Shown: positions 1-64,000 of the stretch, in pieces
Layout of the letters: each line of letters begins with the position of its first letter
Numbering within the stretch: position 1 is the first letter of the stretch
Source of the DNA: Tubiluchus corallicola
Lineage: Eukaryota; Animalia; Priapulida
Assembly (NCBI GenBank): GCA_030141605.1
Contig: JAQGDQ010000071.1
Coordinates: 351,605-415,604 of the forward strand
DNA length: 64,000 nucleotides
Direction of reading: 5' to 3'
Notes under the pieces: model-generated
The model's database searches: none
What the model was told of the DNA's origin: nothing
Seen by the model: only the letters and a program-made list of their open reading frames with translations
Made by a program: the position numbers and the translations under genes

Positions 1-417
1 ACGAAATTTGAGCATCCGAGGTAATTATTATTTAATCTAAGCTTTGGTTTAAAAAAGGCTATTGTTTTCAATATTTTAGAGTATTCTTATTCTGAAGTAA
101 TGTTTACACAATCATCCGGTTTTCCTTGAAAGGACAGCAACTTTCCAAGAGTTTGCTAATGTCAATTCACCAAACAATGTGCCATATTTTCCAACTAATT
201 TTCAAATTATATAAATAGAAAAATTTGTCTTATGTTTGGAGTACCAAGCCGCATCATATTGTGCTAGCCAAGTTAACTAAATAGTACTGGAAAAAATTCT
301 GAAAGATATTTATAATTTGCAAGGGTAACTTGGACAAAACTGTCTTGGATAAAAACCAGAACACGAAAATCAAGTATCAGATACAAGTATCAATTAATCA
401 GCTCATAAGAATGTGCT

Positions 418-6151
<5,734 letters not shown>

Positions 6152-7204
6152 TTATGTGACAGTGAATACCTGAAATCAGAAGCAGATCCATAGTAAAGAA
6201 AATGCCACAACACAATTTGCTAACATTCTATACTCTATTTTTAATTTCGCTGCAAACCTGGGAAGCTAAAAAGCTAATTTAAGTAAAATTTGTGTAGTTC
6301 CTTGTTTCACCATCTTATACGTGTACACAAGACATGTGGCTCAGAATTCAGTAAAATATCAATCAAACCAAGAAGCAAGAAAAAGTCATTCCACACAAAT
6401 AAGCGTAATGACAAAAGAAGTGACAATATTAAAAAGAAATTCTATGTGATGCAACAATAAATGATAAAATAATGATAATTTATTTGTAGAGTACAGGAAA
6501 TGACCAATTATTGTCATTAGTTGCACTAAAATAAAAGGTTTACAATTAAAAATAACTGCAATTAAAATACAAGCTCACAATAAAAATTCACCAGTCACAC
6601 TAACTAAATGTTATAATACAGAAATAATTGCTACACGGTCAAAGTTTATCGATGAATTTTTGTAAATTGAACTTTGCATTATTAGCAGGTAAATTCTATG
6701 ACTGCAGCCAGGTAACATATTGACTATTGTAAACAAGGTGATGCAGCCAGCAGCAGCAGGTCAGATTGTGTATAGTTTCTACATAAATCCTGATAGACAG
6801 ACACCAAGTGAATAAGATACAAGTAGATGCATAGAAATAACTAATTGTAGTGCCACACAGCCACAATTACATTGCTCAATAAAATGCAGTATGTAGAACA
6901 AATGTGCACCAAACACCATTTCAGTTCTGTAGAAATAGGCCTATGAATCCAGAAGACAAGGCACATATAATCTAATCATCAGGATAAGTGACATAATAAC
7001 ATAATGTAATGTATTTAAACTAGGCTATTACAGTGTACTGAAAATTTAGAGCGTAGTGCCATAGTGGCAAGTTTTATGTTGCGTTTTTTTACATCCGAGC
7101 AGATTCACTAACTCAACTGCCATTAGTGTTCTGGTCTGGTCCACAAATAATTATTTTAGAAATTTAAACTTAATACCAGTAACCCCTGATCACTGTATAC
7201 ACAT

Positions 7205-7465
7205 CTTGACTTACCAGTACTACTTCCTAAATTTGAAAATTAATTAGAAAGAGTAATACAGTACTCAAGAAACATTTAGTTAGGCAATAGACACGACACT
7301 TATTACTTTATGTGAAGTTAAGTATACCCTATAAATAACTTTGTGAGTCACTCGGTTCAGGCTAATTTAACAGGTCACGCCTGTCAACACTAACAGACTT
7401 TCTATAAATTTTTCACAACAGTTACTGATTTACTGTCAACTCGCACCGGAAGCAGGAAGCTTTGT
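7205..7465 (-). promoter_or_regulatory. Probable CDC42 promoter and non-coding first exon
   Basis: Minus-strand donor GTAAGT at 7209-7214, 5'UTR acceptor at 6170-6171, tandem ETS-type motifs CCGGAAG/CAGGAAG at 7446-7459. Confidence 0.4.
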
Positions 7466-8449
7466 GCCATCTGGCGAGAGAATTATGGACATTTATCGCT
7501 ATTATTCGTCACGACCACAACATCATGGAGAAAATTATCTTACTTGATCAGCGATAATAATGCAGCAAAAACAATGATTAAATTTTGCTATTCTGTCGCT
7601 TGTCGAACAACTAAACTATAAATAAATTGAGCTGTGATTAAATTGTTATTAAGTGTTGCGCACAAACACTGTTGTTACTATATAGCTGTAAATTGTTCAC
7701 TTCATACATTGCAGGACGAGTATAGATGTATTCTGTTGTTGTTGTTTTGTAGTTCCTGCAGCTTGTCGTAGCTTGTTGTTTTGGCTCTTTTGCGTAGCTT
7801 TTTGCTATTGTTGTTCTTGTTGCTACTGGTAGTGTACTTGCTTTTCTTGCTGCTGCATGCTCTTCTCCCTCTTGTTGTTCTTGCAGTTTAATTCCTCCTG
7901 ACTTCTTGCTCTTGCTGTAGTTTTGTCATTGCTTCTGTTTTTACTTGTTGTTTTCCATTAATTATTGTCCTGAACCAACAACAACGCTTGCTGGTTCAGG
8001 TTTAGCTGTTGTAGCCTTAAATCTTGTTGGAGCTTGTGAAATTAATACAGTAGGCGCTTATTGCATAGAGGACACCATATCAATGAAATATTTGTAAAAT
8101 TTTTTGGCTTCACAACTGCCTGCAAATGCTCAGTAGTATTGTCAATATAAAGCATTGACAACACTATTGTCAATATTATTGTGCGTAGCAATGCCTTGCT
8201 ATCTTTGTTATAATTAGTATGTCAGCTGTCTGACACTTTATTACACAATTGTTTCGCAACTATCTTACCAGTTGCCCTTATTGAATACAATAAATCGACA
8301 TTTCGTTACTAACAATTATAACAGCACAGTGCTATCAAAATGTGTATCTTTTGTTTGGAAGGGGTGGGTATTTTTAATGAGTATTCCATACTACAGCTAT
8401 CTCTTATGCTCACACCACTGTTAAGGGATGGAGATCGAGATTAACCTTT

Positions 8450-8880
8450 GGAAAGGTCAAGCCTTCTGGGAAGTTAGGCTTATTTCAATGTTAGCAAAAA
8501 GTGTTAGAAGAACTTAGTAATAAATGTGTGATAAGCTCCTCGTGTAATTAGTAAAACCGCTTTAAAGTCGCGATCGCTCCTTGCTTGGACGTTCCTTACT
8601 TGCTCCCATTTCCCCACAAATGATGTAGAAAAGCAGCGCACCGTAAATTTCTGTCAAAAGTATAATATGTTTTTACAAAAAATTAGATAGCCAAGTTTTT
8701 GATAATTTTGCATGAACATTTAGTAAGCTGCAGAAGCTCGAATACGGAAAGCCCCGGTGTGCTTATGAGTAGTGACGAAGTCCACCAGCTACGTCATAAT
8801 TTCCAAGTGAAAGGTGGAACCACCACATCTGAAGACTTCTATACAGCGGTAGTATAAATTAACTATATGCTTTATAGACA
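8450..8880. repeat. Dispersed repeat (probable DNA-transposon remnant); inverted copy at ~30960-31392
   Basis: CTGGGAAGTTAGGCTTATTTCAATGTT...CGCTTTAAAGTCGCGATCGC matches the reverse complement of 31265-31380 over several hundred bp. Confidence 0.6.
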
Positions 8881-10145
8881 GTTTCCTTTGCAATTTGTTA
8901 TATTTTTCTTTGTTTAAGTGACACAACCGTAAAATAAATCCAACATGCTAAGTGACTTGTCCTTTCCCACTGACAACCTACCGTGTGGGAAGCACACCGA
9001 TGATCGTCATAGCCGAACTAATGGCTCCTTTAACTTCTAACTGTTGCTGGACTTTATCGTATGTCTAGTTTCGTTTCAGTACTACGTTCATAATTATAAG
9101 TGCACAGATATTATAAAATTATTAATGCAAAATCGGTAATTTAAAAACAGGCGAAAATAAAGTTTATCGTTCTTAATGAGAAAATAAGAAAATTATAAAT
9201 TTTAGAGACTTTTTTGTTAACCGTCTAGTAATTCTTAGTCCGTTTGTCGCAGCTTTTATTTACAGCTGCATCCCACGACAAAAATCTATCTGCACAAACG
9301 GTCTCACGCAAATTGTCTCAGACAAAAGTTGTCCTCACACGGCACTTTTTGTGCTAAACAAACTCTGTCATCAGAATTGGAATAAACAATTATTAAATGA
9401 TGCCAGGCAAAAACGACTGCTTTTTGTTGGTTTGATCTGGTTTATTCAACACAAATTGGAGTACCAAGTCTGCACACGACAGCAAGATCAGTTTGTCTCA
9501 GACAGAAAATTAAGAAAAATCTACCCGCGACAAAATTAGTAAAACAGCATTTATTGAGCAAAAATTTGTCTCACGCAAGATTTTAGTGACGGATTTTGCT
9601 TCGTGTGCGTTCTTTAAAAATTAATGATGATTCTTGCGAAAAAAATAATTCTGTAAATTCCGGTTTTACTTCACGATAATTGTCATTAATTAATATGGTA
9701 ATTAATATTGTCAAAGCATATTCGAAAACCAAGTAAAGCAACTTGGAAGTTATTTTGTTATTTTTAATGGTTTTCATATATTCCCAATATAAGCTTTTAA
9801 ATACCAAGGAACGTCATCAAATTTTGTAAAGTGAGAATCTGTGCTTTCCAATTTCCAATTATTTCAATCTACATTTTACGACCTATCATTTCGATTATCA
9901 ATTCTGTTATCTTGAAGCCGCCACCTTCGGTTTCATTTCTAGGGTCTTGCCAGAAACTGTCCAAAAAATAAGCCTACTTCTCAAAACTAGGTACTTCTCA
10001 AAACATGAAAAAGAATTACTGCTATCGTACCACACCTTCGATGCACCAAACTATAAACTGCTTATATAAGATATTACGCAGGTAATATAGAGTTCTATAG
10101 TTATGATGCCAATTTTTTGCTTTAATAATTGCTTTAGGGTTTGCC

Positions 10146-10634
10146 TTACAAATTGTCTTTATTGTAAGCTCCGTACAACGCACAACTATCTAACGTTGCT
10201 TCAACGAAGTTTGTACAACAATACGTGTAAGAAATAGGAAAATTTAATGAAGTAGCACATTTTTTACACACATCTTGTAACCCTGCGTTGGTGATACAGT
10301 GGTCAACTACATGCTTCCTGAAGCAATATTCTCGGACTAGTTTTCTGTGACAGCAGTCTTTTACGCAACCATCACGTTGACATATTCTACACCATTTAGC
10401 TGTCTCGGAACTGCCACAGTCAAACTGATTTTGATTCTTTAAGTCTTCGATGAGCCACGTGATTTGATCACCAGTTGGCAGAAAACTCGGGCGTTGATAC
10501 GCCTCATATTTAAGAAAGATACCGCCTCTCCGTTTTCGGTGACTCCTTGTTTGCTGAAATATCCCAACCGAAGATATTGTTTCCACTGTGTAAAGAAAGA
10601 CTAGTGCACAAACGACGAGACTTGATACTTGCAT
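10146..10634 (-). CDS. Secreted cysteine-rich prepropeptide, 162 aa, single coding exon
   Basis: Acceptor TTTCTTAG lies just before the ATG at 10634. Signal peptide MQVSSLVVCALVFLYTVETIS, furin site RKRR, then two tandem C-x8/9-C-xx-C...CC...C modules. Confidence 0.75.
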   Translation of the reverse strand: MQVSSLVVCALVFLYTVETISSVGIFQQTRSHRKRRGGIFLKYEAYQRPSFLPTGDQITWLIEDLKNQNQFDCGSSETAKWCRICQRDGCVKDCCHRKLVREYCFRKHVVDHCITNAGLQDVCKKCATSLNFPISYTYCCTNFVEATLDSCALYGAYNKDNL

Positions 10635-11014
10635 TCTAAGAAATTCGAAAAAAAGAATTAGGTAATGCATGACAAGTGGACAACGATCAGTTTTCTGAAT
10701 AAAGCTACATTCGTCTACAACTAACCGGCTTTTTTATAACTAGGTGAAAGAAAACTAACATGAAGTTGAGATTTCTCTTGTTCAGTAGAATCACAAAAAA
10801 CGTTCTGTTTTTAGCTGAGAAAATTCGAAGCGCTCAGCGTAAAAAATAAAACAATGAATTGTGCCTTTTCAAAAAAGTAGGCCTGTATTCGTAAATGAAG
10901 GCCTGTAATAAAGAAGAATTCAAGCTTCAGTTGGCCTTGGAGAATTTATAATTAAGTAGGCCTAGTACTATACCAGTTAAACAGGAATAAAGTCCCAGCA
11001 TCAGAATCTATTAA

Positions 11015-11045
<31 letters not shown>

Positions 11046-12449
11046 CAAAACTGAATAGGCCAGCATATCGTATACGCAAAACACGTATACGTATTTAAAT
11101 ATACGTATACGTGTAATTAAAGAAGAAAAACTACACTATTCTCACTAATAAGGCATATGTTTGTCATATTTCTATCTCATAAACTATTAAGTGCAAAAAT
11201 TAGGTTTATTTTTGATAGATATTTACAAACCAGTAGAATTTGCTGCAGTAGATCTTGGCCATATGATTGTGCATATCTCCAATTTGTTCATATAAACAAA
11301 CAGAAGCTATATACGTAGGCCTATACAAAACAAGTGACCGTGTGGGTGAGAGGGTGCATGTGTGTACGTGTGTGTTTGTGCTTCAGCGTCACACATTTGC
11401 TTTCGGAAATTGATACTGCACAATCATATTAGCGATTATTTGCAGAAACAAATCTTTTTCGCATTAGTTTACTAGGAGACCTTTTTCTGTATGTTGTTTA
11501 ATGTCATGCAGATCGTATTCGTTCCACTATCGTCAACATTCACTCGCTAACCCACTTTTCAAAATGTTGTCGCACGAGGACGGAAAACAATGAAGTGTTT
11601 ATCATATTAGCCATTAAATGTAATCCGAGAAAACTCATTTTTTACAGCGGTAAGAGTTTTTACATTGGACGGACATTACCAATTTCAGCTGAACATGACC
11701 GTCCTAATGTGTTTAGCAAGATTCATTTGTTGCAGTTGTAACGGTTCTTACATTGGATGAACATCAAGCAGGCTTTAGTCGCCAATTTTCACTAAACTTG
11801 GCCGTCCTAATTTGTTTATCAAAACTCACTTGTTGCAGTTGTAACGGTTCTTACATAGGACGATATCGAGAAGGTTTTGAGGCACAACTTCAAAATGTCA
11901 CCTACCCGTGCTTTGATCAGCTTACCAATTTGAATGATGAATTTTCTAAATGTCATCTGCTAATAAAGTCGTTTATAAATAAATATAGGAGCCGTACTGT
12001 ATAAACCAGTAAAACAAATTCTTTAATTAATTCTAATATTAGAGGTGTAAATTATACGAGTAGTGTAACTTCAATATTTAGTGGATCAAAATCCGTTTGA
12101 CTTTCGTCCTGTCTCGTAATTTGGTAGCACCTGCCCTAAGCAGCAAAATACAAGAAATTACATACTTCTTTTGAATAATCAGTTGGTCATAATCAAAAAT
12201 TACCCGAGTCTGTAGCCAGAAGAGCAAAACAATTCAAGTCTTTATAAAAATTCAACCAATCTACGATCACTATTATAATTATGCTGATTAGACAGATTAC
12301 TGCATACCAGAAAGCCAGTCAATCAGCTGGCCTATATCATAAATGTTTTGGTCCGGTACCATTTGACTATAGTGAATGTAGTCATATTTAAAGATAAATA
12401 ATTATATAAGAAAACCAGCAGACAAACCAAGTAAACCACAAAGAAGTAT

Positions 12450-14270
12450 TGAGGGCACGGATAACTGATGCAGCTATTATATGGATCTTTTAATCCCGAG
12501 TCGACATGCACACTATAATGTGTTTAATACGATATTTAACACAGGGTATTTTCCAGCAGAATGATCCGAATCTGTTATTATACCTATACATAAATCAGGC
12601 CCACGTAGTGACCCACATAACTTCAGAGGCATTAGTCTTTCAAATGTTATTGGCAAACTTTTTAAAGCTTTTTAGTGTGCAGCAAACTAGAATCTTGGGA
12701 TAAAAACGTGATGACTATACCTGAAATACAAGCTGCATTCCGGCCTAACTATAGAACTGCTGAGCGAAAAACGAAAAACTATATACTTGCTTCGTTGATT
12801 CTAGAAAAGCTTTTGATTCGGTTGATAAAAGTTGTTTGTTATACAAACTTAGTATATTATGAATCAAGGGCAAAGTCTTGCGCATTATTAAAAATCTGCA
12901 TACTTGTACTAAAAGCTTTGTTAAAACGCAGCATGGAGTCACAGACTTGTTTTCTGTCAGTTTAGGTGTTGCTACAAGGATGTACGCTTTCTCCTATGTT
13001 ATTTTCATTGTATCTTAGTAATTTAGAAGCATTTTTGCGAGTTGAAGAAGTAGATCCGGCCTTGCTTGTTGTTACTACTTTATGTTTGTTAATGTTTGCC
13101 GATAATTTAATTTTAATGAATAGTTCCATACAAGGTTTGCAAAACTTGTTAAACCTGTTAAGTGAATATTGTAGGAAATGGATACTGACAGTAAAACAAA
13201 GATTTTAATATTTGAGAAACGAAACATTGCAGTACCTGAACAAATGCCTTTTTACTATAATGGTAATATGTTACGTCACTGTACTGCATATAAGTATCTG
13301 GGAGTATATTTTACTAAAATGGATATTTCAACAAGGCAGAGAGCTCACCACCCACGCCAATTGTCTTGGGGGAACTGGGCAAATATCCCATCAACCTATC
13401 AATTAAAGTAAAAGTCATTAAGCTTTGGCTGCGTTTAGTTTACTACCAGATAATAACCTGTGCAAGGAACCTTACATTTTGTCTAAACAATATAATTTGC
13501 TGTGGTATTTAGGGCTAACAAAAAATACTGTCTGATATTAATCTAGTGTTTTTATTAGAAAATTATATAGTGCCATTGTATATGAATACTTTGCATATTG
13601 CTGAAGGAATATTACAAGCACGCTATGTTACCAATTGGAAAAATTCGAAATGTCGAAGTTATCCTTTTACGGTAAATTTAAAACTTCTTTTAAATTTGAA
13701 TCGTATTTGGTAAATGTAAAGAATATTAAAGATCGTATTGCATTGACTAAGCTTAGAACAAGCGCTCACTCATTGCCTATAGAAACTGGGCGGTATATAA
13801 GACCTCCTATTCCTCGAGAGGGCGTCTATGTGCCAAGTGTAATGAAGTCGGTGACGAATGCCATTTATTCTATTTTGCTGTAAACATAACACTGTCCGCA
13901 ACTTTGAGTTTTATTTGGTAAATGTAAAGAATATTAAAGATCGTATTGCATTGACTAAGCTTAAAACAAGCGCTATTCCACGAGAGGAGCGTCTATGTGC
14001 CAAGCGTAATGAAGTCGGTGACGAATACCATTTATTCTGTTTTGCTCTAAACATAATACTGCCCGCAACTTTCTTGTAAATACAATCACACGTTCTATTC
14101 CAGAATATTACTTTTTAAATATTGATGACAAACTAACTTGTGTAATGCAATCTCATGATGTCACTATTCAATGTGTTGTAGCTAAATTTGTTCGAATTTG
14201 TATGTAAAATTTTGTTGTATGGATGTTTGGTGTTTGATCGGCCCTATTGGCCAAAAATCAATAAATTACT
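12450..14270 (+). mobile_element. Decayed non-LTR retrotransposon (RT and C-terminal region), frameshifted, with an internal ~200-bp duplication
   Basis: QAAFRPNY, LLQGCTLSPMLFSLYL, LMFADNL (YADD-like), YKYLG, KLRTSAHSLPIETGRY, RLC..EVGDEYHLF; AATAAA and short-repeat tail near 14260. Confidence 0.85.
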
Positions 14271-14817
14271 ACTATAATATGCAATCAAACTGATGTGCGA
14301 TTTTATACTAGAATTATTAAGTATTTTTAATGCTTGTATTTTTCTGAAATAGACTCTAAATAATTAAATAAAATTTATAAATACGTTAAACGTGTTCAAA
14401 TCAGACTTCAAAAAAGTTTCGTTAGGAATAGGCGAAAAAGAGGAAATCAGCTGTAGGCGTCTTTTAGATATTTGCATCAAGTTTTTTCTATAGCTTCCGT
14501 TGACGTCTTTCGTACCCAATCCGGATGCGCAAATTTTGTTTTCACCTTTGTATATTTACTAGGTAAATATATGTTTATTTGTAAACTCGCCCAGGGCGTT
14601 CCACAACAGGTCAACACTTCTAACAAAAAAACATTAAAAGTAATTTTAAACAATTTGATAATTATTATTATAAATAAGTTCTATGATCGAAGACGCTTAT
14701 TTCAGTTTGTTTGTCTTATGTTTTTCGGAAAGCAAGGAAACAGACTACCTTTTAGCATTTAATGAGTTTGCGTTGTTTACACTCTAAAGCCCCGTAGACA
14801 GACCTTCTTGTAAACCG

Positions 14818-14854
14818 TATAAATAGCTGAAAAACTCCCACATTTGATTCATTT
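14818..14854 (+). promoter_or_regulatory. TATA box plus Inr of the peroxidase gene
   Basis: TATAAATA at 14818-14825 and TCATTT about 30 nt downstream, ahead of the ATG at 14898. Confidence 0.55.
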
Positions 14855-14897
14855 ATCTGTTTGGCACTACGTATTCAAAAAGTGAAAGCGTGACAGG

Positions 14898-17800
14898 ATG
14901 TTGGGTGACACGTGAGTTTTTTCTTTTTATTTTTCCCACTCATTGTGCCTTCCTGTTAGGAAAACATTGATTTTGTTCATTGCTAATGTTGTAATAATTA
15001 GTACCATCAAATTACTGGTCATAATAAAAGTTATACGTATTCAAAACATAAAAATGAAAATGAAAAAGTAAGAAAAGATGTTGGCTTTATTCGTAGTCAC
15101 TCAGGTTTAGCTTGATAGCGAACCATTGTTAATTAAGGAAACAAACTGCTGAAACAAACAAAATAACATATTACTATAGAAGTAAAATTACTATTATCAG
15201 TAGTGAAATACGTTAAGCAAGGCCGAGTCATGCATGCACGGATAACCGCCAGGGATCAGTACTCGTTCTTAGCGGATTAATTTGCCTTGCTGATTCTGTC
15301 TATTTACCTTGTATAGGGAAGACATTGCAGTTAATTACGAGCGAGGGTGAAATATTTAATTCATAAATTTTTATAATCGTAATGTCAGGATTATTTTTAA
15401 TGGTGGTAAAAAATGGCAATTAATTAAATATTTTTTATTACTATTAACAAAATTAAACTAAAATTCCACAATGAGCAAAAAATTGTGTTTTATTTGTTGT
15501 GGAATATTTATGCTATATCTATATCTATATTCCGATCATTAAACTTTATTTCGGTGACACTGCAGCTGAAACATCTCTGCTGATTCAGTGTCTTACAGAA
15601 TTAGTCTTAATAACGAGCCAGATTCCGTTCTCTCCATAACAATGCTTATTATATAGGCATAGTGATTTAGTGCCATTTAGTGCCGGTTTACAGCGAAAGT
15701 CGAATTGCAATTAGAGCCGAAACACCGAAATGTTTTTGACTACTTCTGCTCTGTTTTGCTCTTCGTATGAAAATTGAGATTCTTCACTGTCAAATCAGTT
15801 ACTAATGATTTTCATAATCTTAATAATTACAACTATTTGGATTATAACATTTGGCAGCAATTGTTAGTTTGCGATTTTTGCTGAATAACTTGTGATGGAT
15901 TTTTCCATTTTATGCATGCGGGAAAGTTGCATAGGCATAATTTGCCCAATGAAAAACTTACCTTTTATAGACATTACATAAAGATCAAAAACTCATTAAT
16001 GTATATTTTTTGTGTAGATTTGGGTTTAAACTCAGCTTGTACACTTAAAAATAAAAGTTTAGATGCTCAACTGTTCAATTAATTAATCACAATTTTTCTG
16101 GGGTACTTCTCCTTGAAGTAATTATTCGATAGGGTAATTTCTGATTTCCTATAAACCGCTAGGTTTATTAATTTATTTTGGCTTAGCACAATTCGTTGAT
16201 CAACCATTGTGTTAAAGCCAGCTTGTTATGATAACACACATAAGTCAATATCAATTATAAAGTTATAGGTATTTGTAAGACGATGTGTTTGTTGAATCTT
16301 GTGGAATTTATGCAAAATTTCATTTTTTTGCTTTTCCAGGCACCTTAGTCGAAAGTTTCTTCGACACGTGCTCGTCGTGTTAGTGTTGTGTGTGATAACA
16401 TGCAGCGCCAAGAAACTTTCACGTAGGCAGCTGCATGATCTTGTTGAGAAAGCAAAGAAAACGATTGCAGCTAAGCAGAAATGTAAATTCCAGTTTTCAC
16501 ATTTCTTTTTAGCATTTCTTTTCTTTTTTCACATTTTTCACATTTCTACACAAATTTAACGTGGAATAATTCTGAATGTTTATTAATTAATTTATTTTTT
16601 GTAATATTCAGTGAACTAGGACTGTATTACAAAACTACAATATTGGACTGCCGTCCGCTCATAGCGGTGGCAGGACGGATGACATCGCGGGTCACACCAT
16701 GCTGCATGTTTTAATTAAGTCAATCAACGCCTCACCCAAAAGGAAATTCGAATAATAGAGTCGAAATGACAATTTATTATTAGTGTTACGTGTTTGATAA
16801 AGAACAACCAGCTTACCTAGAAGAACGTAGTTTTGCGGCAAAGCCTGTGAAATGTGAACAGAGCTGCAATGAAAGACTTGACCACTGACAAGGGTCTACA
16901 GTAGGCCTTCAGTTTTTATGAGCTCAGGTGTGCACGTGACTAGTGGCTTTAACTAACACAAAGTCAGAATACGAGTCTGTGCTAGATGAAGCCACGCTCA
17001 CATGCACACCTGAGATGTCTACTGTTTACGGTACTGAGAGGTGTACTGCACTCTTGCCAGCATTAAATTTCATTTCCTTAATTTCAGCCCTGTAGTACAA
17101 TATATAACATATACAACAATGTAGTGACATTTACGATAAATATATAAAAATGAGATATAAAACAATAAAAAAGTAAAAAAATTAAATGTATGGCCTGAAT
17201 CAAATTATTTTATTATTGAATTAAAATCGGTTAACTCCAATTTTTATGCTTTAAGCTATTTCTTTAAATCCTTTAAATATGGCTTTTAAGAATAGGCAAT
17301 TAGGCCTAAATGTTTTAATAGTGTTGTTTCCTCATTAATTGAACACTTTTATTTGATTTACAGCGTCTAGCAACAGATACTTTAATTACCACACTAGATC
17401 AGACTCGAGATCGCTCGATGTTGCAAGAAAAGCTGAAGAGTTCAAAGAAACATTGAAGTTACTGGAAGATGCGTAAGGGAGAAATAGCCTTTATTGTAAA
17501 ATATAATAAATGCAATATAACAAACAGAAAAATTACTCACTCGCAAGAACTACAGTCAAATGGCAACCAATATTTCATGTTGAGTGTAGTTGTTGTGTGT
17601 AGTAGTCTGTTTTTATAACGAGTAAGACGTAAAAGGCATAAGTTAAATTTGTTAAATTAAAATTAACTAAATAGGCAATATGCTGTAGTCTAATAATAGT
17701 CTTGCATAAATTCAATACTCTTCCCTTTTCTCCCTATGCCAGCTGTCCGCGTTGTCGGTTGACATGAAATTATAGAGAATACGGTATTTTATAGTTTAAC

Positions 17801-20714
17801 GTTGTGTTACGTAAAACAAATTTTTCGTCATCATGTAGGATATGGTCTGGTTGTAGTTGTCGTGAGTCATACATTATGAATCGAAGTGTGAGAAGTAGGG
17901 TGCATGGATTTTGGCAGTGGAAGCCAATAGTTTCCGCCATTACGTGTGGTCAGTTAACCTGTACAATTAGCTAGACTCTAACTGTTCAATACCTCAGACA
18001 GACAAGACTCCAGCCTGAGTCAGACCCATATCTAGAACAGCAAGAGGCTGACCCAGTCCGATAAGTAGATCAAACCTAGACTGTGAAAAATCTAACCACG
18101 ACTACAGCCAACCTTATACTAGCCTGTTATATGATGCATCATTAAATAAGATTATATAATGATTGTTTCATAATCACGCAACAATTACTGCAATCTAACT
18201 TTTTCATAATGACGCAAAACTTGTTACACAAAGTAGCATTTTTCTTATATTATGTTACGTGTAGTGAAAAGAGTGTTGTCGTTAGTGTGCTAACCAAGGA
18301 TATTGATGCACAAATACGTGTAATATTATAGCTAATTCTATGCAACGTCATTGCTTATGTTCACTGTGAAGCTAGAATTAAATTTTTTTATTTCATTTAC
18401 AAGCGGAGCAAGTAAGGTTGACTCTGCCATGCTCAGAGATGCAGGATTGGAAAATTGCGAGCCGGATCCGGCCAGTTATAACTGTGACCCGGATGCTAGA
18501 TTTCCTACATTTGACGGTTCGTGTAACAATCTCGAACATCCAGACTGGGGCGCTGTCGGATCACACCTAGTCAGGTCTCAGGATGCTAACTACTGTGATG
18601 GAGGTGTGTAGAGCACTCACTTTATTATATGTCTTCTTCGTTTATTGTTAAAAAAATATTCGCAGGCTTCTCATTTTTGTTTAATGTTAATGTTATTCTA
18701 AGCGAACCTTAAGGATCGGGCGTTTGAACATGAGTTTGAAAAATGAAAAAAATTCTATATAAAATTAGGGTCTTAACCACCAATCTGCCAGTGAGTAGTC
18801 ATCATTTGTACAAGTTTTTATGAGTCATTTATTTCAAATGGAATGGTCCCAATTTGCTGGAATTGTTTCAACGTTGTAATTATTTAGCACGAGAGTGACT
18901 ATCCAAAACACATGAAAAATAGATTCAATACTACGGTTTTATGTATTTATTTTAGTCGCCTTCCTTGAAGCAATTCCAAAGGATCTAATAGCTAAACTTC
19001 GGAGTGTTATGTGTTAAGCCAGTAGTCAAGTAGTAGGTTAATCATAAAGTTAGCTGGCCACAGCTCCAGAATAAGCCAGCGAAGCCTGTTTTGTAATCTG
19101 TTCGTGATTTTTGAACCTGTAATTAACCGATAATTTACTAGCCTGGTGATATAAGTTACATGTTTTCTTTGAAACTTTCATTGGATTTTAAGGGTACTCT
19201 GTAGCCTATAACTGCTTTATGTACAAGCATGGTTCTTCGAAAATCAATATAATTTGCTGTAGGGATAATATTACCCTACTTTAACTGATTTGCAGGCGAT
19301 ATAGGTATGGTGGCTGCTAAAATGATTTTTGCTGTTCTTTCTTGAAGACAAGTTATATCATTAAATGCTGCTTATTCCTACAGTTCCCCTTTGTGTATAA
19401 CAGTAACTCAAATGTGGCTGTACAATTGAATTGTATAATTGAATGCAAACTAATATAAGATCTAGTTCTTCTCAGCACGCCAATCTTTTGTGTAATTTAG
19501 TAATTTTGTTAAATCCTGGCGCAACGCTAGGTGTTGATCAGTTGCGACACCAAGAAGTTTTCTGCGTTTGTACTTCTTCTATGGTTTCATCGGTTGCATT
19601 TTCAATAACGATATCTTTGTTCTTCTTGTTGCTGCATGCAAATTTTTGCGCTCTACACATTATCATACTTTTGATTTTGCTAATATTTAATTTCGTCTTG
19701 TTATGGCTCGTCCATTTACTAATGTTTTTGGTGTCGGATTGTAGTTTTTATTCGACAATTTTCAAGTCTGCATTACCCGCATGCATTTCTGTTGAACATG
19801 CTTTTAAACTATTTGGCAAGTCGTTTATCTGTAGCAGGAAAATTGTAGGCCCAGCATAGATCCTTGTGGTATACCAGTTTTGATAATTTTAATTGTTCAG
19901 AATCTTGTCTTATAAAGTTGGACGCACTGGGATCTATTCGACAAATAGGGGCGGAACCAATTTAAGGCTGTCCTCCGTATGCCATAACATTTTAGTTTTC
20001 TTGTTACAATCTCATGATCAAGGATATCAAACGCTTCCTTTAGGTCTAAGCAGAGAACACCTGTAAATCTTCTGTCATCTATATTATTCAGCATTTTACC
20101 TGTGAGTGATATCAGTGCAGTTTCACAGTTAAGGTTTTCTCTAAAGCCAGACTGGTTTTCTGTTAAAAGACGGTGTGTTCAATATAACTGATTAAGCTAA
20201 ACTGCAACTAATCTTTCTTACCGTATCTAATACCTCACTTACAATAGGAAGGATGGAAATTGGGAGTAATTTTTAAGATCGTCCCGGTCATCAATTTTGT
20301 GCACGCCTCCGTTTTTAGTCACCAACAAAAAAGTTATTTCAAAACTGTAAAGTATTATTGATAACTTTATTTAGTTATAGTGAACGTAGCCTTTTCAACT
20401 TTTCCTTGACCTATTTGTTGTTCACTACTAACAAAAAGTCTTATCACTTTCTTGTTCAAACGTCAGGACAGTTTAACCTATTAAAATCGCGTACGTGAGA
20501 ATTTTATCTACAATTTTTCTTATAGAGGGTTCCCTCCGATGTTCCGTCAATGGTGGAGATTTGCCAAACGCAAGATCGATTAGCACCATTATTCACGAAT
20601 CACTGATGACCCCAGAGTTTGAGACAAGCGCGACACTGATGCTGATGCAATGGGGACAATTCTTAGATCACGATATTGTTTTAACTCCGTCAACGCAATT
20701 GCCATTTGATGTAG
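14898..20714 (+). CDS. Secreted animal heme peroxidase (peroxinectin/chorion-peroxidase-like), 5' part only; exons 14898-14911, 16340-16482, 17364-17472, 18404-18603, 20526-20714
   Basis: Phase-consistent exons give a signal peptide (VLVVLVLCVITCSA), RFPTFDGSCNNLEHPDWG, LPNARSIS and the distal heme motif QWGQFLDHDI. No later peroxidase exons found downstream. Confidence 0.9.
19200..20310 (-). mobile_element. Decayed CR1/L2-type LINE RT fragment in a peroxidase intron (bounds approximate)
   Basis: GVLCLDLKEAFDILDHEIVTRKLKCYGIRRTALNWFRPYLSNRSQCV; upstream frameshifted PISILPIVS and NQSGFRENLNCETALI. Confidence 0.8.
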
Positions 20715-21811
20715 GTAAGTGTGACGACCTTAAATGTTCGTATGTCCATGCGACTGTATGCCTGCAATTTGCAGTACAACATATGTCCACGAGGAGGAGG
20801 AGTGGCCGAAGTTGAGCAATATCTAGATTGGACAGTGAAAGATAGATAAACGCCGGGGCGGGGGGTCATTATTATGCCCCATTGCAAACGTTAATAAAAC
20901 ACTACTGCTGGTTTCGAAGATTTTCCTTGTTAATGAGCTAGGTTCCCGTCACGCCACAACGATCAACATTAAATAGATCCTGCCGTAGAGTGTCGAATTC
21001 TGGTTTGCCAAATCATGATTGGTCGATTGGTGCATACCAAATTGTATTAAAGAAATTTTCGTACATGTTGGTAGTGAAGGAACGGGGAACAAGCACCGTT
21101 TGGTTGAGAAAAAAGCAAATTTCATTTGGGACTTATTAGTAATAAATTGTTTCCGATAGTCAGTATGTTGCCCCCACTCCAAATAAATAAAGAAAATCCG
21201 CGAAAACCCCTAAAAAAGTGTGAAAACCCGTGTGAAAGTGCGCACGTGACCGAAATCGACGAAAAAGCGCGAAAAACAAAGAAAAACGAAGAAAAGGCGT
21301 GTGAAACGAGGTAAAAATTTTGCAGTTTTTCCCTCCCGCATGGCTTCATTTGGATCGAATGACCTTGAACTCTATAGGTCACGACCAAAGTTCATTGACC
21401 CCTGTCTCTGGATGGCTTCTTTTTTTGACACCCCATTTTAAACCGCGCAAAACCGCGGAAAAAAGGAAAGTGTGTGAAAGCGCATGAAAGCGTGTGAAAG
21501 CGTGTGAAAGCGTGTGAAAGTGTGTGAAACGAGGTGAAAAAGTGCCTCAAACGAAGAAAAGGAGAAGTGGAGTTCCCGCTCGAGTGACTAATTAGTGCTA
21601 ATTGGCGCTAATTGGCGAGCCCCCGCCACCCCTCCGGCCGCGTGCAAACGTCCGTCCCGGGTCGGGGACACCCCCCTGCAACCCACCCTCCGTCACGTGG
21701 AATCGTCCATTGCAGGCAATGAGGGAAATCTTCCCCCCCCACTCGGGTGCAGTGCCGGCCCTTTCATGACCACCGGGTGCCCCTTCGCGACCACTTCTCT
21801 CGCGGGTTTAG

Positions 21812-21851
<40 letters not shown>

Positions 21852-22049
21852 AGATTTATTTCAAACGCCAAAGTTCGATAAATGCATTTTCACAAATCTT
21901 TTTTATTGATGGATTACAAAAAATTTTTTTACATTTTTTATGCAAAATACATACGTGCTAAAACTAGATTATTATTATTATGGTGACGTGATAGTTCTAC
22001 ATTTTACGTTTTTTCGCAAATTACACAAATTACGCAAATTACAGTAAAA

Positions 22050-22640
22050 CTACACTAATGACGACGAGTGAGTACATGGATTGTCGTCGTCGTCGTCGAT
22101 GTGATACAGACAAACGTTATTGTTGTTAAAAACGAATTCGTTAAATTTGCGGAAAACGCGAGAGAAATCCTCGACCTTTGTCCCGCCCATCATTATTATG
22201 CTTCCGGTGTGAAAAATGTTCAGAGTAATTTGCTCGCATTTGCAAGTTAGTTTGGGAAATAGTTCCACTTCGTAAAACACTTCTCTAAATGAATGCGTCG
22301 AAGGACGAACGAGTTCTTCGTACAGTGCACCCAGTTTCAATCTGCAGCGAATTTTGGCTCTGGCGGTGATGGTGCGAAGTGCGATCCCGTCGGCGGGCGT
22401 CAGTCCGAGACCTTTCGAGAGTTCTTCGATCGCATTGCGTAGTACTTTTTCCTCCGAAAAACCGTTGGCCACCACGGAGCCGGAGGCAAAAATCATCAGC
22501 GTCCCGCCCAGTCGCTTTAGCAGAACCATTTGCGGTTTTCTTTCGTAGCGTCTTCCGCCCGTTCTCCGCCGGAGTTCGTTCAGATCGAAGCGCTGCGAGA
22601 ACGAAGCCGTGGCGACGATGTTGACCGTTTGGACTGACAC
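22050..22640 (-). CDS. Divergent TBP-like protein, left-arm copy (domain starts at GTG 22640; frame open to 23051)
   Basis: Two TBP repeats: VNIVATASFSQRFDLNEL...LMIFASGSVVANG and LRTITARAKIRCRLKL...FYEVELFPKL...LNIFHTGSIIMMGGTKVED. Intronless. Confidence 0.85.
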   Translation of the reverse strand: MSVQTVNIVATASFSQRFDLNELRRRTGGRRYERKPQMVLLKRLGGTLMIFASGSVVANGFSEEKVLRNAIEELSKGLGLTPADGIALRTITARAKIRCRLKLGALYEELVRPSTHSFREVFYEVELFPKLTCKCEQITLNIFHTGSIIMMGGTKVEDFSRVFRKFNEFVFNNNNVCLYHIDDDDDNPCTHSSSLV

Positions 22641-23092
22641 GTTAGAACGTAGTTGGCAATCGTTTCGGACGCCCGAACCGCTCTGCCTCGTCCGTTGCTC
22701 TGCCAACGTATGGCGGGCGGCGGGTGCTCGCTTTCCAGATCCTCTACGCGTATGACCACGCGATTTTTGGGGAGATGTTTTTTGACGAAATTGTACATCT
22801 CTGCTCCCTTGACGTAGGTGATCCTGCCTCTGGTGGTCTGTCGTAGAATGTTTTCCAATTCTGCGTACTCGATCATTCCCTCCTCCCACGAGATGCCGTG
22901 TATGTGTCTGATTAGGTAGTTGTAGGTGGATCGCTTGTGCTGGGGAACACGATTCCAGGGGTGGGGCGGTTTGAAGGTGTAGTTGTGATATATGCCGGTC
23001 TCTATTTCGCGAATTACCAAATTTTTGACCAGGTATTCTTCTTTTCCGCACTGGAAGGCATCTACGGTGAGAACTATGCTCGATTCAGACAT
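22580..23092 (-). CDS. DEDD/DnaQ-exonuclease-like protein of the type seen in invertebrate virus/Maverick-like insertions, 170 aa, left copy
   Basis: IVLTVDAFQ...YLVKNLVI...HNYTFKPPHPW...YLIRHIHGISWEEG...YVKG...VEDL motif order; family assignment is from memory. Confidence 0.6.
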   Translation of the reverse strand: MSESSIVLTVDAFQCGKEEYLVKNLVIREIETGIYHNYTFKPPHPWNRVPQHKRSTYNYLIRHIHGISWEEGMIEYAELENILRQTTRGRITYVKGAEMYNFVKKHLPKNRVVIRVEDLESEHPPPAIRWQSNGRGRAVRASETIANYVLTCQSKRSTSSPRLRSRSASI

Positions 23093-23315
23093 CTGTGACG
23101 ATGGGGGGTCCTTCTACGCCGTCGGCAACGAGTTTTCCTTCGATGACGATTTGCTTGTGATTGTTCACAAATTCCAGAGACTTGATTTTTTCGAAGGTGT
23201 ATTTTTTTATGACCTTGTTGGGGGCACTCTTGCGTGCGTTGGCGCGCTTGCCGCCCCGCGTCCCCGCTTGTTGTTGTTGCTTGCGAGGAACGGTGGTTAG
23301 AGGTTGTTTGAAATC
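23085..23315 (-). CDS. Small basic ORF/exon (DFKQPLTTVPRKQQQQ...GPPIVTDV*), unknown function
   Basis: Strong acceptor TTCTTCTTCTCTTGCAG ends at 23316; its stop overlaps the exonuclease start (ATGTCTGA). The right arm holds only a 5'-truncated copy (23625-23831). Confidence 0.45.
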   Translation of the reverse strand, partial: DFKQPLTTVPRKQQQQAGTRGGKRANARKSAPNKVIKKYTFEKIKSLEFVNNHKQIVIEGKLVADGVEGPPIVTDV

Positions 23316-23366
23316 CTGCAAGAGAAGAAGAACAATAGTTATAGTATTGTTGTTCGCTAACGACAA

Positions 23367-23534
23367 CTAGGCATTTTTGATGAGCCATTCTTTCAGATTT
23401 CTAGGTTTTTTGGGGGCAGTGGGGGTGAGCACCATCGGCGGCGATGGAGGGGGCGTCGCGGAAATTACGAGTTTGTCTTCTTCTTTATCATCATCTTTCT
23501 CCTCTTCCTCCTCCTCCTCTCGAAAGATGTCCAT
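23367..23534 (-). CDS. Acidic/Pro-rich small ORF in the palindrome spacer (55 aa from ATG; frame open to the arm junction)
   Basis: MDIFREEEEEEEKDDDKEEDKLVISATPPPSPPMVLTPTAPKKPRNLKEWLIKNA*; co-oriented with the left-arm ORFs. Confidence 0.4.
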   Translation of the reverse strand: MDIFREEEEEEEKDDDKEEDKLVISATPPPSPPMVLTPTAPKKPRNLKEWLIKNA

Positions 23535-23823
23535 TCGTGTCCCTCTCTCGCGTCTGCTTTTACACGGAGGGGCGGAGGTGCCGACGTCCGTGTCTGGCAG
23601 ACTTCTTTCCGTCCAGTTTGTCCAGTTCCTCGCAAGCAACAACAACAAGCGGGGACGCGGGGCGGCAAGCGCGCCAACGCACGCAAGAGTGCCCCCAACA
23701 AGGTCATAAAAAAATACACCTTCGAAAAAATCAAGTCTCTGGAATTTGTGAACAATCACAAGCAAATCGTCATCGAAGGAAAACTCGTTGCCGACGGCGT
23801 AGAAGGACCCCCCATCGTCACAG

Positions 23824-24336
23824 ATGTCTGAATCGAGCATAGTTCTCACCGTAGATGCCTTCCAGTGCGGAAAAGAAGAATACCTGGTCAAAAATTTGGT
23901 AATTCGCGAAATAGAGACCGGCATATATCACAACTACACCTTCAAACCGCCCCACCCCTGGAATCGTGTTCCCCAGCACAAGCGATCCACCTACAACTAC
24001 CTAATCAGACACATACACGGCATCTCGTGGGAGGAGGGAATGATCGAGTACGCAGAATTGGAAAACATTCTACGACAGACCACCAGAGGCAGGATCACCT
24101 ACGTCAAGGGAGCAGAGATGTACGATTTCGTCAAAAAACATCTCCCCAAAAATCGCGTGGTCATACGCGTAGAGGATCTGGAAAGCGACCACCCGCCGCC
24201 CGCCATACGTTGGCAGAGCAACGGACGAGGCAGAGCGGTTCGGGCGTCCGAAACGATTGCCAACTATGTTCTAACGTGTCAGTCCAAACGGTCAACATCG
24301 TCGCCACGGCTTCGTTCTCGCAGCGCTTCGATCTGA
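23824..24336 (+). CDS. DEDD/DnaQ-exonuclease-like protein, right-arm copy, 170 aa
   Basis: Inverted duplicate of 22580-23092 with two amino-acid differences (YN/YD, ESE/ESD). Confidence 0.6.
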   Translation: MSESSIVLTVDAFQCGKEEYLVKNLVIREIETGIYHNYTFKPPHPWNRVPQHKRSTYNYLIRHIHGISWEEGMIEYAELENILRQTTRGRITYVKGAEMYDFVKKHLPKNRVVIRVEDLESDHPPPAIRWQSNGRGRAVRASETIANYVLTCQSKRSTSSPRLRSRSASI

Positions 24337-24866
24337 ACGAACTCCGGCGGAGAACGGGCGGAAGACGCTACGAAAGAAAACCGCAAATGCTTCTGCTAAA
24401 GCGACTGGGCGGGACGCTGATGATTTTTGCCTCCGGCTCCGTGGTGGCCAACGGTTTTTCGGAGGAAAAAGTACTACGCAATGCGATCGAAGAACTCTCG
24501 AAAGGTCTCGGACTGACGCCCGCCGACGGGATCGCAATTCGCACCATCACCGCCAGAGCCAAAATTCGCTGCAGATTGAAACTGGGTGCACTGTACGAAG
24601 AACTCGTTCGTCCTTCGACGCATTCTTTTAGAGAAGTGTTTTACGAAGTGGAACTATTTCCCAAACTAACTTGCAAATGCGAGCAAATTACTCTGAACAT
24701 TTTTCACACCGGAAGCATAATAATGATGGGCGGGACAAAGGTCGAGGATTTCTCTCACGTTTTCCGCAAATTTAACGAATTCGTTTTTAACAACAATAAC
24801 GTTTGTCTGTATCACATCGACGACGACGACGACAATCCATGTACTCGCTCGTCGTCATTAGTGTAG
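24276..24866 (+). CDS. Divergent TBP-like protein, right-arm copy (domain starts at GTG 24276; frame open from 23865)
   Basis: Same two TBP repeats (VNIVATA..IFASG; YEVELFP..IFHTG). AATAAA at 25015 and 25062 downstream. Confidence 0.85.
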   Translation: MSVQTVNIVATASFSQRFDLNELRRRTGGRRYERKPQMLLLKRLGGTLMIFASGSVVANGFSEEKVLRNAIEELSKGLGLTPADGIAIRTITARAKIRCRLKLGALYEELVRPSTHSFREVFYEVELFPKLTCKCEQITLNIFHTGSIIMMGGTKVEDFSHVFRKFNEFVFNNNNVCLYHIDDDDDNPCTRSSSLV

Positions 24867-26282
24867 TTTTACTGTAATTTGCATAATTTGTGTAATTTGC
24901 GAAAAAAACGTAAAATGTAGAACTATCACGTCACCATAATAATAATAATAATCTAGTTTTAGCACGTATGTATTTTGCATAAAAAAATGTAAAAAAAATT
25001 TTTTGTAATCCATCAATAAAAAAGATTTGTGAAAATGCATTTATCGAACTTTGGCGTTTGAAATAAATCTCCACACACACACACACACACACACATCTAA
25101 ACCCGCGAGAGAAGTGGTCGCGGAAAAGGGAGGGCACCCGAGAGAGAGAAGTGGTCGCGGAAAAGGGCCGGCACTGCGCGAGTGGGGGGGGGGAAGATTT
25201 CCCTCATTGCCTGCAATGGACGATTCCACGTGACGGAGGGGTGGGTTGCAGGGGGGGTGTCCCCGACCCCCGGGACGGACGTTTGCACGCGGCGGAGGGG
25301 TGGCAGGGGCTCGCCAATTAGCGCCAATTAGCACTAATTAGTCCTCGGCGGGAACTCCACTTCTCCCTTTTTCTTCGTTTGAGGCGCTTTTTACCTCGTT
25401 TCACACACTTTCACACGCTTTCGCGCACTTTCACACACTTTCACGCGCTTTCACACACTTTCACATGCTTTCGCGCGGTTTTGCGCGGTTTAAAATGGGG
25501 TGTCAAAAAAAGAAGCCATCCAGGGGTCAATGAACTTTGGTCACGTGACCTAGAGTTCAAGGTCATTCGATCCAAATGAAGCCATGCGGGAGGGAAAAAC
25601 TGCAAAATTTTTACCTCGTTTCACACGCCTTTTCTTCGTTTTTCTTTGTTTTTCGCGCTTTTTCGTCGATTTCGGTCACGTGCGCACTTTCACACGGGTT
25701 TTCACACTTTTTTAGGGGTTTTCGCGGATTTTCGCACTTTTTTAGGGGTGTTTTTCCCCACCCCCCCGGGCAGCCAAAGGGGGGGTGGGGAAATCGGCCA
25801 GAGGCAAAACATCTATACTACTGAGGCCGAAATACCTGGGAAAGTTAAAGTTGTCCAAAAGTCCTGTAAGACCTTCACGACCTGGTAGAACCAGTACTTG
25901 ACAATAATTATTGAAATTATCTCTTTTACTGCATTTGTCACAGACTGGCAATGTTTAAAGCATGTGACGCAAATTGTGGCCTTCAACTATAGGTGACAGT
26001 AGGAAATTGTAATAAAACCCATCGACCTGTTTTTGTGACTTGATTATAGCTTTTTAATATAAGGCTTAGTTCTAAAAATCCTAACGTTGATTGGGATAAT
26101 ATGTACAAAACATCCAGGTTACAGAATTCTTGAGATTCGAACACCAAACTATCACTGTCCGTTTGTTTTGGATTTTTTTTTGTAAAAAATAAACCAAAAC
26201 AGGTACACCAGGGGAAAGTAATTTTTGTTATTATAATGGTTATTCTCGCGGTGATTTCCAAATAGTTGTTTTCTTTTTATAG

Positions 26283-40385
<14,103 letters not shown>

Positions 40386-40599
40386 ACAGATTAATTTTTG
40401 ATGTAAACTGTCTGTGATGAGATATGTAAATAAATTTTATTGTTCAGTAAAACAGTAGCTTTTAATTGGCTTTTTTCCTTTTTAACTTATTGTTCAAACT
40501 AGCGATATTATAATCAATATTGCACATGCAAAAGCATTAAAAGAACCTTTCTAAGATGATTAGCACTATTGGCACTAATTGGGAACTCTTCGCTCTCCG

Positions 40600-41178
40600 T
40601 TTACTAAATGTAGTGTTCGGCTAACTTCGTTTATTTTTAGATACAAATTGTCTCAAACAAGGCCATTAGCTACTCAGGGAAAGAGTTACAATAGGAGTGG
40701 AAATATGAGTACATTTCCAGAACAAAAGTATTCTTGTAAGTTGAAAGGGAAACAATTTTATAGCAGGAGGTTTCACTGATAACTTGTGCATACACAGTCC
40801 ATTTGAAGAGTTCCACTATTACCTGGTATAGACTGGAAAGCGAAGTTGACAAAGCACGCAGAAAAATATTATCATTGGTAGAGCATTCCAAGCTAACGGA
40901 TATTCTTGAAAACTTTAGATTTCCTTGGAAATCAAATCTCACAGTTTTCCGTCATCTGCAGAAGCTGTATTCCTCATATCTGTATAACCTCAAAGGCCTG
41001 TCTCCAAGAGGTGGATCTCGTGGGACTCATCGATACTTATAGCCCCTTTTTGCCCTTCATTCCAATGCAGAAATCGAAGTTTTAACAATGAGGAGATCAT
41101 CCTTGTCAATGGCGGTTCCGATCTTTTAGAACTGGCGACCATTTCAAATACACTTGTGGGAAAATCACCAGTGTTATG

Positions 41179-41229
<51 letters not shown>

Positions 41230-41800
41230 ATGCGTGTGTCCAAAATCTTTCAACCAAGAGCTGTGTGTGTGCGTGCGTACGTGCGTGCGTGTGTATGTCC
41301 AAAATCTTTCAACCAAGAGCCGTTGAATTTAACAAAATTCACTAACTGGAATAGTCAATAGAGTGATATAATTCACAAGTACTGCTGAGATGAACTAATA
41401 GATCATGCGACTACAATACTGCAAAACTATCCGCTTGTTACAGAATAATTTTTTCGAAAGCTCACAATGACTTGGTCAAACCTAACATTAAAATTTCGTC
41501 TTCTGTCTGGATCCTCAGGACTTTTTCTTCTGTCTTTTTGAATTGTCTTTCACAAAGCCAGTTCAGTCAAATTCTGTAGATGTTTCATGAAATCGCGCGT
41601 TTGTGTTTGAAGCAACCCTTCCCTATTCAGAATATGCTGGCCGACAGTATGGCTTCAAACAGTTCCATAAGATCAGAGAGTTATTCAACGTGTTGGGTTT
41701 TGCAAGGTTACACGTGTATGATACAGATTTCTTGTGACGTATCAGCACGACGAATAGGCCACCAATACCAGGTAAGAATTAAACATTTTGTAAATTAATT
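40600..41800 (-). mobile_element. Strongly decayed LINE RT fragment interrupted by a (TG)/(TGCG) microsatellite (bounds approximate)
   Basis: Minus strand shows a degenerate GVPQGS-like segment (GAGTCCCACGAGATCCACCTCTTGG) followed by ..ADDGK.. Confidence 0.4.
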
Positions 41801-42104
41801 TCTCCCAATTTTCATTTACAGAATTTTGTAGTTTGTAAATTTTTGGAAAATTTGTTGATCGTGTTCACACTTATAAAAAAAGTTTTCATGAAATTATATA
41901 TTCATTGCATTATAGCTACTGTAGTCTCAGTGTATTTCAAGAAATTAAGATTACGTGTATTTTAGAAGTGAACTAAGTTTTACACCTAAATGTTAGTGGA
42001 TTCTCACCTAGCATTAACGATAACCTACCATTTCTCTAGTTAACGTGCATTGTAGAACAACTTTAAAAAACGTTTTTTATTTGCCATCTGACAAAAACGT
42101 TTTT

Positions 42105-44453
42105 AGTGTGCATGTCACGTTTAATTTTAGGTTATTGAGGCAAACATCACTTAGACTAGTACAGCAGTTTTTATTCGTTAATTTATAAAAGAGGTATATT
42201 TAAACTTTAGTCAATTATATTCAAAACATTAACGCAGTTACGTACTTAAGGCCTAAACTAATTGTAAGAGAGAAATTTTTAGACGATGCCACTGCATACA
42301 TAAACCATAGGGAATACAGTAATATCAAATTTAATTATCGTCTTTTTATTCAGATTTTCAATTTAGAATAAACACTTGGCACTCACGACCAAGTGGTCAC
42401 TAAGCTAACTGTGTTAAACCAATGACACACGGCCGCCAAAACACACAAACCCGCCGACGTCGGCCATGATAACTCTCCTTAACAGGGCTGTCTCTCCCAT
42501 TAATGCAAACCAGGCAGTTGCGCAGGGCACCAAATTTTGGTTGGCGTCAAATTCTGGAAGTAATTATTTCATTTTGAAGTTTAGCTTAAGTAATAACATA
42601 GCGTATGTGTAATAACATAGCTTAAGTAATAACATTGTGTATGTGTAATAACATAGCTTAAGTAATAAAATTGTGTATGTGTAATACCATAGCTTAAGTA
42701 ATAACATTGTGTATGTGTAACATAGATTAAGTAATAGCATTGTGTATGTGTAGTAATATAGCTTAAGTAATAACATTGTGTATGTGTAATAACATAGCTT
42801 AAGTAATAACATTGTGTATGTGTAATAATATAGCTTAAGTAATAACATTGTGTATGTGTAATAACATAGCTTAAGTAATAACATTGTGTATGTGTAATAA
42901 TATAGCTTAAGTAATAACATAGCGTATGTGTAATAACATAGCTTAAGTAATAACATTGTGTATGTGTAATAATATAGCTTAAGTAATAACATAGCGTATG
43001 TGTAATAACATAGCTTAAGTAATAACATTGTGTATGTGTAATAATATAGTTTAAGTAATAACATTGTGTATGTGTAATAATATAGCTTAAGTAATAACAT
43101 TGTGTATGTGTAATAACATAGATTAAGTAATAACATTGTGTATGTGTAATAACATAGATTAAGTAATAACATTGTGTATGTGTAATAACATAGCTTAAGT
43201 AACAACATAGCGTATGTGTAATTCTTTAAGTGCGCAACACTAATCAAACGAAACGAACCATAATCTTTCTGTCGAAATGGATAATTCATCGATGCTAGGA
43301 AGTTAATTCCTACAGCAAAACACTTTCTAGTTTAGTTTTATTTGTATTTCTAAGATTACATCATTCCACTCAGACATTTCTTGCGCGTGATTTTGCAAGC
43401 ATTTTCTATTCTATGCATCGAGCAGCCTCGCTACGTAAGTGCTTATTGTAATGACCCTTACGTTAATAAACACTTCTTTCTATAGCATTTGTCTAATTAT
43501 GCCAAATAAACTTACAAGAGTCGAAGTGTTTAGGAGCGGAATTATACAGGAAATGAAAAGCAAGAAAGCTAGCGGGTGACGGGTGGCGGGTGGCGACAAT
43601 GAACAGCAGAAAGATTCGCCAGTGAAGCATTTGCAACAAAACCAGAGTTATGAAGCAGATGAAGCTAGTGAAATGGATGTACACGAAGAAAGAAGTTAAA
43701 GTTTCAAGGATTTCCTGACGAATAGCTGAGGGAAAATCTAAACAAGAAGAGCTGAAATCACAGAAATTTGATTGCTCCTGTAATAGGGTTATAAAGTCAG
43801 TTTCAAATTTAGTCAACACAATACAAGCTGTAGATAGGTAATTGACCACACTTAATTAGTTCACTATCACACATGCATAAGTCTAACACACAGGTACCAT
43901 TATACTTTATTATAATATCATACAAGAAAAATTCAAATTTGCTGATGCTGTGTGAACCGGGGTGGAAGGGGTTGACCGTTGTTCAAATTCCGTCAACACA
44001 GCACAAACTGTAGATCTATCACACATGCATAAGCCTAACGCACAGGTAGCATTATACTTTACTATAATATTATACAAGAAAAATTCAATTTTGCGGGTGC
44101 TGTGTGGACCGTGGAAGGGGTTGACCGTTGAAGAGGGGGCGCTAAAACTAATTTTCCCTAAGGCCTACTAAGGAAAATTGTGTTAGCCATGACCCCTTAG
44201 ATCTGAATAAAAAGACGATACTTCAATTTGATATTACTGTACACCACATGGTTTATGTATGTATTTTAAATTTCTCTCATGCAATTAGCTTAGGTCTTAA
44301 GTACGTAATTGCGTTAATGTTTCGAACAGACATCAAAAATAATTCACTAAGAGTTTAAATATACCTGTTTTATAAATTAATAAATAAATACTGCTGTACT
44401 AGTCCAAGTGATTTTTGCCTCTGTAATTTAAAATTAAACGTGATATGCACACT
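42105..44453. mobile_element. Old foldback-like element bounded by ~250-bp diverged inverted repeats (42105-42355 / 44201-44453)
   Basis: GTGCATGTCACGTTTAATTTTA...CTAGTACAGCAGT...TACGTACTTAAG...CGTCTTTTTATTCAGAT matches the reverse complement at 44201-44453. Confidence 0.6.
42582..43221. repeat. 36-bp minisatellite, ~18 copies
   Basis: Unit AGCTTAAGTAATAACATTGTGTATGTGTAATAACAT, head to tail with no spacers. Confidence 0.95.
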
Positions 44454-46349
44454 CAGACTACCTAGAGCCCACCCTGCTCGTTAAATTATAGAAGCCATTG
44501 AAAAGATTCACACTTGTGAAACTACTAGCTGTTCGCGTCTGTAGTGTAATGTAACTACAAAAACTTATAAATTAAGTATCTTAGCGCATTATATCGTTGT
44601 ATGTAAAAATGTCCTACCGAAGAGAGACACTGCCAGTTCAAGCATTTTTCGTTCTTTGATTTGATACAGTGAGTTATCATTGATAGACGGTGCTATACTT
44701 AATTTCTCTAAGGAAAAAGCCAGAAAGGCACTTAGTATATATGCTAAACAGTCCGTTCATCGCTTATGTTTTCCTTTATTGCTATTTTGATGATTGCTGT
44801 TCATTGCTAGTTTTGCTGCTAGCTAAAATACTCGTGTTTATCTAACTGTCTTTCATGTTTGGCATCAAAATTTCATCAATTGTTGGTTTTTTCCATCCTT
44901 AAAGGAAGACAGGGTGATTTTTTTATATACCAGCCCATTTCAAGTCCGATAAAAGGGATACATTTTAACACAATTAATACCGCAAAAGTAGTTCTCATAA
45001 TTAAATAATAGATTAAAAATTTAATTAACGGCGGGCTAGCCCACCTATTGATGACATCACCAATTAACATAATTTTCAAAGGCAAAAATACTCCACTAGC
45101 TTGTTTGAACTGTTTGAAAAGTACAGTGGTATTCAGTGTGTTGTATCAAAGCAAGGCAAGTTTTAATATAAAAATTCAAATTTCAGAATAAGTGCTGTGC
45201 TCACGCATGAGCTGTCGAATGTTTGTAGTTCGTCGCAAACTAACGCATCTGAACAGAGAGGCACAGCACCTGTTTTTTGTGCATTGCGTTTCTGAAATGC
45301 AGGCGCTAGTGCCCGTCTAGCTAACGAATGGCGAAATGCATGTAACAGCGAAGAACTAGTGGCGCGAACGTGAAATTGTATTTCTGGGGTATTAATTATT
45401 TCACGTAAGTCATTTTTGAAAAAAAGAGTATGTTTCCTTTCAATATTTTAAAGAGTAGATTGTTTTGACCTACAGTTTAAGATTAGGCCTGGTTTTACTT
45501 TAATAATAATAATCTTGATTCTAGTTACTCAATTAAGTCATTAATTTTCCACAGAAATTTCAGGATCAAAATTGATGTTAATTGTTAGATTCACTCCAGT
45601 GTAAGAGGTCTAACAGTGGAAATGCTGAAATTAGTTTACCAAACAAAAAGAATGAACTTTGGGCTGCTTTAATCATTGGAAATAGGGAAATAGGGAGACA
45701 AAATCCAGGCTGTATCCCATCTATTTTCAAATTTCCTGTCTCTGGGCTTTAGTATCAAAATTTAATTTACTGTATCTTTGTTCCATCATTCATGTTCTGT
45801 CATTGTTTTAATTTTGTCGGAAAAATTTATTTGACCCAACATCTTGGTCTGTGGATAGTTTTTTCCTAGAAACGGAGAAGGGTTTTTATGGGATATGAAA
45901 AAGGGTGGTTATATTTTCACTGTTTGTGACGTTTTTCTGCCTAGACCCGAAGTCTCATTTTCATTTTCTTTTCGGGACTGTGCAGTGATTGTAAAATGCT
46001 TAGCAAGAAAAACATTTTTACGTTTTAATTTGGTTTTCCCACAAAAATAAATCTGTGTATACGAGTTACGTGCCTATTCCGACAGAACTATAACTACAAT
46101 GTATTACCGGTTTATTTCCTAAACGCTATTTCGCCAACTTAAACATCGAAATTTTAAGTTTCGAAGTTTTACAAACGACGAGTAAAATCATCAGCAATAC
46201 AAGTGCACTAATTCTCAGATTATTTTCCCACTAAACTGTGAATTTTACTCTTGTTGTTGGAGTGTGTCCCATTCTTTTGTGCTTGCTAAACTATTTTGGG
46301 ATAAATTGCGCTAAGCATTCTTTCATGTAAGTCATTTTTGAAAAAAAAT

Positions 46350-46585
46350 AGTATGTGTCCTTTTAATATTTTAAAGAGTAGATTGTTTTGACCTACAGTT
46401 TAAGATTGGGTCCGGTTTTACTTTATATAGTATGTTTCCTTTCAATATTTTAAAGAGTAGATTGTTTTGACCTACAGTTTAAGATTGGGTCCGGTTTTAC
46501 TTTATATAGTATGTTTCCTTTCAATATTTTAACGAGTAGATTGTTTTGACCTACAGTTTAAGATTGGGTCCGGTTTTTACTTTAT
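46350..46585. repeat. 79-bp tandem repeat x3, with another copy at ~45428
   Basis: AGTATGTTTCCTTTCAATATTTTAAAGAGTAGATTGTTTTGACCTACAG... starts at 46350, 46429 and 46508. Confidence 0.85.
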
Positions 46586-46716
46586 ATTATACTTTATATA
46601 TTTTACTTTAATTTATAACACGGAATTATATAGAATAATTTTTGCTTGCATTACAATTTTTTTCTACTAATGATTGATAACTAACGATCATGAAAATACT
46701 CGATTATTTTTGCAGT

Positions 46717-47895
46717 ATGCAGGGGATAGGTGTTTGCCTGGTATTGGTATTACTGGCAGGACTATCATCTACTGAAACTCAGCCAGGTAAGTATTAATTT
46801 GGTTTCACATTTTAAATACAGTTTGACGTCGGTTAGTTAAATTATTTCGCCATTATTAGGTGTAAGACATTAAGAAAATGAACATATCTGTATCTCTATA
46901 AGTTCAGCAGTTGTTTCACTGATTGTTTGATTGGTTTTTTTCAACATGAAATTTTGACAGCAAATGTCTGGAGAATCTTAATTAACGCTGGCGCAATTTT
47001 TGGCAAATTCTTTTTTTCATTTACGGTTTGTGTGGGATTTTGATAAAAGTAAATCAAATGTTATTGATATGAACCTTTGTTTCCGTGCCTGTGCCGTTAA
47101 TGAAACACCATTGTTTAGTAGCCAAATTAGCGATGTTACTATGTTTTAAATGTGTTAATCAGAATTTAACAATCCATTGCGATTCCTTCCATCTACGATT
47201 AACAGCTATCTGTTGGTGAGCATAAACCGCAATCGTTTGTTAAATTCTTTGTTTTCACACTACAATCAAAGACTAATTATCCAAAACACCATATTATGGT
47301 TAGGTAATTAGTAATTACAGTAAACAGTTAAGTGTAAGTAAACTAACAGTTCCCTTGGTTGGTGACCTAATATTATGCAATAATGAACGCTAATCCTAAA
47401 GAATTTTAAGATACTTTTCTTTCAACTCTTTTTTTTCATAACTAAACATACATGTTTATCCACTTTTGCTAGCTTCAAGCGGAAAATTAATTTTTTTTCT
47501 TCCTTTGACTCTAGGTCCTCATAATATTAATTTTAAATACGTAAAGGTTAAATTATTATTAAAAGATAGGCACGTGTGTCTCTTCTTTCCCATTATTGAA
47601 CATTATTTTATTATAAACTAACACATTCGTATAACGTTCAATTTTCATTCGTCTTAAATGCAAAATCTGATAATTTTTTATTATCTGATACATGCGCATT
47701 AACTAATTAATTATATTAGTAACAATTCTGAGAGGGTGGCTGACCTCGATGACTTATAGTTCTTTCGCCACCCTTTCACCACTAATCAATAATTACTTTT
47801 GCACTTTGTAATGTTGTATTATTGTATGTTGTATAGATTTATAAATCTGTTAGTTATGTATTTTGCTATTTTAAAAATGGTGATAAACTAATAAA

Positions 47896-47941
<46 letters not shown>

Positions 47942-50900
47942 TACTCATGGGATTGAATTAAGAACGCCCGCGTTCACACGTGTCTGTGTTGTCTAGTCAT
48001 TGGTTTGAATTCCAAAGGTTTCTGGTTCAAATATATTGTGTTCACTTTACCAATAACTGATAATCTCGAATTTAAACTTATAACTAATTAGCTAATTATT
48101 TTATTTAATTACTTTCCAGAAGTTCCAAGTCATCTTCATGACTACGATTCCTACGTGCGGTTCTGCTTTTACCCGGGGGAGGCAGCTCGACGTCCCGCGC
48201 CAGCCACGTTCTTACCAGAAGACATCGACCCCTCAACTTGCACGCACATCGTGTTTGGATACGCCACAATATTGGATAATGAGCTGACGGCCAAGTCAGA
48301 GTCAGATTTAGGTAAGTTGCTTGTTGCAAAGTGCTTTTGCCAATATGGTGTTATTGTTTACCATCCAAAGAAATTTCTGTGCTCATTGCGATGATGATGA
48401 TGATTATGGCGACGACGACAACGATGATGATTCAGCTTTAAGTAGAACAGACAAACAAAGCTGCAATGAGATTTTTTATTGCCCACGATAAATTACGAAT
48501 TACAACTACATAACAGAGATTAGTCACACAGGGCAACTACACGTAGCATTTTTTAATTTTTTTATATGACTGTCTTTCGTATCGAACACGCAACCTCCTG
48601 TACGGAGCTCGGACGTTTTACCTATCAGGCTACGCAGCCACTGTATTTGCCTAAGTGTTTGAAGAGAGACAGTACGACGTGACTATTAAACGAATACACA
48701 ACATTGTCGTTCTGGCTATTGAGATTGCAAGCTGAGGTAAAAAGGTATCGAGGTTTAGGGACTGAAGTCGTGGACACTGGGTAGTGGGTTTTGAGTTTAA
48801 ACAGGTACTGTGGGTAGAAATACCAAAAAACGTCAGGTCTATTTTATACACTCCCGAAATACTTTTCAGATTGCACGCAAAGTGTTAAAATTACTTGAAG
48901 ATCACCAGTCGAATATTCATTCACGAAAAAAGGTTTATAAATAGAAGTAAATAAGTATAATCATTTTACTAGTTTTACAATCTGTTCACAAACCTACTAA
49001 ATTGACAATATGATAAAAATCATGGTTTTTTGGTTCTTTTCTTAGAGAAGCGGTACGAAATCTCGACTTCACACTTAATCGCATTTAGATATAGATCTAG
49101 TAACTAATTTAATCTACAGCCAAAGGGAAGAAATAAAATGAGGTCTGCAACATCTTGATGGCTCTGCTTGTTAAATGGTTTCAGCTTATCGTAGCCCCGA
49201 ATGCACCACTCATATTTTACGCCTAGCACACGAACGCAGCGCACCCTGTGCTTAACTCCCCAGCCTGTGGTATCATTGATGACTTTCTTTTCTGGCTAAT
49301 TATCACATTGGACACAATTCAATTCAATTCAATAATTTTTTATTTGGCTGATTTGCAACACAAAACATTAAACTATATACGTAATGATAGCAACAATGCG
49401 ATAACAAAAACAGGTATGGTTTGAAAATTCTACAGAGTAGGATCGTGAACTTTCCAGACTCACCCCGAGACATGTCTTCTGTTCCTGAAATGGTAACTCG
49501 CGTAATTTCGTAACTTTGAAGCTCGTAGCTCTAATTTTAAATGCTTTTACTCACTTTCTGCATATAGTATTTTTTAGCACTTCTAGTTTTAGTCTAGGTA
49601 AATTTTAATTGTATGTTTTTGTGGCTTTTATGCTGAAATAAATAGTACAATGAATGGATCAATCATAAATCAATCATTCTGACATGCTCTTCTCCTCACT
49701 TCTTAGCTTAACAAACCCAAATGAGGTTCAGTTTTAGTTATTTCAATGGCAAATAAAAAAAATTGATTTAATTTTGCTTTAATTTTGTTGCGTTTTTCCA
49801 ACTTTTTTGTTAAATGATAAAGCACATAAAAATTGACGATATAAAACACATTGAAAAATCCCTGGTAAAGACCTACTTAACAATAACCAAGGTACACGGT
49901 GCAAGAAAGCAACAAACTGAACAAAGACCTGATCAAGTAAAAGTGCATTCAAAGCTGTGGTACAAGGAAAAAACCTAATGAAGCAATGAGTATTGAAGTA
50001 ACTTTCCACAAATTTTATATTTTGTCAGAATTTCAAGAGGCCATTTATGCACTTTAACCCATGTCACAAAAATGATGTGTCGCATTCATTGTTAAACCAA
50101 ATTTTGAGCTAAACGTTTTTTAAAACATCGTTATTGCATTGTTTAAGACGCTGGTTGGGCTTTAAATTGCTATTTGCAGTAATACCTAACTAAAAAATCC
50201 GTTTGCACTAACTGTTTCTGTCGAAGCATTTAATAAAATTCTTTTTTAGAATTGTTTCAGAGAATCCTGGCCCTAAAAAACCAAAATCCAGATCTGAAGG
50301 TACTGCTAGCAGTAGGCGGTTGGGCAGAAGGTTCACAGCGTTTCAGCAATATGGCGTGGTCTCTCAACTCACGTCTTACCTTTGTTAATTCTGTACTTCA
50401 TTTCCTGAGACAATATGGTTTCGATGGACTAAATGTCGACTGGGAGTTTCCGGGCTACGAACGAAGAGGTGGACATCCTTCAGATAGAGACAATTTACCA
50501 CTGCTCTTAGAGGTATTGATATAAAAATATTAGTAGTATTTGACAGGCTATAACACTCTAACTGCTTTGCTCTTGAAATTCATCTTTTCAAGCATTTTAA
50601 AGCAGGTTGTTAGTTCTGCTAGTTGACCGTCGGTTCTTCGTGTCTATATGGTGTAGTTTTGGCTTGAACAAATTAATGCAAAGTGAGGACTCTTCTTACC
50701 CAATATCTCTGTGTCAATTTTAAATTTATGTACAATTGTGTGTTTAATTTTTAGGAGCTTCACAAGATCTTTACGATGGAAGCCAAGTTTTCCGGCAACA
50801 ATCAACTAATCTTGGCCACCACGATACCGGGCGCTAAATACTGGATAGATTTGGGTTACGACATCCCGAAAATCTCTTCGTGCGTTTATAAATACGTTTC

Positions 50901-53900
50901 TTATTTTTGATGAAAATAATTGGTACTAATAACGCTATTTAAAAGTTGAATTATCAGTGAATGATAAATTATTATGTAGAAGATAACCGCCCTGCAGGTC
51001 AAGTGACTAACCTCAAAATTGTCCTTGAAATCTATCATCTACTACCATTAATCCTTGCAAAGCGCCTTGTGTAAAAAACATCTCTGGTTATTTGTGCTCA
51101 AAGAGAAAAAGCTTCTCATAATATTCTTGATTTCTAAATGCAGGTTTAGTGATTATTTACCAATGATGACTTATCACCTTAATGGAATATGGAACAAACA
51201 CGCTGGTCATGGAAGTCCTTTGCATCCTCACTCCTACGATGTGGACAAAACTGCGAATATTGTAAGTGAAGAGGTCGCCTTTGAAATATCTTTGTTTTTA
51301 GTAATTTCAGTTAAGTGTAAGACAACTTGGAAAATCACACACAAGCAAGGGCAGCATTTTTGTGTCATGTGTGTGAAAGGGATAAATTATTGGAAAATCA
51401 CGGAAGCACTTTTGAGACTAATAGCTATGAAGATGCGGTATGATCGTTTTCCTTAGATAACCTAGTAATCTTCCATGCCATATAGTGTTCCTTGGTTTTT
51501 AGGGTACTTGGATAACCTAATAATCTTCCATGCCATGTAGTGTTCCTTAGTTTTTAGTGTACTTGGATAACCTAATAATCTTCCATGCCATGTAGTGTTC
51601 CTTAGTTTTTAGTGTACTTAGATAATCTAATAATCTTCCATGCCATATAATGTTCCTTAGTTTTTAGTGTACTTAGATAACCTAATAATCTTCCATGCCA
51701 TGTAGTGTTCCTTAGTTTTTAGGGTACTTAAATAACCTAGTAATCTTTCATGTCATATAGCGTTCCTTAGTTTTTAGTGTACTTAGATAATCTAATAATC
51801 TTCCATGCCATGTAATGTTCCTTAGTTTTTAGTGTACTTAGATAATCTAATAATCTTCCATGCCATGTAATGTTCCTTAGTTTTTAGCGTACTTAGATAA
51901 TCTAATAATCTTCCATGCCATATAATGTTCTTTAGTTTTTAGTGTACTTAGATAATCTAATAATCTTCCATGCCATGTAGTGTTCCTTAGTTTTTAGTGT
52001 ACTTAGATAATCTATTAATCTTCCATGCCATGTAGTGTTGCTTAGTTTTTAGTGTACTTAGATAATCTAATAATCTTCCATGCCATGTAGTGTTCCTTAG
52101 TTTTTAGTGTATTTAGATAATCTAATAATCTTCCATGCCATATAACGTTCCTTAGTTTTTAGTGTACTTAGACAATCTAATAATCTTCCATGCCATATAG
52201 CGTTCCTTAGTTTTTAGTGTACTTAGATAATTTAATAATCTTCCATGCCATATAGCGTTCCTTAGTTTTTAGTGTACTTAGATAACCTAAATCCTATTAT
52301 CGTTGCTTTTTTTTAAGGAATTCATCGTCCAATATTGGATAAACCATGGAACGGATCCAAAGAAATTGCTGCTGGGAATTCCTCTTTTTGGACAGACTTA
52401 CACTCTCCAAGACCCATCTGACCACATGTTAAATGCACCTATTGTAGGAAGTGGCAAGGCTGGACACATGTATCAACAGGAAGGAATGATGCCGTACTAC
52501 GAGGTTTGTGCCCACAAAACTTTGCTTGAGCTTATTCTTATTAAGATTTTCGGCTTCTTGTGGATTGGTAAACACCAATCTTATTACTGCTTAAGTGATA
52601 GATTTAGCCAACTGAACAACTGATAATGCTTCTTGCGAATATTTTTTGAATGACTTACAGATCTACGTCTTCACTCATAATAAATGAATAAATTACGACA
52701 AAATTTGCAGATTATAAAGATTCGCAAATCTGTTTCGGAAAATTCACAAACATTTTAATGGTACCAATGTGCGGCATTTGTCACATTTGCAAATAAATAA
52801 AAATTGTGGTTTATTTCTATTAATTTTAATGACTTGCATTACTTAAATCTTTTGTAGGTGTGTTCTGAAGTGATGCCAAGCTATGAAAGCTTTTGGGTTG
52901 AAGATCAGCTTGTTCCATTTGCTTACAAAAATGACCAATGGATTGGCTACGAGGATTCAAGGAGTATTAGTGAAAAGGTAACAATCCTTTGCAGTATATT
53001 TGGACAAGTTCTAGAACTTCCATCACCAAACTTTCACTAATTTTTTTGTACGTATTGTTGACCACAGTTAGCATTCAACTGGTTACTGATCACCAACTTT
53101 TGTAATTTTTGCAACGCATTTGCATGTTATCAACGGGCCTCATTTTTCCCTGACTGACAATAGGGTTCGTCTAACTAGTTTTTGTTTGTAGGTCAAGTAT
53201 GTGATCGACAATCACCTTGGAGGCGTTATGGTCTGGGCATTAGGTTTTGATGATTTTAAAGGTCATTGTAATCATGGAAGGAATCCTCTGTTGACCACAA
53301 TAAAAACAGAATTGCTGGAAGTGACACAGGTGACCTATGTAATCCACACAAAATCTTCAAATGTTTTACAGCAGTTGCCGCACAAGTATGAAACGGGTGC
53401 AGTAGAACCACATTATGCAACATCACATCACGGTGAGACGTACAGGCGTCATACTGTGCAACATCGGCGACACTACGTACAACATGTATCCCATCAGCAA
53501 GAAGGACAACACCCTGTTCATGGATATGATGAGCACCATGCCTACCATGGGCACAGTCGCAGTCGCAGAGTGGAGTCATCATATTCACGGCACGGGAATT
53601 ATCACGATGCGTATCCTCATCAAACACAAGGAAGTTACATACCATATCAAGAACACGAAATGATTCCCCACGAAACGTACAATTACGAAACATATCCACA
53701 CAGAGATGCATATGAAGTCTACCCTAGCAACAGCTATCCTTATGACGCTCACAATTATGTAATATATCTGCCGGAGCAGTATGACGTGCACCCTCATCAA
53801 ACACATGAGAATTACGGTGCATATTCAGCACATGGACAGTATGATGATTTCGAAGTACATCCTCGTGAAAGTTCTGAAATATATCCAGTAAACGAGCCGC

Positions 53901-56344
53901 ATGCGTACCCTTATGAAAAAAGCAATTATTACGATACTTACCCTGGGTCTGAACTCTATGAAGTTCATCCTTATGAAAGTTATGGTTATGAAACACACCC
54001 TGATGAACTGTATGCTGAACATGGACATTATGAAGGGCATCCTCGTGAAACATACCCTGAACATGGACATTATGAAGGGCATCCTCGTGAAACATATCCT
54101 GAACATGGACATTATGAAGGGCATCCTCGTGAAACATACCCTGAACATGGACATTATGAAGTGCATCCTCGTGAAACATACCCTGAACATGGACATTATG
54201 AAGTGCATCCTCGTGAAACATACCCTGAACATGGACATTATGAAGTGCATCCTCATGAAACATACCCTGAACATGGACATTATGAAGTGCATCCTCGTGA
54301 AACATACCCTGAACATGGACACTATGAAGTGCATCCTCATGAAACATACCCTGAACATGGACATTATGAAGTGCATCCTCGTGAAACATACCCTGAACAT
54401 GGACATTATGAAGTGCTTCCTCATGAAACATACCCTGAACATGGACACTATGAAGTGCTTCCTCATGAAACATACCCTGAACATGGACACTATGAAGTGC
54501 ATCCTCATGAAACATACCCTGAACATGGACACTATGAAGTGCATCCTCGTGAAACATACCCTGAACATGGACATTATGAAGTGCATCCTCGTGAAACATA
54601 CCCTGAACATGGACATTATGAAGTGCATCCTCATGAAACATACCCTGAACATGGACATTATGAAGTGCATCCTCATGAAACATACCCTGAACATGGACAT
54701 TATGAAGTGCTTCCTCATGAAACATACCCTGAACATGGACACTATGAAGTGCATCCTCATGAAGCGTACCCTGAACATGGACACTATGAAGTGCTTCCTC
54801 ATGAAACATACCCTGAACATGGACACTATGAAGTGCATCCTCATGAAACATACCCTGAACATGGACACTATGAAGTGCATCCTCGTGAAACATACCCTGA
54901 ACATGGACATTATGAAGTGCATCCTCGTGAAACATACCCTGAACATGGACATTATGAAGTGCATCCTCATGAAACATACCCTGAACATGGACATTATGAA
55001 GTGCATCCTCATGAAACATACCCTGAACATGGACATTATGAAGTGCTTCCTCATGAAACATACCCTGAACATGGACACTATGAAGTGCATCCTCATGAAA
55101 CATACCCTGAACATGGACATTATGAAGTGCTTCCTCATGAAACATACCCTGAACATGGACACTATGAAGTGCATCCTCATGAAACATACCCTGAACATGG
55201 ACACTATGAAGTGCATCCTCATGAAACGTACCCTGAACATGGACACTATGAAGTTCATCCTAATGAATTATATCCTCATGAAGAGTATCCTGAACATGGA
55301 CACTATGAAGTGCATCCTCATGAAACGTATCCTGAACATGGACACTATGAAGTGCATCCTCATGAAGAGTATCCTGAACATGGACACTATGAAGTGCATC
55401 CTCATGAAACGTATCCTGAACATGGACACTATGAAGTGCATCCTCATGAAACGTACCCTGAACATGGACACTATGAAGTGCATCCTCATGAAACGTATCC
55501 TGAATATGGACACTATGAAGTGCATCCTCATGAAACGTACCCTGAATATGGACACTATGAAGTGCATCCTCATGAAACGTACCCTGAACATGGACACTAT
55601 GAAGTGCATCCTCATGAAACGTACCCTGAACATGGACACTATGAAGTGCATCCTCATGAAACGTACCCTGAACATGGACACTATGAAGTGCATCCTCATG
55701 AAACGTACCCTGAACATGGACACTATGAAGTGCATCCTCATGAAACATACCCTGAACATGGACACGATGCATATGAAAGCTATCCAGGCCACTATGATAC
55801 GTATCCATCACATGTTTCCACAGTTGGTATTCCATTTCCACACCATACAGCTTATTCTTATGAAGGGTATCCTACAAATCAATCCTATGAACAATATCCA
55901 CGTAATACTTACAACGATTATGAATTACCTGGTACTGTTGGACACGAGACATATCCCAGTAATACTCATGGGGGCGAAAGCCTTGGCCCAGTAGTTGCCC
56001 AGGAAGAGCAGAGGCCATATAATCCAGAATTGGAGGAAACAAAACTTTCGGATTCCGGTTCATCTGCTTCTGGAAGAAACGGCGCTGTGGGAATGGCTAC
56101 AGAAAGTACGCAATGTGAGGTGAAAGGACCAGGTCCCTCTTGCTCCGGACATTCGCACATGGTAATGGCAAATCCAATAAACTGTCGCAAGTACTATCTA
56201 TGTCTGTGGCAGAACACACCCAATGAAATGCGTGTTCCAATGAACTGCCCGGAGGGAACAGTCTTTCATCCATTCAAATACATGTGTGATGATAAGGAAA
56301 ATGTTGATACATCCGTAATATGTAAATGTGGAGAAGAGTCGTGA
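46717..56344 (+). CDS. Secreted GH18 chitinase-like protein with His/Glu/Tyr/Pro repeat linker and C-terminal CBM14, ~1408 aa; exons 46717-46786, 48120-48311, 50250-50512, 50755-50879, 51144-51261, 52318-52503, 52858-52977, 53192-56344
   Basis: Signal peptide MQGIGVCLVLVLLAGLSST; IDPSTCTHIVFGYA, KVLLAVGGW, FDGLNVDWEFP, KLLLGIPLFG, QWIGYED, LGGVMVWALGFDDF; CBM14 ANPINCRKYYLC...CPEGTVFHP..MC. All intron phases consistent (4227 nt). Confidence 0.93.
51453..52290. repeat. 55-bp intronic minisatellite, ~15 copies
   Basis: Unit TTAGATAATCTAATAATCTTCCATGCCATGTAGTGTTCCTTAGTTTTTAGTGTAC. Confidence 0.95.
54016..55765 (+). repeat. Coding 42-bp tandem repeat, ~42 copies of (H/R)ETYPEHGHYEVHP
   Basis: In frame within the last chitinase exon; one 15-nt insertion near 55260. 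Confidence 0.95.
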
Positions 56345-57545
56345 TATGTAGCAGTAGACTAATTTGTTTTTGTGTGCCAGTCCTTGCTGTTTACCTGTGA
56401 CCATGTTTAATCCCTTTTCAAAAGTGGGAGGAATAGTGTCCTAGTAATGCTTAGCAGTATCTTTTTATTACCTAGATCATTGGAAATAAATGTAATTGAC
56501 TAAAGCAGCAACCGAATTGCAACAGCGGAAAACTGATAATTTCATTTCTGCCTTTTTGAACATCATCGATCAGGTTTTATTACTTGAGGTAATATTTTTT
56601 TTAAAAGGAAACACTTGTTTTGTAGCTGAGCAGAACTTCCTTAGCCTTTCGTTTAAGACTTTGGTGCTCGGTACTCTTGCTGCTTATGCCCAAAACAACT
56701 AGACCTGCTACTGCCGGCAAAAGTATATTTTTTCCAAAGTTACTAGTAGAAGCTTTAGTGTAGTTCTATAGCTTTATTTACAGTATGTTTTAGTGATAGT
56801 ATTTATGTTGCTAGTAGTTGATTTAGGCCAAAGCTACAGAGCTATAATCTGGTTTTTTTCCTTCATTAGCTGGTTCTGTTTCGATTACTTTATTCCTCAA
56901 ACTGATTTTAAAAACAAGTGATTTTCTCAACATTATTATCTGTATATTCGTGCCAAAATTTGGGCATCGTTAACTTATTGATTATAATGATTTCAGTTTA
57001 TAATTCCTAATACAATTTAAATTACGCGTAAGTTCAAAATTTAAATAAAAAGAATTTTTGTGCATGAAATTAATGTTATGTTGTTATAGCAACGTTCACT
57101 TTGTTGTTGATGTTTTGTCGTTTATTGTTAAGACAGAATGCATCTTTTGCATACCGTTGTTGTTATCCTTGTTAATAGTATTGTTATTATTTTTGCATAA
57201 AATTGATTTTGAATTATGCACATTCTAAAGCGAGCAAAATGACATTAAGATTGGAGTACACTGTAAAAATGAATAAAAATTATGCCCAATAGCGTAATTT
57301 TTGTAATTCAGTTTTATTAATAAAGCTATAATGCAAAATCGTTGAGTATTATGATAATTTTTATTATTTGTACAAAAACTACATGTTGTTATCGCAATTG
57401 TGACATTTTAAGGCCGTTTTTATATATTTGTAATAAATCTATATACAAAACTAATTCTAAGGACTTAATCCAACAGTAAAATTTAACATTGCAATTTTTT
57501 GATAACCGGAAGTAAGTAATGCTTCATGCATGCCCTGAATTTAAC

Positions 57546-59877
57546 TTAATAACAATAACATCGTTGGCCACCTACTGGACGATGTAAAGTGTTATCATGG
57601 CGAATCGGACTCGTTGAATATCCATGCTGTCGGTATTTACTGGGATGGCCGTAGCTGTAATCGTCGTTAGCATATCCGCCATTGTGATAAGTTTTCGTTG
57701 ATGGATAATCGTAGCCGTAGCCGTCGTAAGAATGGCTTAATATTGGTCGAACTATGTCGTACTTGTATAACGTTTCTGGTTGATAATATTCATGGCCTTC
57801 CCTAGGACAAGAAGCAAAGCATTTAATTATGTTCATCGACTTGTTAATTAAACTATATTAACCCCGATGTATATACTCGGTGTAGCAATAGATGCATTTC
57901 AAAAAAAGAGTTAAAATTCAAGCGAGACCACGTGACTAAAATACACATGCAATCGCTGCAGTTGGGTGTTTAAATAAACTTGTTATTCTTTATAGTAAAA
58001 TATTTCGTTAAAATATTTTTATAGTAAAAGAGAAATAAAAAGCGGTTTCTACTGAAAAATTTTCGTATGTCTACGATTTAACTTCTAATAAAGTCATAAC
58101 TTACTTTACTGATATTTTGGTAATTGGTTAAAAATATATTAACATAGCTTCTGTTTTAATAAATTTAATAATTTTACGAAGTGCACTGTAGTGACATCTA
58201 TTAACGAATAAGTTAATTAATCAGTGTTCTGTGCCCACTGCGAACCTTACAAACTGGTTTTAGGCATGATTGCGTTATCCATCGTTAAACAAGAAATTTA
58301 ATAATCACGATCAAGTGAATTTAAACAAGTGAACAGCTGTTTTAAAAGCAAACAAACTAAGTATGATTTCAGTAACACTTGATTTCAGACAATGTTGTTC
58401 ATATAATTTGCCAGATAATTACTATCAAAACAATTTGTTACTTTTTGGCGCTTGTTAAATTGCAAAACAATATAATAAGTTTCAGCCGTTTTGAATTATA
58501 ACTTTAGTTTAGTTTTGTTTAGTTTTGTCTGTATGCTTACTTGTAATCGTAGTCGTAACCTCTAGATTTTGCTGAGGTCTCCTTCGCGTAGGATTTATCT
58601 TGACTAGTCAAAGTTCCGTGAGCCCGACCAGAGCGAGAAAATGAGGTTTCGCTACTTTTCTGCCCATCTCCTTCCAACTTGCCTTTGCTCACCGGTCCGT
58701 ACGTTGTGGTGTGAAAATAAGTTTTTGGAGCTGGTGCTACTTTGTGATAGGCTGCTGTGTTGCCCTTATAGCCGTGTGGAACAGCACCTCCGGGAGCAAA
58801 CGCCACATCGTTCCGGTACGATGGCCCACTGGCGCTTACCATGCTAAGTACAGCAACGGCTAGAACGGCAACAAGAATCGTATCCCTGCAACGAAAATTT
58901 GCATTAGCCTTGTGTTAAGTGCACAGGTAAGAAGTGTATCATCATCATGATCATCGCCGTCGTCTTCATCGTAGTTGCATTCATCATTCGTCATTATCAT
59001 CATCAAAACAGCAGCAGCAGCAACAGCAATAGCAACAACGACAACAACAACAACAATTACTTCTACAACTACATTACTATTACTGCTACTGCTACTAAAA
59101 CTACAACAATAATTACAACAACAGTAGCATGATTAACAGTAACAACGACGGTAGCATCAGCAACAAGCAACATCAACATTATAACTACCCGGAACTGGTA
59201 TTTGCCAGATGATAAAGTTCCCAACTCTTACAAGCATGGGTCTAAATTCAACTTAAAATTTGAAACAAAAACTTTTGCAAAATTTAGATTTACAGTTTAA
59301 GAACGTGGTCCTAATTCTGAATTTTCGCATCTTTTTAACATGTTTATTTAAAAAATCAATTAATTGAATAAGCTTTGAAATCAGTAATGAGCATAAGTAT
59401 CCACTTTTTTAAAGAAAATTGCACAAACGTGGATGTAAAAATACGTCAAAAGCTTGTTGTGCGCTTCAGTACTAAGTTCGCACTATAATTTGCAAATTTT
59501 ACAAATAAATTTACATTTCATTATTAACAAGAAGATAATATTATTAGATAACATTATTGTAATCCTTTTATAGAATATTTCAATTACAAGCTGTTATTTC
59601 GATACTATTTTTGTAGTTTTAAACTTCAAATCAAACGTTTGCACATTTTTTTTTAAATTGATTATTTATGCTGACTGCTGAATTGAGCAAATTAGACTAG
59701 ACTGCTGATCAAAAATTTTAAACTTGCTAATAAAAAACATTTTCAGAAAATGAATAGGACTCTGTGCATCGTTAATTTATAAAGCTAGCAACTAAATGAC
59801 TTTTTACAGATTTATCAAAATCATTCAAACGTTTACATCAAGTTTTGAAATAAAAAAACAGTTACTCGCACTTACAT
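57546..59877 (-). CDS. Secreted Tyr/Gly/His-rich low-complexity protein, 200 aa; coding exons 59876-59877 (AT), 58541-58885, 57546-57801
   Basis: CAAAAT|gtaagt...ttgcag|GGATACG gives MDTILVAVLAVAVLSMVSA (signal peptide). A phase-2 join DYK|EGHEYY follows; ends RCYCY*. Probable non-coding exon at ~60714-60757 with TATTTAAA upstream. Confidence 0.75.
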
Positions 59878-61015
59878 TTTGAAGTTTTGCTCTCTGACCG
59901 TAGGCCTGCGATTGTGGAACAATTTGACAACTGTGGCAGTCGGGAAAATGTGGAAAGCATTTATAGAGGCCAATTAGAAACGTCCTCCAAATGATAGCGG
60001 TCATGGCGTAAAAACTGGGTGCCAATTTCAGGAAAATGCACTAGTTTCTGGGCGGAAAATTACCATCGTTAGCGTATATACAGGATATTAAGCCCTACAT
60101 TTATAGACAATAACGCTGTGTTAATGTTTAAAGGTTTCCAGCAAGAAACACGGGTTAGTTGTTCGTTTTTTTCTATTTTTATGTGTTAGGCAAACGTGGA
60201 CACCAAAACTTTAGTATAAATTATCGAAACTTCAGTATAATGACGAATTGGTTTATGACAATTTATAAGTGACTCCTCAATTAGACATATTACGTACGTT
60301 GTGTTTCAGGAAATGATAATTCGTTGTATTTTCTAAAAAATAATCATATGTATCTGTAAACTTAATAAAGATTTAAATTGTTTATTACAGAAAAATATCC
60401 GTTTCATAGACAGATCATTGTATAACAAGTTTCAATAAATTTTTATTAGAAAAATGCAGTGTTTCTACTACATCATTTCCGGCCACCCGTCTTACTTGAA
60501 TACACAGTTACTTTGCAAACCTTTCAATTATTATGTCTTTTTTCGCTATATTACATCAACCCATATACATTTGTACCTCTAATGATATCGAAAAAGCAAA
60601 ATATTTAATGACGACTACGTGTTTTAACAAGCTCGGTTATACGTGTTAGCAACTTGTGCAACTTAGCAACAACGAACATGATAGCAACTTTTTGACATTT
60701 GTTTTAAACTTACGAATTCTAATTAATATTACTCTAATTAATAGCAGTTGTGAATTGAGTTCGATTCCTCCAATGTTCACTGTTTAAATAAGTACTTGAC
60801 TGTGGTTACGTTGTGCTGATGCTTTGCTGCTGTTATTCACTATGAGATTTTGCAGTATTATTTGTTCACTTAACATGCTTCATTCAATAGGACTTTCTGG
60901 ACAACCCAATGCCCATTCTTAAAAGTTACGTCTCTTTGCGGTGTAGAAGGTATTGGGTTCGACTCTTCAGTCCCTTATAAGCATCTCGTTGACAAAACTA
61001 ATGTCTAATGTGTCT

Positions 61016-61137
61016 AGACATAGACATAGACATAGACATAGACATAGACATAGACATAGACATAGACATAGACATAGACATAGACATAGACATAGACATA
61101 GACATAGACATAGACATAGACATAGACATAGACATAG
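61016..61137. repeat. (GACATA)n hexanucleotide microsatellite, ~20 copies
   Basis: Direct reading. Confidence 0.95.
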
Positions 61138-62095
61138 AACATTTATTTTCTCCAATTAGTTTAACATCAAACGTTTTTTAAATATTAAGTAATTATAATC
61201 ATGGAGCAGGGCAGGGAAGGACCGTAGGGTCTTCTAGTCTCCTGCCATTTCTTATAAATAGATTAAGACATTAAAAATTAACGGTGATGCTGCAGATAAC
61301 AAAAACAAAAACAAATAAGAAAAAAATAATAATAAAAACAGTATAAATGATACAAATTATTCAAAAAGAACTGAAAACAAAAAATAATAAAGTTAGATCT
61401 AAACAAAACAATACAATTATTCAGTAATTAGGATTATTATATGTAGTAGTTTCAAATGGGGTCTTATTAACAGGGGAATTTGGCCAAGGTTAGTGAGTAA
61501 AGTTAAAAACTGAGAGTACGGAAAGAAAAAAATAAGCATAAAAAGTGTAATATAGAAAAATTTATGAGAAAAAGTAACTATGAGAAAGAGCAACAATTAC
61601 TTAGGAGATGAGTTTACTCTAGGTAAACTAATGTGTGGAATTATAGTACTAGTTACAAATTAGTCAGTGCGTGCCCTTGAGATGTATGCAACTAAGCAGA
61701 GTAGGACTAAACCCAATAATTATTTGTAAACCTGTAAATTGGTGAGCAAGCTTCGCAGTAAACCGTTTGCCGTAAAAATAGATGCGCATATTATGAACAA
61801 TACCAAGTTTTAAATACGAATACAGAATTTGGAGATTCTAATGTGAATTAAACGAAAAATTCAAATTTTCAAAAAATATCTTTTATCCATTAAGTTAAAT
61901 CATTACTGACTTTAAAAAACTGTTCGATACCTTTCTGACACTTTAAATCGTTTTCTCTTGATTGGAAGTTGAAGTGGTGAGAGCGAGTATCTGTGCACTA
62001 TCCTGATTTTTTTGTATTTTTAATTTCAATGCCAAAAATGTTTGCTTGTTCATGTACATCATATCTATGTTAACTCGTCTTAAGAAACTGCTAAT

Positions 62096-62214
62096 GTCTA
62101 CGGCCATATCACATTGAATACACCGGTTCTCGTCTGATCACCGAAGTTAAGCAATGTAGAGCGTGGTTAGTACTTGGATGGGGGACCGCCTAGGAATACC
62201 ACGTGCTGTAGACT
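62096..62214 (+). rRNA. RNA5S: 5S rRNA, copy 1
   Basis: 119 nt, GTCTACGGCCATATCAC...GATCACCGAAGTTAAGC...GTTAGTACTTGGATGGG...GCTGTAGACT; complementary ends, A and C boxes, T5 terminator. Confidence 0.95.
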
Positions 62215-62918
62215 TTTTAGCTAGTGACTATTAACTATCAAAGTGTGTGCACAACACGACCGTTTCATTTTGACAGTATTGTTTTTGATTTTTGGAAGTT
62301 GAAGTGGTGAAAATAAATGTCTGTCTCGACATTATGTTGATTTTTTTTGCATTTTAATGTGAAAGACTATCTACTTGTTGCATTTCTCCAATATTATACA
62401 AAGTAAGGAAAAATGAAAATAAAACTAGAAAATCAGCCACTGTCCTTCAAAAATGATTTTTGATTTTCATAAAAAATCAAAACAGATACTTTGTTACTAC
62501 GTTCACCTTCATCTATCTATTATTTCTATATTATCTGTCTATAACAAAATGCAGAAGTTAAGCAACCTCAAACCTGGTTTTGCGTTTGAATGGGTGACTG
62601 CCCGGTACTTACATTTTTCTAAATGATCAGGAAGGGTGATGACAAATGCTGTAAGATCTTTTTCACCACTCAAAAATGGATTTTTGTTCTGACAAATATT
62701 TTTAAATGAAGAATCTTTTTGCTTGTTCATGCTTGATCATTCCCATGTTTAATTATGTCATATCTAGAAGGTAATATACTTAAGCACGGTATTCAACCTC
62801 CCTGACATTTTATAATTTCATGTGATATTTCTGTTTATACTTTGCATTAAAATGCTAAAAAGGTTTACTTGTTCATGTACATCATTTCTATGTTAACTCA
62901 TCTTAAGAAACTGTTAAT

Positions 62919-63037
62919 GTCTACTGCCATATCACATTGAAAACACCGGTTCTCGTCTGATCACCGAAGTTAAGCAATGTAAAGCGTGGTTAGTACTTGG
63001 ATGGGTGACCGCCTAGGAATACCACGTGCTGTAGACT
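62919..63037 (+). rRNA. RNA5S: 5S rRNA, copy 2 (823-bp period)
   Basis: Same 119-nt unit with 4 differences; shared upstream and downstream spacer; T5 terminator. Confidence 0.92.
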
Positions 63038-64000
63038 TTTTAGCTAGTGACTATTATCTATCGAAGTGTGTGCACAACACGACCGTTTCATTTTAACAGT
63101 ATTGTTTTTGATTTTTGGAAGTCGAAGTGGTGGGAATAAGTGTCTGTCTCGACATTATGTTGATTTTTATTTGCTTTGCATTTTAATGTCTAAAACTATC
63201 TAGTAGTAGTAGTAGTAGTAGTAGTAAAATCTTTATTCGCCATTATAAAACATTGACCATCATATTAAAAGACAGACAATCAGTGTTAGTCCATATAAAA
63301 AACATACACTGTTCTAGGCAAATGCGTCTGGTGCAAGCTAAACTATAAGTGCAACTAGAAATTCAAAAAATAAAATATAAACTAGTTTAGTAAGGTCTAG
63401 GAAAAATGAAATTATGATTTGAGTAAGTATCATCGTGTTCGTATGTCGGATAATGTCAAAAACTATCTATTTGCTACGTTTCTCGAATATTACACAATGT
63501 GAAGAAAAATGAAAATAAAACTAGAAAATCAGCCACTGCCCTTCAAAAATTATTTTTGATTTTCATAAAAAATCAAAACAGATACTTTGTTCCTACGTTC
63601 ACCTTAATCTATCTATTATTTCTATATTATCTCTTTTCAACGAAATACAGAAGTTAAGCAACCTGGAACCTGGTTTGGTTTTGTGTTTGAATGGGTGACT
63701 GCCCTTGGCTTACATTTTTTTAAATGGACGGGAAGGGTTCTGACAAAAGCTGTAAAATCTTCTTCAACACTCAAAAATGGATTTTTGTTCTGACAGATAT
63801 TTTTGTAAAACTATGTCACGAAGATTTTGCATATTGTGTTTTTTTGTTCCACATGTGTGCGCCATTTTTGTTCCAGTGGCAAAATTCGATTTTATGCGTG
63901 ATAAACAATTTACAGTTTTAAATAAATCTTTTTGTATTAAATAATTGGAACTTATCCGTGATTGTATTTATATTTTGGTACGGAACTGCCGGGAAAAGAG

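What the first reader, a model, noticed from the sequence alone, without database searches (positions are those of the whole stretch)
21192..25793. 4.6-kb palindromic virus-like element carrying its own TBP-like gene and an exonuclease-like gene in both arms
Seen: two ~2.1-kb inverted arms and a 333-bp spacer; a sharp GC/CpG increase over the host; compact overlapping ORFs pointing outward (small ORF > exonuclease-like > TBP-like > AATAAA > microsatellite > ~600-bp motif-rich terminus); no transposase, integrase, polymerase or capsid gene; no TSD. The arms differ by about 8 coding substitutions, microsatellite length and several indels, and all frames stay open. Established: large DNA viruses (Nucleocytoviricota, nimaviruses) encode TBP homologs, and Polintons and linear DNA viruses have long TIRs. 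Inference: a defective (internally deleted or fold-back) derivative of an uncharacterised endogenous DNA virus or giant transposon whose terminal module encodes a private basal transcription factor.
Basis: partly seen in the sequence, partly recalled or inferred. Interest (0 to 1): 0.9.

Follow-up and report, generated by a model that had tools for sequence, protein, structure and literature searches.

The report
Mirror-image Polinton end carrying TBP
This mirror-image DNA is real in the sequence and consists of two inverted copies of one end of an abundant repeat that is very likely a Polinton (virus-like transposon); that end carries a TATA-binding-protein-like gene and a Maelstrom-like gene, so it is likely a defective leftover of a known class of element rather than a new virus.

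Summary
The palindrome is real: arms 21192-23291 and 23625-25732, 96% alike, with a 333-bp spacer. The right end runs on to 25822 and finishes in ACTACT, the (ACT)2 Polinton/Maverick terminus. Public contigs place the end there, show a family of order 100 copies with a shared ~118-bp terminus, and show an empty allele. Other copies leave the spacer after a 9-bp word that also starts the arm, so the centre is a microhomology junction. The 'exonuclease' belongs to a Maelstrom-like family (likely adintovirus 'MAEL'); this copy lacks the conserved acidic and zinc residues. The TBP-like frame has a full two-lobe fold but no in-frame start codon before its first strand. A motif scan found TBP genes in other Polintons, two with the same MAEL-then-TBP order, one with integrase, polymerase, ATPase and protease. 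The left end is truncated and the flanks belong to different host genes. Fold-back of one element, a deletion joining two copies, and an assembly join therefore remain open. Verdict: defective derivative of a TBP-bearing Polinton; moderately interesting, not a new virus class.

The parts
21192..23291 (-). Left arm: copy of the Polinton end, truncated inside the terminal repeat (about 90 bp missing)
23292..23624 (-). 333-bp spacer, likely the natural upstream sequence of the left arm: short acidic ORF (ATG 23534, stop to 23367) and a splice-acceptor-like site at 23316
   Evidence: family copies continue through it
23625..23633 (+). 9-bp microhomology GTTCCTCGC at the central junction (same word starts the left arm on the minus strand)
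   Evidence: loose ends behind 23633 in X1 (5 contigs), X2 (1), X4 (3)
23625..25822 (+). Right arm with complete terminus
23085..23315 (-). Small basic ORF piece (76 aa) after the acceptor-like site; no start codon, no Pfam hit; its 3' part is also in the right arm up to 23831
23824..24336 (+). MAEL-like (DnaQ/DEDD-fold) gene, 170 aa, lacking the family's conserved D, E and C-H-C residues
22580..23092 (-). Left-arm copy of the MAEL-like gene
24270..24866 (+). TBP-like reading frame, two lobes, overlapping the MAEL-like C-terminus; no in-frame ATG before strand 1
22050..22646 (-). Left-arm copy of the TBP-like frame
25015..25110 (+). Two AATAAA signals and a CA microsatellite
25111..25704 (.). 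Non-coding subterminal zone with TTTCACAC repeats, CACGTG and CCAATTAG words; most arm differences lie in 25111-25560
25705..25822 (.). ~118-bp terminal repeat shared with other inner sequence in the family; holds a C/G-rich hairpin (about 25754-25792) and ends in ACTACT
   Evidence: motif as in PMC8097293
18336..20812 (+). Left flank: two host haem-peroxidase exons (Pfam profile 2-114 of 530); no later peroxidase exon found to the right
34466..37566 (+). Right flank: host RhoGEF DH (profile 116-174) and PH exons

Best explanation
The element is two inverted copies of one end of a high-copy repeat that is very likely a Polinton/Maverick, joined at a 9-bp microhomology, and it likely arose as a copy-back (fold-back) product of Polinton replication that would have been integrated by an intact relative's integrase and likely lost its left tip and neighbouring host DNA later. 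Shown: arms, Polinton-type terminus at a contig-defined end, high depth, empty allele, 9-bp junction word, MAEL-like and TBP-like frames, no core genes. Inferred: template switch during protein-primed strand-displacement replication; integration in trans; one later deletion that removes the left tip and fuses a peroxidase intron to a RhoGEF intron. The MAEL-TBP pair is inherited cargo of the parent, not a feature of the palindrome. In intact Polintons the TBP-like protein is predicted to bind an altered promoter sequence and recruit host TFIIB and Pol II: it keeps the two C-lobe glutamates but has lost one of four DNA-wedging Phe and the second-lobe Asn relative to a canonical TBP. Expression from this copy is doubtful.
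For: Terminus: contigs end or change at 25822/25823 in X2, X3, X4, and the six letters there are ACTACT, the commonest Maverick end motif (PMC8097293); ACTACT occurs only 12 times on this strand of the 64 kb. Family: element bins lie about two orders of magnitude above flank bins in 4 of 4 runs (2 samples; the tool warns depth is not copy number). Depth steps up and other inner sequence joins at 25705 in X2, X3, X4, so the shared terminus is short and the 2.1-kb arms are not simply the parent's TIRs. Junction: copies leave the window after 23633 in 3 of 4 runs. MAEL-like: 644 relatives; DnaQ/Maelstrom folds; best named viral fold is a Drosophila-associated adintovirus 2 protein, E 1e-10; E plus C-H-C in 116 of 129 aligned members, matching the ECHC motif (PMC4408791). 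TBP context: 6 of 7 metagenome hits are TBP; L003 has ATPase, rve integrase, adenain and pPolB by Pfam; MAEL-like lies upstream of TBP in L003 and L008. P0001 (59%) and P0002 (62%) are both single Logan proteins with a longest contig of 1855 bp and suggest the same overlap in a relative. Coding differences between the arms are 6 non-synonymous to 2 synonymous, as for neutral drift. A filled allele (X3, 25795-26178) and empty alleles (X2, X4) exist.
Against: Arm differences are uneven (0 in the inner 499 bp, 13 in a 450-bp zone; p=0.002 against uniform), and a one-base indel at 24981, in the homopolymer run where the arms differ, is common in the family; both fit two different copies better than one fold-back. 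The flanks belong to different genes, and the empty-site upstream sequence was not found in window 15-30 kb. No listed contig bridges the centre or the left junction, and only 28 letters lie on the element side of the right one. No TSD can be tested. The parent's core genes were not seen in this genome (none held). The window TBP is only 22-29% identical to the TBPs of the metagenome loci.
Confidence: 0.5

Rival explanations
1. Two separate Polinton copies, one in the peroxidase intron and one in the RhoGEF intron in opposite orientation, were joined by a microhomology-mediated deletion that removed their interiors and the host DNA between them.
For: Flanks from different genes; empty-site upstream sequence not found at 15-30 kb; uneven arm divergence; a family-wide indel at 24981; no TSD.
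Against: Needs two insertions, a separate truncation of the left tip and the central deletion; one adjacent deletion explains tip and flank together under the fold-back model; the inner 499 bp are identical.
Confidence: 0.25
2. The palindrome, or the pairing of its flanks, is an assembly join across a high-copy repeat.
For: A host gene breaks off at the element and another resumes after it; no listed contig spans the stretch.
Against: The arms differ at 22 substitutions and 25 indels, unlike a read folded on itself; assemblers do not normally join on 9 bp (general knowledge); the right junction has contig support in X3.
Confidence: 0.1
3. The parent has gene-containing TIRs of 2 kb or more, and this is an internal deletion between them.
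For: Butterfly polintons with ~2-kb gene-bearing TIRs are described (10.1101/2025.02.07.637071, section 12).
Against: Other inner sequence joins the terminus at 25705 and depth rises there, as for a ~118-bp TIR; this could however be another subfamily.
Confidence: 0.1
4. The parent is some other DNA virus (Nucleocytoviricota-like, nimavirus-like) or a hairpin-ended element.
For: Best viral fold matches of the TBP model are giant-virus TBPs; MAEL-like folds also occur in ichnoviruses; there is a hairpin near the end.
Against: The (ACT)2 terminus, short TIR and MAEL-TBP order in bona fide Polintons; the fold library may simply lack Polinton TBPs.
Confidence: 0.05

Closest known systems
Polintons/Mavericks (adintoviruses): Starrett 2021 PMC8502044; Barreat and Katzourakis 2021 PMC8097293
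   Same: (ACT)2 terminus, TIR in the reported 46-1447 bp range, MAEL-like accessory gene, high copy, insertion polymorphism
   Different: No pPolB, integrase, ATPase, protease or capsid here; one end duplicated; left tip lost; no TSD
Adintovirus 'MAEL' gene (Starrett Suppl. Fig. S2 labels; 'mael-associated' polintons in 10.1101/2025.02.07.637071)
   Same: DnaQ/Maelstrom fold; family carries E..C-H-C
   Different: Window protein and P0002 lack the Cys/His part; identity with the published MAEL label is inferred, the published sequences were not compared
Cellular TBP (PF00352) and viral TBP-like proteins (Ravarani 2020 PMC7221094)
   Same: Two-lobe saddle; both C-lobe glutamates and three of four Phe kept
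   Different: Very divergent; one Phe and the lobe-2 Asn replaced. Ravarani reports the TFIIB-contact positions as diverged in viral TBPs, whereas Y-E-x-E-L-F-P is invariant in the 9 rows here (E-L-F-P was fixed by the search pattern for 6 rows, Y-E was not)
TBP-labelled gene in a MELD virus (Starrett 2021, Fig. 5 legend)
   Same: TBP-like gene in an element with adintovirus-like PolB
   Different: Legend only; I could not see which element carries it; the section concerns mainly non-animal datasets
Copy-back defective genomes and hairpin transposon silencers such as maize Mu killer (recalled, no call)
   Same: One end duplicated in inverted form at a short homology
   Different: No evidence here of replication, interference or small RNA

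Membership tests
Polinton/Maverick | Terminal motif 5'-(AGT)2//(ACT)2-3' or (AG)3//(CT)3 | tested here: met
   Right end ACTACT at 25817-25822, end defined by contigs; left tip absent
Polinton/Maverick | Terminal inverted repeats | tested here: inconclusive
   ~118-bp terminus shared with other inner sequence; the parent's other end was not read
Polinton/Maverick | 6-bp target site duplication | tested here: inconclusive
   None at this site, but the left tip and original flank are missing
Polinton/Maverick (autonomous) | pPolB and rve integrase | tested here: not met
   No tblastn hit in the window; so not an autonomous member
Polinton/Maverick (autonomous) | ATPase, adenain protease, major and minor capsid | tested here: not met
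Polinton/Maverick (parent) | Core genes linked to this end in the host genome | not testable with these tools
   No genome held; same gene order seen in L003 and L008
TBP family PF00352 | Two TBP repeats and saddle fold | tested here: met
   Pfam 4e-22, two stretches; PDB TBPs 3e-9; model pLDDT 88; viral TBP folds
TBP family PF00352 | Four intercalating Phe and two Asn for TATA binding (roles recalled) | tested here: not met
   Against E. cuniculi TBP: first Phe and lobe-2 Asn replaced, the others kept
TBP family PF00352 | C-lobe glutamate pair contacting TFIIB | tested here: met
   YEVELFP aligns with YEPELFP; invariant in 9 of 9 rows; role from PMC7221094; mapping to their numbering is mine; binding not tested
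MAEL domain | DEDD-like fold | tested here: met
MAEL domain | ECHC zinc site | tested here: not met
   Family 116 of 129, but the window protein has N for E and lacks C-H-C
Active DEDD exonuclease | Catalytic acidic residues | tested here: not met
   Family D/E at position 9 is T here; activity not assayed

The most novel reading that the evidence does not exclude
The palindrome is one of a mobile family of copy-back mini-Polintons made only of the MAEL-TBP end. Read-through from the truncated peroxidase gene would cross both arms to the right-arm poly(A) signals and fold into a ~1.4-kb hairpin RNA that silences the parent family's own transcription factor. Alternatively the minis supply a TBP variant that hijacks host TFIIB.
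Probability: 0.15. Interest if true: 0.75.

Novelty: new variant of a known kind. Interest (0 to 1): 0.4.

Why it matters
How Polintons, which have no RNA polymerase, control their transcription is open. This locus and the loci found from it show that several animal-type Polintons carry a TBP-like gene, in L003 next to a PC4-like coactivator gene and a MAEL-like gene, with the TFIIB-contact glutamates kept. That gives a direct biochemical test. The palindrome itself adds a likely copy-back derivative tied to a host-gene rearrangement. Both points extend a known class; neither defines a new one.

Tried and rejected
No whole genome held. Word-index search with the MAEL-like protein: 0 of 52 candidates; the HMMER library search found the family instead. 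Related-locus scans of viral contigs with TBP, MAEL-like, P0016 and the motif pattern found nothing. L001 and L002 are chance matches in phage tail genes. The first metagenome scan found no relative among 295 stretches. L009 is a chance hit of the motif. Alignments A1 and A2 were too diverse for locus scans. No RNA holder was listed, which says nothing on expression. X5 laid nothing, host flank included, so it is uninformative. The Atlas search for TBP and the VIA fold search did not complete. A shared promoter box in L003: TTAAAG precedes 4 of 13 ORFs, picked after the fact, so only a hint; the window has no virion genes to test. A programmed frameshift from MAEL into TBP was considered by eye only; I saw no clean slippery site. 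A Helitron-type end was considered for the hairpin and dropped once the end mapped to ACTACT. No complex prediction was run: only prokaryotic TFIIB stand-ins are offered.
Full report
1. Observation. The arms 21192-23291 and 23625-25732 align at 95.9% over 2135 columns around a 333-bp spacer. GC is 48-49% and CpG o/e 1.31-1.34, against 34-35% and 0.77-0.81 in the flanks. The arms differ by 22 substitutions and 25 indel events: 0 substitutions in the inner 499 bp, 8 in the next 743 bp (6 non-synonymous, 2 synonymous), 13 with 19 indels in a 450-bp non-coding zone. This spread is not uniform (p=0.002). The host is an intron-rich animal: peroxidase, RhoGEF, chitinase and small-GTPase exons.

2. 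Ends and copy number. No genome is held. Four public runs (two samples) hold the stretch as contigs. Summed depth inside the element is about two orders of magnitude above the flanks in 4 of 4 runs, for example 4,770-86,577 against 75-419 in X4; the tool warns that this is not a copy number. The last six letters are ACTACT, the 3' half of the commonest Maverick end motif in PMC8097293 (passages); the word occurs 12 times on this strand of the window. Depth steps up near 25705, where other inner sequence joins in X2, X3 and X4, which suggests a terminal repeat of about 118 bp. X3 has a contig running from 25795 into the host (28 letters on the element side); X2 and X4 have the empty site, so the insertion is polymorphic. 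The left arm stops about 90 bp short of the tip, and the empty-site upstream sequence was not found in window 15-30 kb.

3. Centre. Family contigs follow the spacer to 23633 and then leave the window in 3 of 4 runs. Positions 23625-23633 are the same 9-bp word that begins the left arm. So the spacer is the natural inner neighbour of the left arm, and the right arm is attached by microhomology. No listed contig bridges this junction or the left one; the tables are cut, so this is neither support nor refutation.

4. Genes. The TBP-like frame hits Pfam TBP at 4e-22 with two stretches, solved TBPs over both lobes, and folds with pLDDT 88, nearest to giant-virus TBPs in the viral library. Against E. 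cuniculi TBP it keeps three of four Phe, the lobe-1 Asn and the YExELFP loop, and loses one Phe and the lobe-2 Asn (residue roles recalled, glutamate role from PMC7221094 passages). There is no in-frame ATG before strand 1; the TBPs of L003-L008 start with Met there, while the 59% relative P0001 was called from the same internal Met. A spliced leader is possible but unshown. The 170-aa upstream protein has no Pfam hit, 644 relatives, a DnaQ/DEDD fold with Maelstrom among the matches, and best named viral matches in an adintovirus and in ichnoviruses. 116 of 129 aligned members (the query plus 128 of the best 150 hits, short ones left out) carry E plus C-H-C, the ECHC signature of MAEL (PMC4408791 passages). 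The window protein lacks these and the first acidic residue, so 'exonuclease' is a fold label only. Starrett's Suppl. Fig. S2 labels MAEL genes in adintoviruses and a 2026 preprint speaks of mael-associated polintons; that this is the same family is inferred.

5. Context elsewhere. A degenerate TBP motif found 0 viral contigs and 7 metagenome loci: 6 TBP by alignment (5 of them scanned and confirmed by Pfam; L007 is 99% identical to L004) and 1 chance hit. L003 is a Polinton with ATPase, rve integrase, adenain and pPolB by Pfam, plus PC4-like, MAEL-like and TBP genes. L008 has weak capsid and adenain hits, then MAEL-like and TBP. L004 has a weak adenain hit; L006 and L007 resemble it by eye. 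L005 is unassigned. These TBPs are only 22-29% identical to the window's, so the Polinton assignment rests on terminus, MAEL-like gene and gene order, not on close kinship. No Polinton core ORF from these loci hits the window.

6. Flanks. Left: peroxidase exons covering profile 2-114 of 530. Right: RhoGEF DH 116-174 and PH exons. No further peroxidase exon was found among the frames scanned to the right (52; 85 and 89; frames under 30-50 aa and low-complexity frames were left out). The two flanks are thus probably not the two sides of one target site.

7. Mechanism. Most likely (0.5): copy-back of one Polinton end at the 9-bp homology, integration by an intact relative, then an adjacent deletion. 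Rivals: deletion joining two inverted copies (0.25), assembly join (0.1), long gene-bearing TIRs as in butterfly polintons (0.1), non-Polinton parent (0.05). Polinton origin overall is about 0.9. For the TBP of intact elements I predict recruitment of host TFIIB and Pol II at an altered box; nothing here tests it, and a box search in L003 gave only a weak hint.

8. Literature. Ten searches listed no paper whose title or abstract start describes TBP genes in animal Polintons or palindromic MAEL-TBP derivatives; two searches showed only 25 of 58 and 40 of 442 papers, and most subscription journals and Repbase are not covered. The only direct precedent seen is the TBP label in the Fig. 5 legend of PMC8502044 (abstract, sections 3.1, 3.2, 3.4, start of a cut supplement; figures and slide files not seen, and they may name the element) and in its preprint (passages). 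Also seen as passages: PMC6431247, PMC10675990, 10.1101/2023.08.22.554363; PMC11161782 has no TBP or MAEL mention. Earlier notes of this scan report Polinton TBPs (47 findings) and palindromic Polinton families in other genomes; they are unchecked leads, not support, and they lower the surprise of this case.

9. Verdict. Observation confirmed with corrected ends; interpretation partly supported. A defective, mirror-image remnant of a TBP-bearing Polinton: new variant of a known kind, interest 0.4.

Noticed in passing
L003:7601-10141: A Polinton carrying PC4-like (Pfam 7e-5), MAEL-like and TBP genes in one block between adenain and pPolB; pPolB is in pieces.
   Followed up: partly
L008:604-2124: Two TBP-related ORFs in tandem after the MAEL-like gene: one full (1e-42), one longer with a single weak TBP stretch (9e-7).
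   Followed up: no
L004, L006, L007: Short (152-155 aa) TBP-like genes facing the protease gene; a RING ORF lies next to TBP in L004 (Pfam) and L007 (by resemblance).
   Followed up: partly
L005:356-1398: TBP-like gene in a 25% GC contig without Polinton genes in view; origin not assigned.
   Followed up: no
window 18336-20812 and 34466-37566: Peroxidase gene breaks off at the element and a RhoGEF gene resumes after it: possible element-linked deletion or mis-join.
   Followed up: partly
window 23316, 23093, 22593 (minus strand): Three acceptor-like sites, each in phase 0 with the following ORF, one directly before the MAEL-like ATG: possible alternatively spliced unit.
   Followed up: partly
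window about 23557-23565 (minus strand): TGTAAAAG about 25-30 bp upstream of the spacer's acidic ORF: a single TATA-like candidate.
   Followed up: no
window 22373-23018 (joints): Contigs matching only conserved blocks of TBP and MAEL suggest more diverged subfamilies in the same genome.
   Followed up: no
window 50237-56344: Host chitinase (GH18) with a long His/Glu/Tyr-rich 14-aa repeat (42-bp tandem array) before a Cys-rich C-terminus.
   Followed up: no
window 12966-13205: Reverse-transcriptase fragment (Pfam RVT_1).
   Followed up: no
window 2034-2396 (minus): Exon of a Rho-type small GTPase (Pfam Ras).
   Followed up: no

Follow-up and report, generated by a model that had tools for sequence, protein, structure and literature searches.

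A TBP-like gene of probable viral type in a likely defective, folded-back Maverick/Polinton element from the priapulid Tubiluchus corallicola

A stretch of 64,000 nucleotides from the genome of the priapulid Tubiluchus corallicola (contig JAQGDQ010000071.1, positions 351,605 to 415,604, hereafter the window) contains a repetitive element with a gene for a protein similar to the TATA-binding protein (TBP), which raises the question of what kind of element carries such a gene and what the protein would do there. The answer that we favor, and regard as moderately probable, is that it is a viral-type TBP in a likely defective, folded-back Maverick/Polinton, and that such proteins in intact elements would recruit host TFIIB and RNA polymerase II for the transcription of capsid and packaging genes. 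The features of the element are as follows:

21192..25822, no strand: whole element, a multi-copy near-palindrome of 4.6 kb with GC and CpG above those of the flanks
21192-23291 and 23625-25732: element arms, around a unique centre of 333 nt
21192..22008, minus strand: non-coding terminal repeat region, left copy; lacks the outermost ~90 nt and with them the end motif
22050..22640, minus strand: TBP-like gene, left-arm copy; 5 substitutions and 0 indels relative to the right copy, 99% identical
22580..23092, minus strand: 170-aa ORF, left-arm copy
23085..23315, minus strand: ORF of unassigned function, preceded by a strong splice-acceptor-like site and with a stop codon that overlaps the following ATG
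23367..23534, minus strand: acidic and Pro-rich ORF of 55 aa, located in the unique centre and called from the sequence
23625..23633, no strand: 9-nt microhomology at the fold-back junction, matching 23283-23291 inverted
23625-23831, plus strand: partial copy of the ORF at 23085..23315
23824..24336, plus strand: 170-aa ORF, right arm; overlaps the start of the TBP frame by 61 nt
24276..24866, plus strand: right-arm copy of the TBP-like gene, 196 codons beginning with GTG and with its first ATG at 24387 (Pfam PF00352, AlphaFold2, Foldseek)
24908..25822, plus strand: non-coding terminal repeat region, right; ends in ACTACT, with AATAAA at 25015

The right-arm TBP frame was uninterrupted and contained two Pfam TBP repeats (PF00352, E 4e-22), in agreement with the first-pass annotation, which had described a bare two-repeat core of ~195 amino acids. 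The structure predicted with AlphaFold2 from an alignment of 20 sequences was a complete two-lobed saddle (pLDDT 92.2, pTM 0.84), and the top solved structure in a Foldseek search with this model was yeast TBP (1tbp; E 6e-11, TM 0.76), so the failure to model as a TBP saddle that had been named as a refuting outcome did not occur. Both the two repeats and the saddle fold that characterize the PF00352 superfamily were present, according to Pfam and the model, respectively.

Yeast residue numbers were reached through a canonical plant TBP with a single constant offset, anchoring positions 6-164 of the window protein to positions 68-228 of the yeast protein. In this numbering N7 corresponded to N69, F51 to F116, T90 to N159, E124 and E126 to E186 and E188, F128 to F190, and F143 to F207, while yeast F99 was matched by P36 in the multiple alignment and by Q37 in the pairwise alignment, with the Phe being lost in both. 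Three of the 4 intercalating Phe residues (yeast 99, 116, 190, and 207) were thereby found in the window protein, with Pro at position 99, and the C-lobe stirrup glutamates that contact TFIIB in canonical TBP were both present. The earlier reading by eye, according to which F116, F190, F207, and N69 are kept, F99 is gone, N159 has become Thr, and the second-repeat stirrup with its glutamates persists, was borne out in all of these respects. Its acidic DDDDD tail was also confirmed in the window protein, but the tail was encoded by a (GAC)5 run, was poorly modelled (pLDDT 62/49), and was missing from the nearest relative, P0002, which was 59% identical with an open frame, and it was therefore dropped as a family feature.

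The protein shares its fold and the residues N69, F116, E186, E188, F190, and F207 with the cellular TBP and TBPL1/TRF2 proteins (PF00352), as far as these are described in the available text of PMC3142196. It differs from them by an identity of only 24% to 29% to three canonical eukaryotic TBP cores, by the replacements of F99 with Pro and N159 with Thr, by the lack of an N-terminal domain, and by an acidic helix 2, with 3 basic and 4 acidic residues versus 6 basic residues in three canonical TBPs, such that the canonical basic N-lobe patch was absent. Furthermore, Phe51 was located at the N.L5.1 position, which we infer to be yeast F116 and where TBPL1/TRF2 has Trp (PMC7221094). For comparison, the canonical TBP cores of yeast and human are about 80% identical.

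The gene is present twice because the element is folded back on itself, and the second, 99% identical copy had been overlooked in the first-pass annotation. From the centre outward, the unassigned ORF is followed in each arm by the 170-aa ORF, then by the TBP gene, and finally by non-coding repeat sequence of about 820 nt; the terminal inverted repeats, which consist of these about 820 nt of non-coding sequence in both arms, belong to the fold-back. The suggestion that the gene is borne by an element was supported by the multi-copy, 4.6-kb structure with a Maverick-type terminus: the right end, ACTACT at 25817-25822, matches the Maverick end motif (AGT)2//(ACT)2 in its 3′ form (PMC8097293), and a flank contig ceased to match the window at 25823. 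Contig depth was 536 over the TBP gene versus about 17 in the flank in run X2, and 13,740 just upstream of the gene versus 162 in run X1, values that show a repeat family and do not give a copy number; run X1 may derive from the source sample.

The end motif was found at the right end only, the left end being lost, and the 6 bases past the right end, searched for as a 6-bp target-site duplication, were not found before the left arm. None of the Maverick core genes (pPolB, integrase, ATPase, capsids, and protease) was identified in the window element by inspection of ORFs and Pfam searches, and we have therefore filed it as a likely defective derivative of a Maverick/Polinton and not as an intact member. 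Since core genes, left end, and target-site duplication are all missing, the Maverick identity is indirect. It resembles Mavericks/Polintons as described in the available text of PMC8097293 in its (ACT)2 3′ end, long terminal repeat, compact and overlapping genes, and many copies, and differs from them in lacking the core genes, one terminus, and the target-site duplication, and in being folded back.

The window copy is likely to be a folded-back or head-to-head deletion product. The join between the centre and the left arm was spanned by a deep contig of run X2, while 3 contigs of run X1 and 1 contig of run X2 departed from the window sequence at 23633. None of the contigs listed bridged the right join (23625-23633), so the right fold-back junction is seen in this assembly only.

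It was also noted that positions 23316-23345 (minus strand), in front of the unassigned ORF, contain a strong branch-point, a pyrimidine tract, and a CAG acceptor-like site, and that a 3-nt length variant of the pyrimidine tract was common in reads; the motif suggests that element genes may be spliced. The ORF itself had no Pfam match above the cut-off. As for the 170-aa ORF, its Atlas matches were unnamed, mostly arthropod clusters at 0.94-0.96, with Maelstrom at 0.86, and it is possibly an adintovirus Maelstrom-like (MAEL) accessory gene, which we mention as a lead from sequence. No support for Maelstrom was obtained from Pfam, PDB, or BLAST, no relatives were recovered in the word-index search, and no alignment was obtained with the MAEL-like ORF at locus L013. 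One contig of run X6, which we guess to be RNA, contained a diverged relative of the ORF, corresponding to window positions 23852-24039.

On the host side of the left end, haem peroxidase exons were identified at 18336-18611 and 20477-20715 (plus strand), with a reverse-transcriptase fragment in the intron (19897-20178, minus strand), and the element begins about 480 nt past the donor of the second exon. No downstream peroxidase exons were found in the window; the peroxidase gene may be truncated at the element, and we therefore do not claim an insertion into an intact intron. Further along, the window contains a host gene with RhoGEF and PH-domain exons (34466-34690 and 37195-37566, plus strand) and a host chitinase (53228-56344 and 50237-50521, plus strand), in which a GH18 exon is followed by a 1,038-aa ORF that carries both a CBM14 domain and a long tandem repeat with a 42-nt unit. 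Together with the peroxidase exons, these neighbours mark the host as an animal.

Is the gene a peculiarity of this element? A phmmer search of 1.84 billion representatives produced 109 matches at E values up to 0.001, and a word-index search produced 1 relative, while the viral contigs scanned contained neither the window TBP or relatives nor one further motif. A DNA motif from the second repeat, which forced E186, E188, F190, and F/Y207, identified 25 metagenome loci, all of which were partial and 11 of which came from three related accession series; other proteins were chosen by similarity. A Polinton core gene (rve integrase, A32 ATPase, adenain protease, pPolB, or a capsid-like ORF) was present at 12 of the 25 loci, which were drawn from 7 series. 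The rve integrase was found at 8 loci, the A32/AAA ATPase at 4, the adenain protease at 4 (two of them weak), and pPolB at 1, and mutually homologous capsid-like ORFs, which had no Pfam or PDB match and were named by gene order and mutual homology, were found at 7. With PC4-like genes included, 17 of the 25 loci contained a core gene or a PC4-like gene, 1 contained an archaeal-type TBP, and 7 had no context. We consider it well supported that the TBP gene belongs to a widespread element family. No element-encoded TFIIB was found among 106 ORFs, picked by eye out of about 160, that were scanned from 23 of the 25 loci, and one could have been missed because the loci are all partial.

The PC4-like genes, present at 12 of the 25 loci, mostly encoded two PC4 domains, and genes with two such domains per chain were located directly upstream of the TBP gene at L002, L005, L006, L012, L016, L020, L022, and L024; the two-domain chain may imitate a PC4 dimer within one polypeptide. 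PC4 binds single-stranded DNA, and together with the position of the TBP gene next to the terminal repeat in the window element, its company suggests an alternative in which the TBP would not be a transcription factor but would bind DNA during replication or packaging, perhaps at the terminal repeats in concert with the PC4-like protein. We consider this role quite improbable, given that the position of the TBP gene differs among the loci and that both of the stirrup glutamates, known for their contact with TFIIB (PMC7221094, available text), are kept.

Several other arrangements were observed at these loci. L013 contained a tandem pair of TBP-like genes (607-3057, minus strand), one near-canonical and one highly derived (a frame of 281 codons), located behind the MAEL-like ORF and beside protease and capsid-like genes. 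RING-finger genes adjoined the TBP gene in the Polinton-type loci L004 (2281-2640), L010 (807-1199), and L020 (6917-7438), the last of which encoded a CARD-RING protein. At L025, the archaeal-type TBP gene was located in a virus-like or mobile region with genes for an EVE-domain protein and an N6 methylase. P0006 was a DPANN archaeal protein of 702 amino acids that, in addition to its long C-terminal part, contained four TBP-like stretches.

To place the window TBP relative to cellular proteins, we inferred a quick tree of 111 rows, in which it was placed among 23 short TBPs lacking an annotated origin and away from the canonical TBPs and those that we had labelled archaeal from their sequences. 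In the final tree of 32 selected rows, from which the longest branches and unlabelled rows had been dropped and which included no TRF2 sequence, it belonged to an 11-row group (99/94 support) that also contained the TBP of L008, where protease and capsid-like genes are neighbours. One side of a branch with 85/95 support comprised all 19 element-type rows, although long branches may draw the element TBPs together. A topology with the window TBP grouped with 7 canonical eukaryotic TBPs was rejected in the AU test (p 0.0003). The nesting within host TBP as a retrocopy, the other refuting outcome named beforehand, did not occur, and the claim that the protein is neither canonical TBP nor TRF2 was upheld against canonical TBP by the AU test and the low identity, and against TBPL1 by the Phe at the Trp position, in a tree that included no TRF2. 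Being intronless, the gene could be taken for a host TBP or TRF2 retrocopy that was captured by the repeat and is decaying. This explanation is very improbable and largely refuted, since besides the divergence from canonical cores, the substitutions are common to the whole family.

What the protein would do is suggested by the residues that its sub-family has kept and lost. Among the 13 aligned members of this sub-family, position 99 was Pro in all 13 and position 159 was Thr or Ser in 12, while E188 and F190 were present in all 13 and Phe occupied positions 116 and 207 in 12 members apiece, with the second-repeat residues being partly fixed by the search. Helix 2 contained 0 to 3 basic residues in the sub-family rows and P0002, versus 6 in three canonical TBPs. 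In the other 14 element-type TBPs, F99 was kept in 12 and the basic helix in many. According to the available text of PMC7221094, the C-lobe Glu pair interacts with TFIIB and the basic N-lobe patch with TFIIA, TAF1, Brf1, and Mot1, and the TBPs of large viruses, which often lose both, are accompanied by a virus-encoded TFIIB. F99 and F116, which correspond to human Phe193 and Phe210, are responsible for the kink at the 3′ end of the TATA box (PMC3142196, available text).

Based on these features, we propose that the TBP of intact elements would bind an element-specific TATA-like box, that the kept Glu pair would dock host TFIIB, and that host RNA polymerase II would thereby be recruited for transcription of the capsid and packaging genes. 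With the Glu pair conserved and no TFIIB gene recognized at the partial loci, TFIIB of the host is the likely partner. DNA would still be kinked by the retained F116, F190, and F207, while the change of F99 to Pro, the shortened first stirrup, and the change of N159 to Thr would alter the reading of the 3′ half of the box, as should follow for F99 from the kink that it makes there with F116. The loss of the basic helix 2 would remove the surface for TFIIA, TAF1, Brf1, and Mot1.

A candidate box was noted in the loci themselves. In a post hoc test (p 2e-4), 9 of 34 morphogenesis or integrase genes had the hexamer TAAGA[AG] in the 100 nt preceding them, versus 1 of 34 for the opposite strand and a background of 6%, the matches being from four loci of the F99-keeping group, and the box was found only in loci whose TBP has an aromatic residue at position 99. 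The window element contained no TAAGA box and no morphogenesis or integrase genes. Upstream of the capsid-like gene, L004 and L008 had TATAAACAAAGA in common. TATAAG was not enriched overall (54 versus 67 expected), and in an unbiased 6-mer scan of the upstream regions no promoter box survived multiple testing, the top match being mostly within the coding end of the capsid gene.

The same residues could also be read as those of a decoy or repressor that binds TATA-like DNA or TFIIB and cannot join TFIID or TFIIA, and that would dampen host transcription or the early promoters of the element. Such a protein would keep the TFIIB-side glutamates and lose the helix-2 surface, as observed, and cellular TLF can inhibit transcription through sequestration of TFIIA (PMC3142196, available text). 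However, the three DNA-kinking Phe residues and N69 are kept family-wide and some relatives have a common upstream box, and we consider a decoy unlikely.

The right-arm frame opens at a GTG (24276, with A at -3), which is the earliest plausible start, and the first in-frame ATG corresponds to M38 at 24387, while the first conserved strand with N69, which is central to the saddle, precedes M38. Neither the two arms nor the listed common alleles had an in-frame ATG before M38, and none was present within the 30 upstream letters of two relatives. The options are a non-AUG start codon or a spliced leader. An alternative in which the protein has a long N-terminal extension, or is a fusion, read through the frame open from 23832 (codon shuffles, P about 0.02) was rejected because codon changes in the upstream region of an abundant sub-family favor the frame of the 170-aa ORF, in which 5 of 11 were synonymous, versus 1 of 11 in the TBP frame. 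A frameshift at the sole canonical slippery heptamer (23892) was also rejected, as it is far upstream and fits no better than the extension, and so was a splice acceptor at 24281, which was not conserved among diverged copies.

These observations raise the possibility that the gene is a passenger in this host lineage, functional elsewhere in the family, with the copies here making no full-length protein and spreading non-autonomously. The missing ATG ahead of the first conserved strand would be consistent with this, as would the missing core genes; lacking late genes, the window copy could act only in trans, if translated at all. Moreover, in a diverged low-depth copy, 13 of 14 codon changes before M38 were non-synonymous, one of them a stop, versus 1 of 6 after M38 (among the 25 of 37 differences listed), which counts against constraint before M38 in that copy. 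This copy looks decayed, with a different 5′ end and several CpG-type changes. A third, distant relative, on the other hand, has retained the NIVAT strand with synonymous changes (with a loose end at 24313), and P0002 has an open frame. The two arms differed by 9 substitutions and 0 indels over 1,283 nt that are nearly all coding, versus 12 substitutions and 25 indel events over 817 non-coding nt, a contrast that points to selection on the frames. We give the passenger explanation a low probability.

The reading as a viral-type TBP that recruits host factors has counterparts in known systems. In the literature on Polintons, Mavericks, and adintoviruses, we found only the label "TBP" in the legend to Fig. 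5, a MELD virus map, of Starrett et al. 2021 (PMC8502044) and its preprint; figures and slide supplements may say more, and subscription papers and Repbase were outside the scope. The MELD virus so labelled resembles the window family in having a TBP-like gene, in a virus with an adintovirus-like PolB, and its TBP is known from the legend label, with no family, residue, or promoter analysis in the text available. In Fig. S2 of the same paper, an adintovirus has the order "MAEL MOSUB ITR" at one end, as visible in the available part of the source (PMC8502044). This resembles the order of the MAEL-like ORF, the TBP gene, and the terminus in the window. We take MOSUB to be a homologue of PC4/Sub1.

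The TBPs of large dsDNA viruses are likewise bare two-lobed cores that have kept the L5.1 Phe and lost the basic signature of the N lobe, and their TFIIB-binding Glu is about 40% conserved, with nearly all of those viruses encoding TFIIB (Ravarani et al. 2020, PMC7221094, available text). In contrast, the window family has kept both glutamates, partly owing to the design of the search, no TFIIB was seen in the partial loci, and the carrier is small and integrating. Nuclear herpesviruses employ a TBP mimic for late genes, and the mimics of beta- and gammaherpesviruses (KSHV ORF24, EBV BcRF1) resemble the proposed role in that late genes are transcribed by host polymerase II from a variant box. 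According to the parts of the sources available, however, these are large proteins that act in a six-member viral complex and bind polymerase II directly, whereas the window TBP is a 196-aa core with clear similarity to cellular TBP. We conclude that the window TBP is a real, element-borne TBP from a distinct family, probably a variant of the viral TBPs, in a defective palindromic copy.

A bolder reading, which we put forward tentatively and consider rather less likely than not to hold in full, is that animal Mavericks/Polintons have ancient, monophyletic, minimal TBPs that would form the smallest viral pre-initiation system, with a family-specific box, host TFIIB, escape from TFIIA, TAF1, and Mot1, and a late-gene switch of their own, throttled here by initiation at a non-AUG codon or through splicing. 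A TBP encoded by the element itself, with the TFIIB contact retained and the host regulatory surface lost, would provide a concrete and testable mechanism for the timing of capsid gene expression in Mavericks/Polintons, and it bears on whether these elements need a helper virus for their capsid genes. It would also offer a natural TBP of altered specificity for the study of TATA recognition.
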